A stretch of DNA of 64,000 nucleotides from Promethearchaeota archaeon Loki_b32. Lineage in GTDB: Archaea > Asgardarchaeota > Lokiarchaeia > Sigyniarchaeales > SOKP01. The position numbers were made by a program, and so were the translations under genes. The notes below the pieces were generated by a model. It saw nothing but the letters and a program-made list of their open reading frames with translations. It had not been told where the DNA came from and did no database searches. The DNA lies in assembly GCA_005223125.1 (NCBI GenBank), contig NJBH01000008.1, positions 32,001 to 96,000 on the forward strand. Reading direction: 5' to 3'. How positions within the stretch are numbered: position 1 is the first letter of the stretch; each line of letters starts with the position of its first letter. This document shows, in pieces, positions 1 to 64,000 of the stretch.

Positions 1-46
1 GTAAAGATAAAAAAAAAGATAAAAAAACAAAAATAAGTGAAATTTA

Positions 47-526
47 ATGGATAGGCAATTACTCTCTAAAATTCTCGCCCAGATGAGAAGAAATTTAAAG
101 GAAGGTAAAGATATTGGAGATATGAAAGTTGGCGCTCTATTAGCTTTAGGTCACCAACTAGAAGCAATTTTTTACTATTTAGGCCATGAGTTAGGATCTA
201 CCTTAAAAGTAAAGCCAGTTAAAGATATATCTCAAGTTCCAGATGAACTAAAACGAATTATTGCTGAATTCAATCTTGGATCAGCTGAGATAACTGAAAG
301 TACAGAAGAAATAATACAACTTAAACTTAAAGATCATTCTTCTATAAAAGATTTAATTAAAAAAGGAATTAAAACATCAGGAAGCTTTTGTTCATTTGAA
401 GCAGGACTATTGGCAGGTGTACTTGAAAAATTGAGTGATCGTCATTGCTTTGCTCAAGAACTCGGATGTAGTTTACAAACAGGGCAGAATTACTGCGAAT
501 TTATGCTCGTATTCCAAAAAGATTAA
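47..526 (+). CDS. V4R-domain protein (Bet3/TRAPP-related fold)
   Basis: C-terminal V4R signature FCSFEAGLLAGVL...AQELGC...NYCEF; YYLGHELG helix. Confidence 0.8.
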   Translation: MDRQLLSKILAQMRRNLKEGKDIGDMKVGALLALGHQLEAIFYYLGHELGSTLKVKPVKDISQVPDELKRIIAEFNLGSAEITESTEEIIQLKLKDHSSIKDLIKKGIKTSGSFCSFEAGLLAGVLEKLSDRHCFAQELGCSLQTGQNYCEFMLVFQKD

Positions 527-757
527 TTACATTTATTATTTTTTGTTAATACTTTTTTTAGGAAAATTTTTTACTCTAATCAAAGTTTAATTTTTAATTA
601 TAAAGTGTTATTAGAAAATTATTAATAAGTATAAATTATATTTTGAATATAAAAAAATTGTAAGTTTTTTATTACTATTTTTTATATTAAAAACTATTGA
701 TTTAAATTTAATTTTAATTGCTTAATTGAACTGAATATTTAAAAAGGGTTTAATAGG

Positions 758-1285
758 ATGGAACCAAAGTATATTATTAAAATCTGCCTCCTTGGAGATG
801 CCAATGTTGGGAAGACCTCACTAGTTTATAGATTTATTGAGAATAAATTTAGAGAAAATTATAAAAGTACGCTTGGTGTAAACCTTCTAAAGAAGGATAT
901 GGATATAGCACAATATGGTGAAGTTTCTGCTCAAATCTGGGATCTTGGAGGACAAGAATCATTTAAATCTCTCAGGAAGTTATATTTAGAAGGAGCAAAT
1001 GGAGCATTATTGGTTTATGATATGACTAGCAAAAAGACTTTTGAAAAACTTGATGATTGGGTACAAGATTTCAAGGAAGCTAGAGTTGAAGCTCCAATAA
1101 TCTTAATAGGAAACAAATCTGATTTGAAAAAACAAATTAAGATAACTGAAAGTGATTCAAAAGAGTATGCAAATTCAAATAATTTAGGAATGATTATTAC
1201 TTCTGCTAAAACTGGTCAAAATGTTGAAGAAGCATTTATAGAATTGACGAAAAGAATCCTAGATCAGATTTCAGATAAGTCCTAA
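758..1285 (+). CDS. Rab-like small GTPase
   Basis: G1 GDANVGKTS, G2 STLGV, G3 WDLGGQE, G4 NKSD, G5 TSAK; no C-terminal prenylation Cys. Confidence 0.95.
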   Translation: MEPKYIIKICLLGDANVGKTSLVYRFIENKFRENYKSTLGVNLLKKDMDIAQYGEVSAQIWDLGGQESFKSLRKLYLEGANGALLVYDMTSKKTFEKLDDWVQDFKEARVEAPIILIGNKSDLKKQIKITESDSKEYANSNNLGMIITSAKTGQNVEEAFIELTKRILDQISDKS

Positions 1286-1507
1286 AAAAAAATAGGTAAA
1301 TTCTTTTCTTTCATTAATTTTTAAGAGTCAATTATTATCAACTGATTTTAATAACTATCAAAATTTGGGGATTTAAGCGTTATTCTTTTTTAAATCTACC
1401 ACCTTTATAAAGGAAGATTTATTTAAATAAAAATAACAAAAAAACGTAGTTATTAAGAATATTATAATTTTACAAATTTCAAATCATAATTATCACATAA
1501 TAAAATC

Positions 1508-2182
1508 ATGCCAGAAAAAGAATTTGATGACGAATTAGATGAACGGGATGAAGAGGAAGAAGAGGGGAAAGAAGGGGAATATGATTATGAAACAGATTTA
1601 GATTATAAAATTGAAAACGTAGTAGCAACAGTTGTAGTAGAGATAACAGAAAAAATTGATTTAAATATAATAGCAAGACGTCATGCAGAAGTTGAATATA
1701 ACCCCGAACGTTTTCCTGGTCTAGTAATGCGAATTGAAAAACCACGCGCTACAATATTGATATTTTCTACGGGAAAAATGGTAGTAACTGGTCTCAGACA
1801 TGCATCAGAAGCAGATCGAGTTGTTGATAAAGTAGTAAAAAATATTAAAAAGGCTGGAATAAAAGTCTCTAATCCCGAAATTACAATTCAAAATATTGTT
1901 GCCTCAGGTGATCTCCACACAAATATAGATCTTAATATGGCCGCCATCGTGATGGAATATGCTATGTATGAACCCGAAGTATTTCCTGGACTTATATATA
2001 GAATGCAAGAACCTAAGACAGTTTTCTTAATATTTAGTACAGGACGTATTGTTTGTACTGGAGCTAAAAGAAAAGAAATTGTACGAGAGGCTGTCTTAAA
2101 TTTAAACAAGCAAGTTCGAGAGTTGGGTGTAGCCAAAAAAGATATGGCAGATTCAGATTACCAAGATATAACTTTTATCTAA
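1508..2182 (+). CDS. tbp: TATA-box binding protein with acidic N-terminal extension
   Basis: Two TBP repeats: ENVVAT...YNPERFPGLVMR...LIFSTGKMVVTG and QNIVAS...YEPEVFPGLIYR...LIFSTGRIVCTG. Confidence 0.97.
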   Translation: MPEKEFDDELDERDEEEEEGKEGEYDYETDLDYKIENVVATVVVEITEKIDLNIIARRHAEVEYNPERFPGLVMRIEKPRATILIFSTGKMVVTGLRHASEADRVVDKVVKNIKKAGIKVSNPEITIQNIVASGDLHTNIDLNMAAIVMEYAMYEPEVFPGLIYRMQEPKTVFLIFSTGRIVCTGAKRKEIVREAVLNLNKQVRELGVAKKDMADSDYQDITFI

Positions 2183-2252
2183 ACTAATTCTTATCTTTTT
2201 ATATTTTGTCAATCACTTAGCCTTAAAAGAAAAGAATCTTTGAAAAATAGTT

Positions 2253-2591
2253 TTAAATTGTTCTCTTCTCGTTTATTGCATCAATAGAATTAATATATTC
2301 CTTATATAACACATCTATTAATTGGTATTCTTTAGCTTTGTTAAACGCTAATAGAAACAATTGATTGAGGGTTATAGTGTTATTTATTTCATAGATATCA
2401 TCACTTAGGCCTATTTTATCACTATGTTGATCAAGAAAATTGCATAAGATATATCGATTTTCATTTCTCAAGTTGATTTTATTCAATGCACCAAACATTC
2501 TTAGAATTAATGGCGTTTGAAATCTAATTTTATTATGATGCAATGATTGAAACATCCTTAAATATTTATTTCGTTTTAAGGAAACCGACAT
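2253..2591 (-). CDS. hypothetical protein
   Basis: 112-aa ORF co-oriented with its neighbours; no motif recognised. Confidence 0.6.
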   Translation of the reverse strand: MSVSLKRNKYLRMFQSLHHNKIRFQTPLILRMFGALNKINLRNENRYILCNFLDQHSDKIGLSDDIYEINNTITLNQLFLLAFNKAKEYQLIDVLYKEYINSIDAINEKRTI

Positions 2592-2646
2592 AAATATAGA
2601 ATTTAATCAATCATTATTCAAAGAAAGTGTTACTGAGGTATTACAC

Positions 2647-2931
2647 TTAGTATTCAAACATGTAATCAAATCCTTTAAATTTATATGTGGGTTGTGTAAA
2701 TTCATGTTCAACCTTTTCAACCTGAGCATGCTTAGGTCCATGTTTAGAAAAGCCTAAAAGTTCTAGTAATTTATCTTGAGATCCTTCTGCCTCGATGTAA
2801 ACAGATCCATCGGGCATATTCTTAACATATCCTGTTAAACCTAATCTTCTCGCAACTTTTCGTGTAGTATAGCGAAAAAAAACTCCTTGTACGATTCCAT
2901 AAACTTTAATTTTTATGTTAGCGTCTTTCAT
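2647..2931 (-). CDS. acyP: acylphosphatase
   Basis: GIVQGVFFR...GYVKNMPDGSV signature. Confidence 0.95.
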   Translation of the reverse strand: MKDANIKIKVYGIVQGVFFRYTTRKVARRLGLTGYVKNMPDGSVYIEAEGSQDKLLELLGFSKHGPKHAQVEKVEHEFTQPTYKFKGFDYMFEY

Positions 2932-3563
2932 ACTCTCAAAAAATAAAAATCTTTCTTAGAGTCGTATCCAACAACTTCATTTCTTATAAGTGTTTCAAGT
3001 ACACTAAAAAACCATCGCTTACTTGTTTTTATTACTTTTTCAAAATCTTCGATGGTTGCAGTATCTTTTATCGCTAATAAGAATAAGAATTTACTTTTCA
3101 CTGATAGATGATTTGATTTAGTTATAAAATCGAATTTTACTTCAAAATCATATTCTCTTGTCTTTAAATATACCACTTCGTTACTCAATTTTGTTATAAC
3201 TTGTTCTGTTGTTCGGAAAGCATCGAGACTGATATGAAACATGGCTTCTAAATTTTCTTTTAGTTTCTCTTCATCTGATAATTTATCAATTTCTTTATTA
3301 AATTTTTCAAGAATTTCTAAATAATCATTACCATCATCAAATCTGTTTAAACCTAAAACAATTATTATTTCTTTATTTTCGTTATAATAAGAAACCGAGT
3401 TCCAATTTTTTTCTTTTGTAATAATATAAGATTCGGTAAAATTATGTGATATTGTAATTTGTTGAACTACTGGATTTGGGATTTCCAGATCTTCCGGGTA
3501 TTTTAAATAAATCATACCTCCTTCAACCTCATCCCAACGAATTAAAAAAATCCCATTTGGCAT
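2928..3563 (-). CDS. uDENN/longin-like N-terminal domain protein with possible C-terminal winged helix
   Basis: N-terminus IFLIRWDEVEGGMIYLKYP resembles the uDENN/NPR2-type longin start; coiled-coil middle; HTH-like end. Confidence 0.5.
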   Translation of the reverse strand: MPNGIFLIRWDEVEGGMIYLKYPEDLEIPNPVVQQITISHNFTESYIITKEKNWNSVSYYNENKEIIIVLGLNRFDDGNDYLEILEKFNKEIDKLSDEEKLKENLEAMFHISLDAFRTTEQVITKLSNEVVYLKTREYDFEVKFDFITKSNHLSVKSKFLFLLAIKDTATIEDFEKVIKTSKRWFFSVLETLIRNEVVGYDSKKDFYFLRV

Positions 3564-3769
3564 TGGATCTAAATCAGTATCTAATTTGAATCTTAATAAT
3601 AAAATAACTGTTAATTATTAAAAATTTAATTCTTCTTTACTTAATTGATCAATTATGATATCGTAATATATATATTTGACCGCAAGCTGATAAATTTCAA
3701 CCATATTTACAGAGATTTAACTAAAAAAATAAATAATACAATATTGATCTATCACATAGAGGATTTGAT

Positions 3770-4045
3770 ATGGTTGTTTATTATGTATACATTTTAGAAG
3801 TTCTCACAAAAAATGGAAGAAAAATGTATTACACGGGATATACTAACAACCTCTATAGGAGATGGCATGAACACCGAAATGGAACAGGTGCTAAATTTTG
3901 TCGAGGTAAAAAGGATATTAAGCTAAAATATTTTGAAACTTATCAAAATAGAAAAGAAGCAATGAGGAGAGAATTGCAAATAAAGTCTTTTTCAAGGCAA
4001 CAGAAGAGAGAATTAATAAAGAGTATAACAATTGACGTAAACTAG
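3770..4045 (+). CDS. GIY-YIG nuclease family protein (UPF0213-like)
   Basis: YVYIL...YYTGYTNNLYRRWHEH...GAKF...AMRRELQIK. Confidence 0.9.
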   Translation: MVVYYVYILEVLTKNGRKMYYTGYTNNLYRRWHEHRNGTGAKFCRGKKDIKLKYFETYQNRKEAMRRELQIKSFSRQQKRELIKSITIDVN

Positions 4046-4867
4046 TTGATACTATTATTGGTTAACCAAAATTTTTTAATTTGTTTAGTAGGACTACCGG
4101 CTTCAGGGAAAAGCACTTTTGCCAATATATTAAAAAATGATCTCGAAAAAAGATTTAATAATTTGGAGGTAAAAATCATTGATCCAGATAAAATAAGACA
4201 GGATTTGACTCCAAATCAATTTAATCATAAAAAAGAACACATCATAAAAAAAGAAAATCTAAAAAAAATAAGGAGAGAATTAGAAAAAGGACATATTGTA
4301 ATTAGTGATGATTTAAATTACTACTCTAGTATGAGACATAGTTTAAAAGATATTACAGATAGTCTTAATTTATACTTTTTTATTGTTCATATAGCGACCC
4401 CTATTGAAATATGTCTGAAATGGAATGAAATTCGAGGTAAACCAATCCCAAATTTAGTTATAAACAAAGTTAAAGAGAGATTTGATGAGTTTAATAAGTA
4501 TAATTGGGATATAGCGGACGTTGTATACGACCTCTCACAAATAGCAGATTTACATGAGGTAATTGAGGAATTTTTAGTATATATTCAAAAAAAAATTGAT
4601 AATTTTAAATATAAATTAAAATTGGGAGATAGGAAAACTAACCTTTCAAACTTAGACAATGAAAATCTAGATAAAATTACAAGGATCTATGTAAGCACCC
4701 TTTTACACAATTCCTCATTTTTACCCTTGAAAAAGAGAATTATAAGATTAAGAAAAATTTATGTGAAAGAAAATAAAAATAAAGCACTTAAAGAATCAGA
4801 AATCTCAAATTCATTTAAAAATTATTTAGAAACAAATTTAAACATAAAAATTACTGAAAATCTTTAA
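4046..4867 (+). CDS. pstK: O-phosphoseryl-tRNA(Sec) kinase
   Basis: P-loop GLPASGKST, DDLNYYSSMR motif typical of PSTK/Kti12, WD motif, helical C-terminal domain. Confidence 0.8.
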   Translation: MILLLVNQNFLICLVGLPASGKSTFANILKNDLEKRFNNLEVKIIDPDKIRQDLTPNQFNHKKEHIIKKENLKKIRRELEKGHIVISDDLNYYSSMRHSLKDITDSLNLYFFIVHIATPIEICLKWNEIRGKPIPNLVINKVKERFDEFNKYNWDIADVVYDLSQIADLHEVIEEFLVYIQKKIDNFKYKLKLGDRKTNLSNLDNENLDKITRIYVSTLLHNSSFLPLKKRIIRLRKIYVKENKNKALKESEISNSFKNYLETNLNIKITENL

Positions 4868-4943
4868 TAATCAATTTATTATAAAAATTAAAGAAAAAGA
4901 AAATAAACCATTATTACTTTTTTTAATAATAATCTTCTCATAA

Positions 4944-7229
<2,286 letters not shown>

Positions 7230-7347
7230 CTATAATCTTTTTTTAGTTTTTTATATGTATTTTACTTATATATTTTTAGATTAATTTTGTAAAATTTTAT
7301 TAAAAACATTACCTAATTATCATTATTCACACAATTAAAGAGTATAT

Positions 7348-8553
7348 ATGATGATTGAAATTAAAATTGATTGGGATGGTCACATAAGGAAATATCAAGC
7401 AGCGATGGAAGATTTAAATTTAGATTTCTGTGTTCTTACTCGAGTAAAGTCTATAACCTATCTGACAGGATGTTTTGTTCCGTGGAAAAGCTATTTTTTT
7501 CTCCCAAAAGAGGGAATGGGAGAACCAGAATTATTTACGGTGCTCTTAGATGTGGAAAGAATCAGAGCAGAAGGCCATATGAAAAATATTAGTGGATGGG
7601 GTCCTCTCAAGGGATTCTATATAGAAAAGAAACTACAAAAAGCAGCTAAAAAAGCAGGGGTATATAATCCTAAAGGGTCTGCTCCCAAAATAGGGGTAGA
7701 ATTGGGATTAGATATTTGCGTAACTGGTCAGATGCTCTCATATACTGAAGCAGAATTGTTAAAGAACGTGTTTCCAGGATGTGAACTTGTTGATTTTAAT
7801 GATAAAACTGAAAGAATACAATTTATTAAAGAACCAGAAGAGATTGCTATGCTACGTAAAGCCAGTGAAATTACTGATATTGGACAACAGGTAGTGAAAA
7901 ATTCACTCTCGGAACGTCCCCAAGGAAAAGTATTCACAGAAAATGAAATAGCAGGAATTGGTACTTTAGCTATGAGAATAGCAGGCAGCAATTATGAATG
8001 GACTTTCACAGGAAATCAAGAAATCGGTTCAGGTTATCGAGCAAGCTGGACATTTAATGGATGCACACCAGCTACAAATAAAAAGGTAAAAGAAGGAGAA
8101 TCTTTACTTGTAGACTTGCATGCCGAATATGGATGTTATCTTGGAGATTTAAGTCATAATTATATTCTTGGAACATGTCCGTCTGAGCTTAAGAAATTCA
8201 ATGAAGTATATGAGCAATTATGCTATGCTCTAATTGACAATATGTATTTAGGAAATACATTCGATAATTGTTATCAAGAAGTACATAAAGTAGCTGAAAA
8301 AGCAGGATATCCTAATGATCTTTTTTTCGGTTTGGGACACGCTATAGGCATCATAGGAAATGAATCTTCGCCAGTTGTAGTCCCTGGTAAGGATTGGGGT
8401 CATTTAACATTCGAGGAAAATATGGTGGAAATTGCAGCAATAGTATTTAATCGCCCAGGACTTGGAGGACTTCGACTTGAGTCACCTACTCTTGTTACAA
8501 GTAAAGGTGCTGAAGTACTTCCCAAAACACCATTTGAAGTTGATTATTTATAG
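7348..8553 (+). CDS. M24-family (Xaa-Pro peptidase/creatinase fold) hydrolase
   Basis: Creatinase-N domain, IKEPEEI, LVD...YLGD, GLGHAIG, GLRLES. Confidence 0.85.
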   Translation: MMIEIKIDWDGHIRKYQAAMEDLNLDFCVLTRVKSITYLTGCFVPWKSYFFLPKEGMGEPELFTVLLDVERIRAEGHMKNISGWGPLKGFYIEKKLQKAAKKAGVYNPKGSAPKIGVELGLDICVTGQMLSYTEAELLKNVFPGCELVDFNDKTERIQFIKEPEEIAMLRKASEITDIGQQVVKNSLSERPQGKVFTENEIAGIGTLAMRIAGSNYEWTFTGNQEIGSGYRASWTFNGCTPATNKKVKEGESLLVDLHAEYGCYLGDLSHNYILGTCPSELKKFNEVYEQLCYALIDNMYLGNTFDNCYQEVHKVAEKAGYPNDLFFGLGHAIGIIGNESSPVVVPGKDWGHLTFEENMVEIAAIVFNRPGLGGLRLESPTLVTSKGAEVLPKTPFEVDYL

Positions 8554-8618
8554 ATTTGTTAACTATATCATTGGAATAATTATATTTAATTTATTTTAAC
8601 AAAAAATTTCTATTTACT

Positions 8619-9761
8619 ATGGAAATCTCCAATTATCAAAAAGAAAGATTAACCAATATTTTAAAGAAATTAATTCAAATCCCTACTGAGAATCCCCCTG
8701 GAAAGACTGAAGAAGTGGTTAACTTCTTAATAAATGAAGTTTTCAGAGAAGAAGAGGGTTTTCATAATGAAGTTATTACTCATATGAAGGACGGTGTAGA
8801 ACTACATAATTTAGTAACTAAAATTGGATCTGGAAAGAAGAAAATAGTGTTATCAGGACATTTTGATGTGGTACCTGTTGGTGATCAAACTAAATGGAAT
8901 CATCCACCTTTTTCTGCTAAAATGGTAGATGGAAAAATATACGGACGAGGTTCTGCCGATATGAAAGGAGGGATAACCTCTCTAATAGGAGTAATGAAAG
9001 TATTGAACTCAGATCCCTATTTTAAGGAAAATTATGAATTAATTTTTCTTGGTACTGCCGATGAAGAAGCAGGTATGACTGGTTCTGAATTACTATCGAA
9101 GATGGGGTTTATTAACAATGCTGATTTAATAATTATAGCTGAACCAACTAATTTAAACATTGGAGTTGCTGGAAAGGGTTTATTATGGGCGACTATACAG
9201 GTTACTGGGAAATCAGCTCATGGATCTATGCCTGATAAGGGACATAATGCTATTGAGGGAGTACTTAAAATTATTCCTCAAATATATAATTGCTTAGAAG
9301 ATAAATCTAATAAAACTTTAGGAAGATCTACTATAAATATAGGTAAAATCTATGGAGGTACTAAAATAAATATCGTCCCTGATTATGCTGAATTAGAAAT
9401 AGATTTTAGATTAATCCCAGAACAAGAACATGAAAAGGTAATAAGCAATTTAAGAAAAATTGAATTAAATCCTTATTCTATTAATGTTAAAATTACAAAC
9501 TCATTGCAATCTTTATTAACTGATGTAAATCATCCTTTCATCCAAAATTTAACAAATATAACTAATTCAGAATTTATTGGTGTATCTTATGCAACTGATG
9601 CATGCAAATATGTTAATCCAACAAATTTTATTCCCTTTGTTATATTTGGTCCTGGAGATCCAAATATTGTTCATAAACCAAATGAGTGGATTCAATTAGA
9701 ACAGGTTTTTCACGCAACAGAGTTCTTAATTGATGCCCTAACAAAGACTTATCTAAAATAG
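8619..9761 (+). CDS. M20-family metallo-deacylase (ArgE/DapE-like)
   Basis: SGHFDVVP, GRGSADMKGG, DEEAG, AEPT, GKSAHGS, VHKPNE. Confidence 0.93.
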   Translation: MEISNYQKERLTNILKKLIQIPTENPPGKTEEVVNFLINEVFREEEGFHNEVITHMKDGVELHNLVTKIGSGKKKIVLSGHFDVVPVGDQTKWNHPPFSAKMVDGKIYGRGSADMKGGITSLIGVMKVLNSDPYFKENYELIFLGTADEEAGMTGSELLSKMGFINNADLIIIAEPTNLNIGVAGKGLLWATIQVTGKSAHGSMPDKGHNAIEGVLKIIPQIYNCLEDKSNKTLGRSTINIGKIYGGTKINIVPDYAELEIDFRLIPEQEHEKVISNLRKIELNPYSINVKITNSLQSLLTDVNHPFIQNLTNITNSEFIGVSYATDACKYVNPTNFIPFVIFGPGDPNIVHKPNEWIQLEQVFHATEFLIDALTKTYLK

Positions 9762-9771
9762 AATTATCTTT

Positions 9772-10923
9772 TTATATTTTATGAATAAATTTTTCAATCC
9801 TATTCATAGCTTCTTTAATTTTTTCAATTTCAGTTGCATAGGATATCCTTATCATATGATCAGAAAATGAACCAAAAACTCCGCCAGGAACGACAGCAAC
9901 TGCTTGTTCTTTCATAAGTTTTTGTGAAAATTCTTTACCAGTTAAATTAAAATTTTTTGTTGAAGGCATAACATAAAAAGCACCATGTGGTTTTACTAGA
10001 TCAAAACCAATCTCCTTTAACCTAATGTAAACTAAATTTCGTCTTTTATCAAAACTCTGATAAATTTCTTCGAAAAAATTAATACCCATTTTTAATGCTT
10101 CAATAAATCCATATTGGGCAGCATGATTTGTTCCTGCAACTGTGTATTGATGAAATTTTTCCATTAAGTCTATGATTTCTTTTGAAGCAACTGCATAACC
10201 AATTCTAAATCCAGTAGCAGAAAATGACTTTGACATAGCATTCACAGTTATAGTTCTTTCAAACATACCATTTAACGAAGCTGGACTTACATGTTTTAAT
10301 CCATCGTAAATATAATTTTCATAAACTTCATCAGTGATTAAGTATAGATCATTTTCAATAATGATTTCAACAATCTTTTTCAATTCAGTTTGATTTAGAA
10401 CATGACCAGTTGGATTATTTGGAGAATTAATTAAAATTGCCTTAGTCTTACTTGTAATAGAATTTCTAATTTTTTCAATATTGGGGCTAAAATTTTTGTT
10501 TCTTTCAACTTCTACTACCTTTACTCCAAAAAATAATGCACAATAGAAGTAAGACAGAAAATTTGGTGAAGAAATTATTAGTTCATCTCCAGGATTAAAA
10601 ATTGTTGCAAATGCTAGAGTAATTGCCTGACTACCTCCATTAGTCACAATAATATTATCTCTCCAATTGGCATTAATCTTATTAAAAGTGTTGACTTTTT
10701 TCTCTAACAATTCTAATAACTCTGGAACCCCTCTAGTAGGAGCGTACATAGTAATTTTGTTTTTTAATGCGTTAATATTTCCTTGTATTGCCGGTTCAGG
10801 AGTTGTAAAATCTGGTTGGCCAATCCCTAGGCTAATAACATCTGAACGACCTAAGGCAAGATCAAATAACTCTCTAATAGCTGATTTTGGAGCTTTAGAT
10901 ACTCTTTGAGAAGGTTCCCTCAT
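9772..10923 (-). CDS. class I/II PLP-dependent aminotransferase
   Basis: SLGIGQPDF, NSPNNPTG, DEVYE, SKSFSATGFRIGY. Confidence 0.95.
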   Translation of the reverse strand: MREPSQRVSKAPKSAIRELFDLALGRSDVISLGIGQPDFTTPEPAIQGNINALKNKITMYAPTRGVPELLELLEKKVNTFNKINANWRDNIIVTNGGSQAITLAFATIFNPGDELIISSPNFLSYFYCALFFGVKVVEVERNKNFSPNIEKIRNSITSKTKAILINSPNNPTGHVLNQTELKKIVEIIIENDLYLITDEVYENYIYDGLKHVSPASLNGMFERTITVNAMSKSFSATGFRIGYAVASKEIIDLMEKFHQYTVAGTNHAAQYGFIEALKMGINFFEEIYQSFDKRRNLVYIRLKEIGFDLVKPHGAFYVMPSTKNFNLTGKEFSQKLMKEQAVAVVPGGVFGSFSDHMIRISYATEIEKIKEAMNRIEKFIHKI

Positions 10924-11011
10924 GATTTATTCTCTTAATTTAAATATTTAAAAAAATCAGTTGGTTTATATTATGATACAAAAGAGAGTTATTTCAGACT
11001 ATTAAAATTTT

Positions 11012-11569
11012 TTAAATATTTACACCATGATTACTTAGGATTTGATTTACTAAAAGAGAAAAAGCTTCTTCAATATTTTCTCCTAGTCTTGCGCTCGTCT
11101 CAATAAAATCGCTGGCCTTAATTTTCGTAGCCAATTCTTTTCCCCTTTCTGTAGGTACTGCTATTTGATCTTTTAAATCAGTTTTATTGCCAATTAATAT
11201 ATATGCGCATTTCTTTTTTACATGTTTTTTATAATCTTTTAACCACTTATTATTGATACTTTCTAAGGTATTATACCGAGTGACATCATAAACTAGAAGA
11301 GCTCCTTGGCACCCCTGAAAGTACATACTCCTAACTACCCGATATTTCTCTTGACCAGCAAGATCCCACATGATTAATCTAACTCTTGCATTATCTAAGT
11401 TAACATCTTTACGTACTATATTAGCTCCTAATGTAGGTTTATAGTCTTCTTGAAATGAACCTTCTACAAATTGATTTATTAATGATGTTTTGCCTACTGC
11501 GGCATCTCCAATAATCACAATCTTAAAAACAAATTCTCGTAATTCTCTAGCTTTTTCTTCTATTGTCAT
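11012..11569 (-). CDS. Rab-like small GTPase
   Basis: GDAAVGKTS, PTLGA, WDLAGQE, NKTD, ETSAR. Confidence 0.95.
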   Translation of the reverse strand: MTIEEKARELREFVFKIVIIGDAAVGKTSLINQFVEGSFQEDYKPTLGANIVRKDVNLDNARVRLIMWDLAGQEKYRVVRSMYFQGCQGALLVYDVTRYNTLESINNKWLKDYKKHVKKKCAYILIGNKTDLKDQIAVPTERGKELATKIKASDFIETSARLGENIEEAFSLLVNQILSNHGVNI

Positions 11570-11678
11570 TCTGCAATTTATTATTTTGTTGTATGTCTAT
11601 TTAAAACTTTATTCTAGTTTTTATAAGATCTTCTTTTGTTATTATGGAAGGATTTCTATTATTATCTTCGTTGTTATA

Positions 11679-12245
11679 TTATTTAAAACTTCTTTTAATT
11701 CTTAATTTAACAACAAAATTATTATGTTCAGGGTTATTTACATCTATTTTTTTCATTTCATAAATAACCATATCTTCTGATGGCAATGATTTCTGTAATG
11801 AATGAACTAAGAACCCTTCAAATAAATCACAGGGAACTCCAATTTCAGAACAAAATATGCATTTGTTTATGCGAACCACTATTTCATTTTCATTATTTTC
11901 TATAATTTCGACCTTCCAATCTGTACTAATTGAAGCATTAATTTCATCAATTATTTCTTCAAAACTTATTCCAAATGGAAATAAGTAAAAGGAAAATTTT
12001 TTTCCGATCTCAAAAAGAAGGATAGAAGAATCATATAACAAACAATTTTGAGCAGAAATGATTTTCTTAAAAGAAAAGAAATCTATGGAGTCATTAGGAT
12101 TTTCATCTCTTATATCCTTTATAGACATCATTTCTGCTTCTCTTAAAATAGATTTCATACCATCATAATCAAGGATATCATGGTATGCTTGGAGAAGTGC
12201 AACAACAACCTTATTTTTTACAGTTCCTTTATAATCTCCAATCAT
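11679..12245 (-). CDS. V4R-like domain protein
   Basis: LFEIGKKF helix, VVRINKCIFC...PCDLFEGFL pattern of V4R proteins; terminal Cys pair absent. Confidence 0.65.
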   Translation of the reverse strand: MIGDYKGTVKNKVVVALLQAYHDILDYDGMKSILREAEMMSIKDIRDENPNDSIDFFSFKKIISAQNCLLYDSSILLFEIGKKFSFYLFPFGISFEEIIDEINASISTDWKVEIIENNENEIVVRINKCIFCSEIGVPCDLFEGFLVHSLQKSLPSEDMVIYEMKKIDVNNPEHNNFVVKLRIKRSFK

Positions 12246-12294
12246 TTCTGTTGAATTTGATAACTTACTTTTCTAATTTATTTAATTTTTTTTA

Positions 12295-12855
12295 TTAATC
12301 TAATACGAATTTAACTCCACTTTTTTTTAATATATGCAAAACCAACTTTTTAAATGCCATTTCAACATTTTCTCCATATTTAGCACTTGTTTCAATAAAC
12401 TCAGTTGCGTTAATCTTTTGAGATAATAATTTCCCTTCTTCGGATGATACTTTGATTGAATCTTTTAAATCTAGTTTGTTACCAATCAAAATATAGACTC
12501 CATCGGGTTTACCAAATTTTATAAAATCCTCAAGCCATTTTGATGTTATATTCTCAAATGTTGAATAACGCGTTTTATCGTAAATAAATAATGCACCTGA
12601 GCAACCCTGAAAAAACATCTTGCGTGTTAACTCATATTTAGCTTGACCGGCGATATCCCACAAAAGTAGACGAATATCAGAATTTATCTCTTCCAATTTT
12701 ATATCCTTTGTGACAATATTAACTCCAAGTGTTGGTTGGTAATTCTCATTAAATGAATCAGTGATATATTTATCAATTAAGGAGGTTTTCCCTACTGCGG
12801 GATCTCCTAATAATGCTAACTTTAATGCCCATTGTCTCTTCTTATCATCTCCCAT
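12295..12855 (-). CDS. Rab-like small GTPase
   Basis: GDPAVGKTS, PTLGV, WDIAGQA, NKLD, ETSAK. Confidence 0.95.
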   Translation of the reverse strand: MGDDKKRQWALKLALLGDPAVGKTSLIDKYITDSFNENYQPTLGVNIVTKDIKLEEINSDIRLLLWDIAGQAKYELTRKMFFQGCSGALFIYDKTRYSTFENITSKWLEDFIKFGKPDGVYILIGNKLDLKDSIKVSSEEGKLLSQKINATEFIETSAKYGENVEMAFKKLVLHILKKSGVKFVLD

Positions 12856-12872
12856 CTATGATCAACCCATTC

Positions 12873-13301
12873 TTATATGTTTAAAAGTGATAAATTAAAT
12901 TGAGGATCGTTAGCACGATATAATTTTTGATCAATCTCATAAATGCTTACTTCTCCAGTTACAGAGACTATAGTTGGTTTGCTTAAATGTCCTCCAATCA
13001 GGCTATAATCACCTCTTCCTAAGGAAACATGCAAGTGAATTATTGGTTCTCCATCTTTATAAGCAATATTCCCTATACATGAAATCAATTCTACGTTTTC
13101 ATTAAACGTTTTCATTTTGTATTTGTTAGAATCAATCATATAAAAACCAATTGTAAATGTCTTTAGTGCCCCAATACATTTGATAAATCCAGACTTAATG
13201 TTATATTTTTTTATCATTTCGATGATAGAATCTACTAAATCCTCATTAGGTTCAACTTTTCCAACAATAACTCGTGAAATTTTAGTTTCAAGACTTTTCA
13301 A
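12873..13301 (-). CDS. PPC/DUF296 domain protein
   Basis: CIGAL, ELISCIGNI, HLHVSLG, GGHL; GGTGAT SD before the TTG start. Confidence 0.92.
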   Translation of the reverse strand: MKSLETKISRVIVGKVEPNEDLVDSIIEMIKKYNIKSGFIKCIGALKTFTIGFYMIDSNKYKMKTFNENVELISCIGNIAYKDGEPIIHLHVSLGRGDYSLIGGHLSKPTIVSVTGEVSIYEIDQKLYRANDPQFNLSLLNI

Positions 13302-13338
13302 TTAATCACCATACTTACTCCTATTAACTTAAGTAATA

Positions 13339-13890
13339 TTATAATATAATCTCTGATTTCCTTAATACACTATATACTAATTTTTTAAACGCATCTTCCA
13401 CATTTTCTCCGTATTTTGCGCTCGTCTCAAGAAAATCGCTCGCATTTATTCTCTCAGCAAATTCTCGTCCTTTCTCAGTCGATACAACTCTTGATTCATT
13501 TAAATCAATTTTATTTCCAATCAAAATACAAGAAAGTTCTTCTTCTGAATACTCTTTTAAATCTTTTAACCATTTAGATTCAATATTGGTAAATGTGTCA
13601 TCTCTGGTCGTATCATATACAAGTAGGGCCCCTACAACTCCTTGAAAGAACATTTTTCTGGAAAGATCATATTTTTCTTGACCCGCAATATCCCAAAGAA
13701 CCAACCGAATTTGAGCATTTATTTCTTCAATCTCTAATTCTTTAACAACAATGTTTACACCTAAAGTAGGCTTGTAATCCTCCTTAAAACGGTGGTGGGT
13801 ATATATGTCAACAAGAGAAGTTTTTCCGACAGCTGCGTCGCCTAATAAAACAAGCTTAAAAACGATAAATTTTTCTTTTTCCCCAGACAT
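13339..13890 (-). CDS. Rab-like small GTPase
   Basis: GDAAVGKTS, PTLGV, WDIAGQE, NKID, ETSAK. Confidence 0.95.
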   Translation of the reverse strand: MSGEKEKFIVFKLVLLGDAAVGKTSLVDIYTHHRFKEDYKPTLGVNIVVKELEIEEINAQIRLVLWDIAGQEKYDLSRKMFFQGVVGALLVYDTTRDDTFTNIESKWLKDLKEYSEEELSCILIGNKIDLNESRVVSTEKGREFAERINASDFLETSAKYGENVEDAFKKLVYSVLRKSEIIL

Positions 13891-13983
13891 TGTTGTTTTT
13901 ATAATCCTTTTTAGTTTTTTATAGATAAGATAATTTCATATTTTTTATAGTTGAGCTAAAGAATCTATTTTTATGAGTGTGCT

Positions 13984-14013
13984 ACAAATTATAATTTCAC
14001 AAATTATAATTTC
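13984..14013. repeat. 2x15-bp tandem repeat, each unit containing the palindrome AAATTATAATTT
   Basis: ACAAATTATAATTTC twice, back to back, in the divergent intergenic region. Confidence 0.6.
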
Positions 14014-14084
14014 ATCTTAAATTCGAAAAATTATTTATAGTGAACTTTTATAACCATTATTAGTAGATTAGAATAAGAAATATT

Positions 14085-15044
14085 ATGCCAGAGAAAGTTA
14101 TAATATCAGGAGTAGAATTATTATTATCTGAACCAGCTCAAGTAGATATGAAATGGGTTGGAAATGATGATTTAATTAATCAATTAAAAGCTTCATGGAT
14201 GCTTGTTGATAAGGATGATCTTCCCCTAAATCCTCGTATTCTAGGAAAGCCTGGAGTTGGCAAAACAACACTTGCTTATGCTACTGGAAGACGATTAGAA
14301 AAAGACGTATACATCTTTCAGTGCACTATGGATACTCGCCCAGAAGATCTTCTTATTAGTCCTGTGATTGCCTCAAACAATAAAATAGCCTATGTTGCGA
14401 GCTCTTTGGTGTCAGCCATGATAAAAGGAGGAGTATGTCTATTAGATGAGGGAAATAGAATGAGTGAAAAAAGTTGGGCTTCTTTAGCACCATTAATGGA
14501 TAAAAGGCGTTATGTTGAGAGTATTATTACGGGTATTAGGATATACGCTCATCCTGAATTTCGGTTATGTGTAACAATGAATGCAGATAGTAGTACATAT
14601 GAAATTCCAGAATATATACAATCTCGTTTACAACCTAAAATTTATATAGACTTTCCAAATAAAGTTGATGAATTAAAGATTTTAAACTACAATTTACCAT
14701 TTGCTTCAGATGAAATATTAGAATATTGTGTAGATTTCCTCCAGAATGCTCATATTTATGACGAACCTTATACTGTGAGAGATGGGATTAATATTTTAAG
14801 ATATTATACAAAATCAAGGTTGATGAAGAAAGAAGATCAAGATAAAATAGAAAAGAAAACGTTTGAGAATATGGTTATTCAAGTATTAGAAGAAGCTGCT
14901 TTAAAATATTTACCTGGAAATTACGAAGAGTTTTTGAAAAAACAGAATGATTCAATCTCTTTGAAAATATTTAAAGATTTTGATGAAGTGAATGATTATT
15001 ATGATAAATTTGTGAAAAAAGATGAACAAGACTCAAATGGATGA
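14085..15044 (+). CDS. MoxR-family AAA+ ATPase
   Basis: GKPGVGKTT, FQCTMDTRPEDL, LLDEGNR, HPEFRLCVTMN. Confidence 0.9.
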   Translation: MPEKVIISGVELLLSEPAQVDMKWVGNDDLINQLKASWMLVDKDDLPLNPRILGKPGVGKTTLAYATGRRLEKDVYIFQCTMDTRPEDLLISPVIASNNKIAYVASSLVSAMIKGGVCLLDEGNRMSEKSWASLAPLMDKRRYVESIITGIRIYAHPEFRLCVTMNADSSTYEIPEYIQSRLQPKIYIDFPNKVDELKILNYNLPFASDEILEYCVDFLQNAHIYDEPYTVRDGINILRYYTKSRLMKKEDQDKIEKKTFENMVIQVLEEAALKYLPGNYEEFLKKQNDSISLKIFKDFDEVNDYYDKFVKKDEQDSNG

Positions 15045-17028
15045 TAATCCCTTTATAAAATTTGAAAATTTATATGTTATTCCTACTTTTCATTCGCGTA
15101 TAGAATTTGCAAAATTGGTTCGTACAGCTTTATTTAAAGTTTTTCCTGATGTAATTGCTGTAGAATTACCAAATAACATACAAGATGAAGTTATAGAAGC
15201 TATTGGGAGATTACCTTTTTTATCTTTAATTGGATATGCTGATACATTAAATCCAAAAAAGTTAAATTTTATACCTGTAGATCCAGGTGATTCTATAATG
15301 GAAAGTATAAGAATTGGGCTTGAGTACGATATTCCAATCGAATTTATTGATCTATCTGTTTCTGAATATTTGCCTCCAAGCTTCAAACTTCCAGATGATT
15401 ATGCTATTAATCAAATTGGGCTTCATAAGTTTTATAAACAGATTTCAAAATACTTTAAAAACGAGTTTAAAGATAATAAAGCTAAACTTAAGGATAAGGT
15501 TAATTTGGAGGATTTTCTTAAAAATCAAGAAAATGTAGATAATAAATATAATTTCATTGAAAAAGATATTCTTAGAGAGAAATACATGGCAGCTCACCTA
15601 TTAAAATTAATGTCATTATATCATAGAGTTTTACTAATTATCGGCATGGCTCATTGGGAAAACGTGAAATATTATATAGAAAATCCAGAAAAAATTGAAG
15701 AAGTAGAATTGGAGTTAATTCCTCATAAATATGTAAAAATTTACAACATAAGAGGTTCTGATGCTAGATTTATTTTAAGAGAGTTACCATATCATACATA
15801 TAAATGGTTAAGATTTAGAAATGAGTTTTCAAAAGGAAAATTAGAAAGCATAGAAACTCCAGAAGAGCTTTATGATATTTTAAATTCATACAACAAGATT
15901 GAACATATTAGAAAGATCTTAATCAATGCCAAATACGATTATGAAGAGGAATTTAAAGAATTTGTAGATCTCCATAAATTAAAAACTTTATTTCAATATT
16001 CAAGAAACCTCTCATTATCAGACCGGAGATTATTGCCAAACTTATATCAACTATTAATTGCCTCAAAAAATATTGTTGATGATGATTATGCTTGGAAAGT
16101 TATGGAAAAAGCTACCAAATATCCCTATGATGATGAGAGCGATAATTATGAAACGTTGAAAATGGGCTTAGAAGGCGGTTATGATCCAAGTGGTCGCTAT
16201 ATAAAACTACGTAGACATCATCCTTATACCTATGGAAAAGAAAAAGAGGTTCCATTAAAAGAGAAGCCTGAAGAAAAATACCCTGGAGAGTGGAGAGATA
16301 AATGGGAAGAAGGTAAAGATTATACAGTTTCCTGGCCTCCTGAAGATATTCTAGAAGAAGACTACTTTGCCTTTATAAGAAAAAAAACTATTAAGAATTT
16401 AAAAAACCAGAGAATTAAAATAGAGGAATTCAAGTCCAGCTTAATGGATGGGATCGCGATTAAAGAAACTATTAGGAATTGGGCGTTCAAGAAAAAGATT
16501 TACGTACAAAATATTCAACAAATTCAAGGTAAAATCGATACTATTGTTGTAATATTTGATACCGATGAGGGAGAAGTTGAAAAGTATCCTTATAAATTAA
16601 CTTGGTGGGCAGAACATGACAGAGAAAGTGATATGGCTTTCTATTCAACCAATCCTGGCGATTATATTATTGGACCAGGTATTACACACGTAGAAGTTGG
16701 GGGATTACTATCTATCTTTCCAGCATTATTCTTACGATCTATTTTCGATCCCTATATGGAATACGAATTTAAAGATACTAATAATAAGGCGGAGCGTCTT
16801 CTCAAGGCAGCCATTATTTATTCAAAAGAACGATATATAGCATATGTAGCATCAAAACCCCCTCGTAAGTATTTTTATTCACGGGCGGCTATAAAGAATC
16901 GCGAATTAATATATATTCCAATAGATAATTTTAGTAAAGAATCTCTGAAAACAATTAAACATATTCATATCCTAGCAGGTAGGGATAAAAGAAAAATTGC
17001 TCATAACTATATCTTCTTAAATGAATAG
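15022..17028 (+). CDS. MoxR-associated protein (TraB/TIKI/DUF5682-like N-terminus, degenerate vWA-like C-terminus)
   Basis: VIAVELP, REKYMAAHL, IIGMAHW; later DGIAIKETIRN and IVVIFD; overlaps the moxR stop. Confidence 0.55.
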   Translation: MNKTQMDDNPFIKFENLYVIPTFHSRIEFAKLVRTALFKVFPDVIAVELPNNIQDEVIEAIGRLPFLSLIGYADTLNPKKLNFIPVDPGDSIMESIRIGLEYDIPIEFIDLSVSEYLPPSFKLPDDYAINQIGLHKFYKQISKYFKNEFKDNKAKLKDKVNLEDFLKNQENVDNKYNFIEKDILREKYMAAHLLKLMSLYHRVLLIIGMAHWENVKYYIENPEKIEEVELELIPHKYVKIYNIRGSDARFILRELPYHTYKWLRFRNEFSKGKLESIETPEELYDILNSYNKIEHIRKILINAKYDYEEEFKEFVDLHKLKTLFQYSRNLSLSDRRLLPNLYQLLIASKNIVDDDYAWKVMEKATKYPYDDESDNYETLKMGLEGGYDPSGRYIKLRRHHPYTYGKEKEVPLKEKPEEKYPGEWRDKWEEGKDYTVSWPPEDILEEDYFAFIRKKTIKNLKNQRIKIEEFKSSLMDGIAIKETIRNWAFKKKIYVQNIQQIQGKIDTIVVIFDTDEGEVEKYPYKLTWWAEHDRESDMAFYSTNPGDYIIGPGITHVEVGGLLSIFPALFLRSIFDPYMEYEFKDTNNKAERLLKAAIIYSKERYIAYVASKPPRKYFYSRAAIKNRELIYIPIDNFSKESLKTIKHIHILAGRDKRKIAHNYIFLNE

Positions 17029-17082
17029 CAAATGAAAATACCGTTAAATTTTTAAAATCTTTTTACTATAATTTAAATATAA

Positions 17083-17223
17083 CGTGGATGTGGATGCTAT
17101 GAATAAAAATACTAAATTCTTAGGTTTTACACAAAATATGATTAAGATCATATCCACGATTATTATTATCTAAATTCATTTATTTGTGAAGTGAATTCTC
17201 GTAGCTTTTACTCCACATCCTAC
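17083..17223 (+). promoter_or_regulatory. candidate structured leader/ncRNA upstream of ileS
   Basis: GGATGTGGA 17086-94 pairs with TCCACATCC 17212-20; GCTATGA 17096-102 pairs with TCGTAGC 17199-205; alternative partner CATATCCACG 17149-58. Confidence 0.45.
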
Positions 17224-17334
17224 TTCATGAATAAATTAACTGAAATTGCGATATAAACTAATTGTGTTAAATAATTTTATTTTTAACATTTTTAAGTTAA
17301 ATAATTTAATGAACATAAAAAAATCTCAAGTAAG

Positions 17335-20196
17335 GTGTTAAATATTTCATATATTGAAAAAGAAAAAGAACTTATACAATTTTGGAAATATAATAATATA
17401 TTTGAAAAAAGTGTAGAGCAAAGACCAAAGAATAATCCATATATATTTTATGATGGACCACCTTTTGCAACGGGATTGCCCCATTACGGTCATATATTAA
17501 GTTTTGTAACAAAGGATGTATTTCCGAGATATTGGACAATGAAAAATCACCGTTGTGAGAGAAGATGGGGTTGGGATTGTCATGGTTTGCCAATCGAAAG
17601 TATCTGTGAAAGAGAACTAAATTTAAAGCAGAAAAATGAAATATACGAAATGGGTATTGCTGATTTCAATGAATTTTGTCGATCAAAAGTGCTTTGGTAT
17701 ACAACTGAATGGAAAAAAACTGTTGAACGAATGGGTAAGTGGATAGAGTTTGATAATTCTTATAAAACCATGGATAATACATATATGGAAACTGTGTGGT
17801 ATATTTTTAAGAAAATATACACCAAGGGGTTCGTGTATAGGGGAAAAAAAATACTGTTCTATTGTCCACGATGTGAAACTCCACTTTCTAATTTCGAGAT
17901 TTCGATGGATAATAGCTATAAAGATATTAGTGAACATTCTATAACAGCAAAATTCAAATTGATAGAAGAGCCAATGACATTTTTTCTTGCTTGGACCACA
18001 ACGCCTTGGACGTTAATTGGAAATGTAGCTTTAGCTGTAGATAGCGAGCGAGATTATGTTAAAATAAAATTTGATGATGAATATTTAATATTGATAAAAA
18101 ATCAATTAGATACAATCAAAAAAGACTATGAAATTGTTGATGAATTTAAAGGAAATGACCTAATTAATAAAGAATATGAACCATTATATCACATTTCTCC
18201 TGATACCACTAAAAAAGGGCACTTTGTTATTGATGGGGGTGATGAGGTATTATCTGATGAAGGAACAGGAATAATACACATAGCAATTTATGGGGAATTT
18301 GATTATGAAATGATAAAGAAACATGATTTAACTATAATTCAACATATTGATGAACATGGCAATCTGGCTCAGGGTCCGAGAGATTGGATTGGATTGTGGT
18401 TTAAAGATGTAAATGAAAAAGTCTTAGAGGATTTGCACCAACGGAACCTTTTATTTAGTTCAGAAGATTACACTCATTCTTATCCATTCTGTTATAGATG
18501 TGATACTCCCTTAATTTATAATGCTCTTGATGCTTGGTTTATAGATATTCAACGAATAAAACCAATGCTTCTGGAAACTAATGAAAGAATCAACTGGTAT
18601 CCTAAAGAGATTTCAAGAAGATATGAAAGTATAGTTAATACCGCTCCTGATTGGTGTATTTCAAGAAATAGATTTTGGGCTACTGCTATGCCTATTTGGG
18701 AATGTGAAGAATGTAAAAAAATTAAAGTCATTGGATCTATTAAAGAATTACAGGAAAATGCGGTTGAAGAGGTTCCTGATGATTTAGATCTTCATAGACA
18801 TATTGTTGATAAGATATATCTTAAATGTTCTAATTGCAGCAAAGTAATGAAGCGTGTACCTGAAGTATTTGACTGCTGGTTGGAATCAGGATCAATGCCT
18901 TATGCGGCAAAACATTACCCATTTGAAAATGTGGAATGGTTTAAGCATAATTTTCCAAGTGATTTTGTGTCTGAGTATGTCCCACAAGTTAGGGCGTGGT
19001 TTTACTACATGCATGCAATAGCCGTCCTGCTATTTAATGAAATCCCATTTAAAAATGTCGTTGTAAATGGCAATATACTCGCTGAAGATGGAACTAAGAT
19101 GTCAAAGTCTAAAAGAAATTTCCCCGATCCAAACCTAATGATTGAGAAATATGGAGCTGATGCTTTAAGAATATATCTTTTATCATCCCAATTGATGAGG
19201 GCACAAGATTTAAATTTTAAAGAGGAAATTGTAAAACAAGTTTACCGACGATTCAATTTATTGCTAATTAATGTTCTAAAATTCTATTCATTGAATGATA
19301 TTGATAACGTTATTATGGATATAACGCGTTCAGATAATATTTTAGATAAATGGATTGTCAGTTTATTGAATAGCCTTATACAGGACATTACGCAACTTAT
19401 GGATGATTATGACACAGCAGAAGTAAGTAGATTATTCTTCAACTTCATCGAGGATCTCTCCACATGGTATATTAAAAACAGCAGGAATCGATTTAAAAGT
19501 GAGAATATAAATGAAAAATTATCAGCGATGAACACATTGTCCTATATACTTTATAATTTATCAAAACTCTTAGCTCCTTTAACTCCATTTATATCAGAAA
19601 TAATATACCAGAAATTGATAGAGAAAGGGATTGCAAATTTTAAATCCGTCCATTTAGAGTTTTGGCCCGAGTTTGATGAGAAGTTGATTGATAGCGAAGT
19701 TCTAAAAAATATGGAACTAACAAGAGAAGTAGTAAAAAGATCCTTAGAATTAAGAGAGAATTCTAAAATTCCAGTTAGGCAGGTTCTAAATAAGGTTACA
19801 ATAAAAGGAGTAAATCTTGAAAAGAAATATTTAGATGTTATAGCAGAAGCTATAAATGTGAGAAATGTAAATATTGAAAAGGGAGAAGAGGTTGAATTTC
19901 TAGTAGAATTAGACACAATTATTACGCCAGAGTTGAAGTTAGAAGGAATTGCTAGAAACTTAATAAGACATCTGAATAATTATCGAAAAAAACTGAATCT
20001 ATCAACGAAAAATCGAATTAATTTATATTTAAAAACAAATGATAAAGATATTTCAGAAGCCCTTGAAAAACATAAGGAGAAAATAAAGAAGATGATACAA
20101 GCTGAAACAATCATTCAAAATATGGAAGGGAAGGAACATATAAAGAAGTTCAAAATTGAAAATAAAGTCGTTGAGGCATATATTGAGGTAAAATAA
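17335..20196 (+). CDS. ileS: isoleucine--tRNA ligase (type 2, archaeal/eukaryotic-like)
   Basis: DGPPFATGLPHYGH, GWDCHGLP, AWTTTPWTL, DWCISRNRFW, KMSKS. Confidence 0.97.
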   Translation: MLNISYIEKEKELIQFWKYNNIFEKSVEQRPKNNPYIFYDGPPFATGLPHYGHILSFVTKDVFPRYWTMKNHRCERRWGWDCHGLPIESICERELNLKQKNEIYEMGIADFNEFCRSKVLWYTTEWKKTVERMGKWIEFDNSYKTMDNTYMETVWYIFKKIYTKGFVYRGKKILFYCPRCETPLSNFEISMDNSYKDISEHSITAKFKLIEEPMTFFLAWTTTPWTLIGNVALAVDSERDYVKIKFDDEYLILIKNQLDTIKKDYEIVDEFKGNDLINKEYEPLYHISPDTTKKGHFVIDGGDEVLSDEGTGIIHIAIYGEFDYEMIKKHDLTIIQHIDEHGNLAQGPRDWIGLWFKDVNEKVLEDLHQRNLLFSSEDYTHSYPFCYRCDTPLIYNALDAWFIDIQRIKPMLLETNERINWYPKEISRRYESIVNTAPDWCISRNRFWATAMPIWECEECKKIKVIGSIKELQENAVEEVPDDLDLHRHIVDKIYLKCSNCSKVMKRVPEVFDCWLESGSMPYAAKHYPFENVEWFKHNFPSDFVSEYVPQVRAWFYYMHAIAVLLFNEIPFKNVVVNGNILAEDGTKMSKSKRNFPDPNLMIEKYGADALRIYLLSSQLMRAQDLNFKEEIVKQVYRRFNLLLINVLKFYSLNDIDNVIMDITRSDNILDKWIVSLLNSLIQDITQLMDDYDTAEVSRLFFNFIEDLSTWYIKNSRNRFKSENINEKLSAMNTLSYILYNLSKLLAPLTPFISEIIYQKLIEKGIANFKSVHLEFWPEFDEKLIDSEVLKNMELTREVVKRSLELRENSKIPVRQVLNKVTIKGVNLEKKYLDVIAEAINVRNVNIEKGEEVEFLVELDTIITPELKLEGIARNLIRHLNNYRKKLNLSTKNRINLYLKTNDKDISEALEKHKEKIKKMIQAETIIQNMEGKEHIKKFKIENKVVEAYIEVK

Positions 20197-20276
20197 TTGA
20201 CTTATAATTAAAAAAAAGAAGGAAGATCCTAAAATCTTCCGTAAAATTCTTATTTTTACTTAGTATTTATTATTTT

Positions 20277-21704
20277 ATGCTTAAAATCTATAACACTATG
20301 ACTCGGCAAAAGGAAGTTTTTAAGACTATAGAAGAAGGTCGAGTTAGAATTTATACCTGTGGGCAGACAGTATATGATGATGTGCATATCGGTAATGCAA
20401 GAACTTATAGCTCATGGGACGTAGTTATTAGATACTTACGATACAAAGGTTATAACGTATTTCATGTTCAAAATTTCACGGATGTGGGTCATTTAACAGA
20501 TGATGCAGATCAAGGAGAAGATAAAATCGAAAAAAGAGCAAGAGAACAAAAAGTTAATCCTTGGGAACTAGTTGATAGACAAATTCAAGAATATTGGCAA
20601 GTTATTGATGATTTAAATATTCAAAGACCGAACATATCTCCAAGAGCAACAGCGCTTATTCCAGACATGATTGAGATTATTCAAATTTTGGTAGAAAAAG
20701 GCTATGCTTATGAAGTAGAAGGTAATGTGTATTATGATACTAGTAAATTTAAGGACTATGGAAAACTTGCTAAGTTAAAACTCGATGAAGAAAAAGCACA
20801 AGCACGCGTGGCTCAAGATCCCTTAAAAAAGAATTATTTTGATTTTGCTTTATGGTTAAACGCACGGAAAGGAGATCAGATCCATACTATGAGATGGAAT
20901 TCTCCGTGGGGTGAAGGATATCCTGGATGGCATCTTGAATGTTCGGTCATGGGCATGAAATATTTAGGAGAGACATTAGATATTCATTGTGGAGGAATCG
21001 ATCATATTCCTACTCACCATCCAAATGAAATTGCTCAATCTGAAGCGGCTACTGGAAAAAAGTTTGTTAATTGGTGGATGCATGCTGAATTTATAACTCT
21101 AAATGGTATGAAAATGAGTAAGAGCCTTGGTAACTATGTTACTGCCCGTGAATTAATTGATGAACATGGAGGTCTTGTTATGAGGATGGGCTTAGTTTCT
21201 GGACATTATCGATCTGCTGTAGATTGGAATCCACAAGTTATTGAAAATGCCAAGAGTAATATCGAAAAAATTAGAAATTGTTTAAATGCAATTGACCAAA
21301 CCTCTGGAGGAAGCGAAGAAACACTTAAAGGGTCAATAAAAAATGTGAAAAATGATTTTGAGGAAGCTATGGATGATGATTTTAATACTCCAAAAGCTTT
21401 TGGAACAATTCATGAATTCATTAAAAAAATAAATAGTTCATTAGATAATAAACAAGAAATATTCTTAGAAGCAAAAGAAACTTTACTCGAACTTCTTGGA
21501 ATTCTGGGTCTTGACTTCACCAAGAAAGAAGAAAGTGGGGAAATTAAATTAAATGAATTGATGGATCTTATTATAAATATCCGTAACAAGGCAAGAAAAG
21601 AGAAAAATTACGAGATAAGTGATGAAATAAGAGAAAAATTAACAAAAGCGGGAATTCAACTTGAAGATACCCCCAATGGAACACGATGGAACATTACTTC
21701 ATAA
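20277..21704 (+). CDS. cysS: cysteine--tRNA ligase
   Basis: YTCGQTVY...HIGN, PGWHLECS, HHPNEIAQS, KMSKSLGN. Confidence 0.97.
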   Translation: MLKIYNTMTRQKEVFKTIEEGRVRIYTCGQTVYDDVHIGNARTYSSWDVVIRYLRYKGYNVFHVQNFTDVGHLTDDADQGEDKIEKRAREQKVNPWELVDRQIQEYWQVIDDLNIQRPNISPRATALIPDMIEIIQILVEKGYAYEVEGNVYYDTSKFKDYGKLAKLKLDEEKAQARVAQDPLKKNYFDFALWLNARKGDQIHTMRWNSPWGEGYPGWHLECSVMGMKYLGETLDIHCGGIDHIPTHHPNEIAQSEAATGKKFVNWWMHAEFITLNGMKMSKSLGNYVTARELIDEHGGLVMRMGLVSGHYRSAVDWNPQVIENAKSNIEKIRNCLNAIDQTSGGSEETLKGSIKNVKNDFEEAMDDDFNTPKAFGTIHEFIKKINSSLDNKQEIFLEAKETLLELLGILGLDFTKKEESGEIKLNELMDLIINIRNKARKEKNYEISDEIREKLTKAGIQLEDTPNGTRWNITS

Positions 21705-21754
21705 ATTTTATTTTTAGAAAATAAAGTCTTCTCAAAACTAAAAAAAAAAAGGAT

Positions 21755-22183
21755 TTAAGTAGGAGGTAAAAACTCCCATTTATTATAATGGTCAGAATTA
21801 CCTCCCTTCTCAAGAAATTCAATATACCTTTTTAGCCCCACCAATAGTAAATCAGAACTTTTTTTAAATATTTTAAAGAGTTCTTTATCATTAAATTCAG
21901 TCCATAAAGTAACTACTGTTGCTTTTTTTTTAGGAATTAAAACATACCCCATTGAATTCATATTACTCTTTTCCATAAACCAGGTAGTACTTTTATTTTT
22001 GTCATATTTAGCGTTAACAATTTTCATGGCTCCAAAATCAGTCTCTAATAGTGTATTTTCATCTTCGAAGGTTATTGCACTCACAGTTGGATTCCATTTT
22101 GGAGTAATAACTCCATCTTTTATGATATTATAAATCTTTTCGGGAGAAGATTCAATTTCGATTTTTTTTTCTAATTTTTGCAA
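21755..22183 (-). CDS. SRPBCC/START-like protein
   Basis: IEIESSPEKIY...PKWNP start and C-terminal LKRYIE helix; GAGGTGA SD. Confidence 0.65.
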   Translation of the reverse strand: MQKLEKKIEIESSPEKIYNIIKDGVITPKWNPTVSAITFEDENTLLETDFGAMKIVNAKYDKNKSTTWFMEKSNMNSMGYVLIPKKKATVVTLWTEFNDKELFKIFKKSSDLLLVGLKRYIEFLEKGGNSDHYNKWEFLPPT

Positions 22184-22367
22184 AAATTCACCTCATTCTG
22201 AAAATTTACATTTTAATATTATGATAATCTCTTATATATACGTTTGTGTGTTTGTCAAAATTTAGGATTCAGACCTTATTAAAACTCAAAAGCAATTAGA
22301 TGGACAAGTCTGGTTTCTTAAAAAAAAACTAAAGAAAAAAATAAGCTAAAAATAATAAAAAAATGAA

Positions 22368-24107
22368 TTATTCGATTGTTTTTAGCAATTCTTCGATTTC
22401 TGCCTGAATTTCTTCAGGTTTCCTTGCTGTTTGACCCGCAATAGCAAGCTGCCTTTCTATAATAGGTCTGTGAAGTGTGTTCATAGCGCAGAACGGAATC
22501 TCTCTTACTTTGCTGGGGTCTTCCGGATCGATGACTCCGTAGTGGACAAGACAGCGACACACTCTTTCGAGGTCGAAGTTGTAAGCATCTTGAAAATGCA
22601 TGCTAGATATCATTAAATTGCGATCATTAAAAAATTTCCCCGCAGATTTTAAGTTTGGAGCCATTACTAAACGAGCAAATGCTTGATATGTTTTACTTGT
22701 AAGAATTTTTTGTGGACTTTTAATATATCTTGCTGCTCCAGCAAAGAAATATGCCTTCATAATTTGCCGATAACCAAAACTGGTAATATCATCAACAAAG
22801 TTTCCAATTTTGGAAGCAAGCTGCCCAAAATCATCTAGGTTGATGCCTTTCAATAATCCAGTAGGTTTTGGGACTTCTTGTTTTTCAACCATATCCCAAG
22901 TTTGATTAGACCATCGAATCAATCCTTCAGCGTCAAAAAAGTTTTCGATGGGCTCCCACTCATCCTTATCATTAATAACGCATATCGTGGCGAATCCACA
23001 ATCTGCGTGGCTCGTCATACTGAAGGGTGGCATATCGTCAAACCAGGCTAGCAATTTTGTAAACTTCGCTGTGAATGCAATAGGGTAAAACTTGGTAACT
23101 GAACCATTTGTATATTTATTAATTGCGTCTTTTAAATCAGAAGTAGTATATCTAATATCCATTAATTCTTCGAAGCTAATACGTCCGGTTAATGAAACTG
23201 GTTGGAAGATAACACCTGATACGACATCACAATTATTTTTAGCAAAATTCAAAATGTTTCCAATTTCATGATCATTTACACCTTTAGCGATAACTGGGAC
23301 TAGCATAATGCCATAAAATCCAATCTTTCGAGCATTTTCAATAACTTTCTTTTTAAGAGGCCATAAGTTAACTCCTCTGATCTTTTTCCATGCTTCTGGG
23401 TCATCAGTAGCATCAAATTGCAGGTATAACGCATCCATTCCAGCATCTATGCATTTTTTCATAAATTCTTGTGATTTCCCAAATCGAACACCGTTGGTGG
23501 TTACCATGATTTCTGTAAAACCCAATTCATGTCCTTTTCGAATAATTTCTGGGAGATCATCTCTAACTGTAGGTTCTCCTCCAGATAGCTGGAGTAAAAC
23601 TGCGGGAATAGGTTCCATGGATCTGAAATGTTCCATAATTCGGATGAGTTCTTCGAATGTAGGTTCTACTACATAACCTTTTGCGCTTGCATTGGCAAAA
23701 CAAATAGGGCAAGCCAGATTACAGCGATTTGTGATATCAATTAAACAAATATTTGGAGCGCTTTTATGATTGGAGCATAAACCACAGTCATATGGACACC
23801 CCTTATTTACTTCTTTAATACCAGAAGATGTATATTCGGGTTGAGTAGAATTATTTACTGTTGAACCAATGTCGTCTGTAATAGTCTGTTGCCATTTATA
23901 TTCTTCGGGATTGATTGATAGTTTATCTTTGAATTCTCCATGGGCCTTACAGGTTTTTCGCATCATCACGCAATTAGTTTCAGGGTCTACGTAAATTTCA
24001 GCCGCGAGATGTTTCATACATTCAGGACAAATACTCGTAGTTGTTCGAATAATCTCAACATCTTTCCTTTGAGCAGATTGTGTTTCAAGTTCTGTCATAT
24101 GAATCAA
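22368..24107 (-). CDS. tes: tetraether lipid synthase (GDGT-MAS) radical SAM enzyme
   Basis: N-terminal CPEC...CKAHG, CPYDCGLCSNH, CNLACPICFA, HADCG, HFQDAYNFDLERVCRC, IPFCAMN. Confidence 0.88.
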   Translation of the reverse strand: MIHMTELETQSAQRKDVEIIRTTTSICPECMKHLAAEIYVDPETNCVMMRKTCKAHGEFKDKLSINPEEYKWQQTITDDIGSTVNNSTQPEYTSSGIKEVNKGCPYDCGLCSNHKSAPNICLIDITNRCNLACPICFANASAKGYVVEPTFEELIRIMEHFRSMEPIPAVLLQLSGGEPTVRDDLPEIIRKGHELGFTEIMVTTNGVRFGKSQEFMKKCIDAGMDALYLQFDATDDPEAWKKIRGVNLWPLKKKVIENARKIGFYGIMLVPVIAKGVNDHEIGNILNFAKNNCDVVSGVIFQPVSLTGRISFEELMDIRYTTSDLKDAINKYTNGSVTKFYPIAFTAKFTKLLAWFDDMPPFSMTSHADCGFATICVINDKDEWEPIENFFDAEGLIRWSNQTWDMVEKQEVPKPTGLLKGINLDDFGQLASKIGNFVDDITSFGYRQIMKAYFFAGAARYIKSPQKILTSKTYQAFARLVMAPNLKSAGKFFNDRNLMISSMHFQDAYNFDLERVCRCLVHYGVIDPEDPSKVREIPFCAMNTLHRPIIERQLAIAGQTARKPEEIQAEIEELLKTIE

Positions 24108-24496
24108 TATCTTTTATCAATTTTTTAATTAGATAAATGTTTTATTGAATAATTATTTTGCTAATTAACCTTTCAAATCATTTAAATATTTTAATAATAT
24201 CTATAGTATTATCGATATTATTAAAAAAAACTCCTTATTTTAATAAAAATGATAATAATTTTTCTTATTTAATATAATTAAATAAATAAGATTACCATTA
24301 ACTTTAAATATGAAATTCTAATCAGCACTAAGAATGATTTTTGCATTAATATTTTATTTTTAACAAATCATCTTAATGAAATTTCAACGAAATAATTAAT
24401 TGAACCTTTTAATTATTTTACTAACTTTTTCAGGTTTTGATCTCTTGAATTTCTATACTAAAAATTGAAAATCTCAGAGCTAAGGACATAAAAGGT

Positions 24497-24614
24497 GACT
24501 CCTGCCCTACGAGACGCAAAAAAGCGTCAAAACAAAATAGGGGGAGGAGGGCGAAATCAGAGTGTAAAAATTTACACTACCAAAAGACAAAAATCCAGGG
24601 TGTAGGCAGGAGTC
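24497..24614. ncRNA. unidentified structured RNA candidate (118 nt)
   Basis: GC-rich island; terminal helix GACTCCTGCCCTAC / GTAGGCAGGAGTC with one bulged base; internal hairpins GACGC-A6-GCGTC and AGTGTAA-AAAT-TTACACT. Confidence 0.5.
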
Positions 24615-24868
24615 TTGTTATTTTTAGTTAATCTCCTTCGGTTTTTCTCTATTTTGTTTTATTTTTTATTTAATTAATTTTAGATTTTAAATATTTTGTG
24701 TGTTTCTTTATTGGTTTATCAGATTTAAATTCTTATCTTAACATTATTATATCATTAAGAGTTTATAAATAAAATCATTATAGTATGTAGGCATTGATAT
24801 GTATCTTTTATAGTTAAAAGAAAAGCTAAGATAAAAAAGATAATGATTATTCAATTAATGTAAATAGA

Positions 24869-25282
24869 ATGCATGGATCAATCATGTCGAGTAAAATTAA
24901 GGAACAAGCTGTAGGAAGACTGGAACCAGAATTTAAAATTGATGTTGGAACAATAATTTGGGTTGTTATAGGTTTTATTATATCCTGGGTAAACATGAAG
25001 ATCATTCTGGATTCTATGGAGATCTGGTCTTATCTTACCATAATTTTTACTACAATCATTCCTACAGTGATTATTGCATTAAAGAATAGATTTTGGGGGT
25101 ACGGTTATTTGATTGGATTTATGATTGCAGGAATTCCATTCTCTTTTTTTGATCCTCCTTATGGTGATTTATTTATTGGATGGTACACATTTGCTACTTC
25201 TTTTTTTATTTTCATTATTTTATGGCTTATCTTCTGGAAGACTTGGAGATCACTCTCATCAATTAAACAAGTGAATGTATAA
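24869..25282 (+). CDS. hypothetical membrane protein (about 4 TM)
   Basis: Multiple hydrophobic segments. Confidence 0.7.
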   Translation: MHGSIMSSKIKEQAVGRLEPEFKIDVGTIIWVVIGFIISWVNMKIILDSMEIWSYLTIIFTTIIPTVIIALKNRFWGYGYLIGFMIAGIPFSFFDPPYGDLFIGWYTFATSFFIFIILWLIFWKTWRSLSSIKQVNV

Positions 25283-25323
25283 AAAAAGGATTAATGTAAA
25301 AAATCTAATTTGTTAGTATTTTC

Positions 25324-25530
25324 CTATGCTATCACTAATTGTTTGCACTTAATACAAAGTTTTCCTTCAAGTTTAGCCTTTTTTGCACATTCTAAACAAT
25401 AAGGTGTTTTGCATGTGGGGCATGTATAAGTTTCACCTTGAATTGGTCCTTTATGAAAAAGACAAAAGTTATCTCTTATATTAAAGGATGGAGGCAATAC
25501 TGGTGGAGGAGGTACTTTTTTATCATTCAT
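25324..25530 (-). CDS. small Cys-rich zinc-finger protein
   Basis: CLFH, CPTC, CLEC, CIKC give a RING-like cross-brace spacing; Pro-rich N-terminus. Confidence 0.7.
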   Translation of the reverse strand: MNDKKVPPPPVLPPSFNIRDNFCLFHKGPIQGETYTCPTCKTPYCLECAKKAKLEGKLCIKCKQLVIA

Positions 25531-25614
25531 AAGCTCATAAAAATTACTATTATCTTAAATGTGTTTAATTCTTTTATAGAAATAAAAAACAAGTTATTAA
25601 TTGAAGAGTTTATT

Positions 25615-26088
25615 TTATTCCTTTAGAGTAGGGATATCTTCGATTACAACACTAATGACATTTGCAACAGAGAGGAATTTATCCTTAATTTTTTCTACTG
25701 TTAATTCACCAGAATCAACCAGATCTCCAATAAGGTAAGTCTCATAGAAGCATTTTTCCATTTCATAACATAATCCCGTAGTATGTAATATCTCTTTGCT
25801 TAAATTTAGTTCATTTAATACGTTAGATATCCCTTTGACCAGATCTGGAGAAAATTCTTTTAATTTTACAAGAATTTTTTTGATATTTTCCTTTTTAGTT
25901 GGAAAACAGCTTATTTTAACAACATCTTCACGAGAAATGAAAATTAATAAATAATAAGGCGAATTCAATATTTCTTCCTTAATTTCTGAAGGAAAAATGG
26001 GATTTTTATTAAGTTCATTATTGTCTATAATAAGTCCTATAGAAATTTTATTTTTTTGAGCAATATTGTCTGTTTCCATAATAATCAA
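25615..26088 (-). CDS. hypothetical protein (possible ACT-like C-terminal domain)
   Basis: 157-aa ORF with a beta-alpha-beta-beta-alpha-beta-like pattern. Confidence 0.55.
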   Translation of the reverse strand: MIIMETDNIAQKNKISIGLIIDNNELNKNPIFPSEIKEEILNSPYYLLIFISREDVVKISCFPTKKENIKKILVKLKEFSPDLVKGISNVLNELNLSKEILHTTGLCYEMEKCFYETYLIGDLVDSGELTVEKIKDKFLSVANVISVVIEDIPTLKE

Positions 26089-26340
26089 AAACCTTAAGGT
26101 AATTAAAGGTTATATTTGAGTAAGGATATATAAAGTTTTTTGCTTTTTTATTTTTTTTCTTTTTCACTCTTTATTTAGTTTGATTTTTATGAACATATGA
26201 ATTCATTTCTTTTGTTTATTTCTAATGACAATATAATAATTAACTATCATTTTCCCATAATACGAAGATATTATTTGTATTTTATATTTAAATCTAATTT
26301 TCATTACTTAATCTCCACTCAAATAATCAAAATTGATAAA

Positions 26341-26826
26341 ATGGATTTTCAAGAATTTGGGAAAAAATTTGGATTCGAAATTGAAAAATATAGTTCTCAA
26401 GAATGTAGGTTTCATGCAATTTATTTCATTGATTATGAAACAGGTGCGTTATTTGTAAGTAATAGATATTCTAATGATTTAAGTTTTTTAAGAGAAGATC
26501 TAATCTGTAGTTTTCTGAATGCAATTAATCTGTTCATTAATGAAGTAAATGACGGAGCCAACGAGGAGATTCAAGAGATTAATTTTAAAGGAACCCGAAT
26601 TTTATATGAACGAGAAGGAAGGCTTTTAGCGATTGGAATTACTAAAAAAACAAATTTACAAATGGAACGAGGAATTCTTCGTGAAATTGTAGAAGATTTT
26701 TATATCAGATTTAAGAATTTTATAAATAATTTTAACGGAGAAGTAGATCCCTCAGTACTAAATTATAAAAAAAGATTGGAAAGTATGAATTTAAACTCTT
26801 TGTTCAAATTTAATATTCGAATTTAA
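26341..26826 (+). CDS. longin-like domain protein
   Basis: HAIYFIDYETGALFVS...DLICSFLNAINLFINE...IQEINFKGTRILYE...F...F...F pattern; in-frame ATG at 26341 preferred over 26197. Confidence 0.7.
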   Translation: MDFQEFGKKFGFEIEKYSSQECRFHAIYFIDYETGALFVSNRYSNDLSFLREDLICSFLNAINLFINEVNDGANEEIQEINFKGTRILYEREGRLLAIGITKKTNLQMERGILREIVEDFYIRFKNFINNFNGEVDPSVLNYKKRLESMNLNSLFKFNIRI

Positions 26827-26831
26827 AATAG

Positions 26832-28208
26832 TTAAGTAGAATCTTTGTTATTATCTTCTTTTTTGATTTTTTCAACTTTAGATTCGAATTTTTTAACAAT
26901 AGTTTTTGCTTCAGTTTTAATATCGATTCGATGAGCATCAATTTCGCCTTGTTCTTCAATTTTTTTTGCTTGTTTTTCTACAGTACTTAATATTTTTTCG
27001 CTAGTTCCTTCAATATCAGGATGTAATTCCTTTCTTTGAGCAGCACTTTCCTTTTGTCTATCGATCATGAAAGCTTTTTCCCCTACAGATTTTTCTATTT
27101 TTTCCGCTGTACCCTCAATGTCGGGATGTAATCCAACTCGTTGAGCTATGCTTTCTTTTTGCTTATCAATCAAAAAAGCTTTTTCACTTACAGATTTTTC
27201 TATTTTTTCCGCTGTACTCTCAATATCAGGATGTAATCCAACTCGTTGAGCGGTAATTTCTTTTTGACGATCAATCAAGAAAGCTTTTTCTCCCAAAGAT
27301 TTCTCTATCTTTTCTCCTGTGCTTTCAATGTCTGGGTGTATTTCTAATCGTTGTGCCTCCTTTTCTTTTTGCCGATCAATCATAAAAGCTTTCTCTCCCA
27401 CAGATTTTTCAATTTTATCACTTACTCCTTCTATATCAGGTTGCATGCTAAATCTTTGTTCATCAATCTCTCTTTGTTTTTCAACCCGAAATGCCTTTTC
27501 TCCGACTGATTTTTCTATTTTCTCTCCAACGCCTTCTAAATCAGGATGAATTCCAGTTCGTTGTTCATCGAGTTCTCGTAATTTTTCAACCCGAAAGGCT
27601 TTTTCTCCAATAGATTTTTCTATTTTCTCTCCAACGCCTTCTAAATCAGGATGAATAGCAGTACGTTGTTCATCGAGTTCTCGTAATTTTTCAACCCGAA
27701 AGGCTTTTTCTCCAATATATTTTTCTATTTTCTCTCCAACACCTTCTAAATCAGGATGAATTTCAATTCTTTGTTCATCTAATTCCCTTCTCTTTTCTAT
27801 GTGGAAAGCTTTCTCTTCTACAGATTTTTCTATTTTTTCTGCTGTACTCTCAATATCAGGATGTAATCCAACTCGTTGCTCGTCAAGTTCTCGTTGTTTT
27901 TCTATTCTAAAAGCTTTTTCCCCAACAGATTTTTCTATCTTTTCAGCAGTACCTTCAATATCAGGAATTAAATCTTTTAATTGAGCTATAGTTTCTTTCT
28001 GACGATCAACCATGAATGCTTTTTCATCAATCAAATCTGATATTTTTTCTTTTCCCTCTTCGAATGATTTTCTCCTATCATCTTCAATGCTTTTTAAATA
28101 AGCTTCTCTTTCTTCTTTTTCTTTCTTATAGAGATCGTCAACTAGTCTCTTTTGTTGTTCAATTTCTTCACGAGATAAAGGTTTTTCATTTTCACCCAAA
28201 ATTCTCAC
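26832..28208 (-). CDS. tandem 35-aa repeat protein (10 repeats)
   Basis: Unit consensus HPDIEGTAEKIEKSVGEKAFRIEKQRELDEQRxxL, 105-bp period. Confidence 0.85.
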   Translation of the reverse strand: MRILGENEKPLSREEIEQQKRLVDDLYKKEKEEREAYLKSIEDDRRKSFEEGKEKISDLIDEKAFMVDRQKETIAQLKDLIPDIEGTAEKIEKSVGEKAFRIEKQRELDEQRVGLHPDIESTAEKIEKSVEEKAFHIEKRRELDEQRIEIHPDLEGVGEKIEKYIGEKAFRVEKLRELDEQRTAIHPDLEGVGEKIEKSIGEKAFRVEKLRELDEQRTGIHPDLEGVGEKIEKSVGEKAFRVEKQREIDEQRFSMQPDIEGVSDKIEKSVGEKAFMIDRQKEKEAQRLEIHPDIESTGEKIEKSLGEKAFLIDRQKEITAQRVGLHPDIESTAEKIEKSVSEKAFLIDKQKESIAQRVGLHPDIEGTAEKIEKSVGEKAFMIDRQKESAAQRKELHPDIEGTSEKILSTVEKQAKKIEEQGEIDAHRIDIKTEAKTIVKKFESKVEKIKKEDNNKDST

Positions 28209-28345
28209 TTTCTAATATTATTGAAATTTTTTTAAATATAATAACATACTTCGTATTTAATAATTTTTATGTTTACCCTATAAAAAAGTTTTTAACTAAA
28301 AGGAATACCAGATGATTCAACACAAAAAATTAGATATTTCAGAAT

Positions 28346-29095
28346 TTATTTAATAGGAATGGGCTTTAAAGAATCATCGGGGATGTGTTCCATGAGGGAT
28401 AACATTGCTAATTTCATTGTAAGCATTTCCATAACTTCCAATTCCAGTTTCTTTGATTTTTCAGAATCTAATGTTAAGTTATACTTAGTAATTGAATTTT
28501 CAAATTCCTTCTTTAAATCTTCTCTTAACTCATCTTGATTTTCTAAATTAATATTGTTTGTATTGAGCCATATGTCTATCTCTTGTTTAATTTTGATATC
28601 AACATCATTAGAAGAATTATATATTACTTCTATTTCTTTGAGATTTTCTTGATTACTGATATACGCTTGATCTTGGTACATTGGTTTGAGTAATAGTCCA
28701 AGGTTTACGATTAAAGGTTGAATTTGAAGTTTTTCTAGTGAATCTGCTAAAAACTGAAAAACTTGATCTTTTTGTATTATTTTGGAATAGTTAATATATT
28801 CTTGGACAAAATGCATGATTGAATTTCTTACTAATAAATCATCAAAATCAAAGATAGATTCAGGTTTAATCTCCAGAGTTTTATTAATACAAGTGTATAA
28901 TGAGTTCATAAATGGTGTTATATCTTTGAACATTGCAAATTTATTTACAAAGCTTAAGATATCACCTAAGATTTCGAGTTTATTCTCGTCTGGTTCTGTG
29001 TTATAATAATGATTAATATCCCTTTCCAAATTGAAATTCTCATCTGGAATTGACAAGAGTTCCTTTAACTCAGAATATAAAGAACTTAAATCCAC
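28346..29095 (-). CDS. hypothetical helical protein
   Basis: 249-aa ORF, no motif recognised. Confidence 0.65.
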   Translation of the reverse strand: MDLSSLYSELKELLSIPDENFNLERDINHYYNTEPDENKLEILGDILSFVNKFAMFKDITPFMNSLYTCINKTLEIKPESIFDFDDLLVRNSIMHFVQEYINYSKIIQKDQVFQFLADSLEKLQIQPLIVNLGLLLKPMYQDQAYISNQENLKEIEVIYNSSNDVDIKIKQEIDIWLNTNNINLENQDELREDLKKEFENSITKYNLTLDSEKSKKLELEVMEMLTMKLAMLSLMEHIPDDSLKPIPIK

Positions 29096-29165
29096 AATAA
29101 TTTATTTGTTAAATATCTTTAAAAAAATTTATTTAATTTAAGAAATAGACACAAAAATTCTTTTT

Positions 29166-30503
29166 TTAAAATGCTGTAGTAATCAATGCCTTTGTGCCAT
29201 GTCTTTGAGCTTCTTGGAGAATTTTCATTGCTTCCTCAAATGATAAAGGTGTTAAATCAATTGCACTAATACCACTTAATTTAAGTTGAGCAGTAATAGT
29301 TTCAGCTAGATTATTGCAAGCACCTGAAAAATATACGTTTCTCCTACCAAATTCATTTCTAAGTCCTTTTCCAACTTCGTCTATAGCGCAATAACCTGCT
29401 ACTAAACCTTTAGTAAAACCTTCTGATTTCAATTGATTGATGAGATCATCATCATGTCCCTTTCCCATAACTATAAACCACCCCCCTTTAAACTTTTCCG
29501 GATAATCAAAAGCTAACATTTGTAAAATTGTTAATGGATTGTTTTGACATCCTTCTCTACACAATAAATCTTTCCCTTTCACAATTTTAACATTTTCAGG
29601 AAATTTTTGAAGCAAATCCCAATCATATACTTCTTTAAACTCTTCTAAATCCTTTCCAATGACTTTTATTTTACTTAAATCTCCTTCTCCAAGCCCTCGT
29701 TCATACGCTATTTTTAAATGGGGTATTTTATCAATTTTTAAGCCAAATATTCTTGCTCCTACTACGTCAACTGCTAAAGTATCTCTCCCGCCAATTAAAA
29801 TATTAAAAGGAATCACTAGTTTATCTTCCCATGCTGTAGGAGGATAATGTCCATGAATAGTTCCTTCAGTCCCATCAATAAGAGTAATATCTGGTTTTAT
29901 TACTTCATAAACATCTACTAATTTTGAATGCAAGTTAAAATTATGGTCTTTTCCACGATCAGCATGTTGAGGAAAACCCCATTGATTTTTAATACCTAAT
30001 GTAACCACTGCCATGGAATGAGTTTTTAGTTTTGGGATATTAATATATGTTATCGAATCTCTGTTTTCCATTATCTTTACCACCGTTTTGGGCAATCTGT
30101 AAGTCATCAAATTATATCCCTTCGGATCTTCTTTAGCTGAAAGTTTACTTTTAAATTCAAAGGTTTCTGTATCTTCTTCGTCTAAGTATATAATTTTTGC
30201 TCCAGTCTTTTCACATACATCTTTATAACCATTTAAAGTAAAAACCATCCGAGTAAAATTCGCTTGTGTAGAATTTTCCATAACACTTATATCCGCACCG
30301 ATTGATTTGAGATATTTAATTACCGCTTCTAACACGATTGGAGATGTATATGTATGTTTCTTGAAATCGATGCCATTTACTTTTATATATACTTCATTAG
30401 AACTTTTAAGAATTGGTAGTCCTGTTTTTTCAAGGTAATTAAAAAACTCTTTAACTGCTTTATCTATCGATTCTGTGGTATCTGTAATAAAAACTTTTGA
30501 CAT
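29166..30503 (-). CDS. DUF362 domain protein
   Basis: VYIKVN, INIPKLKTH...TLGIKN, LIDG, DTLAVD; C-terminal CREGC. Confidence 0.88.
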   Translation of the reverse strand: MSKVFITDTTESIDKAVKEFFNYLEKTGLPILKSSNEVYIKVNGIDFKKHTYTSPIVLEAVIKYLKSIGADISVMENSTQANFTRMVFTLNGYKDVCEKTGAKIIYLDEEDTETFEFKSKLSAKEDPKGYNLMTYRLPKTVVKIMENRDSITYINIPKLKTHSMAVVTLGIKNQWGFPQHADRGKDHNFNLHSKLVDVYEVIKPDITLIDGTEGTIHGHYPPTAWEDKLVIPFNILIGGRDTLAVDVVGARIFGLKIDKIPHLKIAYERGLGEGDLSKIKVIGKDLEEFKEVYDWDLLQKFPENVKIVKGKDLLCREGCQNNPLTILQMLAFDYPEKFKGGWFIVMGKGHDDDLINQLKSEGFTKGLVAGYCAIDEVGKGLRNEFGRRNVYFSGACNNLAETITAQLKLSGISAIDLTPLSFEEAMKILQEAQRHGTKALITTAF

Positions 30504-30663
30504 AAAATATCACCAATTTTTATTAATAGTGAGAAGTAGAAAAAGATTATGAAACTTTCTTTTGGTCTTTATATTTTGAAATAAAAAGGTTTTTAAGTCT
30601 TGACATATATCAAATAAAATATATATCGAAGTATGAGATATTCCAAAAAATAAGGGAATATAG

Positions 30664-31227
30664 ATGGCAGAAAAAATTGCTGAGAAATTTGAAAATGCTA
30701 TGAAAGCAGGATTTATTAGTTCCCTTATATTAATTGTTCTTGAAAAAAATCCTTCTTACGGTTATAAAATTGGTAAAGAAATTGAAAAACGTACTTTAGG
30801 GATATGGGATCCACCATCATCGACTATTTATACAGTACTAAAAGGTATGACGAAAAAGCAATTGATAACATTTAAAGAACAGCAAATTGAAGAAGGAAGG
30901 AATAGGAAAATTTATGAAATTACTCAAAAAGGTAAAGCAACCTTGAAGTTAATGCTTGAAAAGCATAAAGTTATTGAAGAATCATTTGAAACACTAAAAA
31001 CTGCAATGTTAGGTGATGAAAAGGGAGTTTTACCAAAGGGGTATCATAAAATCAGTCCATTAAGACTTATATTAACTAGACTAGATGAAAAATCAGTTGA
31101 AGAACAATTAGAATTTCTCGAACTCCAAAAATTGATAATTTCTCGAGATAGGAAGAAATTAGGAGAGCAATTTCAAAGAATTGAAGAAAGAATAGACAAA
31201 TTAAAAGAAAAATTAAAAAGTAAATAA
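30664..31227 (+). CDS. PadR-family transcriptional regulator
   Basis: PSYGYKIGKEI, STIYTVL, RKIYEITQKG. Confidence 0.92.
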   Translation: MAEKIAEKFENAMKAGFISSLILIVLEKNPSYGYKIGKEIEKRTLGIWDPPSSTIYTVLKGMTKKQLITFKEQQIEEGRNRKIYEITQKGKATLKLMLEKHKVIEESFETLKTAMLGDEKGVLPKGYHKISPLRLILTRLDEKSVEEQLEFLELQKLIISRDRKKLGEQFQRIEERIDKLKEKLKSK

Positions 31228-31230
31228 AAA

Positions 31231-32556
31231 ATGAGCCATAATATAATTGAAGTACAAAATCTCACTAAAATTTATGAACAAGGGAATGTATTAGCCGTTG
31301 ATGATGTGAGTTTTAATATAAAGAAAGGTGAGATATTTGCTTTATTAGGTCCAAATGGTGCTGGCAAAACTACGACTATAAGTGTACTTGCTACATTATT
31401 ATCTTCTACAAAGGGTAAAGCATTTGTAAATGATTACGATGTTAATAAAGATCCTGATAAAGTTAGAAAAAGCATAGGTATTGTTTTTCAAGAACCCTCC
31501 TTAGATGGTGAGATGAAAGGATGGGAGAATTTAGAATTACATTCAATTCTTTATGGGATGCCTAAAAAAGAGAGACAAGCTAAAATACAAGAAGTATTAA
31601 AATTAGTTGATCTTGATGATAGGGCAAATACCTTTGTAAAGAATTTTTCAGGTGGGATGAAAAGGCGTTTAGAAATCGCTCGTGGATTAATCCATGAACC
31701 AAAAGTTCTATTTTTAGATGAGCCTACTTTGGGATTAGATCCTCAAACACGCAGAAAGATATGGGATAAGATTAAAGAATTGAATAAAGGAAACTCAAAA
31801 ATTACAATCTTAATTACTACACATTACATGGAGGAGGCAGATGAGCTCGCAGATAGAATTTGTATTATGGACCATGGCAAAATTATTGCTATGGATACAT
31901 CTGAAAATCTTAAAAAGCAATTATCTGGAGATGTTATTGATATTCTATTTGAAAATGTTGAGGAAAGGTTTAGAGTTCCAATAATTATTAACCAAATAAA
32001 AGAGATTCCTGGAGTTAAAAATGTATCCTTTGGAACTGGTGAGGGAGAACAGGATATGATGTCCAATTTTCAACCTCCCCCAGGGATGCCTAATATTGAT
32101 CCGGCGATGATCCAAGCACGAATGCGAGAAGTATTATCTGACCCTAAGAAATTAATCATGGCATGGAAGCGTATGCCAATGGCTGCTGGATTGTTTCTAA
32201 ATGCCCCCTTAGCAATGAAGAAACAAATTGCAAATATGTTTGATGATAAGCTCTTAGAAGAAGTTCCAGATACAATTAAAGAAGAGATAATTAAAATAAA
32301 GAAGGGGGAATTTAAAGAAGAGGAAGAACAATTGGAACCTTCTATATCGATCTCATGTGAGAGTGGGGGAAAACAATTGCCATTAATAATTCAAAAAATT
32401 AATGAAAATGACATTAAGATAAAAAACGTGAATATGCATCAACCTACTTTAGAAGATGTATTTTTACATTATGTTGGATCGGCAATTCGGGAAGAATCTT
32501 CAAATTTTTCTAAGGATGTAAAAAAAATAATTCAAATGAAACAATTAAGGAAGTGA
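31231..32556 (+). CDS. ABC-2 (DrrA-like) ATP-binding protein with Met/Pro-rich insert
   Basis: GPNGAGKTT, FSGGMKRR, LDEPT, TTHYM, C-terminal PTLEDVFL. Confidence 0.93.
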   Translation: MSHNIIEVQNLTKIYEQGNVLAVDDVSFNIKKGEIFALLGPNGAGKTTTISVLATLLSSTKGKAFVNDYDVNKDPDKVRKSIGIVFQEPSLDGEMKGWENLELHSILYGMPKKERQAKIQEVLKLVDLDDRANTFVKNFSGGMKRRLEIARGLIHEPKVLFLDEPTLGLDPQTRRKIWDKIKELNKGNSKITILITTHYMEEADELADRICIMDHGKIIAMDTSENLKKQLSGDVIDILFENVEERFRVPIIINQIKEIPGVKNVSFGTGEGEQDMMSNFQPPPGMPNIDPAMIQARMREVLSDPKKLIMAWKRMPMAAGLFLNAPLAMKKQIANMFDDKLLEEVPDTIKEEIIKIKKGEFKEEEEQLEPSISISCESGGKQLPLIIQKINENDIKIKNVNMHQPTLEDVFLHYVGSAIREESSNFSKDVKKIIQMKQLRK

Positions 32557-32561
32557 GGTAG

Positions 32562-33347
32562 ATGTCTGATTTAAATATTGTAAAATCAAAAGTAAATTAT
32601 AACGCAGTGTGGATATTAGCGAAAAGAGAGTTAATGAGTTTCTGGAGAAACAAATCAAGAGTAATATCATCGATAGCCCAAGGTTTATTATTTCTCTTCG
32701 TATTTGGGGCAGGATTCTCTCGAATTGACATAGTTATTGATGGTAGTAATATTGACTCGAGAGCATTTACCGCTTCAGGAATCGCAGCAATGGTTATCTT
32801 ATTTACGGGCATTTTTGGTGGTATGTCAATTTTTCGAGATAAAATGTTTGGATTCATGAAAGAGTTAATGGTAGCACCAGTAAGTCGCAGAACCCTGATG
32901 TTAGGAAGAACTGTAGGTATTGCTTTACAAACTATGTTACAAGTCCTAATAATCATAGGATTAAGTGTTGCAATAGGATATTTTGGTTATGACCTTAGTT
33001 TAATATGGCGCGTAATGTTGATTTTGCCCGTAGCTTTTTTATCAAGTCTTGGAATCGTAGGGATAGGCTTAACAATAAGTACTCGCTTAAACGACATGCA
33101 ATCTTTTGGATTGATACAAACATTTATAGTAATGCCGATGATGTGGCTTTCGGGAGCCTTAATCCCACTTCCTATACAGATTACAATGTTTAATCCTTTC
33201 ACATATAGTGTGGATCTATTCCGGTTTGTTTTAGTAGGCGTATCGTATTTTCCATTTTGGATTGATATTCTAGTTGCAGCGATCTTTGGAGCAGTTTTAA
33301 TATTAATAGGAGCTCAATCATTTAATAAAATGGAAATAAGCCAATAA
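32562..33347 (+). CDS. ABC-2 type permease
   Basis: AKREL, GFMKELMVAPVSR, NPFTYSVD; about 6 TM. Confidence 0.92.
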   Translation: MSDLNIVKSKVNYNAVWILAKRELMSFWRNKSRVISSIAQGLLFLFVFGAGFSRIDIVIDGSNIDSRAFTASGIAAMVILFTGIFGGMSIFRDKMFGFMKELMVAPVSRRTLMLGRTVGIALQTMLQVLIIIGLSVAIGYFGYDLSLIWRVMLILPVAFLSSLGIVGIGLTISTRLNDMQSFGLIQTFIVMPMMWLSGALIPLPIQITMFNPFTYSVDLFRFVLVGVSYFPFWIDILVAAIFGAVLILIGAQSFNKMEISQ

Positions 33348-33409
33348 TTAATATTCTTTTTATTTAGGATTAGAAATTAATAGCAAAAGTAATAACGGTT
33401 AATTGTAAA

Positions 33410-35176
33410 ATGAATTCTGCTCGAATGATTTTCAAGTACTGGCTAAAATCTAGAAAAATTTTTATTTTAGAATTTATATTTTTATTATTTTCTACAACTT
33501 GCTATACCATCACACCAATCTTTATCGGGAGAATGGTTGGAGGATTAGATCCAAATCTTCCAACAAGTACAAATGTTATAGGGATTGTTTTTAATTTTGC
33601 AATGGTATTAGTATTCGCATCATTACGTTATTTTTTTAATAGGTTTGCTCGACTCAATGGAGCAGAAGTCTCATCAAGAGCAGTCTATTATTTACGTACT
33701 GATATTAGTAATGCAATTTATCGCCAATCTTTTTCTTATTTTGATAAAACTGAAACTGGGCAATTAATTTCCCGAGCTACAAGTGATATTGAAGAAACTC
33801 AACAAATATTTGGTATGGGATTGACCCTAGGTTTGCAATCCATTCTTCAGATTGGTGGAATCATCGTTGGATTTTTTATTTTTAGTATTGAATTATCCTT
33901 TCTTTTAGGAGTAGCTATTTTTCTATCTCTTTTGTTATCATACTATATTGCTAAGAAATTAAAACCAATCTTCTTGGAAACAAGAGAAAGTTTTGGTGAT
34001 TTAACTAACACAATAAGAGAAAATATTGTTGGTGCTCAAGTTGTACGAATTTTTAGTACTCAAAATAAAGAACTTCAAAAGTTTAAAAGAAATAATGAAA
34101 GGTTTTATCGAGCAAGTGTCGATTCTGTAAAATATAATTCATTTTATATGCCATATATTTATGTCATAATGGGTGTTATAACAATTTTTACTTTATTTAT
34201 AGGGGGTATTAGATTTATTAATGGAACAATGAATTTAGACACAATTATTACTTTACTTTCTTATGTTGCAGCTCTAGGATTTCCTTTAATGGCTTTAGGG
34301 CAAATTATGCTAGCTTACATTCAAGCAGATGCCGCTCTTACTCGTGTAAGAGAAGTATTGGAATCTAGTCCGGATATAGAAGATTTACCAGATGCAATGC
34401 AAATTTCAATTTTAAAAGGAGATATTGAATTTGAAAATGTTTCTTTTGGATATACCTCAGATCATAGAATATTAAAGAATATATCATTTTCTATTGCTGC
34501 AGGAAAAAAACTTGCGATTTTAGGTACAACAGGATCAGGTAAATCTACGATCATTAATTTAATCCCTCGTTTTTATGAATTAACTGAGGGAAGTATCAGA
34601 ATTGATCAACGAGATATAAAATATTATTTATTAAAGGACTTACGTAAAAATATTGGCATTGTCTCACAAGAGACCTTTCTTTTTAACAAAAGTATTGCTG
34701 ATAATATTGCCTATGGAAAAGAGGACGCAACAATAGATGAAATAATTAAAGTTGCCAAAATAGCTGATTTGCACGACTTTATTATTCAATTACCGAACGG
34801 ATATGATTCAACCGTAGGAGAAAGAGGGACGCGTTTATCGGGGGGACAAAAACAACGTTTATCTATAGCAAGAGCTCTTTTAATTAAACCTAAAATCTTG
34901 ATTCTTGATGATAGTACAAGTTCGGTTGATGTTGAAACCGAATATAATATACAACAAGCTTTAGCAAAAATAATGAAAGGGATAACAACTATTATTATTA
35001 CACAAAGAATTTCAACTATTAGAGGAGCAGATTGTATTTTAATTTTAGATAGGGGCCGCGTTGTAGGTTTTGGCACTCACAACGATTTAATTAACTCAAA
35101 TGTTTTATATAAACAAATGTATGAAACTTTATATCAAAAACAAATGTCGAAGGTTAAAAAAGGAGAGAGTGTATAA
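33410..35176 (+). CDS. ABC exporter, fused TMD-NBD (degenerate-site half)
   Basis: GTTGSGKST, LSGGQKQR, LDDSTSSVD, ITQR (D for E and Q for H, as in heterodimeric exporters). Confidence 0.93.
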   Translation: MNSARMIFKYWLKSRKIFILEFIFLLFSTTCYTITPIFIGRMVGGLDPNLPTSTNVIGIVFNFAMVLVFASLRYFFNRFARLNGAEVSSRAVYYLRTDISNAIYRQSFSYFDKTETGQLISRATSDIEETQQIFGMGLTLGLQSILQIGGIIVGFFIFSIELSFLLGVAIFLSLLLSYYIAKKLKPIFLETRESFGDLTNTIRENIVGAQVVRIFSTQNKELQKFKRNNERFYRASVDSVKYNSFYMPYIYVIMGVITIFTLFIGGIRFINGTMNLDTIITLLSYVAALGFPLMALGQIMLAYIQADAALTRVREVLESSPDIEDLPDAMQISILKGDIEFENVSFGYTSDHRILKNISFSIAAGKKLAILGTTGSGKSTIINLIPRFYELTEGSIRIDQRDIKYYLLKDLRKNIGIVSQETFLFNKSIADNIAYGKEDATIDEIIKVAKIADLHDFIIQLPNGYDSTVGERGTRLSGGQKQRLSIARALLIKPKILILDDSTSSVDVETEYNIQQALAKIMKGITTIIITQRISTIRGADCILILDRGRVVGFGTHNDLINSNVLYKQMYETLYQKQMSKVKKGESV

Positions 35177-35192
35177 ATAGGAGCTGATAAAA

Positions 35193-37412
35193 ATAAGTAA
35201 AGATGAACATAAAGGTAATGATGAAGAAGAAAAAGAGATTATAAAACCAAGTGCTAGTACACGTCATCGATTTTTGCTAGAAGGGGATAAATCGCCTTTA
35301 AATCATCCAAGAAAAGTATTATGGAGTTGGTTAATATCATATTTAAAGCCAATGAAATTGAAATTCTTGCTTTATTTTCTCTTTCTTTTAATAGGAACAA
35401 TTATCACAGCTCTAAGTCCTATTTTTTCAGCGAATATCATTGATAGAGGTATTGTCTTGAGGGATTTTTATTATATTAATATAATGAGTTCATTATATCT
35501 TTCATTAATCATTATTATGGCCATAACTAGTTATATTGCCCAGTATGGGATGGGAAAAATTTCTCAAAAAGTAACTTTACAAATTAGAAATGACCTTTTT
35601 TACAAATTACAGGATATGTCTTTAGGGTATTTTGATCAAAGATCTTCAGGAGAAATAATATCTATTATGACTAACGATGTTACATTACTAAATCAATTAG
35701 TAGGAGGTCAATTTGTGCAAATATTAACAAGTGCTGTTTCAATTGGATTAACCGTTGTTTTCATGTTTTTACTCAATCCTTTTTTAGCTTTAATCAGTTT
35801 AGTCATTTTTCCTTTTTTTTTCACAATTACTCACTTTTTCAAAAAAGTTGCCATTAGGTTATTTAAACAATCTAGAAAAACAATAGGAAAGGTAACTTCT
35901 TCAATCCAAGAGAATATTGAGGGTGCAAAAGTAGTTCAAGCATACGGTCAAGAAAAACGAGCATCAACTGAATTTGATCAAGCTAATACCGCAAATTATA
36001 ATATAATGGTTAAAATCCGAAAATATATGGCAACAATATTTCCTTTGATTACTCTCGTTACTACTATTCTTACCGCATGCATTTTATTAGCAGGAGGGTT
36101 TGTATCGTTAGGGAACGTCTCGATTTTTGGATTTACAGTAACTGTAGGTGTTCTTAGTGCCTTTATCACGATTTTGGGCCAGTTTTTTCGCCCTTTTATG
36201 TCAATAATGCAGATTCAGCAGATTATTGAGTCATCAATGGCAGCTAGTGATCGAATCTATACTTTATTAGAAGAAGAAGTTGAAATTCCAGATTCAGTTA
36301 ATCCAGAGATATTTAATCAAATAAACGGTGCGATAGAATTTAACAATATTAGTTTTGGATATTCATTCAATAACAATAATGGTAATAAAAAAGCAACTAA
36401 AGAAAAATCTTTATTTAAACATACGAAATTAAATAATGCTTTGCCACCAGAAACTATACTAAAAATGGTTAAAGTTTTGGAACGCTCTCTTCAGTCTAAG
36501 ACAGGTTTTCAACAGAGTACTGGAATGGGAGGTGGTGGAAATGGATTGATGGGTGGTGATATGAAGCAATCGTCACCTCAATCAATACTGCAAATGCTAG
36601 CAAATATATCTCTCCCTCCTGAGATTATGGATGTTATTCCAAAAATTGTAAAAGATGCTATTGACGAACAAAAAGTACTTATTCAACATAAAAAATCTAA
36701 GGGTTTTGTCTTAAAGGATCTTTATTTAAACGTATCTCCTGGTACCACTCTTGCAATTGTAGGAGAGACAGGAGCAGGAAAGACTACATTGATTAAATTA
36801 ATTGCCCATTTCTATGATATTAGTGAAGGAGAGATCCTTATTGATGGGATTGACATTGGAAAAGTTCGTAAAAAAGATTTGAGAGATAAAATAGGTATTG
36901 TCCCACAAGATGCATTTCTTTTTACAGGAACTATTCGTGAAAATCTTCTATATGCTTATGATAATTATACTCCAGAACTAGAGGAAAAGATGATTCAAGT
37001 CTCAAAATTTTTAGGATTACATAATTTTATTGATACTTTGCATAAGAAATATGATACAAAACTAAAAGAAAATGGCAGTAATATCTCAATCGGACAAAGA
37101 CAATTAATTGCCTTTGCTCGAGCTTTGATAACTGATCCAAAGATTCTAGTTCTAGATGAGGCAACATCTTCAGTGGATCCTTATACAGAAACATTGATTC
37201 AAGATGCGTTAAACAAGGCGCGTAAAGGCCGTACAACAATAATTATTGCTCATCGTCTTTCAACAATTAAAAACGCTGATCTTATAATTGTTTTAAATGC
37301 TGACGAGAAAGGAATAATAGAACAAGGGGACCATGAAAGTTTATTAGCTTTAAACGGTAAATATAAACGTCTTTTAGAAATGCAACGCCGAGATATTGAA
37401 ATTAGTGATTGA
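35193..37412 (+). CDS. ABC exporter, fused TMD-NBD (partner half) with Met/Gly-rich insert
   Basis: GETGAGKTT, ISIGQRQ, LDEATSSVD, IAHR; frame is open from 35181 and the start is uncertain (ATA 35193 after an SD, or TTG 35274). Confidence 0.88.
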   Translation: MSKDEHKGNDEEEKEIIKPSASTRHRFLLEGDKSPLNHPRKVLWSWLISYLKPMKLKFLLYFLFLLIGTIITALSPIFSANIIDRGIVLRDFYYINIMSSLYLSLIIIMAITSYIAQYGMGKISQKVTLQIRNDLFYKLQDMSLGYFDQRSSGEIISIMTNDVTLLNQLVGGQFVQILTSAVSIGLTVVFMFLLNPFLALISLVIFPFFFTITHFFKKVAIRLFKQSRKTIGKVTSSIQENIEGAKVVQAYGQEKRASTEFDQANTANYNIMVKIRKYMATIFPLITLVTTILTACILLAGGFVSLGNVSIFGFTVTVGVLSAFITILGQFFRPFMSIMQIQQIIESSMAASDRIYTLLEEEVEIPDSVNPEIFNQINGAIEFNNISFGYSFNNNNGNKKATKEKSLFKHTKLNNALPPETILKMVKVLERSLQSKTGFQQSTGMGGGGNGLMGGDMKQSSPQSILQMLANISLPPEIMDVIPKIVKDAIDEQKVLIQHKKSKGFVLKDLYLNVSPGTTLAIVGETGAGKTTLIKLIAHFYDISEGEILIDGIDIGKVRKKDLRDKIGIVPQDAFLFTGTIRENLLYAYDNYTPELEEKMIQVSKFLGLHNFIDTLHKKYDTKLKENGSNISIGQRQLIAFARALITDPKILVLDEATSSVDPYTETLIQDALNKARKGRTTIIIAHRLSTIKNADLIIVLNADEKGIIEQGDHESLLALNGKYKRLLEMQRRDIEISD

Positions 37413-37509
37413 ATGCTAATTTCTTAATATTTTATGTACTTTATCTTTAGAATTTTTAATAAATCTAAATTAGAATCTTTCTTTTAATCTATATCATAAA
37501 TTATTAAAT

Positions 37510-38313
37510 TTGGTGATTAAAATTCCATATTTCGAATATTCAGGAAAACAAATTTTTTACCAGATTAAAGATAATAATTCTCAAAACACGCTTGTTTTTA
37601 TACATGGGGCAGGAGAAAATTCAAATATTTGGGAGAATCAATTTTATTTAAATATAGAATATAATATTATTGCAATTGATTTACCTTCTCATAATAAATC
37701 TAACTCATTTCCAGAATTATCTTTGGATTTATATGTCGACGTTGTTAAGAAGCTCGTTGATTCACTGAAACCTAAAAATCTAATTTTAGGGGGACATTCT
37801 ATGGGAGGAGTTGTTATACAGGAATATTATTTTAGATATCCAAATGATGTCACTGCTTTAATTCTTTGCTCAACAGGAGGCAAAATGCGAGTAGGTCAAT
37901 TAATCTTTAATTCAATAAAACCTAATTACCAAGAGTATTTGAACTATTTAAAAGTAGGATTTTTCTATAAGAAAACTTCTAAAAAATTAATTGAAAACGT
38001 GATTTTGGAGACTTCTCAAATAGATCCAGATGTGACTTATAGGGATTTTAAAATTTGTGATGCTTTTGATACATTAGATAAAACAAGTTCCATTGAAATC
38101 CCATGCTTAATTATTTGCGGGAAGGCCGATCAACTCACACCTGTAAAATATTCACAATTTTTTCATGATAAAATCATTAACTCAAAACTATGTATTATTG
38201 AGAAAGCAGGTCATGGTGTTATGTTAGAAAAACCAAGGGAAGTAAATACTGCAATCGAGAGTTTTATTAATATAGAGAGTTTCATTGATAATTATTTAGA
38301 GAATAATGATTAG
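37510..38313 (+). CDS. alpha/beta hydrolase
   Basis: FIHGAG, GHSMGG, GKADQLTP, AGHGVMLE. Confidence 0.93.
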   Translation: MVIKIPYFEYSGKQIFYQIKDNNSQNTLVFIHGAGENSNIWENQFYLNIEYNIIAIDLPSHNKSNSFPELSLDLYVDVVKKLVDSLKPKNLILGGHSMGGVVIQEYYFRYPNDVTALILCSTGGKMRVGQLIFNSIKPNYQEYLNYLKVGFFYKKTSKKLIENVILETSQIDPDVTYRDFKICDAFDTLDKTSSIEIPCLIICGKADQLTPVKYSQFFHDKIINSKLCIIEKAGHGVMLEKPREVNTAIESFINIESFIDNYLENND

Positions 38314-38332
38314 ATGCTAGGAAATTTAGTAT

Positions 38333-38545
38333 CTATTTCCTTCCAATTCCAAAAAGATGGCCTTTATGTAGAAATGCTTTGGTTATTTTCGCACCAGCAT
38401 CAAGTAATTCCTGCTTACATTCTTCCTCTGTATAAAACTCTATCTCCTTGTAAATATAGTTCACCCATTTAATAAATGGATTTAAAATTCCATGGTTAAT
38501 ATCTGGTATTGGTACAAATCCATGAATAATCACAATTCCATTTAT
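38333..38545 (-). pseudogene. C-terminal remnant of a class I SAM methyltransferase
   Basis: NGIVIIHGF...FYTEEECKQELLDAG; no N-terminal SAM-binding half upstream. Confidence 0.4.
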
Positions 38546-38658
38546 TTAATGGATGTGTGAAATAAAATAGAATCCTTATTAAGATATAATAGAAGCTTTT
38601 AATTTTATTATTTATATAAATTTTATTTAATAAGTAAAAATTCTATTTACTTTTAGGT

Positions 38659-39456
38659 ATGCGCGAATATACATATGGTCCATTTCAATCAAGGCGATTA
38701 GGACTTTCGCTTGGTGTAAATGTTTTAGCTAACTATAAGTTGTGTACATTCAATTGCGTATATTGTGAAATTGGTTTAACTGAAAAAAATAATTTAGTTT
38801 CTCCTAAGCATAGGATAAATTTGCCACCATCACCACATTTTAATAAAGAGTTAAAATCTATTTTAAGATATGTTCCACATTTAAACTCGATCACATTTGG
38901 CTATAACGGAGAACCTACTCTGAATGAAAATCTATTAGATTTCTTAAAAATTGCTACGATTGTGAGAAAAGAACTAGATTGGATAGGTGAAAAACCAATT
39001 CTTACATTATTTACAAATTCAAGTACATTATATTTCGATGAGATTAGAGAGAGAGTTAACAAATTTGAGTTAGTATTAGCAAAATTCGATGTTGCAAATG
39101 ATCAGGATTTTGAGAGAACAAATCGTCCACATTATGAAACACAAAGTATAGAATCTATAATTGAGTCTTTAATAAAATTGAAAAGAGAAATGCCTAAAGA
39201 ACATAAATTAGCGATTCAAAGTTTAATCTTTAATTCATATAAAAAAGATTTTATTTCAAATAATAATTCCAGAAATGTTCTCGATTTGGCGTATGCTTTA
39301 AAAAGGATAAAACCGGACATTGTGCAAATTTATTCTAATGCAAGAATTCCCGCTGAATATTTTGTTTTCGCTATTGACGACGAAAGGAAAAGAGAGATCG
39401 CATCGATCTTTAAAGAGATAATCGATAATGAAAAAACTGAAATATTAATTTATTAA
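38659..39456 (+). CDS. radical SAM Fe-S oxidoreductase (COG0731-like)
   Basis: YGPFQSRRLGLSLGVN, CTFNCVYC, GEPTL. Confidence 0.9.
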   Translation: MREYTYGPFQSRRLGLSLGVNVLANYKLCTFNCVYCEIGLTEKNNLVSPKHRINLPPSPHFNKELKSILRYVPHLNSITFGYNGEPTLNENLLDFLKIATIVRKELDWIGEKPILTLFTNSSTLYFDEIRERVNKFELVLAKFDVANDQDFERTNRPHYETQSIESIIESLIKLKREMPKEHKLAIQSLIFNSYKKDFISNNNSRNVLDLAYALKRIKPDIVQIYSNARIPAEYFVFAIDDERKREIASIFKEIIDNEKTEILIY

Positions 39457-39561
39457 TTCATAGAAAGACTTTTATTTCTATAATAATATTTTGAAGTATT
39501 CGAAATCTTAATATTATTCAGAGGTTAAGGAAAACACAGAAAAATTGAATGTGAGATAATA

Positions 39562-40566
39562 GTGGATGAAAAATTTATTGCTGGAGTAGATATTGGAGGT
39601 ACTTGGGTTCGAGTTGCTATCTGTACAGCAGATTTAAATGAAAAAAATATTAAAAAAAGAATTACAGCAACATTAAAGGAAAATGAATATTCAATTAGTA
39701 ATTCAGTATGCCAAATTTTATCGGAGTTACTATCTGAAAACAATATTACAAAAGAACAGATTTTAGGAATAGGGATTGCTACCGCAGGTCCTTTAAACAT
39801 GGAAAAAGGAGAGGTTTTTAATAATGCTAATCTCGGATTTAGAGTAATTCCCCTAAAAGAACCAATTAAAGAGAAATTTCCTGAAAATCCTGTATATTTT
39901 ATTAATGATTGTAATGGGAGTGTTTTAGGTGTACATTTCTTTGAAGCCGAAGACTATGAGAAAGACAATTTAGTATATATAACTATGTCTACTGGTGTTG
40001 GAGGAGGCGTTATTTGTAATGGACATTTATTATTAGGAAAAGAAGGGAATGCAGCAGAAATAGGACACACATTAGTTGAACCAAAAAGTAAAGCTCAGTG
40101 CAATTGTGGTGCGCATGGGTGCTGGGAAGCTTTTAGTTCTGGAACAGGTGTTCGAAACAGAGCATTAGATGCATTACGAGAAGGAAAACTTAATGCAGGT
40201 ATATTGATGAGCATTGTAGAAAAAGATAAATCGAGGATAACAGCTAAAGAGATTTTTCAAGCTGCAAGAGAAGGCGATGAATTATCTAAAAAGATAGTTA
40301 ATTATTGTGTTTTCTATACCAAAGTAGGAGTTGGTATAGTAAATAATTATTATGATTGTACATCTATTTATTTTGGAGGAGCAATGATGAAAGATAAAGA
40401 ACAGATAATTCCTCAAATAATTAGACAATTTGAGAGAGATCCCATTAAATTTACAAGCAATCATCCCCCAAAAATAAAATTAACAAAATATAAGGATGAA
40501 ATTGGATTAAGAGGTGCTTTAGCTCTCGTTAAATACAAAATTGAAAACAATATAATAATTTCCTAA
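39562..40566 (+). CDS. ROK-family sugar kinase
   Basis: GVDIGGT, NDCN, STGVGGG, AEIGH, CNCGAHGCWE. Confidence 0.95.
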   Translation: MDEKFIAGVDIGGTWVRVAICTADLNEKNIKKRITATLKENEYSISNSVCQILSELLSENNITKEQILGIGIATAGPLNMEKGEVFNNANLGFRVIPLKEPIKEKFPENPVYFINDCNGSVLGVHFFEAEDYEKDNLVYITMSTGVGGGVICNGHLLLGKEGNAAEIGHTLVEPKSKAQCNCGAHGCWEAFSSGTGVRNRALDALREGKLNAGILMSIVEKDKSRITAKEIFQAAREGDELSKKIVNYCVFYTKVGVGIVNNYYDCTSIYFGGAMMKDKEQIIPQIIRQFERDPIKFTSNHPPKIKLTKYKDEIGLRGALALVKYKIENNIIIS

Positions 40567-40582
40567 TTAAGACAGAAATAAG

Positions 40583-42013
40583 ATGGAAGTAAGGAACTTA
40601 ATCTTTACATTGAGTGGAATTAGAGGATTAGCCAATAAAGACCTTAATTTTAATACCGTTAAAAAAATCGCAATCGCCTATGGGGAATGGTTTAACAATA
40701 AAGATAGGAAAATTATCATAGGTCGAGATACTAGACCAAGCGGGACCCTTATTGAACGAGCAATAATTGAGGGCCTAATTATATCAGGTTTTAAAATAGT
40801 AAATCTGGGAATATGCCCTACACCAGTAATTATTCATACTAAAAACAAATTAAATTTGCACGGAGGCATCATTATAACTGGCTCTCATAACCCTCAAGAA
40901 TGGAATGGGTTAAAACTACTATCTACTAAAACATTTTTAGATAATAATGATTTAGAAATTATCTCCAACCATTTAAAAACTATTGATTTGAATTCTTATA
41001 AAACTGCACTATCAGATTCAGAAAACAGTGTAAAAAGTCTGAATCCTATTACAAATTATGTTCAAGATTTGCTTAATTATATTGATTACAGAGAAGTAAA
41101 GAGCCATAATAATCTCAAGATAGTTATTGATACAGGAGCAGGAGCCGGGAAATTAGTAACACCTAAAGTTTTAAGCGAATTGGGATGTGATATAAAACTT
41201 ATTAACGATGAGTTACTTGTAAATGAAGACTTTCCACGAGAAATTGAACCCATAAAGCGTAACCTCACAGATTTGATAATGGAAGTATGGCAAGGGAAGT
41301 ATGATATTGGATTTGCTCATGATACAGATGCAGATAGGTTAGCAATTATTGGAGAAAATGGAGTTTGTTACCCAGAAGATATTGGATTAGCGCTAATTAC
41401 AGAATATTATTTAAAAAACCAAGAAGATAGTAATAAAGAAATAAGTTTTGTAACTAATTTGGCATCTTCATTAAGGTTTGAAGCGATTGCTGAAAAATAT
41501 AATGCTAAGGTTATTAGAACCCCCATAGGAGAGAGATTTCTTACCCAAGAAATGGATAATTTATTATTGAAATCATCAAAGAACCAACTAGTTTTTGGTG
41601 GAGAGGGGTCATGTGGAGGTTTTATGTTTCCATATTTCAACAATACGAGAGATGGAATTTTTGCTGCAGCAAAAATAGTAGAAATTTTGGTGAAAACAGG
41701 AGAAAAAGTATCTAATTTAGTAGCAGAATTACCTAAATATTATTCACATCGAATAAAAATTAATATTAAAAATTTAGATCCCAATTTAATTATTAACAAA
41801 TTAAAAAATGAGTTGATTAATGAAGGGGAACATGTAGAGCAAATTAATAATGATCTTAGATTTGGTCAAGGAAAAGATTGGTTTGTTCTCATTCATCCCT
41901 CAAATACAGAGTCAGTAATTAGGATTATAAGTGAAGCAAAAAGGGAATCACTAGCAAGAGTTTATTGTGAAGCAACATCTGAACTTGTGAAACTAGTGAT
42001 CGATAGCATGTAA
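40583..42013 (+). CDS. phosphohexomutase (PGM/PMM/GlmM family)
   Basis: GRDTR, TGSHNP, DTDADR, GGEGS. Confidence 0.93.
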   Translation: MEVRNLIFTLSGIRGLANKDLNFNTVKKIAIAYGEWFNNKDRKIIIGRDTRPSGTLIERAIIEGLIISGFKIVNLGICPTPVIIHTKNKLNLHGGIIITGSHNPQEWNGLKLLSTKTFLDNNDLEIISNHLKTIDLNSYKTALSDSENSVKSLNPITNYVQDLLNYIDYREVKSHNNLKIVIDTGAGAGKLVTPKVLSELGCDIKLINDELLVNEDFPREIEPIKRNLTDLIMEVWQGKYDIGFAHDTDADRLAIIGENGVCYPEDIGLALITEYYLKNQEDSNKEISFVTNLASSLRFEAIAEKYNAKVIRTPIGERFLTQEMDNLLLKSSKNQLVFGGEGSCGGFMFPYFNNTRDGIFAAAKIVEILVKTGEKVSNLVAELPKYYSHRIKINIKNLDPNLIINKLKNELINEGEHVEQINNDLRFGQGKDWFVLIHPSNTESVIRIISEAKRESLARVYCEATSELVKLVIDSM

Positions 42014-42207
42014 TAGGGTTTTAGTTTTTTTTTAAACTTGGAATGTACTAAAACTTCTCCTTTTAATTTTAAATTTAGTTGATTATTTTAGAATATCATT
42101 TAGTAATAGACCAATAGGGTTAAAACTTTACAATGTTTTAAAAAGATTTAATAGACCTTGAAGCATAATAGTATACATTAAAAAAAAAAATTAGTAGGGA
42201 CGATATT

Positions 42208-43506
42208 ATGGTAAATCGTAAACTTTTAGGATTAGTTATAGCTATTACTGTTGGAGTGGCAGGTTTGAGCATTGGTATATATTATATAATGACTTTAGAT
42301 TCTAAGACTCCTAGTTTATTTCAAACTGAATGGTCTCAAACATGGGGAGGCTCTTCTAGTGAAAATGTCTACGCAATGTATTTGGATTCGATGGATGATG
42401 TTCATCTTATAGGAACCACAGATAATTCAACTAAGAGATGCTTTTTGAAATATAATAGTTCGGGTATATTACAAATGTATAATCTAAGCTCAGGATATAT
42501 AAGTTCCGTAGCACATGAGGGTTTGAATTCTTATATTACGGAAGAAGATGTTGTTTATACAGAATTAGGGCCCATATATTCAACGGATTTATATAAATAT
42601 AATAATTCCGGTGGAATAATATGGAGTATAACAGATTTAAAAGAAGGGAGAGCAATATCTGATGTATTTGGTAATGTTTATCTTTCAGTTCAAAGTAATC
42701 ATAAAGTAATTATGGTAAAATTTAATAGTTCAGGAGATCTGCAATGGAATATTACCTGGAATTTAGTTAATTTTATTCATTCTTCCCAAAAGATAACTGA
42801 TTCAATAGGAAATTTTTATTTGGCTGGAGAAATAGATGTTTTTACAGACCCTTTTAATATATATCTAACTAAATTTAATAGTGCAGGAGATATGCAATGG
42901 ATACGAGCTTGGGGGGGGGGGGAAGACAATGTGGATTATCTTTACCAGATTGGAATAGATTCATTAGATAATATTTATCTTTCAGGAATGACTTTTGGAG
43001 TAAATGAATTATATTTAGTGAAGTACAATAGTGAAGGCACCTGGCAGTGGGAATACATTTGGAGTGCAGCAGATGATAGTGATGAACTAACTGCTATTCA
43101 TTTTGATTCATCCAATAATATATATATTACAGGAAGGAGAGGTGCACCCTCATCATGCGATGTTTCACTTATTAAAGTGAATGATTCAGGTAGCCTTCAA
43201 TGGATTCAATCATGGGGCGGAAGTGAGCATGAGGACCCTAGTATATTAACATTCGATTCTGAAGATAATGTATACGTCGGTGGAAGAACGACAAGTTTTG
43301 GCTCTGGATTGTATGACATTTTCTTGCTTAAATATAATTCAGCTGGAGATTTTGAAGGTGATTATATATGGGGTGGAAATGATATGGAAACTCTTAGAGG
43401 AGTGGTGCTAGATACTTCAGATAATATTTATTTAACAGGCACAACATCAAGTTTTGGAGCAGGACTAACCGATATTTTCTTAATAAAACTTACTGAAGAT
43501 GCTTGA
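42208..43506 (+). CDS. membrane-anchored SBBP-repeat beta-propeller protein
   Basis: N-terminal TM; repeated DSxxNIYxxG...DIFLxKYNSxG...WGG; G12 tract at 42911-42922. Confidence 0.88.
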   Translation: MVNRKLLGLVIAITVGVAGLSIGIYYIMTLDSKTPSLFQTEWSQTWGGSSSENVYAMYLDSMDDVHLIGTTDNSTKRCFLKYNSSGILQMYNLSSGYISSVAHEGLNSYITEEDVVYTELGPIYSTDLYKYNNSGGIIWSITDLKEGRAISDVFGNVYLSVQSNHKVIMVKFNSSGDLQWNITWNLVNFIHSSQKITDSIGNFYLAGEIDVFTDPFNIYLTKFNSAGDMQWIRAWGGGEDNVDYLYQIGIDSLDNIYLSGMTFGVNELYLVKYNSEGTWQWEYIWSAADDSDELTAIHFDSSNNIYITGRRGAPSSCDVSLIKVNDSGSLQWIQSWGGSEHEDPSILTFDSEDNVYVGGRTTSFGSGLYDIFLLKYNSAGDFEGDYIWGGNDMETLRGVVLDTSDNIYLTGTTSSFGAGLTDIFLIKLTEDA

Positions 43507-43523
43507 GCCTAAGTAATTTATTT

Positions 43524-43575
43524 TTTTATTTTTTTTATAATTTTTTCTGCTAACACTAACTCTGATAATTCTTTT
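43524..43575 (-). pseudogene. duplicated fragment of the uvrC 3' end
   Basis: Matches 45272-45332 except for a 9-bp deletion. Confidence 0.7.
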
Positions 43576-43881
43576 TCAGTAAGATCTTAAAGATAAAGGT
43601 ACTAAAAATATAAGAATTTAAGTGTAACTTTCATAGCTCTTGGATGTATAATCGTAATATTTGCATTATTATCGAGGATAAAGAGTGAAAACTTATAATT
43701 AATTCTGCTTTTTTTTTAACTTGGAATGTTCTAAAACTTCTCTTTTTAATTTTAAATTTAATTAGAATATATTTAGTAATAGACTCAATAAGGTTAAAAC
43801 CTTACAATGTTTTACAAAGATTTAATAGACTTTGATGTATAATAGTATACATTAAAATAAAAAGTTAGTAGGGCCGAAATT

Positions 43882-45198
43882 ATGGTAAATCGTAAACTTT
43901 TAGGATTAGTTATAGTCATTGCTGTTGGAGTGGCAGGTTTGAGCATTGGCATATATTATATAATGACTCTAGATTCTAAGGGTCCTGAAGATACTGAAGA
44001 ACCCCCTAGTTTATTTCAAACTAAATGGAATCAAACATGGGGAGGATCTTATAGTGAAAATGTCTATAGAATGTATCTAGATTCATTAGATGATATTTAT
44101 CTTATAGGAACCACAGATAGTTCGACTAAGAGATGCTTTTTGAAATATAATAGTTCGGGTATATTACAAAGTTATAATCTAAGCTCAGGAGATATAGATT
44201 CTATTGCACATGAGGGTTTGAATTCTTATATTACGGAAGAAGAAGCTGTTCTTACACCATTTGGACCAAAATATTCAACAGATTTATATAAATATAATAA
44301 TTCCGGTGGAATATTATGGAGTATAACAGATTTAAAAGAAGGGAGAGCAATATCTGATTCGTTCGGTAATGTGTATCTTTCAGTTCCAAGTAATTATAAA
44401 GTAATTATGGTAAAATTTAATAGTTCAGGAGATTTGCAATGGAATATTACCTGGAATTCAGTTGACTTTATTGTTTCTTCCCAAAAGATAACTGATTCAA
44501 TGGGAAATTTTTATTTGGCTGGAGAAATAGACGTTGGTTCCGGTTTTTTTAATATATATCTAACTAAATTTAATAGTTCAGGAGATCTGCAATGGGAACA
44601 AACTTGGGGTGGAAGCAATGTGGATTATCTTTATCAGATTGGAATAGATTAATTAGATAATATCTATCTTTCAGGGATAACTTTTGAAGTAAATAATTTA
44701 TATTTAGTGAAATACAATAGTGAAGGCACCTGGCAGTGGGAATACATTTGGAGTGCAGCAGATTATAATGATGAACTAACTGCAATCGCTTTTGATTCAT
44801 CTAATAATATATATCTAACGGGACTTAGAGGAACCGCCTCGTCATTCAATGTTTCACTTATTAAAGTTAATGATCAAGGTAGCTATCAATGGATTCAATC
44901 ATGGGGCGGAAGTGAGCGTGAGGAACCTAGTATATTAATATTCGATTCTGAAGATAATGTATACGTTGGTGGAACAACGACAAGTTTTGGTGCTGGAGGG
45001 CATGATATTTTCTTGATTAAGTATAATATAATGGGATATTTTCAGGGTGAATATATATGGGGGGGAAATGTTACAGAAATTCTCCGTATGATTGCATTAG
45101 ATTCTTTAGAAAATATATATCTAACTGGCATAACTAATAGCTTTGGAGCAGGAGAGTATGACATTTTCCTAATAAAACTTACTCAAAATGTATCCTAA
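43882..45198 (+). pseudogene. SBBP beta-propeller paralog interrupted by one nonsense codon
   Basis: Close paralog of 42208-43506; TCA changed to TAA at 44650-52; the same frame continues to 45198. Confidence 0.85.
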
Positions 45199-45268
45199 TC
45201 AATAGATTTTGCAATTTAAGTTTCAGAATAATCATTTTGATACTTAGTAAATAAATATCAATAAATTA

Positions 45269-47092
45269 TCATTTTATTTTTTTTATAATTTTTTCTGCTA
45301 AGTTTTTTCCCACTAACTCTGATAATTCTTTTGAGGAAGCTTTTTTTATATTAGCTACACTTCCAAAGTGATTCAATAATTTATTTCTAGTAACAGGCCC
45401 AACTCCTTCGATTTCATCCAATATTGACCCCGTAATTCGCTTTTTTCTTTGTTTTATCTGAAGCTTAACAGCAAAACGGTGTGCTTCATCTCTGACTCTT
45501 TGAAATAATTTTAAAATAGATGAGTTTGATGGTAAAATTAATGTCTCCTTCATATTAGGCATGTATATTTCTTCATATTTTTTAGCTAATCCAATAATGG
45601 GTATATTAAGGCTTAATTCTTCTAATATCGATAAACCCGCATTTAATTGCCCTCTTCCCCCGTCAACTAAGATTAGATCGGGTAATTCTAAGTTTCTATC
45701 TAAAAGCATGCTATATCGTCTTCCAATCACTTCTTTCATCATGGCAACATCATCAGGTGTTGATTTAGAACGAATTTTAAAATGCCTATAATTTTTATTA
45801 TACGGTTTTCCTTCAAGAAAATAGATCATTGATCCAGTTGCGTCTTTTCCCTCTATGTTTGAAATATCAAATCCTTCAATAACTCTCGGTAATTTTGGTA
45901 AATTCAAAACTTCTTTGATTTCTTCAAGCAATTTTTCTCTAAACTCTTTATCATTCATTTGAATTTCTTCCATCTGTACTAGTTGCTCAACCATTACCTT
46001 AGCATTTTTATTAGATATTCTTAGTAAACTTATTTCATTTTCACTACTTGGAGTTTTTATTTGTATTTCTTCATTAATATCTTTTAAAAAAGCGGCAAGT
46101 AGCCTAAATCTATTATTCATTTCTGGAATAATTACAATATCAGGTAATTGTGACTTAAAATTTTGATAATATTGTTCTAAAATTGAATTTAATATCTCAT
46201 TCTTCTGAATCAATTTCTCGCGTAAATCAAAAGTAAATGAGCTTTTATTTATAATCCTGCTTTCTCTGATATGGATGATAACCATAGCCATATATTTTTC
46301 ATTATTAAAAAAACCAACTATATCCTTGTTTTCCTCATGACTCATTAATACATGTTGTCGATCAGTAGCATGATCGATATCTTCTAATTTATCCCTCCAG
46401 AAAGACGCTGATTCAAAATCCTGGTTTTTAGATGCAAGGTACATTTTTTCTGATAATTGATTTTTCAACTCATCAGTTTCTCCTTTTAAAAATAATTCGA
46501 TTTTCTTAATATTTTCACGATATTCTTCTTTAGTAATTGTGGTAATACATGGACCAGGACAAAGTTTTAATTGATAATACAAACATGCTCTCTTTTTTTT
46601 TTTAACAGGCTTTTTACATGAACAATAAGGGAAGATTTTTCTTAGATCTCTAAGTATTCTAATTATTTCTTTTTTATCTGTATAAGGCCCTAAAAATATA
46701 TTATCTTTAGAATACTTTTCTGGATTTCTAAGTACACGGATCCTTGGAAAATCTTCAGAGTAAAAAAATGCCACCCAAGGATACGTCTTAGAATCCCTCA
46801 TGATTACATTAAAGCGAGGGAGATGTTTTTTAATTTGAATATTTTCTAAAATTAGAGCTTCTTTCTCATTTTCAGTTACAATAAATTCAATAGAATGTAT
46901 CAGTTTTACTAGTTCTTTAATTTTCACTTCATAATATGGATCTGTAAAACTTGTTTTTAAGAAATATTGATTGACTCTCTTCTTGAGACTTATAGCTTTT
47001 CCTATGTAAATAATTGAACCTTTTTTATCAGTAAATAAATAAACTCCTGATTCATTTGGTAAACTCTTTCGTTGTAAGTCTAAATCCTTCAT
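45269..47092 (-). CDS. uvrC: excinuclease ABC subunit C
   Basis: GVYLF...YIGKA, CLYYQLKLCPGPC, FDISN, LVDGGRGQ, RDEAHRFA, HhH. Confidence 0.97.
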   Translation of the reverse strand: MKDLDLQRKSLPNESGVYLFTDKKGSIIYIGKAISLKKRVNQYFLKTSFTDPYYEVKIKELVKLIHSIEFIVTENEKEALILENIQIKKHLPRFNVIMRDSKTYPWVAFFYSEDFPRIRVLRNPEKYSKDNIFLGPYTDKKEIIRILRDLRKIFPYCSCKKPVKKKKRACLYYQLKLCPGPCITTITKEEYRENIKKIELFLKGETDELKNQLSEKMYLASKNQDFESASFWRDKLEDIDHATDRQHVLMSHEENKDIVGFFNNEKYMAMVIIHIRESRIINKSSFTFDLREKLIQKNEILNSILEQYYQNFKSQLPDIVIIPEMNNRFRLLAAFLKDINEEIQIKTPSSENEISLLRISNKNAKVMVEQLVQMEEIQMNDKEFREKLLEEIKEVLNLPKLPRVIEGFDISNIEGKDATGSMIYFLEGKPYNKNYRHFKIRSKSTPDDVAMMKEVIGRRYSMLLDRNLELPDLILVDGGRGQLNAGLSILEELSLNIPIIGLAKKYEEIYMPNMKETLILPSNSSILKLFQRVRDEAHRFAVKLQIKQRKKRITGSILDEIEGVGPVTRNKLLNHFGSVANIKKASSKELSELVGKNLAEKIIKKIK

Positions 47093-47253
47093 AAATAAAA
47101 AATGTTAGTGAGAATTATGATATAATAGTTTGATGAATTTTTTATTTCAATTATTATAAGAATAAATCAAATATTAAAAATCAAAGAGAGTAAATGTTAT
47201 TTACGATTAATAAATATTAGAAAATAAATGAATTTCTAATATAAAAAAAATTT

Positions 47254-47451
47254 ATGTTAAATATGGTAAATATTAGAATTTGTCCAAAATGCAAAAAACC
47301 TACGCTAAGAACTGCCACGAATGTTAGTGGTGGGATAGCTCCAAATTTATACGAGTGTAGAGATGAAAAATGTGGTTATATTGGTGGTTTTTATGTTGAA
47401 GTTGATTCTGAAGATTATCAATTAGATCAAGATGAAAACTCTCTAGAATAA
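47254..47451 (+). CDS. small zinc-ribbon protein
   Basis: CPKC...YECRDEKCGYIG, acidic tail. Confidence 0.7.
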   Translation: MLNMVNIRICPKCKKPTLRTATNVSGGIAPNLYECRDEKCGYIGGFYVEVDSEDYQLDQDENSLE

Positions 47452-47530
47452 TTAATTTTAGTATAATATTATATTTTAACAATAAATAATTCGATTATCT
47501 CTAAGAAATAATAGTAAATATGAATTTATA

Positions 47531-48463
47531 ATGAAAAAATTGTTAGAAGATGCCCAAAAGATTAAATCCTTAGAGATTCAAGGCGCCAGTAATGTTGCCA
47601 TGAGTGCTATTGAATTTCTAAGTAATTATGCTAAGAGATTAAATTGTGAGAATATCGAGAGATGTTTTGAGAATCTTTACAAAGCAAAAGATATTCTAAT
47701 TGATACAAGACCGACAGAACCAGCTATGAAAAATGGCTTGAAATTTATTATAAATAAATTAGAACAAGAAAAAGAAAGCATTATCCCAAACTATATTTCT
47801 GATATTATTGAAAAGTATAAGAATCTTTATAATGAATTGCTCCAAAATTCGAAGAAAAGAATTGCAGAAATAGGAGCTCGACGTTTTCCTTCTTCTGGTC
47901 AAAAATTTAATGTTATGACTCACTGTCACTCAAGTTTAGTTACTGGGATTCTTTTAGAAGCTAAGAGACAAGGTAAAGACTTTAAAGTGATTAATACTGA
48001 AACACAACCTCGATTACAAGGTAGGAAAACTGCAAAAAAATTATTAAATGCAAATATTGAAGTTATTCATGTGGTCGATAGTGCCATGAGATGGGCTGTA
48101 AGACATTATCAGGTTAACATGATTATAATAGGTGCTGATAGTATAACTTCTGAGGGAACAATTATCAATAAAATAGGATCACGACTACTCGCTTTAGTAG
48201 CCCATGAAGAGCATGTCCCATTTTATGTTGCATCTCCCTTATTAAAGTATAATCCGGAAACCAATCTTGGTTTATTAGAAACCATTGAAATGAGAGATCC
48301 TCGAGAAATATGGAATGATCCACCAGAAGGAATTGAAATTTTAAATCCGGCATTTGAAACTGTAAGTAGAAGGTATATAGATGGTTTAATCACAGAAGCA
48401 GGTATATTTGCTTCGAGTCATGTTCCAAACTATTTTGCTAAAACTTATCCAGAAATGGTTTAA
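47531..48463 (+). CDS. ribose-1,5-bisphosphate isomerase (eIF2B-like)
   Basis: IQGASNVA, TRPTEP, THCHSS, ETQPRLQG, NKIGS, NPAFE; adjacent to RuBisCO. Confidence 0.88.
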   Translation: MKKLLEDAQKIKSLEIQGASNVAMSAIEFLSNYAKRLNCENIERCFENLYKAKDILIDTRPTEPAMKNGLKFIINKLEQEKESIIPNYISDIIEKYKNLYNELLQNSKKRIAEIGARRFPSSGQKFNVMTHCHSSLVTGILLEAKRQGKDFKVINTETQPRLQGRKTAKKLLNANIEVIHVVDSAMRWAVRHYQVNMIIIGADSITSEGTIINKIGSRLLALVAHEEHVPFYVASPLLKYNPETNLGLLETIEMRDPREIWNDPPEGIEILNPAFETVSRRYIDGLITEAGIFASSHVPNYFAKTYPEMV

Positions 48464-48475
48464 CTGAAATAAAAA

Positions 48476-49756
48476 TTATTGTATCTTCCATTTTCCAATA
48501 GCTTTCGCTAATTCGGGATTTTTTTTTGCATGTTCATCTAAGGATGACCCCATTAGAATAGCATCAATTGCTTGTCTAATAGCTTTCGCACCCGCTTCTG
48601 TTCCATCAGGATGTCCATGACAACCTCCACCAAACTGATAAACCATATCTTTTCCTAAAATTTGAATTAAATCAGGAATGTGAAGTGGGCTTAAACCTCC
48701 AGAAGCTACGGGTAACGTAGGTTTAATATCCCCCCAATCTTGATCAAGCATAGAGTCATTATTATCAGAAATCTTCTTTGCAGTCAGAACCTCATTGCAT
48801 TCTAATACTTCTCTTTTTCCACCCTCCATTTTCCCCACAACTGTTCCAGTATGAAGTTGATCCATGCCAATTAATCTCATTATTTTAGATAGGGCTAACA
48901 TCGTCATTCCATGCTTTTTATTTCGAGTTAATGCTGCATGCATTGCTCTATGAGCGTGAATAACTATGTTTTTATCATCTAAATAATCTCTAATTTCCTG
49001 TAAAGCCGAAAATCCGACTGTAAGAATATCTACCATTACATATTCTCCTCCATTTTCAATGACAAAATCTGCACGGTTTTTCATAATACTAAGAGGTGCT
49101 GTTATGTTGGGCATGTAAAACTTCCTTTCTCCCGTTTCATTTTCCATTTTATCCCGAGTTTTTAAAGTTTCCATGACTCTTTTCTCGAACTTGTTAAAAG
49201 TCATACTCGTTAAATTTTCATCATCCTTAACAATATCTAATCCACCAATCCATGCATCTCCACATATTTTTGCATGTTCAACTTCATTCAATCCTACTTT
49301 AGGTTTCACAATTGTACCAAGAAGTGGTCTATCCTTCACTTTAGTTAATTTTCTAATTCCTTCAATTCCATATTTAGGTCCCTTATATGTATTAACAATA
49401 TCTTTAGGAAAACAAATATCTAATAATCTTAACGATTTTAATACCTTCATTCCATAAATATTTCCCGCAATAGCGCTTAGAATCTGTGGTAAATTATTTG
49501 CTTCAAAAAGCTCTTTTGTGTAAGCAATCTTAATTATTTTTTTTTCTGGATTAATATAAAAAGTTGAAGGCTTAAGTCTTTTAGCTATATCAGCAGAAAG
49601 TGTTGCTATTTCTGTCCAAGTGCCAATTGAACTTTCTTTTGCTATTTCTTCTGAAGCATGTTGTATATTTTTACATTCTGGCGAAATTTCTACATAATAC
49701 ATTGCGATTAAATCATTTTCGTTTGGCTGGTAGGCCAAATTTACGTAATCCACCAA
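48476..49756 (-). CDS. rbcL: form III RuBisCO large subunit
   Basis: ESSIGTW, GTIVKPKVGL, GLDIVKDDE, HAHRAMHAA, GTVVGKMEG, ASGG, GGGCHGHP. Confidence 0.95.
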   Translation of the reverse strand: MVDYVNLAYQPNENDLIAMYYVEISPECKNIQHASEEIAKESSIGTWTEIATLSADIAKRLKPSTFYINPEKKIIKIAYTKELFEANNLPQILSAIAGNIYGMKVLKSLRLLDICFPKDIVNTYKGPKYGIEGIRKLTKVKDRPLLGTIVKPKVGLNEVEHAKICGDAWIGGLDIVKDDENLTSMTFNKFEKRVMETLKTRDKMENETGERKFYMPNITAPLSIMKNRADFVIENGGEYVMVDILTVGFSALQEIRDYLDDKNIVIHAHRAMHAALTRNKKHGMTMLALSKIMRLIGMDQLHTGTVVGKMEGGKREVLECNEVLTAKKISDNNDSMLDQDWGDIKPTLPVASGGLSPLHIPDLIQILGKDMVYQFGGGCHGHPDGTEAGAKAIRQAIDAILMGSSLDEHAKKNPELAKAIGKWKIQ

Positions 49757-49899
49757 ATTAAATCACTAATTATCCTACTAATTTAAAATTTATAAAACTA
49801 TACTGAAATTTCCTAAGAAGAAATTCAAATATTGAATTATTATATTAAAATCATAAAAAATTAATAATATTTTTAATTACTTTATAGTGTGATGAAACT

Positions 49900-50205
49900 A
49901 TGAGTGAAGTAAAATCTTTCACAATCAACGTAAAGGATTTAAGTTTTAAAAGTGAACAACATGTTCTCGATTTAATTAGATTCTTATCTGAAGCGTTACC
50001 TCAGATAACCCTTGACAGAAACGGAAATGATATTAATGTAGAAATGCCAAACAAATTATCTAAAAGAACATTGAAGCTCAGAATCAAAAAATTTTTACAT
50101 AAAAAAGGATTATATAATGACTACAGACCAATATCTTATAAAACCGCTGAAACTGAAGGATATATTGTGAAGGAAAAGAAATTAGTTGAGCTAAGCTATT
50201 ATTAA
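49900..50205 (+). CDS. rpl22e: ribosomal protein eL22 (L22e)
   Basis: FTIN...LSKRTLKLRIKKFLHKKGLYNDYR parallels eukaryotic FTID...FSKRYLKYLTKKYLKKxxLRDWLR. Confidence 0.8.
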   Translation: MSEVKSFTINVKDLSFKSEQHVLDLIRFLSEALPQITLDRNGNDINVEMPNKLSKRTLKLRIKKFLHKKGLYNDYRPISYKTAETEGYIVKEKKLVELSYY

Positions 50206-50256
50206 TTCTTATCCTTTTTCGAATATAATTATATAATTTAAAAAATATATTTAGAC

Positions 50257-51231
50257 GTGCCTTTAGAAGAAATTAGCTTTAATATTTCTATTAATTCTAT
50301 AGATGAATTAACATGTTGTCTAAGTCTAGCTAGTTTATTAGAAATATCTGGTTGGCCTAAACCGGGAAATGTTCACCGCACTGAGGATTTTGAAAATACA
50401 AGATTTGAACATTTTTTAGCAGGAATAGCAGCAATTCAGCCAATTTTTAGGGAATTTTGTCAGAGAATTTTTCAATTCTCATTCAGAAATAAGAAGGAAT
50501 ATAGTCAAATAGAATTAGGTTACTTTTACAAGAAAGCTACTAAAAGTATGATGAAGTGGCAAAAGGGAGGAAACGTTTTATTAGGGCATATATTAATTTT
50601 AGCACCACTGGCAGCTGCGTCAATAATTTGTTTAAAAACGGGTAAAATTAGGATTACTGACTTAAAATATTACCTCAATAAAGTTATTGAGAACTCTTCC
50701 ATAAGCGATACTGTAAATTTATATGAAGCTATTCGGTTATCTAATCCTGGAGGCTTAGGAAAAATTGAAAAATATGATATTAATGATGAAAATTCACTCA
50801 ACGAAATAATCAAAGATAACATAAATTTAAAAAAAATATTTGAACTTTCAAAAGAATATGATTTGATAAGCTTAGAATATTCAACAGGTTTCAATATTAT
50901 TATTAATGAAGGTTTGCCATATTTTTTTACAACATTCAGTCAATGCAATGATATCAATACTGCTACTGTCAATACTTATCTAAAACTATTGTCTGAATAT
51001 CCAGACACATTAGTTATAAGAAAATCTGGATTAGACGCGGCTACCCATATCTCAAAAATGGCATCAAATATCTTAGAAAATGGAGGTATTTCGTCCTATA
51101 AAGGGTTAAAATTGGCTTTAGATTTAGATACAGAACTCCAAGAGAAAAAGGGAAAATTAAATCCAGGTACTATAGCAGATCTCATTTCTGGTGTAATATT
51201 TTGCGCATTACTTTTTGGTTTAAGATTTTGA
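50257..51231 (+). CDS. citG: triphosphoribosyl-dephospho-CoA synthase-like protein (CitG family)
   Basis: LLEISGWPKPGNVHR, PDTLVIRK, NPGTIADL. Confidence 0.85.
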   Translation: MPLEEISFNISINSIDELTCCLSLASLLEISGWPKPGNVHRTEDFENTRFEHFLAGIAAIQPIFREFCQRIFQFSFRNKKEYSQIELGYFYKKATKSMMKWQKGGNVLLGHILILAPLAAASIICLKTGKIRITDLKYYLNKVIENSSISDTVNLYEAIRLSNPGGLGKIEKYDINDENSLNEIIKDNINLKKIFELSKEYDLISLEYSTGFNIIINEGLPYFFTTFSQCNDINTATVNTYLKLLSEYPDTLVIRKSGLDAATHISKMASNILENGGISSYKGLKLALDLDTELQEKKGKLNPGTIADLISGVIFCALLFGLRF

Positions 51232-51313
51232 ATTCAAAAAAGTTATTTGGTAAATTTAATTTGTTATTCTTAAGAGGAGTTAATTTATAATTTCAGATTG
51301 GGTTTAATAGATT

Positions 51314-51664
51314 ATGGAATTCTGCGATGAATGTGGGGGAATGATGTTACCCTCAAATTTAGATGGACAAAAGGTATTTAAATGCAAGTGTGGAGCAACT
51401 AAACCATTTTCAGAAGAAAAATCTGTGGCGTATAAGGTGACTACTAAAATTGAACATCCCATTAGAAATGAAGTTACAAACCTAACTGAAGTTATAAACT
51501 GGAAAGAAAAGAATTTGAGAAGCACAATTAAAGATTTTAAATGTCCTCGATGTGGCTATACGAAAGCGCACCTAGAAACAAGGCAAACACGTAGTGCTGA
51601 TGAGGGAATGACTCATTTTATAATTTGTTTAAAATGCGGTAAAATGAAGAAAATTGGCAGCTAG
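51314..51664 (+). CDS. tfs: transcription factor S (RpoM/Rpb9-like)
   Basis: FCDECG...CKC and CPRC...QTRSADEGMT...CLKC. Confidence 0.93.
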   Translation: MEFCDECGGMMLPSNLDGQKVFKCKCGATKPFSEEKSVAYKVTTKIEHPIRNEVTNLTEVINWKEKNLRSTIKDFKCPRCGYTKAHLETRQTRSADEGMTHFIICLKCGKMKKIGS

Positions 51665-51665
51665 C

Positions 51666-51962
51666 TTATAAAAATAGTTTATCAATTATTTCTTCTTCTT
51701 CAATATTCCTTAGAAAGGCGATTTTAATTAGCTTATCTTTACTTTTTAAACCAGAGATTATATGAATTTGATTTGATGAAATACTTAACTTTTTTCCTAT
51801 AAGGGCTATTAATTCTTTATTTGCTTTATTTTGGACAGGTTTAGATTTTAGATATATTGTTAAAACATCCCCATTGTTAATTATTTTCTGACTTCTAGAA
51901 TTTGCCTTAACATTCAGTCTTAATACAAAATTAGTATTTGAGCGCTGTTCCAAAAATTTCAT
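51666..51962 (-). CDS. DUF167/YggU family protein
   Basis: PVQNKANKELI...IISGLKSKDK. Confidence 0.9.
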   Translation of the reverse strand: MKFLEQRSNTNFVLRLNVKANSRSQKIINNGDVLTIYLKSKPVQNKANKELIALIGKKLSISSNQIHIISGLKSKDKLIKIAFLRNIEEEEIIDKLFL

Positions 51963-51990
51963 TGTTTAAAATTATGTTATTCATTTTAAA

Positions 51991-53370
51991 TCATATAAAA
52001 TCATCTACTCTCATTTTTAAAAGATTATAGGATGGTTTTGATAATCTAATTCCTCCAGCTAACTTATGACCTCCCCCTACACCTCCTAATTCTTTTTTTA
52101 TAGTAGAAATAATCTTATTTACCCCAAATCCTTTATTGTTTTCTAAATATGTCCTTGAACAGCGAATACTTAATTTGATTGTACCGGATTTTTTCTCAGG
52201 ACCTCCAAGAAATAAGATTTTATTTGGGTCAAATAGTTCGTTAACCGCACTAAAACTAGCTGTATCTGACCAATTACTCGGTGGAATTTTTCCTTTTACT
52301 TCCAAGAAAAGTGCTTTTTCAGTTTCATAATGAGGAGATTCGATTGATAAAGTTCTTAAATTTTTAGAAAGATTCTCTATATATTCATAAAATATACTTT
52401 TAGCATAACGTGTTGTTGATTTTAATTGAATCATTGAAATCGCAGCACTAATATTCTTAAAACATAGAATATTCAATAAAAGCGCATGTTCAAAAGCAAA
52501 TTTCAATACTCCTAATTTTTGGGGTAATATTGCATAATGACCATAACTATCAATATTAGCGTTTCTTTGAATTTGTTGGATTTCTACACTTGTTAAATCA
52601 GCAACTTTAGTCTTAGGATTAATGTTTATCGAATTTAAAAATGAAGTGACCTCTTGATCCACTATTCCTCCAAATCGTCTAAGAAAGGGTAATATACTAT
52701 ATTTCAAACCATTCCTTATTGATTCATGCATACTTCCAAATAAAATTAAACCTTCTTTATCTTCAAGAAGTTCTTCACTAATTAATTCTTCATACACTTC
52801 CCGGTTAAATGATTTTAATTGATCCATTGGTTTTAGTGAATCTCCAGCAATTCCTAGTACTGTTAACCACCCTTGTTTCACTATAGAAGGTTTTACCTGC
52901 TTAGCAAACATATATGTTAGAGTTGCTCCAGCAATATGTTCTAAACCATCATAGCCATAAATAGTTGGATTAATAAAAAATAAATTTTCAGGAAATTCAT
53001 TGTTTTGGATGTCATCTTCTACTTCATGATGATCAAGAATGAAAAAGATTTCTTTTCTATTTTTAATAATCGGGATTAATTCTTTTAAATTTGAGCCTAC
53101 ATCTGTAAAGATGAATGCATTTTTATCTGTTTGTCTACTTGAAAGAATACCTTTTAGGTAATTATTCCAAGAAACAGATCGATTATAAATAAAATAATCA
53201 TAATCTAAATGCATTTTATATAATAAATTTTGGACCAGATGAAGACAGCTAATTCCATCAGCATCATTATGAGAAATGGTTACAACATGATTAAAGGAAC
53301 GATCGACAAATTGATCTATAGCATTGTTAAAATCTTCCAAGAATTTAGTTTTATTAGGTTTAGTGGTCAT
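51991..53370 (-). CDS. DHH/DHHA1 phosphoesterase (archaeal RecJ-like)
   Basis: HNDADG, TDVGS, LDHH, GGGHKLAGG. Confidence 0.88.
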   Translation of the reverse strand: MTTKPNKTKFLEDFNNAIDQFVDRSFNHVVTISHNDADGISCLHLVQNLLYKMHLDYDYFIYNRSVSWNNYLKGILSSRQTDKNAFIFTDVGSNLKELIPIIKNRKEIFFILDHHEVEDDIQNNEFPENLFFINPTIYGYDGLEHIAGATLTYMFAKQVKPSIVKQGWLTVLGIAGDSLKPMDQLKSFNREVYEELISEELLEDKEGLILFGSMHESIRNGLKYSILPFLRRFGGIVDQEVTSFLNSININPKTKVADLTSVEIQQIQRNANIDSYGHYAILPQKLGVLKFAFEHALLLNILCFKNISAAISMIQLKSTTRYAKSIFYEYIENLSKNLRTLSIESPHYETEKALFLEVKGKIPPSNWSDTASFSAVNELFDPNKILFLGGPEKKSGTIKLSIRCSRTYLENNKGFGVNKIISTIKKELGGVGGGHKLAGGIRLSKPSYNLLKMRVDDFI

Positions 53371-53651
53371 TTATATCATTACATTCTGCATATTTAGATA
53401 CTATTTTGTCGATAAATTGATTAAAAATTAATGTCCAATATAAAATTTAATAGAAAACAAAGGTTCAAAACGTTGTAATTAATCTTATCTTATTTTGAAA
53501 TCTAATAAATTCCAAATAAATTCTATAATTATAAATATTCCGATTTCATTTAGGAATTTTAAGGAAAATTAGTTAGTGCTTAAAACCTATAGAAAAATTA
53601 TTTAATTTAAATTAATTTTCTGTTCTAAATACTAATATTATCTCATTTATA

Positions 53652-55337
53652 ATGATAAATAAAAAACGGAATTATACTATTAAATTCTTACTAGTTTTAG
53701 TAGCAATTTTTTTCATCTCAATTCCGTTAATGTTAGGAGACTTAAAATCCGACTTCAATACCGTACTTTATGATCCTAACCCTAAAATAAGCGATTTCTC
53801 CAAGGATGATTTTAATGCATTACTTACTGAAGAAAAACAAGGACTTGGAAATATATCTATATATGATATTGATTTTAGTGATTTAGAGATGGGATTTATT
53901 ACTTATAATGAAATGTATCCTCTAATTGGGGAAGATATTTTTTCAAAAAATTTGAATATAACCCAGCTTAATATGCAATTCAATGAAACTATAGACCCTG
54001 CAATAGTAGATAATTTGAATGAAAATATAACAGATAGCAATAGTATAACAGTGAAATTAAATGAAAGTTTGTTTGTTGAATACAATGATCTAACGGAAGG
54101 TTATTTAATTTATCTTCCTCGTTTAGTTCCTTGCGATTTATTACAATTTTCTGTTAATAATGGTACTGATAACTTTGAATTAATTGAAGAAACTGATTAC
54201 ACAGTTGATAAAGATAATTTCATTGTATTTAGTTATGAATCCTATTTTAATATATCTGTGACTACAAATTTCACAATGTATCTTATCTGGGAATATACTT
54301 TAGAATTAACTGATTGGAGTTTAAGTCAGATAATTGGGGATGAAGAATTAATAATTGAGGATGAAGAACAAGATTTTACTACTGATTTTAATTATTATTT
54401 TATTTTAACAGGGAAAACATATAATGAATCTATTCCAATTCCTGGCGAACCTATTTTCGCAGATAATATAGATATTGCCTTAACTATTAATCATCCAGAT
54501 AAGGATTTATTTACTAACCATATTCTTGAATTAAATAACGAAACTGTGGATATTGCTGGTCACTTAAATCCAGATGATACAATTGATGTATACTTGGCAG
54601 ATCACTTTTCCGGAGAACTAAGTGAATTTTCTTTGAATTTTACAATTCCATTTACATTTAAATTTATCGAACCTGTTGGGGAAACATGGGCAATAGACAG
54701 ACTTGTAGAAATGAATAATATCCGCCAGCGTATTTATTTAGCATCAATAATAAATGGCCCTCAACATATTTATTTCAAAAATCTATCATTTTATGAGCCT
54801 ACAATTTATGCTGATCAAATTTTAAGCAACACTTCTTTATTTGAAAGAGATTTCACATATTTCTTTTTGAATACGACTCTGACAGGAAGATATGGAATAA
54901 AAGTTAGTGTTCCTTATCTGATTGTTGGAGAAACTTGCCCTTTTATAATTAAATATAAACCGACCCAAACTCTAAGAGTTGTTGTATTAGATAATATAAA
55001 AATGCCACTTGTAGGAGCAGATGTTAAAGTATACTATTTTGATCAAGAATATGGAACGTATGTATCTAAAGATAAAGTTCAACCAATCAGTCCAGGCAAG
55101 ACCAATGAAAATGGTGAAATTGTATTATTGCATGTTCCTGCTGGAAATTATACAATTAGAGTTTATCACAGCGGAAGATTCCTAAAAGAATCTACTTGCA
55201 GTACTTATAATTATAGAAATTATATCACTACAAATTATCCTCATTTTCCTTTATGGATAATAATATTTGGAATTACAAATGGAATCATTCTAATATTTGG
55301 ATTAATTTTTTATTCAAAATATAAGAAAATGCGATAA
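53652..55337 (+). CDS. secreted, C-terminally anchored surface protein with carboxypeptidase-regulatory-like domain
   Basis: N-terminal hydrophobic segment, acidic beta-rich body with many NxS/T sites, PLVGADV...TNENG...GNYTIRV, C-terminal TM plus basic tail. Confidence 0.75.
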   Translation: MINKKRNYTIKFLLVLVAIFFISIPLMLGDLKSDFNTVLYDPNPKISDFSKDDFNALLTEEKQGLGNISIYDIDFSDLEMGFITYNEMYPLIGEDIFSKNLNITQLNMQFNETIDPAIVDNLNENITDSNSITVKLNESLFVEYNDLTEGYLIYLPRLVPCDLLQFSVNNGTDNFELIEETDYTVDKDNFIVFSYESYFNISVTTNFTMYLIWEYTLELTDWSLSQIIGDEELIIEDEEQDFTTDFNYYFILTGKTYNESIPIPGEPIFADNIDIALTINHPDKDLFTNHILELNNETVDIAGHLNPDDTIDVYLADHFSGELSEFSLNFTIPFTFKFIEPVGETWAIDRLVEMNNIRQRIYLASIINGPQHIYFKNLSFYEPTIYADQILSNTSLFERDFTYFFLNTTLTGRYGIKVSVPYLIVGETCPFIIKYKPTQTLRVVVLDNIKMPLVGADVKVYYFDQEYGTYVSKDKVQPISPGKTNENGEIVLLHVPAGNYTIRVYHSGRFLKESTCSTYNYRNYITTNYPHFPLWIIIFGITNGIILIFGLIFYSKYKKMR

Positions 55338-55751
55338 GGCTTTTGATTGTTATCTTTTGTGATAATATAGATGATCATTAATAAAAAACTTGCTGTCGTT
55401 AAATATACTATTATACATACAAACTTATTTTTGTAATACGAAATTAAACATAAAAAATAGGAATGGAAAAGAAAAAGTGGCAAGAGATTTAAACAGAAAG
55501 GTTCTTTTTACACTTTATTTTGGGATTTCTGGTGATACCTTACAATTTAGTTCAATAAGAGAAGCTTCAGGAGATGGAATGGCTCATGTTTACTCAATAC
55601 GATTAGAACTATCTCTTCTTTCAAACAAAATATGTCTATAGCTAAACAGCATAGTAATTATTGAACCAAATTTAACAAAAAGTCTAATCCAATTTTTATC
55701 ATAATCAAAATTAAATTTTGAGAAAAGAGATTAAAGTGTGAAATTGAAATA

Positions 55752-55898
55752 ATGAGAAAAGGATCTACGTTTGTATGGAAGTACTTCATCATATGTTTTG
55801 CAATATCCACATTTATACTGGTACCTATTGGAACTGTCTATGCGCAAGAGAGAACACTCTACTATATCGGGTATGATTATAAGGAGCTGATAATATGA
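55752..55898 (+). pseudogene. signal-peptide-only remnant of a second toxin precursor
   Basis: Hand translation MRKGSTFVWKYFIICFAISTFILVPIGTVYA-QERTLYYIG...; upstream 55611-55690 is homologous to the precursor's upstream region 57337-57415. Confidence 0.6.
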
Positions 55899-56389
55899 AT
55901 GAAAAGGAAAATAATGTGAAAGAAATGAATAAGGAAGAAAACCATAGGAGTTTTTGGAAAAAGTTTAATGAAAAATGGTTATGGGTTAATATCGGTAGTT
56001 ATATAGTTGGAACAATATTACCTTGGTGGTTATTTTTTATCGGTATTACAAACTTGATGACAGTAATCTTTTTAACAATATCAACCCTACTAATTATACC
56101 TTTGATGTATTACTTTTTCAATTACTTTAGAAAATCAAAGCACCAAACGATTATTATCAAAATAATGTTGGTTGGATGCGGCGGATTTAGTTTAGGTATT
56201 TTTATCTGGTTTTTTATTGGTTATACATTTATTATGGCTCCTTGGGCACCTTTAAATAATTTAACTGGTGTCCTAAGACAAAGAATTTTTCTTCTACTTC
56301 TGATATTTTCATGGGGACTTGCTGCATATATAATGTATAGAATAGGTAAAAAAAGAGATTGGAGACCACCCTCCCATTTAATAAATTAA
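55895..56389 (+). CDS. small membrane protein, putative orphan immunity protein 1
   Basis: Paralog of 56734 and 58914: FWKKFNEKWLWVNIG, RKSK, APWAP, AAYIMYRIGKKRDWRP. Confidence 0.8.
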   Translation: MNEKENNVKEMNKEENHRSFWKKFNEKWLWVNIGSYIVGTILPWWLFFIGITNLMTVIFLTISTLLIIPLMYYFFNYFRKSKHQTIIIKIMLVGCGGFSLGIFIWFFIGYTFIMAPWAPLNNLTGVLRQRIFLLLLIFSWGLAAYIMYRIGKKRDWRPPSHLIN

Positions 56390-56733
56390 GTAATTTTCTT
56401 TTTTTAATTCAAAAATTTTAAGATAAATTTGTAATACAAAAATAAGAAAGTGTAGAAGAAGGCAAAAAAAATCATCAAGAAAATGACAAATACAGATAGA
56501 AAATATTTTGAGGAAATAGAAAAGTTTGTCGATATTTTTAAGGAAATAAATCCAACAGTGATTGTTATTGAAGATATTAGTAAGAAAAAAGAAAAAATAA
56601 CATTTCTTAAAAGAAAAAATGATTGAATTATTAAAAGAGAGGAAAGGAACAAAATTTTTAGGTGAAATTAAAAATATCAGAAGGCAAAACTTTTTGGTTG
56701 TTGTTAATGATATGATTATAAGGAGCGGATATT

Positions 56734-57204
56734 ATGAATGAAAAGGAAATTAATGTGAAAGAGAGGAATAAGAAAGAAAACCAGAAGAGTTTCTGGAAAA
56801 ATTTTAAAGAGAATTGGTTATGGGTTACAATCGGGTTTTACATAGGTATAACATCAATGGGCTGGATTGAGTATTTCAGAGGATGTTTTTCTTTAATAGA
56901 AGTAGTTCTTCCCACTTTCATAGGTCCCATTTTTCTATTCGGTATCTTCTATATTAGAAAATCAAAGGATCAAAAAGTGATAATGCGATTGATAATAGTA
57001 ATTGGTGGTGGCTTAGCTTTAGGATTTCCGATATTCATGTCCGTCAATTATATTCTTTTTGTTACATCTTGGGCTCCTTTTCATGAGATTAACGCCATAT
57101 TACGAAGAATACTTACCATCTTGGTTATATTATTATCATATGGTGGAGCAGCATACATAATGGACAAATTAGGTAAGAAGCGAGACTATAGACCGTTTTT
57201 ATAA
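56734..57204 (+). CDS. small membrane protein, putative orphan immunity protein 2
   Basis: FWKNFKENWLWVTIG, YIRKSK, SWAP, AAYIMDKLGKKRDYRPFL. Confidence 0.8.
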   Translation: MNEKEINVKERNKKENQKSFWKNFKENWLWVTIGFYIGITSMGWIEYFRGCFSLIEVVLPTFIGPIFLFGIFYIRKSKDQKVIMRLIIVIGGGLALGFPIFMSVNYILFVTSWAPFHEINAILRRILTILVILLSYGGAAYIMDKLGKKRDYRPFL

Positions 57205-57240
57205 TCTTAGAAATTATAAATAAACTTTTTTTTTTTTCAA
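57164..57240 (+). repeat. direct repeat copy 1 (about 75 bp; immunity-gene 3' end plus T-tract terminator)
   Basis: Near identical to 59323-59397. Confidence 0.85.
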
Positions 57241-57460
57241 AATATTTTAAACTAAATTTTTTTTTTTAATAAAATGAGAGACTCCTAGAAAAAGTCTTAA
57301 ACCTACCGCGACAGATGAAGATTAGGAATCAGGAATATCTCTTCTTTCAAACAAAATATTTATATAGCTAAATATCATAGTAATTACTGAAACAAACTTT
57401 ACAAAAAAGTCCAAAACAAAAATTAAAAAAAGTAAATTAAAATAAAGAGGCGAAACTAGG

Positions 57461-58879
57461 ATGAAGAAGAAATTAAAGATTAAATTTATATCAGCGATTA
57501 TTATTGGAATTATTCTATTACCTACTTGTACATTCTTCATAATCCCAACTGCTCTTGCTCAAGAGAATTCCTTTCAAAACATCTCAGTTCAAGAAGCATA
57601 TACAATGATAAAAAAGGAGGAAAATACTGAAAATCTTGTTATTTTAGATGTTAGAGATACAACCGAATTTAACTTAGGTCATTTATACGATTCTATTCTA
57701 ATACCTCTCAATGACCTTGAAGCAAGAATCGGTGAACTTGAAGATTATAAGACTTCTGAGATAATAATTTACTGTAAATCTGGTTATCGAAGTCAACAAG
57801 CAAGTGAAATTTTAGGTGAATATGGTTTTACAAAAGTATATAATATGCTTGGTGGCATTTTAGCATGGATTGATGCTGATTATCCAATTTGGACAACTTC
57901 ACATCATATTACAGTAGATGAAATAACCGATAAAAAATTTGAATTATTAATAGAACCATTTCTTTTACATTATAAAGGTTGTTCAACATGCACTGAGAAT
58001 CAAGAATGTCCTATTGAGAGTGAATCAATAAGTATAACATCTGAAACATTAGAACAAGGAGAAGATCAAATAGTTATTCTCAAAAAATATGAATTTAATG
58101 GAACAGTCTATGAATTTATTCATACTCATACTATTTTATGGAGTTATGATAAATTTACTAGTAATTATAATAAATCTGCTTACTTCATTTCAACAGAAAT
58201 TACTTCAGAAAATTTCTATTTGCAATATTATCAATTAGAATACGTAATATACCATAAGAACTATAACTTAACGATTTATACTCACCTTGAACCTTTAAAT
58301 TCAGAGATTTATAATAGTTCATTTACATATATAAAATATACTCCTGCTAACGGAAAAGCTATAACTTCAATGGAGTTTGTGCAATTCAATATGTCTGTTA
58401 TATTATCCCAACAATACGACATTTTAGCGGATATCGCGGAAGAAATGGCAGAAATATATAAAAAATCAGAAGATTTAGACCTAATGGAACTATATTATGG
58501 TTATACCAATATGGGAGAAGGAATTGGATCTCTTTCTGAATTAGTAAAAGAATGGCTTGGAGAATATGATTATCAAATTCTTGAAAGTGATGCAGTGTTA
58601 TACGATTACAGAGTACCCCCCATTAATGGTGGTGACCCTCCACCTCCACCTCCACCTCCACCTCCACCTCCACCTCCGCCTCCACCACCACCACCACTAC
58701 CATCTTTGTTAACATGTATTATTTGTATTGCGGGTTGTGAGCTAGCGGTTTTAGCAGGATGCATTATTGCATGCATTATCTATATCCCATTTTGCCCTGT
58801 TTGCGTAGTGGTAGTGGAATTATGGGAATTATTTGACCTAGGTTGTGGTTATGTTTGTGAATATATTGGTGCTTGTTAA
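57461..58879 (+). CDS. secreted rhodanese-domain precursor with Pro20 linker and halocin-C8-like Cys-rich C-terminus
   Basis: Signal peptide ending ALA-QE; LDVR...GHL...YCKSGYRS...MLGGILAW; 20 Pro; 10-Cys hydrophobic tail ending CEYIGAC. Confidence 0.8.
   Translation: MKKKLKIKFISAIIIGIILLPTCTFFIIPTALAQENSFQNISVQEAYTMIKKEENTENLVILDVRDTTEFNLGHLYDSILIPLNDLEARIGELEDYKTSEIIIYCKSGYRSQQASEILGEYGFTKVYNMLGGILAWIDADYPIWTTSHHITVDEITDKKFELLIEPFLLHYKGCSTCTENQECPIESESISITSETLEQGEDQIVILKKYEFNGTVYEFIHTHTILWSYDKFTSNYNKSAYFISTEITSENFYLQYYQLEYVIYHKNYNLTIYTHLEPLNSEIYNSSFTYIKYTPANGKAITSMEFVQFNMSVILSQQYDILADIAEEMAEIYKKSEDLDLMELYYGYTNMGEGIGSLSELVKEWLGEYDYQILESDAVLYDYRVPPINGGDPPPPPPPPPPPPPPPPPPPPLPSLLTCIICIAGCELAVLAGCIIACIIYIPFCPVCVVVVELWELFDLGCGYVCEYIGAC
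58637..58696 (+). repeat. (CCTCCA)n/(CCA)n microsatellite encoding 20 prolines
   Basis: Directly visible. Confidence 0.95.
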
Positions 58880-58913
58880 CGGATTGGTATTTGTTCTTAA
58901 TAAACTTTAAGGA

Positions 58914-59363
58914 GTGGTTATATTGAAGCTGAAAGAAAAAATCAAGAACTTTTGGAATGAGTTTAAAAAGCATTGGTTATGGGTTAATATTGGTGCATAT
59001 ATGATGATAACGATGATAAATTGGACAGGATTTTTCCTTGGCTCTATAAAATTTGAGATAGCCCTCTTAATTACACTTATATACCCCTTAATAATTCTTA
59101 CTATCTTTTACATAAGAAAATCTAAATTTGAGACAACCATTTATAAGATAGTATGGATTGTATGTGGGGGTATAGCTCTAGGATTTCCAATATGGGGTAT
59201 AATTTTTTTCGTCCTTATTGGAGCTCCTTGGGCTCCTTTATATGAAGCACATAATATTTTAAGAGGAAGCATTTCAATCCTGATTCTGGTACCAGCATAT
59301 GGTGTGGCAGCGCATTTAATGTACAAATTAGGTAAGAAGCGAGACTATAGACCGTTTTTATGA
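58914..59363 (+). CDS. small membrane protein, putative cognate immunity protein
   Basis: Starts 35 bp after the precursor stop; FWNEFKKHWLWVNIG, YIRKSK, APWAP, KLGKKRDYRPFL. Confidence 0.8.
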   Translation: MVILKLKEKIKNFWNEFKKHWLWVNIGAYMMITMINWTGFFLGSIKFEIALLITLIYPLIILTIFYIRKSKFETTIYKIVWIVCGGIALGFPIWGIIFFVLIGAPWAPLYEAHNILRGSISILILVPAYGVAAHLMYKLGKKRDYRPFL

Positions 59364-59397
59364 TCTTAGAAATTATAAATAAACTTTTTTTTTTCAA
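59323..59397 (+). repeat. direct repeat copy 2
   Basis: Near identical to 57164-57240. Confidence 0.85.
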
Positions 59398-59717
59398 ACT
59401 CTATCTGGGCAGTACTTCTATACTCTATCTGGGAAATGGTGAAAAGATGCCTATTATTTTACGAAATTAAAGAAATTAAACACTCTGTTAATCTATCAAA
59501 TGTAATAAATTCGGAAATTGTGCTTCATTTTTTAGCGAAAATCTCTAATACTCTCATATTATATGAAACTAAACAAGAGATAACGCAGTCTAGTGGTTCA
59601 AATAGTCGTGAGGAAGTAATTCAGTCTTTACAAAATATTTTTATTCAAGTGGATCCTTCACTAAAACTTGTTAAAGGAAAGATAAGAGAAATTTTTTTGT
59701 CATATTCTTCTTAAAGA

Positions 59718-61289
59718 TTAATTATTATCAACAGTTTCTCCATATCCAATTAACCGATAACGTCTATTTATTATTCTCGAAATTGCAAAGATAAAATCTT
59801 CTGCAGGACATATTGGAGGATTTAATTTAATGATAACACTGTCTTTTAAAATTTTAGTTACTGTTCCTCCTGTTTTTTCTGTACCAACGACTAATAATAA
59901 TTTTTCATTATGCTTAAGCGAATGTACTCTGAGCATCTGCTCGGAGCCAATCACCCTATCTAATAGGTTCACTTTAAATTCAATTTCATGAAGGATTTCA
60001 GGTAATGTATCTGGTTTTCCGACTAGGTTCCCTATTAAATGATCACCCTTAGTTAAAGCAGGATCTAAGTTAGTTCCTAAACCTATAAGCCCTCCAGGTT
60101 TTGCGTTATCTAGTAGGTTACTCCCTTGACTAATACTAACAACAGTAGATTTTAAAGGAATGTATTCATCTTTCACCCTTAAACCCGGTCGAATTTCTAT
60201 TTGATCTCCAATTTTAATCATTCCTTTTAACACTGAACCACCAATTACCCCACCCTTTAAATCACTTATTTCTTTCCCAGGTCTATTAATATCAAAAGAT
60301 CGTGCAATTAAAAATTGAAATTCGCCTTCAGGAAGTTTGGGGGATGGAATAATTTCTTCAAATGCTCTTATAATTAAATCTATATTTGCTCCAAATACAG
60401 CGGAAATTGGTATTATTGGAGCGTTTTCAGCAATAGTTCCCTTAATAAATTCTTTAATTTGTTGGTAATTTTCTAATGCTTGTTCTCGTGAAACCGCATC
60501 AATTTTATTTTGAATGATGATGATATTTTTTATTCCAGCAATGTGTAATGCTTCTAAATGTTCCCTCGTTTGTGGTTGAGGACATCGCTCATCAGCCGCA
60601 ATTAATAAGCAAGCTCCATCCATTAATGAGGCCCCACTTAACATTGTTGCCATAAGAATTTCATGACCAGGAGCATCAACAAATGAAATATTCCTTCTAA
60701 ATTCTAATTGTTCTTTACATTGTGGGCATAAGTAACGGGGTTGTCCTTTTTCCCTTGACTTCTCCGCTAGATAATATGTTATATATTCATCACAATTCGG
60801 ACAATATAAAATTGTGGCATTAGAATACCCTAATTTTATTGAAATTCCTCTTTCTTGCTCTTCAGAGTGTCTATCTGTCCAATCTCCTGTTAATGTTTTC
60901 ACTAATGTAGTTTTTCCGTGATCCACATGACCTACTAAACCTATATTACATTCAGCTTGTTTTTTTATTAATTCTTTAATATTTGAAGCTTTAGTTTTAG
61001 ATTTTGGTTTTGGTTTAGGTTTAGATTTTGGTTCTAGTTCTGGTTTTACTTTAGAAATAACTTTTACTTTAGATTTTGGCTCTTCTTGAGCACCAATTTC
61101 TTGATATAATTTCTTTGCATTAGTAATATATTTCTTTGCAGTAGCAGCACCCACACCTTTAATCTTTAACTTTATTAATTCATCAGGATTAACATTAGCT
61201 AATTTTGCAATGCTATCTATCCCTGCAGCTTTCATTTTATCTGCAGTAGCTTTTCCGATGCCAGCAATATCTGTTAAATCATATGACAT
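59718..61289 (-). CDS. eif2g: translation initiation factor aIF2 gamma with N-terminal HhH domain
   Basis: NIGLVGHVDHGKTT, RGISIKLGY, DAPGHE, PQPQTREH, QNKID, ARSFDINRPG, RLIGYG; extra LTDIAGIGKATA...GVGAATA plus KP-rich linker. Confidence 0.95.
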   Translation of the reverse strand: MSYDLTDIAGIGKATADKMKAAGIDSIAKLANVNPDELIKLKIKGVGAATAKKYITNAKKLYQEIGAQEEPKSKVKVISKVKPELEPKSKPKPKPKSKTKASNIKELIKKQAECNIGLVGHVDHGKTTLVKTLTGDWTDRHSEEQERGISIKLGYSNATILYCPNCDEYITYYLAEKSREKGQPRYLCPQCKEQLEFRRNISFVDAPGHEILMATMLSGASLMDGACLLIAADERCPQPQTREHLEALHIAGIKNIIIIQNKIDAVSREQALENYQQIKEFIKGTIAENAPIIPISAVFGANIDLIIRAFEEIIPSPKLPEGEFQFLIARSFDINRPGKEISDLKGGVIGGSVLKGMIKIGDQIEIRPGLRVKDEYIPLKSTVVSISQGSNLLDNAKPGGLIGLGTNLDPALTKGDHLIGNLVGKPDTLPEILHEIEFKVNLLDRVIGSEQMLRVHSLKHNEKLLLVVGTEKTGGTVTKILKDSVIIKLNPPICPAEDFIFAISRIINRRYRLIGYGETVDNN

Positions 61290-61403
61290 GATAGTTAAAT
61301 TTTAGGTGTTATGACAGCTGAATATATTATTCCTAAGAAAAATTAAGAATTGATTTTTTATTAAATTAATCAATATATTTCATATTTTAACCAAAAAAAT
61401 CCA

Positions 61404-61622
61404 TTATGATGTTTCAATTGTCTTGATTCCACCAGGTTTTTTATCACGTTCTTTATAAGAAACTCTCAAAAGGCTATCTACATAAAATGTGGATAGTTTC
61501 TTACAAGATTTACAAACAATATATACTGGAGCAGGGTATTGTCTAGAATCAATATCATCCATCTCAATTCTAAACGTTATTTTCTCATTACAGATTGGGC
61601 AAAAATTAAATCTCAGAGGCAT
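61404..61622 (-). CDS. small zinc-ribbon protein
   Basis: CPIC...YPAPVY...CKSC...FYVDS. Confidence 0.7.
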   Translation of the reverse strand: MPLRFNFCPICNEKITFRIEMDDIDSRQYPAPVYIVCKSCKKLSTFYVDSLLRVSYKERDKKPGGIKTIETS

Positions 61623-61729
61623 AATTTAAAAACCTGATAATTTTCTAATATAATGGTTAGATTCTTATTTTTAAATTATTATTTCTAATAATAAATATAG
61701 AATTAATAATTTGTAACTATTGATAATAT

Positions 61730-63892
61730 ATGGTTAGGTTTTCTACTAAAAAATTTATCTACTTTTCAATCATCATTTTAACTCTCATTCCACTTGTCAG
61801 TTCAAGTCTAAGTTTTAGCTTCTCGAATTTAGAAAAGAATAATGTTTCGGAGGAAATTAGAGTTTCAAATGGAAACTTAGATTTGGATTTATCATTTCTA
61901 CCAGATATTGATTATTCTTCGTTAAATAATCTCTGGTATAACCATAAAATCGAAATGTTGATAATAACTCCAGATGGTTCTGCATTTGTCAACGCAATTC
62001 AACCATTAGCAGATTGGAAAAATGAGAAAGGGGTAAAAACAGTCATATTAAGCAATTACTCTTCATATGAAGGTGTGGATGATGCTGATAAAATTCGTAA
62101 TATGATTAAATCGTATTATGAAAAAGAAAATGTTAGATGGGTCCTTTTAGCAGGTGATGCTGGAAACGGAAAGAATGAGCTCCCGATTAGATATGTTTAT
62201 AATCCCGATGTTAGAAGCGTGGACCCACCTGAAAGTGAATCCATAGGAGATAATTATTTTAAACCTACGGATTTTTATTATGCGGATCTTACAGGTACTT
62301 GGGATAGCGATGAAGATGAAGTATGGGGAGAGGCACCAGAGTATAATGATTTTGGTTTAGATGAGATTTCATGGATCCCTGAGGTTTATGTTGGAAGATT
62401 ACCCGCAGGTAATTCCGTTGAACTTGAGACTATGGTAAACAAAACATTAAAATATGAAACTGATCCAGACGTAGATGATTGGATGAATAATATGCTCCTC
62501 GCTGGAGGTATTTCTGATACATTTTTTCAAGAGCCTCCAGATGGAGAAGATGAATCAAAACTAACTACATATATTTGGCAGAATTATGTTTTGTCAGAGA
62601 TGAACTTTACCCATTTATGGAGATCGACATATTATATACCTCCTGATCCTAAAGAACCATTAAATTCAACAAGTTTCATAGATCAATTTAATTTAGGTTA
62701 TTCAACGGTAATTTTTGCGGGTCATGGAGAATATTCTAGATATTTAGATCAATCTGGTACAATATATACCAATAATGATGCTCAAAATGCATTAAATACT
62801 AATAAACCTTCATTAGTCTATGGAGATGCATGTACTACATCTAGCTATGATTATAACAATAATAGTATTGGAGAATATTTAATCAAAAAAAAAGATGCTG
62901 GAGCAATTGGATATATCGGAGGTTTAAGAGTAACATGGTACCACGTGAATGATGACAACCTAGAGAAATTGAATCGTGGAAACGCGAAGCTTTTTTGGAA
63001 AGAATTTTTTGAAGGAAAAAAGTTTCAACAAGGAAGAGCTCTATATGATTCTAAAGTTGCATATATAAATAGTGACTATTATAAAGGAGGAGAAGGAGCA
63101 ACATATAAGGAATGGGAACGTAAAAATCTATTAACATACTGTCTTTTGGGTGATCCAGAACTTGATATTTATACCAATAAACCAAAATTGGCATTAAATC
63201 CTTTTACTGAAAATATTTATGAAGGCCAATTAGTTTCTACATCGATAAAGGATATCAATGGTAAAAACATTCCTTACGCAAGAGTTCACTTAAAATCATC
63301 TGATGGTAAATATTATACAGCATATGCAGATGAACGTGGTTTAGTGAGATTCCGTCTTCCTGCTCAAGCAACTGAATTTTATAATGTAACTATTACAGGA
63401 CATAATTTAGTTCCAACACATTTCAATTTTACTACAATTCCAGATAATTACGACCCTCAATTACTCAGATTAGACGTAATTCCTGAGAAACCTTCATCAT
63501 CTAACAAAATAAATTTTAGTATTGAAACTTATGATAATATGTCTGGAATAGAAAGTGTATATTTAGTATTATCAAAAGACAACTTTACTACTTACTCATA
63601 TTATGAATCAACAAATAGCTATGAAGAAAATAATGATGTATTTACAATCACTACTGACAGATTAACTTCGGGTGAATATTCCTATTGTATTGTTTCAAGA
63701 GACTATGCAAACAATACAAATGTGTTTTATAATTCAGGATTCACTTTTTCTCTATTAAAACCTATGATAGATTATATATTTATTTCATTTAGTGTTATGA
63801 TTGTTGCAATCATAGGAATCTCTGTTTTCAGTCTCTTCAAAGGTTTACAAAGATATTCTCGTGTTGTCAAAGAGATTGAAAAATTAACGTAA
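61730..63892 (+). CDS. C25 (gingipain-like) cysteine peptidase, secreted and membrane-anchored
   Basis: LADWKNEKG, VLLAGD, TDFYYADL, VGRLP, FAGHG, DACTT, LLGDPEL; N-terminal signal and C-terminal TM. Confidence 0.92.
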   Translation: MVRFSTKKFIYFSIIILTLIPLVSSSLSFSFSNLEKNNVSEEIRVSNGNLDLDLSFLPDIDYSSLNNLWYNHKIEMLIITPDGSAFVNAIQPLADWKNEKGVKTVILSNYSSYEGVDDADKIRNMIKSYYEKENVRWVLLAGDAGNGKNELPIRYVYNPDVRSVDPPESESIGDNYFKPTDFYYADLTGTWDSDEDEVWGEAPEYNDFGLDEISWIPEVYVGRLPAGNSVELETMVNKTLKYETDPDVDDWMNNMLLAGGISDTFFQEPPDGEDESKLTTYIWQNYVLSEMNFTHLWRSTYYIPPDPKEPLNSTSFIDQFNLGYSTVIFAGHGEYSRYLDQSGTIYTNNDAQNALNTNKPSLVYGDACTTSSYDYNNNSIGEYLIKKKDAGAIGYIGGLRVTWYHVNDDNLEKLNRGNAKLFWKEFFEGKKFQQGRALYDSKVAYINSDYYKGGEGATYKEWERKNLLTYCLLGDPELDIYTNKPKLALNPFTENIYEGQLVSTSIKDINGKNIPYARVHLKSSDGKYYTAYADERGLVRFRLPAQATEFYNVTITGHNLVPTHFNFTTIPDNYDPQLLRLDVIPEKPSSSNKINFSIETYDNMSGIESVYLVLSKDNFTTYSYYESTNSYEENNDVFTITTDRLTSGEYSYCIVSRDYANNTNVFYNSGFTFSLLKPMIDYIFISFSVMIVAIIGISVFSLFKGLQRYSRVVKEIEKLT

Positions 63893-64000
63893 ATAATAGG
63901 ATTCTCAACTTTTGTTAATTTTATCATGTTTCAAATCTAGTAGATATAAGATTGAACTTATGGTCCCAAATATACCTTGAATAATCAAAGCTAAAGCAAT

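Follow-up and report, generated by a model that had tools for sequence, protein, structure and literature searches.

A polymorphic peptide-toxin/immunity layout predicted on an inserted island in a Promethearchaeota genome

The island and its genes

The window (the whole 64,000-nt stretch analysed) holds an island that encodes one secreted 472-aa precursor and three paralogous four-transmembrane (4-TM) proteins, imm1, imm2 and imm3 (Table 1). All four ORFs lie where a preliminary description of this DNA had placed them. The whole block is an insertion that interrupts a conserved 109-aa gene. Most of 53 congeners lack the island at this site: about 37-40 nt separate the left flank (to 55375) from the right one (59455 onward). 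In L171 and L175 the 109-aa ORF is uninterrupted and spans the empty site. The preliminary description had overlooked the insertion, as well as the rhodanese domain, the tip scar 5' of imm2 and the upstream-region copy 5' of imm1.

Table 1. Features of the island and its borders in the window.
Feature	Position	Strand	Description
5' piece of split 109-aa ORF	55343..55375	+	first 11 codons; ORF intact across empty site
Inserted island	55376..59454	.	~4.08 kb (about 4.1 kb); between 561-aa surface-protein gene and aIF2-gamma gene
Copy of precursor upstream (promoter) region	55380..55681	+	3' end is 80-nt repeat 55602-55681
48-aa ORF	55752..55898	+	signal-peptide-like by sequence inspection; overlaps imm1 start
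imm1	55895..56389	+	164 aa; orphan 4-TM partner (predicted immunity protein), by family membership
Tip scar	56690..56707	+	five terminal codons (LFGCC) plus stop codon, left from deleted Cys-rich tip, by comparison with L156
imm2	56734..57204	+	156 aa; orphan 4-TM partner (predicted immunity protein), cognate of another lineage's tip
Second 80-nt upstream repeat copy	57328..57407	+	precedes precursor; 86% identical to first copy
Precursor	57461..58879	+	472 aa
Signal peptide	57461..57559	+	residues 1-33; sequence and hydropathy
Rhodanese domain	57599..57874	+	residues 47-138; PF00581, E 2e-16
Conserved carrier (pro) domain	57896..58606	+	residues 146-382; beta-meander plus helices, ends in Asp382
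Gly/poly-Pro linker	58607..58696	+	recombination junction for tip exchange
Tip (predicted toxin)	58697..58879	+	60-aa hydrophobic, anionic (-5), 10-Cys helical-hairpin peptide
imm3	58914..59363	+	149 aa; cognate 4-TM partner (predicted immunity protein); GTG start, 35 nt past precursor stop
3' piece of split 109-aa ORF	59436..59714	+	now 92-aa frame with new start

The precursor begins with a Sec-type signal peptide that has a Lys-rich n-region, a hydrophobic core, ALA before residue 34 and no twin Arg, so that cleavage would fall before residue 34. By profile and Cys loop, the segment that follows is assigned to the rhodanese (sulfurtransferase) domains: its active-site loop CKSGYRS carries Cys105, a residue kept in 62 of 63 homologs, and sulfur transfer itself is predicted. 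Apart from rhodanese, the precursor had no Pfam match, and neither a delivery module nor a toxin domain of a known kind was seen in it. The carrier domain (AF2 mean pLDDT 89) has homologs in 221 clusters at 50% identity, yielded no family or fold match in the searches run and is so far undescribed. Its terminal Asp382, conserved in 82 of 84 sequences, is a candidate cleavage site for release of the peptide.

About 100 distant carriers likewise end in a hydrophobic Cys-rich tip of variable length, mostly with 8-14 Cys and with an even number in 65 of 80 tips; some long precursor forms have an extra beta-rich domain after this segment. Family tips have a mean GRAVY of 1.34 and all are anionic, unlike most membrane-lytic peptides. 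The window's tip is under purifying selection, with a dN/dS of 0.19 against the L047 tip. Fold searches of carrier and tip against the PDB and the ESM Atlas returned generic helical-hairpin or beta-sheet matches only. Sequence searches of the PDB with the tip and partner profiles gave nothing meaningful, and feature searches of the Atlas returned only clusters without a name. The predicted complex of imm3 with the tip scored 0.28 (mark 0.32) and counts neither for nor against the pairing.

Pairwise, the three membrane proteins share 43-47% identity (tblastn E 1e-32 to 1e-37). The motifs that had been reported as common to them (WLWVxIG, RKSK, WAP and GKKRDxRP) are all invariant in the three, and the reported divergence of their TM cores extends to the family: among 111 homologs, motif columns are 71-78% conserved versus 45-53% for TM cores and loops. 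Pfam, NCBIfam and PADLOC supplied no family name, and the viral contigs searched held no homolog. In typical members the cytoplasmic ends are short and basic, and an output domain is lacking. One member, P0012, is fused to an N-terminal HTH (on one contig), and distant relatives in another family have N-terminal extensions of about 120 aa. No further paralog of membrane protein, carrier or tip was found in the genome.

The upstream-region copy at the left end of the island is 95-97% identical to the DNA that, in L022 and L015, lies immediately 5' of precursors or of their relics. The two 80-nt repeat copies bracket a 1726-bp orphan cassette; the near strain L022 has a single copy and lacks the cassette. 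The 48-aa ORF may be what is left of a secreted protein since lost and had no homolog among the loci, proteins or genome searched. Two other short ORFs (56483-56626 and 56619-56741) had no protein-level homologs and were set aside as spurious or debris. Scans for promoters and terminators gave results at chance level.

Tip exchange, partner pairing and orphans

The preliminary description had proposed a polymorphic locus, with variable Cys-rich C-termini and a co-varying gene downstream, and comparison with relatives agrees with this architecture. Across close homologs carriers are 47-94% identical versus 14-40% for tips, so the C-terminal domain varies between strains, being swapped at the linker while the carrier is conserved. 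L151 exemplifies such a swap, with 94% identity to the window in the carrier, 35% in the tip and 47% in the partner. The DNA identity to L151, L022 and L047 switches within 58601-58700, in the linker, and L022, whose flank is 96% identical, shares the left junction but carries a tip of another class. The partner in L047 is 85% identical to imm3 and the tips are 84% identical, with carriers only 58% identical. These comparisons show that tip and partner move between lineages as one module that recombines at the linker.

For 23 pairs, the expected co-variation of tip and downstream membrane gene was recovered (Mantel r 0.44, p 1e-4; partial r 0.54 controlling for carrier), although linkage alone could produce it because tip and partner are 20-45 bp apart. 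Tip and carrier did not co-vary (r -0.10), and the partner tracked the carrier too (partial r 0.52). Pairing is loose, as the nearest neighbours of tip and partner coincide in only nine of the 23 cases, and the relic tips of L014 and L060 are 97% identical, yet their partners are clearly different. With tip classes assigned by eye and partners in view, the 4-TM family came next to 24 of 25 short-type tips and to none of 23 tips of three other classes. Behind these other tips lie mostly other small membrane genes, and unrelated 2-TM proteins of 65-92 aa occupy the partner slot. The 4-TM family, proposed before as a dedicated membrane immunity family, is only one of at least three partner families, so far undescribed.

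The two upstream paralogs had been taken for orphan immunity genes, and their behaviour is that of orphans matching the tips of other strains. In L156-L161 an intact 465-aa precursor is immediately followed by a gene with 94% aa identity to imm2, and the 45 nt 5' of imm2, which include the scar, are 98% identical to the tip end and spacer of the intact L156 precursor. The nearest relatives of imm1 (72-73% identity) are orphans too, and its best cognate-type matches reach 60-67%. The dN/dS of imm2 is 0.58 and 0.48, values still below 1 that come from few differences; that of the cognate imm3 is 0.14.

The system is patchy among Asgard archaea, with the carrier in 19 and the partner in 57 of 400 genomes. 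It occurs in more than one Asgard class, not only in the Lokiarchaeia to which it had been ascribed. The expectation of a precursor directly in front of most partner homologs failed when read literally: in GTDB genomes 12 of 60 follow an intact one. Of the remaining partner genes, 9 lie behind precursor relics, 18 in arrays and 17 alone. No carrier was detected in about 24 of the 35 genomes that gave a strong partner hit, and precursors without a detected partner occur in L022, L044 and, as a long form, L166. Orphan tip-partner cassettes or mixed partner arrays were found in L014, L060, L133, L136, L139, L143 and L144 as well as in this window, and the plasmids searched had no carrier.

Likeness to known systems

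Halocin C8 and polymorphic toxins of archaea are reportedly surveyed in the main by Makarova et al. in mBio in 2019. The window's precursor had been called halocin-C8-like, and there is a resemblance: both are secreted precursors whose C-terminal peptide is hydrophobic, rich in Cys and about 60-80 aa long (C8 has 76 aa, the tip here 60 aa with 10 Cys). ProC8, the precursor of HalI and halocin C8 (HalC8) of Natrinema (TIGR04449, PF22862), is a 283-aa Tat-exported protein whose N-terminus is its own immunity protein, HalI, and its gene adjoins halR, halU and ABC transporter genes (bioRxiv 10.64898/2026.07.27.741052). In contrast, the precursor described here has 472 aa, a Sec-type signal, a rhodanese domain and an unrelated carrier; its membrane partner is a separate gene downstream, its tips are swapped, and orphans occur in arrays. 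TIGR04449 gave no hit in the precursor or its genome at E<=10 and none above cut-off in 400 Asgard genomes. PF22862 gave no sequence hit in the precursor, the close homologs listed also lack a twin-arginine (RR) signal, and the window neighbourhood has no halR, halU or halT ABC transporter genes. Although TIGR04449 was the sole NCBIfam model with more than two hits among 91 family tips, these were weak (10 of 91, best E 0.014, with no composition control), and weak hits can be chance, since those inspected in two other Asgard genomes, L180 and L183, fell in off-frames of unrelated genes. Judged from sequence, the precursor resembles halocin C8 but falls outside its family by these tests.

CDI and Rhs orphan modules offer a further comparison from bacterial polymorphic toxins. 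With polymorphic toxin systems of bacteria (Zhang et al. 2012, PMC3482391) and the orphan immunity arrays of Vibrio T6SS (PMC5361080), the locus shares a conserved delivery part, a variable C-terminal tip and a cognate gene directly downstream, along with orphan tip-immunity cassettes and orphan immunity genes almost identical to the cognates of other strains. It differs in that the tip is a small disulfide-type peptide and not an enzyme, and in having its orphans upstream of the active pair. On these grounds the locus has a polymorphic peptide-toxin/immunity layout in Promethearchaeota.

NK-lysin, granulysin and amoebapore are saposin-like proteins. Like saposins and surfactant protein B, the tip is a small helical lipid-loving domain with CxxC near its start and C-x5-C at its end (Cys419/422 and Cys466/472), but it differs in its lesser length (60 aa) and its 10 Cys. 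This spacing occurs in 29 of 80 tips versus a mean of 3.3 (maximum 9) in shuffles. The only three PDB hits of a Foldseek search with the tip were saposin-family chains at non-significant E-values of 6-10, and alignments to such chains (Z 4.2-4.5, rmsd 2.6-3.1 over 51-54 residues) did not rise above background, scoring below unrelated hairpins (Z 5-6). The SapB_1 and SapB_2 profiles did not match. We treat the Cys pattern as a lead only. It is improbable that the tips have a genuine saposin fold and are the disulfide-stapled membrane-lytic peptides of a polymorphic Asgard weapon with membrane antidotes, sharing descent with eukaryotic amoebapore, NK-lysin and granulysin; if the resemblance were true, it would bear on how the membrane-lytic immune peptides of eukaryotes arose.

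Proposed role and competing explanations

We consider it probable that the locus is a polymorphic, bacteriocin-like toxin-immunity system for conflict among Asgard strains, with toxicity and protection predicted from gene content and comparison. The precursor would be exported via Sec, and its rhodanese and carrier domains would keep the hydrophobic tip soluble and aid its folding; the rhodanese Cys may assist disulfide or persulfide chemistry. The tip would then be exposed, or cleaved near Asp382 or the linker, and composition and the halocin C8 likeness suggest that its disulfide-stapled hairpin could enter the membrane of a susceptible neighbour. In the producer membrane, the downstream 4-TM protein would neutralise the tip via its variable TM core. 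Partners outlast deleted tips, and the retained copies, imm1 and imm2 among them, would guard against the tips of other strains. Tip variation and swapping, class-specific pairing, orphan cassettes and the patchy distribution speak for this reading; loose pairing, linkage as a possible source of co-variation, partners and precursors that occur singly, and the anionic charge of the tips speak against it.

Asgard archaea are the closest prokaryotic relatives of eukaryotes, and how they compete with or recognise each other is barely known. The locus offers a testable candidate set of weapon and antidotes, with short synthesisable tips and with cognate and orphan partners that have a predicted pattern of protection. 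If the proposal is true, polymorphic toxin logic would extend to small Cys-rich peptides in Asgard archaea, which would hold many natural peptides, a large library of candidates for use against archaea. Our literature search found no paper on the family, a mention in the 2019 survey (Makarova et al., mBio, PMC6509191) being possible.

Co-variation, swapping and orphan retention would also be predicted if the tip served as a pheromone or identity tag particular to each strain, with the 4-TM protein as its receptor and with orphans sensing other strains in a non-lethal signalling or kin-recognition system. The many partners that stand alone, the HTH fusion of P0012 and the N-terminal extensions of the distant relatives fit such sensing. 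Yet the fusion is a single case, the short cytoplasmic ends of typical members leave them without an output domain, no kinase or regulator was linked to the system in the loci examined, and unrelated 2-TM proteins in the same slot suit antidotes better than receptors. We regard signalling as unlikely. It is very unlikely that the membrane gene is instead a maturation, export or anchoring partner of the tip, or a general membrane-stress protein, with orphans as leftovers of cassette turnover. Tight linkage and class-specific pairing would suit a dedicated chaperone, and the higher dN/dS of imm2 than of imm3 is as expected of relaxed selection, although it remains below 1 on few differences. A chaperone would, however, have no use once its client is gone, whereas intact partners are kept in many genomes where no carrier was detected, accumulate in arrays with other partner families and are left intact where tips were precisely deleted.

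Compared with these, the toxin-immunity proposal has its most remote competitor in a sulfurtransferase or adhesin displayed at the surface, with a hydrophobic Cys-rich tail that is a mere variable membrane anchor and has no role in conflict. The near-universal catalytic Cys of the rhodanese domains, a tip hydrophobic enough to span a membrane and the extra beta-rich domain of some long forms would agree with a surface enzyme. An anchor would need neither 8-14 mostly even-numbered Cys nor class-specific partner genes and carrier-less tip-partner cassettes, and rarity and mobility set the system apart from a core metabolic gene.

A modular precursor with an exchangeable tip

Sequence analysis demonstrates that the precursor is modular, that its tips are exchanged at the linker and pair with membrane partners, that orphan partners are retained and that the island is an insertion. 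The four ORFs and their shared motifs were as the preliminary description had them (Table). The 472-aa precursor starts with a Sec-type signal peptide, recognised in its sequence, and a rhodanese domain (residues 47-138, E-value 2e-16) that had gone unmentioned. The carrier domain (residues 146-382), a Gly/poly-Pro linker and a hydrophobic 60-residue tip with 10 Cys and a net charge of -5 follow. In AlphaFold2 models (mean pLDDT 89 for the carrier, pLDDT 83.5 for the tip), the carrier forms a long antiparallel beta-meander accompanied by three helices, and the tip forms a helical hairpin followed or flanked by a third, short helix. Searches of the PDB and Atlas returned no significant fold match to either model. 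Foldseek gave just three matches to the tip, all saposin-family chains (E-values 6-10), whose Z-scores of 4.2-4.5 were lower than those of unrelated hairpins. SapB profiles did not match the tips, and we treat the saposin likeness as a mere lead.

The tip is polymorphic: among 29 close homologues, its identity is 14-40% versus 47-94% for the carrier. At 50% identity, a carrier profile search yielded 221 clusters. Almost every complete one has a hydrophobic Cys-rich segment, terminal or internal, whose start lies directly behind an Asp that 82 of 84 sequences conserve. Nearly every tip is anionic, the Cys number is even in 65/80, and CxxC with C-x5-C spacing is enriched (29/80 versus 3.3 when shuffled). 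DNA identity to three relatives switches within the linker: L151 and the near strain L022 match in the carrier (91-100 of 100 nt) but not in the tip, whereas L047 matches in tip and partner (82-88 of 100 nt) more than in the carrier (57-72). Against L047, the tip dN/dS of 0.19 indicates purifying selection, so the tip is a functional module rather than a product of drift.

Longer precursor forms (P0169, P0187, P0177, P0150, P0209 and P0250; about 600-790 aa) have an additional beta-rich domain of about 140 aa that either follows or precedes the Cys-rich segment. The P0250 locus, the sole one opened, has no partner gene and a terminase gene nearby. A membrane-anchored C25 peptidase, encoded 2.3 kb outside the island, could be a protease that processes the precursor.

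Table. Features in the window and in relatives
Feature	Location	Strand	Remarks
Surface protein	53652-55337	+	561 aa, left flank, genus-conserved; hydrophobic segments at N- and C-terminus; many N-glycosylation sequons; weak carboxypeptidase-regulatory-like domain
Signal-peptide-like ORF	55752-55898	+	48 aa, behind duplicated upstream region; homologue search found none
imm1	55895-56389		orphan partner
imm2	56734-57204		orphan partner
Direct repeat	57097-57235 / 59256-59394		139 nt, 83%; formed by imm2 and imm3 at their 3' ends with T-rich tails
Precursor	57461-58879		
Identity switch in linker	58601-58700		
imm3	58914-59363		cognate partner
aIF2-gamma	59718-61289	-	N-terminal helix-hairpin-helix domain and Lys/Pro-rich linker; same architecture in congener L175
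C25 (gingipain-like) peptidase	61730-63892	+	
HTH-partner fusion	L219:271-990		
Partner-like proteins	L215:132-1828; L216:1153-1965		259-302 aa
Long form P0250	L166:4001-5755		
Partner fragment	L075:3-113		

Pairing of tips with membrane partners

The three partners share 43-47% identity and a common layout of basic N-terminus, four hydrophobic segments and basic C-terminal motif; the 4.13-Mb genome (95.5% complete) contains no further paralog. Across 111 homologues, per-column conservation is 71-78% in the four motifs versus 45-53% in TM cores and loops. Tip and partner identities are correlated over 23 non-redundant pairs (Mantel r 0.44, p 1e-4), although adjacency of the two genes means that linkage contributes. 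Where a carrier is present (17 pairs), tip and partner remain correlated once the carrier is controlled for (partial r 0.54), and no correlation links tip to carrier (r -0.10). The partner tracks the carrier as well (partial r 0.52), nearest neighbours of tip and partner agree in just 9/23, and two relic tips that are 97% identical have different partners. The 4-TM family follows 24 of 25 short, window-like tips and none of 23 tips from three other classes; because classes were set by eye, 2-TM models were seeded from the same loci and the pairs are related, the nominal Fisher p overstates the significance. Most tips of these other classes precede membrane genes of other kinds (65-112 aa), mainly 2-TM families. 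The partner follows the tip.

On a single contig, a 4-TM protein with 86% identity to imm3 carries a fused ArsR-like HTH. Proteins of another Asgard family (L215, L216), sometimes in tandem, weakly resemble the partner in their C-terminal part, including a GKKR-type tail (local search, E-value about 1e-10).

Island insertion and orphan partners

A DNA search of 54 genus genomes found that most have the two flanks next to each other, separated by about 37-40 nt. A conserved 109-aa ORF spans this empty site; in the window, the island separates its first 11 codons, on the left, from the remainder on the right. On this comparison, the gene block is an insertion. In L022 (left flank 96% identical), the same left junction is occupied by a precursor whose carrier is 97% identical but whose tip, with 14 Cys, is a different one. 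L022 lacks the 1726-bp imm1-imm2 cassette, which an 80-nt repeat of the precursor upstream region flanks on both sides. Since its right flank differs, L022 is not a clean allele. The 139-nt repeat could favour gain or loss of the precursor-imm3 unit.

The proposal that imm1 and imm2 are orphans, partners with no intact precursor, held up. On several metagenome contigs, a gene 94% identical to imm2 lies behind an intact 465-aa precursor, and the 45 nt preceding imm2 are 98% identical to that locus, including the tip's last five codons and stop. The tip was therefore deleted and the partner retained, a pattern known from Vibrio T6SS immunity arrays (PMC5361080). The nearest relatives of imm1 (72-73% identity) are orphans too. 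Other genomes have tip-partner cassettes without a carrier and arrays mixing 4-TM and 2-TM partners. Such mixed arrays (L136, L139, L190) retain relics of tips or rhodanese domains but lack an intact precursor; at least three further partner families are as yet undescribed.

Function, kinship and distribution

The polymorphic peptide-and-partner system is real and well supported, and genomics strongly suggests its function: the locus is probably a toxin-immunity system. The Sec pathway would export the precursor and the carrier would aid folding. After release near Asp382 or at the linker, a disulfide-stapled hairpin may attack the membrane, where the partner would neutralise it via its variable TM core.

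The preliminary description held that a membrane family occurring mostly without precursors would refute antagonism, and literally this is what we found. Among 60 distinct partner genes in GTDB genomes, 12 lie behind an intact precursor, 7 behind a tip relic, 2 behind an N-terminal relic, 18 in arrays, 17 alone and 4 at contig edges. We do not regard this as refutation, because an antidote is expected to outnumber a diffusible weapon and 39/60 are tied to parts of the system. The same excess keeps receptor and general-protection readings alive. Non-lethal signalling or kin recognition is unlikely, a chaperone role for the partner quite improbable, and a surface enzyme whose anchor varies very improbable.

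The system resembles halocin C8 in the Cys-rich hydrophobic peptide ending a secreted precursor, and bacterial polymorphic toxin systems in its working. That part of the suggested halocin-C8 likeness stands. By the tests applied, it falls outside that family: the precursor matched neither TIGR04449 nor PF22862 and has no Tat signal, the locus has no hal neighbours and, unlike halocin C8, the system has a separate partner gene. Weak TIGR04449 matches in 10 of 91 family tips (the sole model with more than two, without composition control) hint at distant kinship; weak matches to it elsewhere proved spurious. As claimed earlier, no such Asgard system was found described in literature searches, which did not cover a 2019 mBio survey; the carrier and partner families are hitherto undescribed.

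The carrier occurs in 19 and the partner in 57 (about 35 strong matches) of 400 Asgard genomes, many incomplete, so that a missing carrier means not found rather than absent. Most GTDB records that contain the partner family bear Promethearchaeota titles. A partner-carrying record (L070) is titled 'Candidatus Nanopelagicaceae bacterium', probably a mislabel rather than transfer to bacteria; GTDB places what is probably the same contig (G259:C91) in this Asgard family. A C-terminal partner fragment at a contig end of a Bathyarchaeia MAG (L075) suggests a range beyond Asgard archaea.

Follow-up and report, generated by a model that had tools for sequence, protein, structure and literature searches.

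The window, which comprises the whole 64,000-nucleotide stretch of DNA that was analyzed, carries on its forward strand a precursor gene of 472 amino acids (57461–58879), whose last 60 residues form a cysteine-rich tail that is encoded, stop codon included, by positions 58697–58879. A gene for a protein of 149 residues with around four transmembrane (TM) segments (W_149; 58914–59363) begins 35 nt past the tail; its product bears the motifs WLWV, RKSK, WAP and GKKRDYRPFL. Two further genes on the same strand, W_164 (164 residues; 55895–56389), with an intact reading frame, and W_156 (156 residues; 56734–57204), each encode proteins of about four TM segments and lie upstream of the precursor gene in a 1.65-kb block. 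A repeat search showed that this block is bounded by the two copies of an 80-nt direct repeat with 86% identity; the left copy (55602–55681) is a duplicate of the sequence that precedes the precursor gene, and the right copy (57328–57407) is located immediately upstream of that gene. The same search found that the conserved 3′ end of the W_149 gene (59256–59394, forward strand) is repeated at 57097–57235, with 83% identity over 139 nt.

The precursor opens with a Sec-type signal-peptide-like segment (residues 1–34; 57461–57562), with a lysine-rich n-region, a hydrophobic core and the sequence ALA-QE, and the AlphaFold2 (AF2) model places a helix at residues 2–27. No twin-arginine motif could be read in the N-terminus of the precursor; its sequence suggests that the protein is exported and its signal peptide cleaved. 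Residues 47–138 (57599–57874) match the rhodanese family PF00581 with E = 2e-16 and 60.7 bits, against a cut-off of 22.2, and carry the active-site loop C105-KSGYRS, in which C105, G108, R110 and S111 are each conserved in at least 90% of 81 family members. Fold searches with the model returned the rhodanese 3gk5 (Z 17.7, rmsd 1.4 over 100 residues), the membrane-anchored rhodanese YgaP (5hbl, Z 13.8) and the periplasmic polysulfide transferase Sud (1qxn, Z 12.5). The HMM match, the fold and the catalytic cysteine loop place this domain in PF00581, and the enzyme appears to be catalytically intact. The conserved middle domain (residues 146–385; 57896–58615) is predicted by AF2 to consist of long antiparallel strands and two long helices, with pLDDT values mostly above 90. 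It has no match in Pfam and no usable match in the ESM Atlas; the fold searches were made with the full-length model, and their matches were filled by rhodaneses. By eye, several NxS/T sequons can be seen in this domain, both in the sequence and in the family consensus. Within the phylum, 16 of 301 genomes encode the middle domain; within the genus, 3 of 21 other species do. A contig scan used rhodanese-only patterns, and 70 of its 80 loci were irrelevant rhodaneses. A low-complexity linker, VPPINGGD plus 20 prolines (58616–58696), connects the body to the tail; AF2 gives pLDDT values below 50 for residues 388–404, and in relatives the linker is formed by 0 to 35 glycine and proline residues.

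The ten cysteines of the tail occupy positions 419, 422, 426, 434, 438, 445, 448, 462, 466 and 472 of the protein, with the spacing C-x2-C-x3-C-x7-C-x3-C-x6-C-x2-C-x13-C-x3-C-x5-C, and the final residue is itself a cysteine. The translation of 58697–58879 agrees with the first-pass annotation, which had read ten cysteines, a CxxC at the start and a C-x3-G-x-C at the extreme C-terminus; a CPxC motif is also present. The tail contains no lysine, arginine or histidine, and its mean hydropathy is 1.87; it includes a 38-residue hydrophobic stretch, and values in 19-residue windows are 2.3–2.5 over residues 416–454. Since cysteine makes up only 1.2% of residues in this genome's open reading frames of at least 150 residues, and since no other C-terminal 60-mer among the 7631 open reading frames of at least 60 residues in the 4.13-Mb Asgard genome combines eight or more cysteines with a mean hydropathy above 1, a hydrophobic tail with ten cysteines is far above chance expectation. 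The other cysteine-rich C-termini of the genome are hydrophilic ferredoxin-like motifs or belong to short, probably non-coding open reading frames.

The precursor has 514 homologues at E ≤ 0.001, and we found no description of this family. A single-sequence HMMER search with the tail against 1.84 billion representatives gave five matches, each a fragment or a member of the precursor's own family; neither a different architecture nor a family of stand-alone peptides came up. Searches of PDB sequences with phmmer gave no match at E ≤ 10, the ESM Atlas scores of 0.75–0.76 fall under the noise level, and scans with the tail and with each of the three partner proteins brought no meaningful match in Pfam, NCBIfam or PADLOC. 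An archaeosortase-type sorting signal (PGF-CTERM and similar) was considered and rejected: no NCBIfam model matched the tail at E ≤ 1, and such signals combine a short signature motif with a single TM helix and a cluster of basic residues at the C-terminus, where the tail has 60 residues, three predicted helices and no lysine or arginine.

Comparison with related contigs and loci (designated by L-numbers) revealed that proteins whose first 385 residues are 65–100% identical to the query bear unrelated cysteine-rich tails. The rhodanese, middle domain and tail are 100%, 96% and 30% identical to the query in L089; 95%, 93% and 32% in L002; 82%, 86% and 20% in L008; and 94%, 66% and 25% in L003. 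At the DNA level, identity of 92–96% breaks off at 58600–58672, within or just ahead of the linker, which marks the recombination boundary of the tail cassette: L089 (96.4%) diverges at 58672, L003 at 58651, and L002 and L008 at 58600. Homology to L002 is regained at 59296–59395, and the repeated 3′ end of the partner gene (59256–59394) is likely to be the right-hand recombination boundary. At least seven tail types were seen across the family, with 55–80 residues and 8–14 cysteines, unrelated to one another or highly diverged, and some members have a soluble beta-rich domain in place of the tail. The tail is a variable, exchangeable module of a polymorphic secreted protein with a conserved body, and this conserved N-terminal body with a sharply bounded, diverged C-terminal module constitutes a layout of the polymorphic toxin/immunity type.

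The identity of the downstream gene follows the tail. The pair of type-A tail and W_149, as found in the window, recurs in L100, L103 and L104, and W_149, for which 18 homologues were found, all unnamed, is 55% identical to the partner of L004, with dN/dS of 0.16–0.22. Tails of type A and of type B (GCFGGDPxWDC...GCC) each precede a distinct subfamily of four-TM protein, type-C tails are followed by a two-TM protein of 65–67 residues, type-D tails by a two-TM protein of 91–92 residues, and the remaining types by other small TM proteins; no convincing membrane partner was found downstream in type E (L089) or in L013. Among seven Loki-type loci, tail and partner identity correlate with r = 0.74, body and partner with r = 0.26, and body and tail with r = 0.12; because these loci share ancestry, the correlations overstate independence. 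Tail and partner travel between strains as a single cassette.

The two upstream genes resemble partners of tails that this precursor does not carry. W_164 is closest to the partners of type-B tails, with 50% identity to that of L007 and a dN/dS of 0.47–0.58 against cognate copies. W_156 is of the kind that is cognate to the diverged type-A tail carried by L002, and shares 77% amino acid and 86% DNA identity with the L002 partner; it is 96.7% identical at the DNA level to the second partner gene of L100, with dN/dS of 0.5–0.6. By sequence, W_156 and W_164 are orphan partners of tails found in other strains, and they are only moderately constrained (dN/dS around 0.5). L089 lacks the 1.65-kb block that holds them and joins the two repeat points directly. 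In addition, 3′ fragments that have neither signal peptide nor rhodanese occur in L149, L146, L148, L145 and L010, each comprising the end of the middle domain and a different tail adjoining a small TM gene. A co-varying downstream gene (L089 and L013 excepted), orphan partners and orphan 3′ modules together form a cassette organization of the toxin/immunity type.

Of the 81 tails, 71 have an even number of cysteines and ten an odd number; most have 8, 10, 12 or 14, with 10 and 14 as frequent as 8 and 12, a series of even numbers rather than one of multiples of four. The cysteine pairs 438 and 445, 426 and 462, and 434 and 448 vanish together in variants. These paired losses fit the helix register of the AF2 model of the tail (pLDDT 81.9), a helical hairpin with a short third helix, in which helices are predicted at residues 416–440, 442–457 and 462–468 and helix 1 spans 25 residues. 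From this register and the paired losses, five disulfides are predicted: 438–445, 434–448, 426–462, 422–466 and 419–472. The tails are net acidic, and 57 of 81 have neither lysine nor arginine. For the tail model, VIA-align listed nothing beyond generic helical hairpins (Z up to 5.9), and Foldseek gave a single row, the C-terminal domain of surfactant protein B (6vz0_B), which was not significant (E = 6.2, probability 0.12, TM 0.45). The first-pass annotation had proposed a disulfide-stapled, membrane-active helical peptide freed by proteolysis, and expected a helical or saposin-like bundle; the even cysteine counts, the paired losses and the AF2 model lend support to a disulfide-stapled helical peptide, while the hairpin alone is indistinguishable from a membrane anchor and the saposin-like match falls short of significance.

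The same annotation had likened the tail to mature halocin C8. The features of halocin C8 on which this likeness was drawn hold for the family, as 19 of 26 genuine TIGR04449 domains that we fetched have ten cysteines, nearly all start with CxxC, and many end in C-x3-G-x-C (for example CNRAGLC, CTQIGYC and CIVAGYC). Like the tail of the window, halocin C8 domains lie at the extreme C-terminus of their precursors, with 0 to 16 residues after the domain, and approximately 17 of the 26 loci have a small open reading frame with two to four predicted TM segments downstream. The halocin C8 domain HMM, TIGR04449, which recovers 27 true domains, spread over 22 of 401 Halobacteriota genomes, matched neither the tail nor the full-length protein at E ≤ 1 and nothing in the whole genome at E ≤ 10; against ten tails covering all types it scored at best 8.4 bits (E = 4.4), with a cut-off of 24 bits. 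An HMM built from the 26 genuine domains scored the tail of the window at -3.1 bits and none of 95 tails higher than 13.6 bits, and a profile-profile comparison of type-A tails with the halocin alignment by hhalign gave probabilities of 0.05% (global) and 0.7% (local). The halocin C8 cysteine skeleton, C-x2-C-x7-C-x3-C-x7-C-x11..13-C-x7-C-x7..8-C-x7..8-C-x5..7-C, differs in spacing from that of the tail, with which only sub-patterns and the two ends coincide. Thus the resemblance stands for composition and layout and fails for family membership, whether judged by HMM, profile or cysteine spacing, and these sequence comparisons argue against placing the tail in the halocin C8 family. The absence of profile similarity is one half of what the first-pass annotation had named as refuting the likeness; the other half was a model showing a simple TM anchor or a metal-binding domain, and the predicted hairpin is compatible with an anchor. 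It is very improbable that the tail is a true, very diverged member of a halocin C8/S8 superfamily: the shared ten cysteines, CxxC start, C-x7-C-x3-C-x6/7-C core, C-x3-G-x-C end, C-terminal position and frequent downstream TM gene would fit such a descent, against which stand the HMM and profile scores, cysteine registers that fail to align over the whole domain, and a precursor signal that is Sec-like rather than Tat.

In organization the two are alike. As in ProC8 of Natrinema sp. AS7092 and other TIGR04449 proteins, a hydrophobic domain of about 55–75 residues with ten cysteines, starting with CxxC and ending with C-x3-G-x-C, concludes an exported precursor, and in most sampled loci a small TM open reading frame lies downstream. 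ProC8 is exported by the Tat pathway and holds its immunity function within the same polypeptide (bioRxiv 10.64898/2026.07.27.741052). By contrast, the signal of the window precursor is Sec-like, its N-terminal part is a rhodanese with the beta-rich middle domain in place of HalI, and the candidate for immunity is a separate membrane protein. The tail is also more hydrophobic (1.87 against a family median of 0.94) and has no basic residues, and the host is an anaerobic Asgard archaeon and not a haloarchaeon.

Taken together, these results lead us to favor, with about even confidence, the reading of the tail and its partner as a disulfide-stapled helical effector/immunity-like cassette that is analogous to halocin C8 and lies outside its family. 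The tail would fold as a helical hairpin with a third helix, stapled by five disulfides, and might act on the membrane of competing cells or stay embedded in that of the producer; the cognate partner would neutralize it in the producer, and the extra partner genes would protect against the tails of neighbors. An antagonistic role is indirectly supported by the polymorphism of the cassette, the co-varying downstream membrane proteins and the orphan partner genes. No DsbA, DsbB or VKOR scored above cut-off in this genome, and for this reason the tethered rhodanese is considered as a possible source of the oxidizing or persulfide chemistry that closes the cysteine pairs. A precedent for a rhodanese as periplasmic oxidant is given in PMC5403849 (citing Chng et al., 2012), according to which PspE together with DsbC partly replaces DsbA/DsbB. 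The absence of Dsb proteins could instead mean that no extracytoplasmic disulfides are formed in this anaerobe.

Several points weigh against the favored reading: a hydropathy of 1.87 and a 25-residue first helix are enough for a plain membrane anchor, the fold matches of the tail model are generic, an obligate complex with a membrane partner would give the same co-variation, and to these come the loci with no convincing partner (L089 and L013), the odd cysteine counts and the moderate constraint on the orphan partners. The tail could instead be an unusual cysteine-rich hairpin anchor for a surface sulfurtransferase made of rhodanese and stalk, with the downstream four-TM protein as its membrane subunit, which we consider rather unlikely. 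The conservation of the rhodanese active site across phyla, the structural matches to Sud and YgaP, the 38-residue hydrophobic stretch with its hairpin-like fold matches and the operon-like gene pair with its 35-nt gap all speak for such an enzyme (polysulfide or thiosulfate handling and a thiol relay are examples of roles that it might have). An anchor gives no reason, however, for swapping between strains whose bodies are 96–100% identical, and leaves unexplained the orphan partner genes and the 3′ fragments that lack signal peptide and rhodanese. The positively charged flank expected of an anchor is absent, the distribution is patchy even inside the genus, and the even cysteine counts, the paired cysteine losses and the replacement of the tail by a soluble beta-rich domain in some members likewise argue against it.

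The polymorphism, co-variation and orphan pattern are equally those of a non-lethal self or kin recognition pair, with a logic as in Proteus IdsD/IdsE, and both variable parts are membrane-embedded; nothing here separates recognition from toxin/immunity. Such a pair could mark identity where cells touch one another, as is typical of syntrophic Asgard archaea. Toxin systems, though, are where orphan partners and silent 3′ cassettes are most typically found, and Pfam recognized no adhesion domain; we consider recognition improbable. The same cysteines that would be stapled might instead bind a metal or an iron-sulfur cluster or be multiply modified by lipids or thioethers, as the cysteine richness with CxxC and CPxC motifs, the anaerobic host and the lack of detected Dsb genes would allow. 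We give this very little credence: tails with 10 or 14 cysteines occur as often as those with 8 or 12, which fits pairs and not quartets, the query tail has no histidine and a strongly hydrophobic context that sets it apart from the hydrophilic, ferredoxin-like or probably non-coding cysteine-rich C-termini elsewhere in the genome, and no Pfam or NCBIfam metal-cluster family matched.

The favored effector/immunity-like cassette can be extended, more speculatively, to a so far undescribed archaeocin system in archaea of the Asgard and TACK groups, in which a Sec-exported scaffold and a rhodanese acting in cis would staple an exchangeable membrane-active cysteine-rich peptide, with membrane proteins conferring immunity and cassettes being switched; taken as a whole, this proposal is doubtful. 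The rhodanese would install disulfide or persulfide staples in anaerobes that have no Dsb enzymes, cognate and orphan small membrane proteins would give immunity, and the switching of cassettes might be the means by which strains fight or recognize one another.

Bacterial polymorphic toxins whose systems include orphan cassettes (CdiA-CT/CdiI, Rhs and MafB) were reportedly treated by Zhang et al. in 2012 in Biol Direct. The locus shares with these systems a conserved N-terminal body, a sharply bounded variable C-terminal module, a small cognate gene downstream, orphan partners, and 3′ fragments that retain a conserved stretch for recombination. It differs in that the body is a 385-residue Sec-exported rhodanese protein and not a filament, a YD shell or a substrate of T5, T6 or T7 secretion, the modules are tiny hydrophobic cysteine-rich helices instead of nucleases or deaminases, the partners are multi-TM proteins, and the window has its orphan genes ahead of the active one. 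In pore-forming colicins and class II bacteriocins the effector is a hydrophobic helical hairpin, and an immunity protein of two to four TM segments is encoded beside it; here too a predicted hairpin adjoins a gene for a 2–4-TM protein, with no match in sequence or fold, and unlike in those systems the hairpin is predicted to be cysteine-stapled, is borne by a rhodanese scaffold and undergoes cassette exchange. YgaP ends in a two-helix membrane hairpin. The precursor has the rhodanese fold and catalytic loop in common with membrane-anchored or periplasmic single-domain rhodaneses such as YgaP and PspE of E. coli and Sud of Wolinella, whereas these lack a polymorphic cysteine-rich tail, a 240-residue beta-rich middle domain and a co-varying partner gene. 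PspE can drive periplasmic disulfide formation (PMC5403849).

The organization of the locus and its family membership are two questions, which the comparison with halocin C8 separates; as the tail lies outside that family, annotation pipelines based on TIGR04449 will always miss loci of this kind. Should the rhodanese indeed close the cysteine pairs, strict anaerobes would have a Dsb-independent route to extracytoplasmic cross-links. Asgard archaea are the closest prokaryotic relatives of eukaryotes, and to our knowledge very little has been described of how they compete with or recognize each other. The locus offers a concrete, testable candidate, a handful of genes whose population-genetic signature is that of a weapon/antidote system or of an identity system, in which the scaffold is a sulfur-transfer enzyme and the tails, partners and middle domain belong to no Pfam or NCBIfam family.

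The Cys-rich peptide is the end of a 472-aa ORF on the forward strand (57461-58879), and translation bears out both the 60-residue C-terminal peptide with its stop at 58697-58879 and the ten cysteines described in the first-pass annotation (protein positions 419, 422, 426, 434, 438, 445, 448, 462, 466 and 472). This tail (residues 413-472) contains no Lys or Arg and five acidic residues, with a mean hydropathy of 1.87. Cysteine accounts for 1.2% of residues in the Loki_b32 genome, where, of 7631 ORFs, this one alone has a last 60 residues that are hydrophobic and hold 8 or more Cys; the remaining Cys-rich ORF ends are hydrophilic ferredoxin-type motifs or lie in short ORFs that are probably non-coding. 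The locus is present in one copy (4.13 Mb, 95.5% complete). The protein begins with a Sec signal-peptide-like N-terminus (residues 1-34; a Lys-rich start, a hydrophobic core and ALA-QE, the twin-arginine motif being absent), followed by a rhodanese domain (residues 47-138; PF00581, E=2e-16; structural match to 3gk5, Z 17.7), whose catalytic loop C105-KSGYRS is at least 90% conserved among 81 relatives. The middle domain (residues 146-385), confidently modeled by AF2 as beta-rich with two long helices, has no family match in Pfam or ESM Atlas searches; several N-x-S/T sequons were spotted in it by eye and left uncounted. A disordered linker (residues 386-412) ends in 20 Pro. This poly-Pro tract (58637-58696) has 22 residues in L100, a contig otherwise 98% identical, and in other members the linker is poly-Gly, mixed Gly/Pro or absent, so that the repeat DNA is length-variable; it falls at the recombination boundary.

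With the whole protein as query, 514 homologues had E≤0.001, and those with a named source belong to Bathyarchaeia, Thermoprotei, Nezha- and Njordarchaeota MAGs; contigs of named genomes added Promethearchaeota, one Sulfolobales MAG and Nitrososphaerota, and the nearest of these are Promethearchaeota MAGs. The family is accessory: its middle domain occurs in 16 of 301 genomes sampled across the phylum and, within the genus, in 3 of 21 other species. In nearly all members of full length the C-terminus is a hydrophobic Cys-rich tail, of several distinct types (type A in the window). Identity to the query over rhodanese, middle domain and tail is 100, 96 and 30% for L089 (type E tail), 95, 93 and 32% for L002, 82, 86 and 20% for L008, and 94, 66 and 25% for L003; at the DNA level, identity of 92-96% begins 5' of the gene and breaks off at 58600-58672, within or just ahead of the low-complexity linker. 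Several genomes have a pair of family genes whose tails differ in type, among them one Bathyarchaeota MAG (L010 and L011) and one Crenarchaeota MAG (L014 and L015). Locus L013 carries upstream a second family ORF, truncated by the start of the locus, with its own tail and then its own membrane-protein gene. Some members of ~590-650 aa (L143 655-2616, reverse strand; L144 922-2691, forward strand; P0104-P0106; P0111) have, in place of such a tail, a larger, Cys-poor and apparently beta-rich C-terminal domain, so the variable end is not confined to Cys-rich peptides.

The tail is followed after 35 nt by W_149 (58914-59363; 149 aa, about four TM segments), homologues of which lie 3' of type-A and type-B tails on other contigs. 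The protein encoded after type-C tails has two TM segments and 65-67 aa, that after type-D tails two TM segments and 91-92 aa; additional types are followed by other small membrane proteins. Across seven Loki-type loci, pairwise identities correlate at r=0.74 for tail and partner, as against 0.26 for body (signal peptide, rhodanese and middle domain) and partner and 0.12 for body and tail. No convincing downstream partner was found for the L089 and L013 tails. Upstream of the precursor gene lie two intact partner paralogues, W_156 (56734-57204), with 86% DNA identity to the gene paired with the L002 tail, and W_164 (55895-56389), nearest to type-B partners; both sit in a 1.65-kb block that is flanked on both sides by an 80-nt direct repeat and is absent from L089, a contig otherwise 96% identical. 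Their dN/dS of ~0.5 indicates moderate constraint, compared with 0.16-0.22 for W_149. There are also 3' fragments that lack signal peptide and rhodanese and comprise the last 80-130 middle-domain residues with a different tail, adjoining a small membrane-protein gene; the L149 fragment comes directly after a full gene, and those in L146, L148, L145 and L010 are isolated. We conclude with high confidence that the tail and the membrane protein encoded after it can be swapped as one cassette on an exported scaffold that is itself conserved, in a system that also includes orphan partners and these 3' fragments. On one Promethearchaeota contig, a 67-aa 2-TM gene after the 4-TM partner gene (L004 7013-7216, equivalent to L134 449-652) is homologous to the partners of type-C tails in L003 and L102, so this orphan belongs to another class of partner.

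The tail had been likened to mature halocin C8, and the traits ascribed to that peptide (10 Cys, CxxC at the start and C-x3-G-x-C at the end) are right. Of the 26 genuine halocin C8 domains extracted, one (L107) is essentially the Natrinema HalC8 sequence. The NCBIfam model TIGR04449, which recovered 27 domains over cut-off in 22 of 401 Halobacteriota genomes, matches neither the tail nor the whole protein at E≤1, has zero matches in the whole Loki_b32 genome at E≤10, and scores at most 8.4 bits (cut-off 24) against 10 tails covering all types. An HMM built from the 26 domains gave -3.1 bits for the window tail after a 20-bit composition correction, and no more than 13.6 bits for any of 95 family tails; when a profile of 17 type-A tails was compared with that of the halocin alignment, the probability was 0.05% (global) or 0.7% (local), and the Cys registers are out of alignment across the domain. 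Composition and position are alike, the halocin C8 domain also lying at the extreme C-terminus, but these failed matches and unaligned registers mean that membership of the halocin C8 family is not supported. That the tail is a very diverged member of the superfamily, a reading with which the missing sequence matches are compatible in domains so short and Cys-rich, appears improbable. In a recent census based on TIGR04449, 82 archaeal and 26 bacterial genomes had halocin C8 homologues (bioRxiv 10.64898/2026.07.27.741052). Genuine loci (L105-L131, Halobacteriota genomes) share the layout of the present one, in that ~17 of 26 have an ORF on the same strand, starting ≤700 nt past the stop, for which 2-4 TM segments are predicted; if these ORFs are real genes, membrane-protein immunity may be common there too, besides HalI, the immunity part of the precursor.

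The odds that the tail is an antagonistic effector are roughly even. It would form a disulfide-stapled helical hairpin acting in membranes, the cognate partner would neutralize it inside the producer, and orphan partners may guard against the tails of neighbors, the same logic as in polymorphic toxin/immunity and bacteriocin systems. AF2 on 19 type-A sequences (pLDDT 81.9) yields helices at 416-440, 442-457 and 462-468, in line with the helical structure first proposed; fold searches bring up nothing beyond generic helical hairpins (Z ≤5.9) and a single saposin-like match short of significance (6vz0_B, E=6.2), and the fold thus fits an anchor and a stapled bundle alike. The number of Cys is even in 71 of 81 tails, with 8, 10, 12 and 14 all common, and fits pairs better than four-Cys metal sites; a metal-binding domain fits poorly and is very improbable. 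Variants aligned to the type-A model jointly lose 438 and 445, 426 and 462, or 434 and 448, positions that lie opposite one another in the predicted hairpin, and C434, C448 and C466 are the most conserved tail residues over all types. If the tail were a Cys-rich anchor for a sulfurtransferase at the cell surface that has a membrane subunit, this would account for the hydrophobicity and the conserved enzyme, but would leave unexplained the swapping, the orphans and the absence, in the 57 of 81 tails without Lys or Arg, of the basic residues that flank an ordinary stop-transfer anchor; we consider this reading unlikely. A non-lethal recognition pair of tail and partner, for which the present data would look the same as for a toxin, is more doubtful still. 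Against the effector reading stand the partnerless L089 and L013 tails, the 10 tails with odd Cys numbers, the moderate constraint on orphans, and the lack of a conserved processing site across the family, with a linker varying from 0 to ~35 residues.

No DsbA, DsbB or VKOR scores above curated cut-off in the 95.5% complete genome; a single VKOR-like match (17.8 bits, C44:158161-158262) falls below it. The periplasmic rhodanese PspE of E. coli, with DsbC, partly substitutes for DsbA/DsbB, according to the passage of PMC5403849 that cites Chng et al. 2012, and by this precedent it is plausible that the tethered rhodanese closes Cys pairs in cis. In our literature search we came upon no account of Cys-rich tails fused to a rhodanese as a family; the cassette principle is known, and the components and scaffold are new. 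On the reverse strand, an aIF2-gamma-like gene (59718-61289) encodes a ~105-residue N-terminal extension before the GTPase G1 motif, with two helix-hairpin-helix-like repeats (GIGKATADKM and GVGAATAKKY) and a Lys/Pro-rich spacer.
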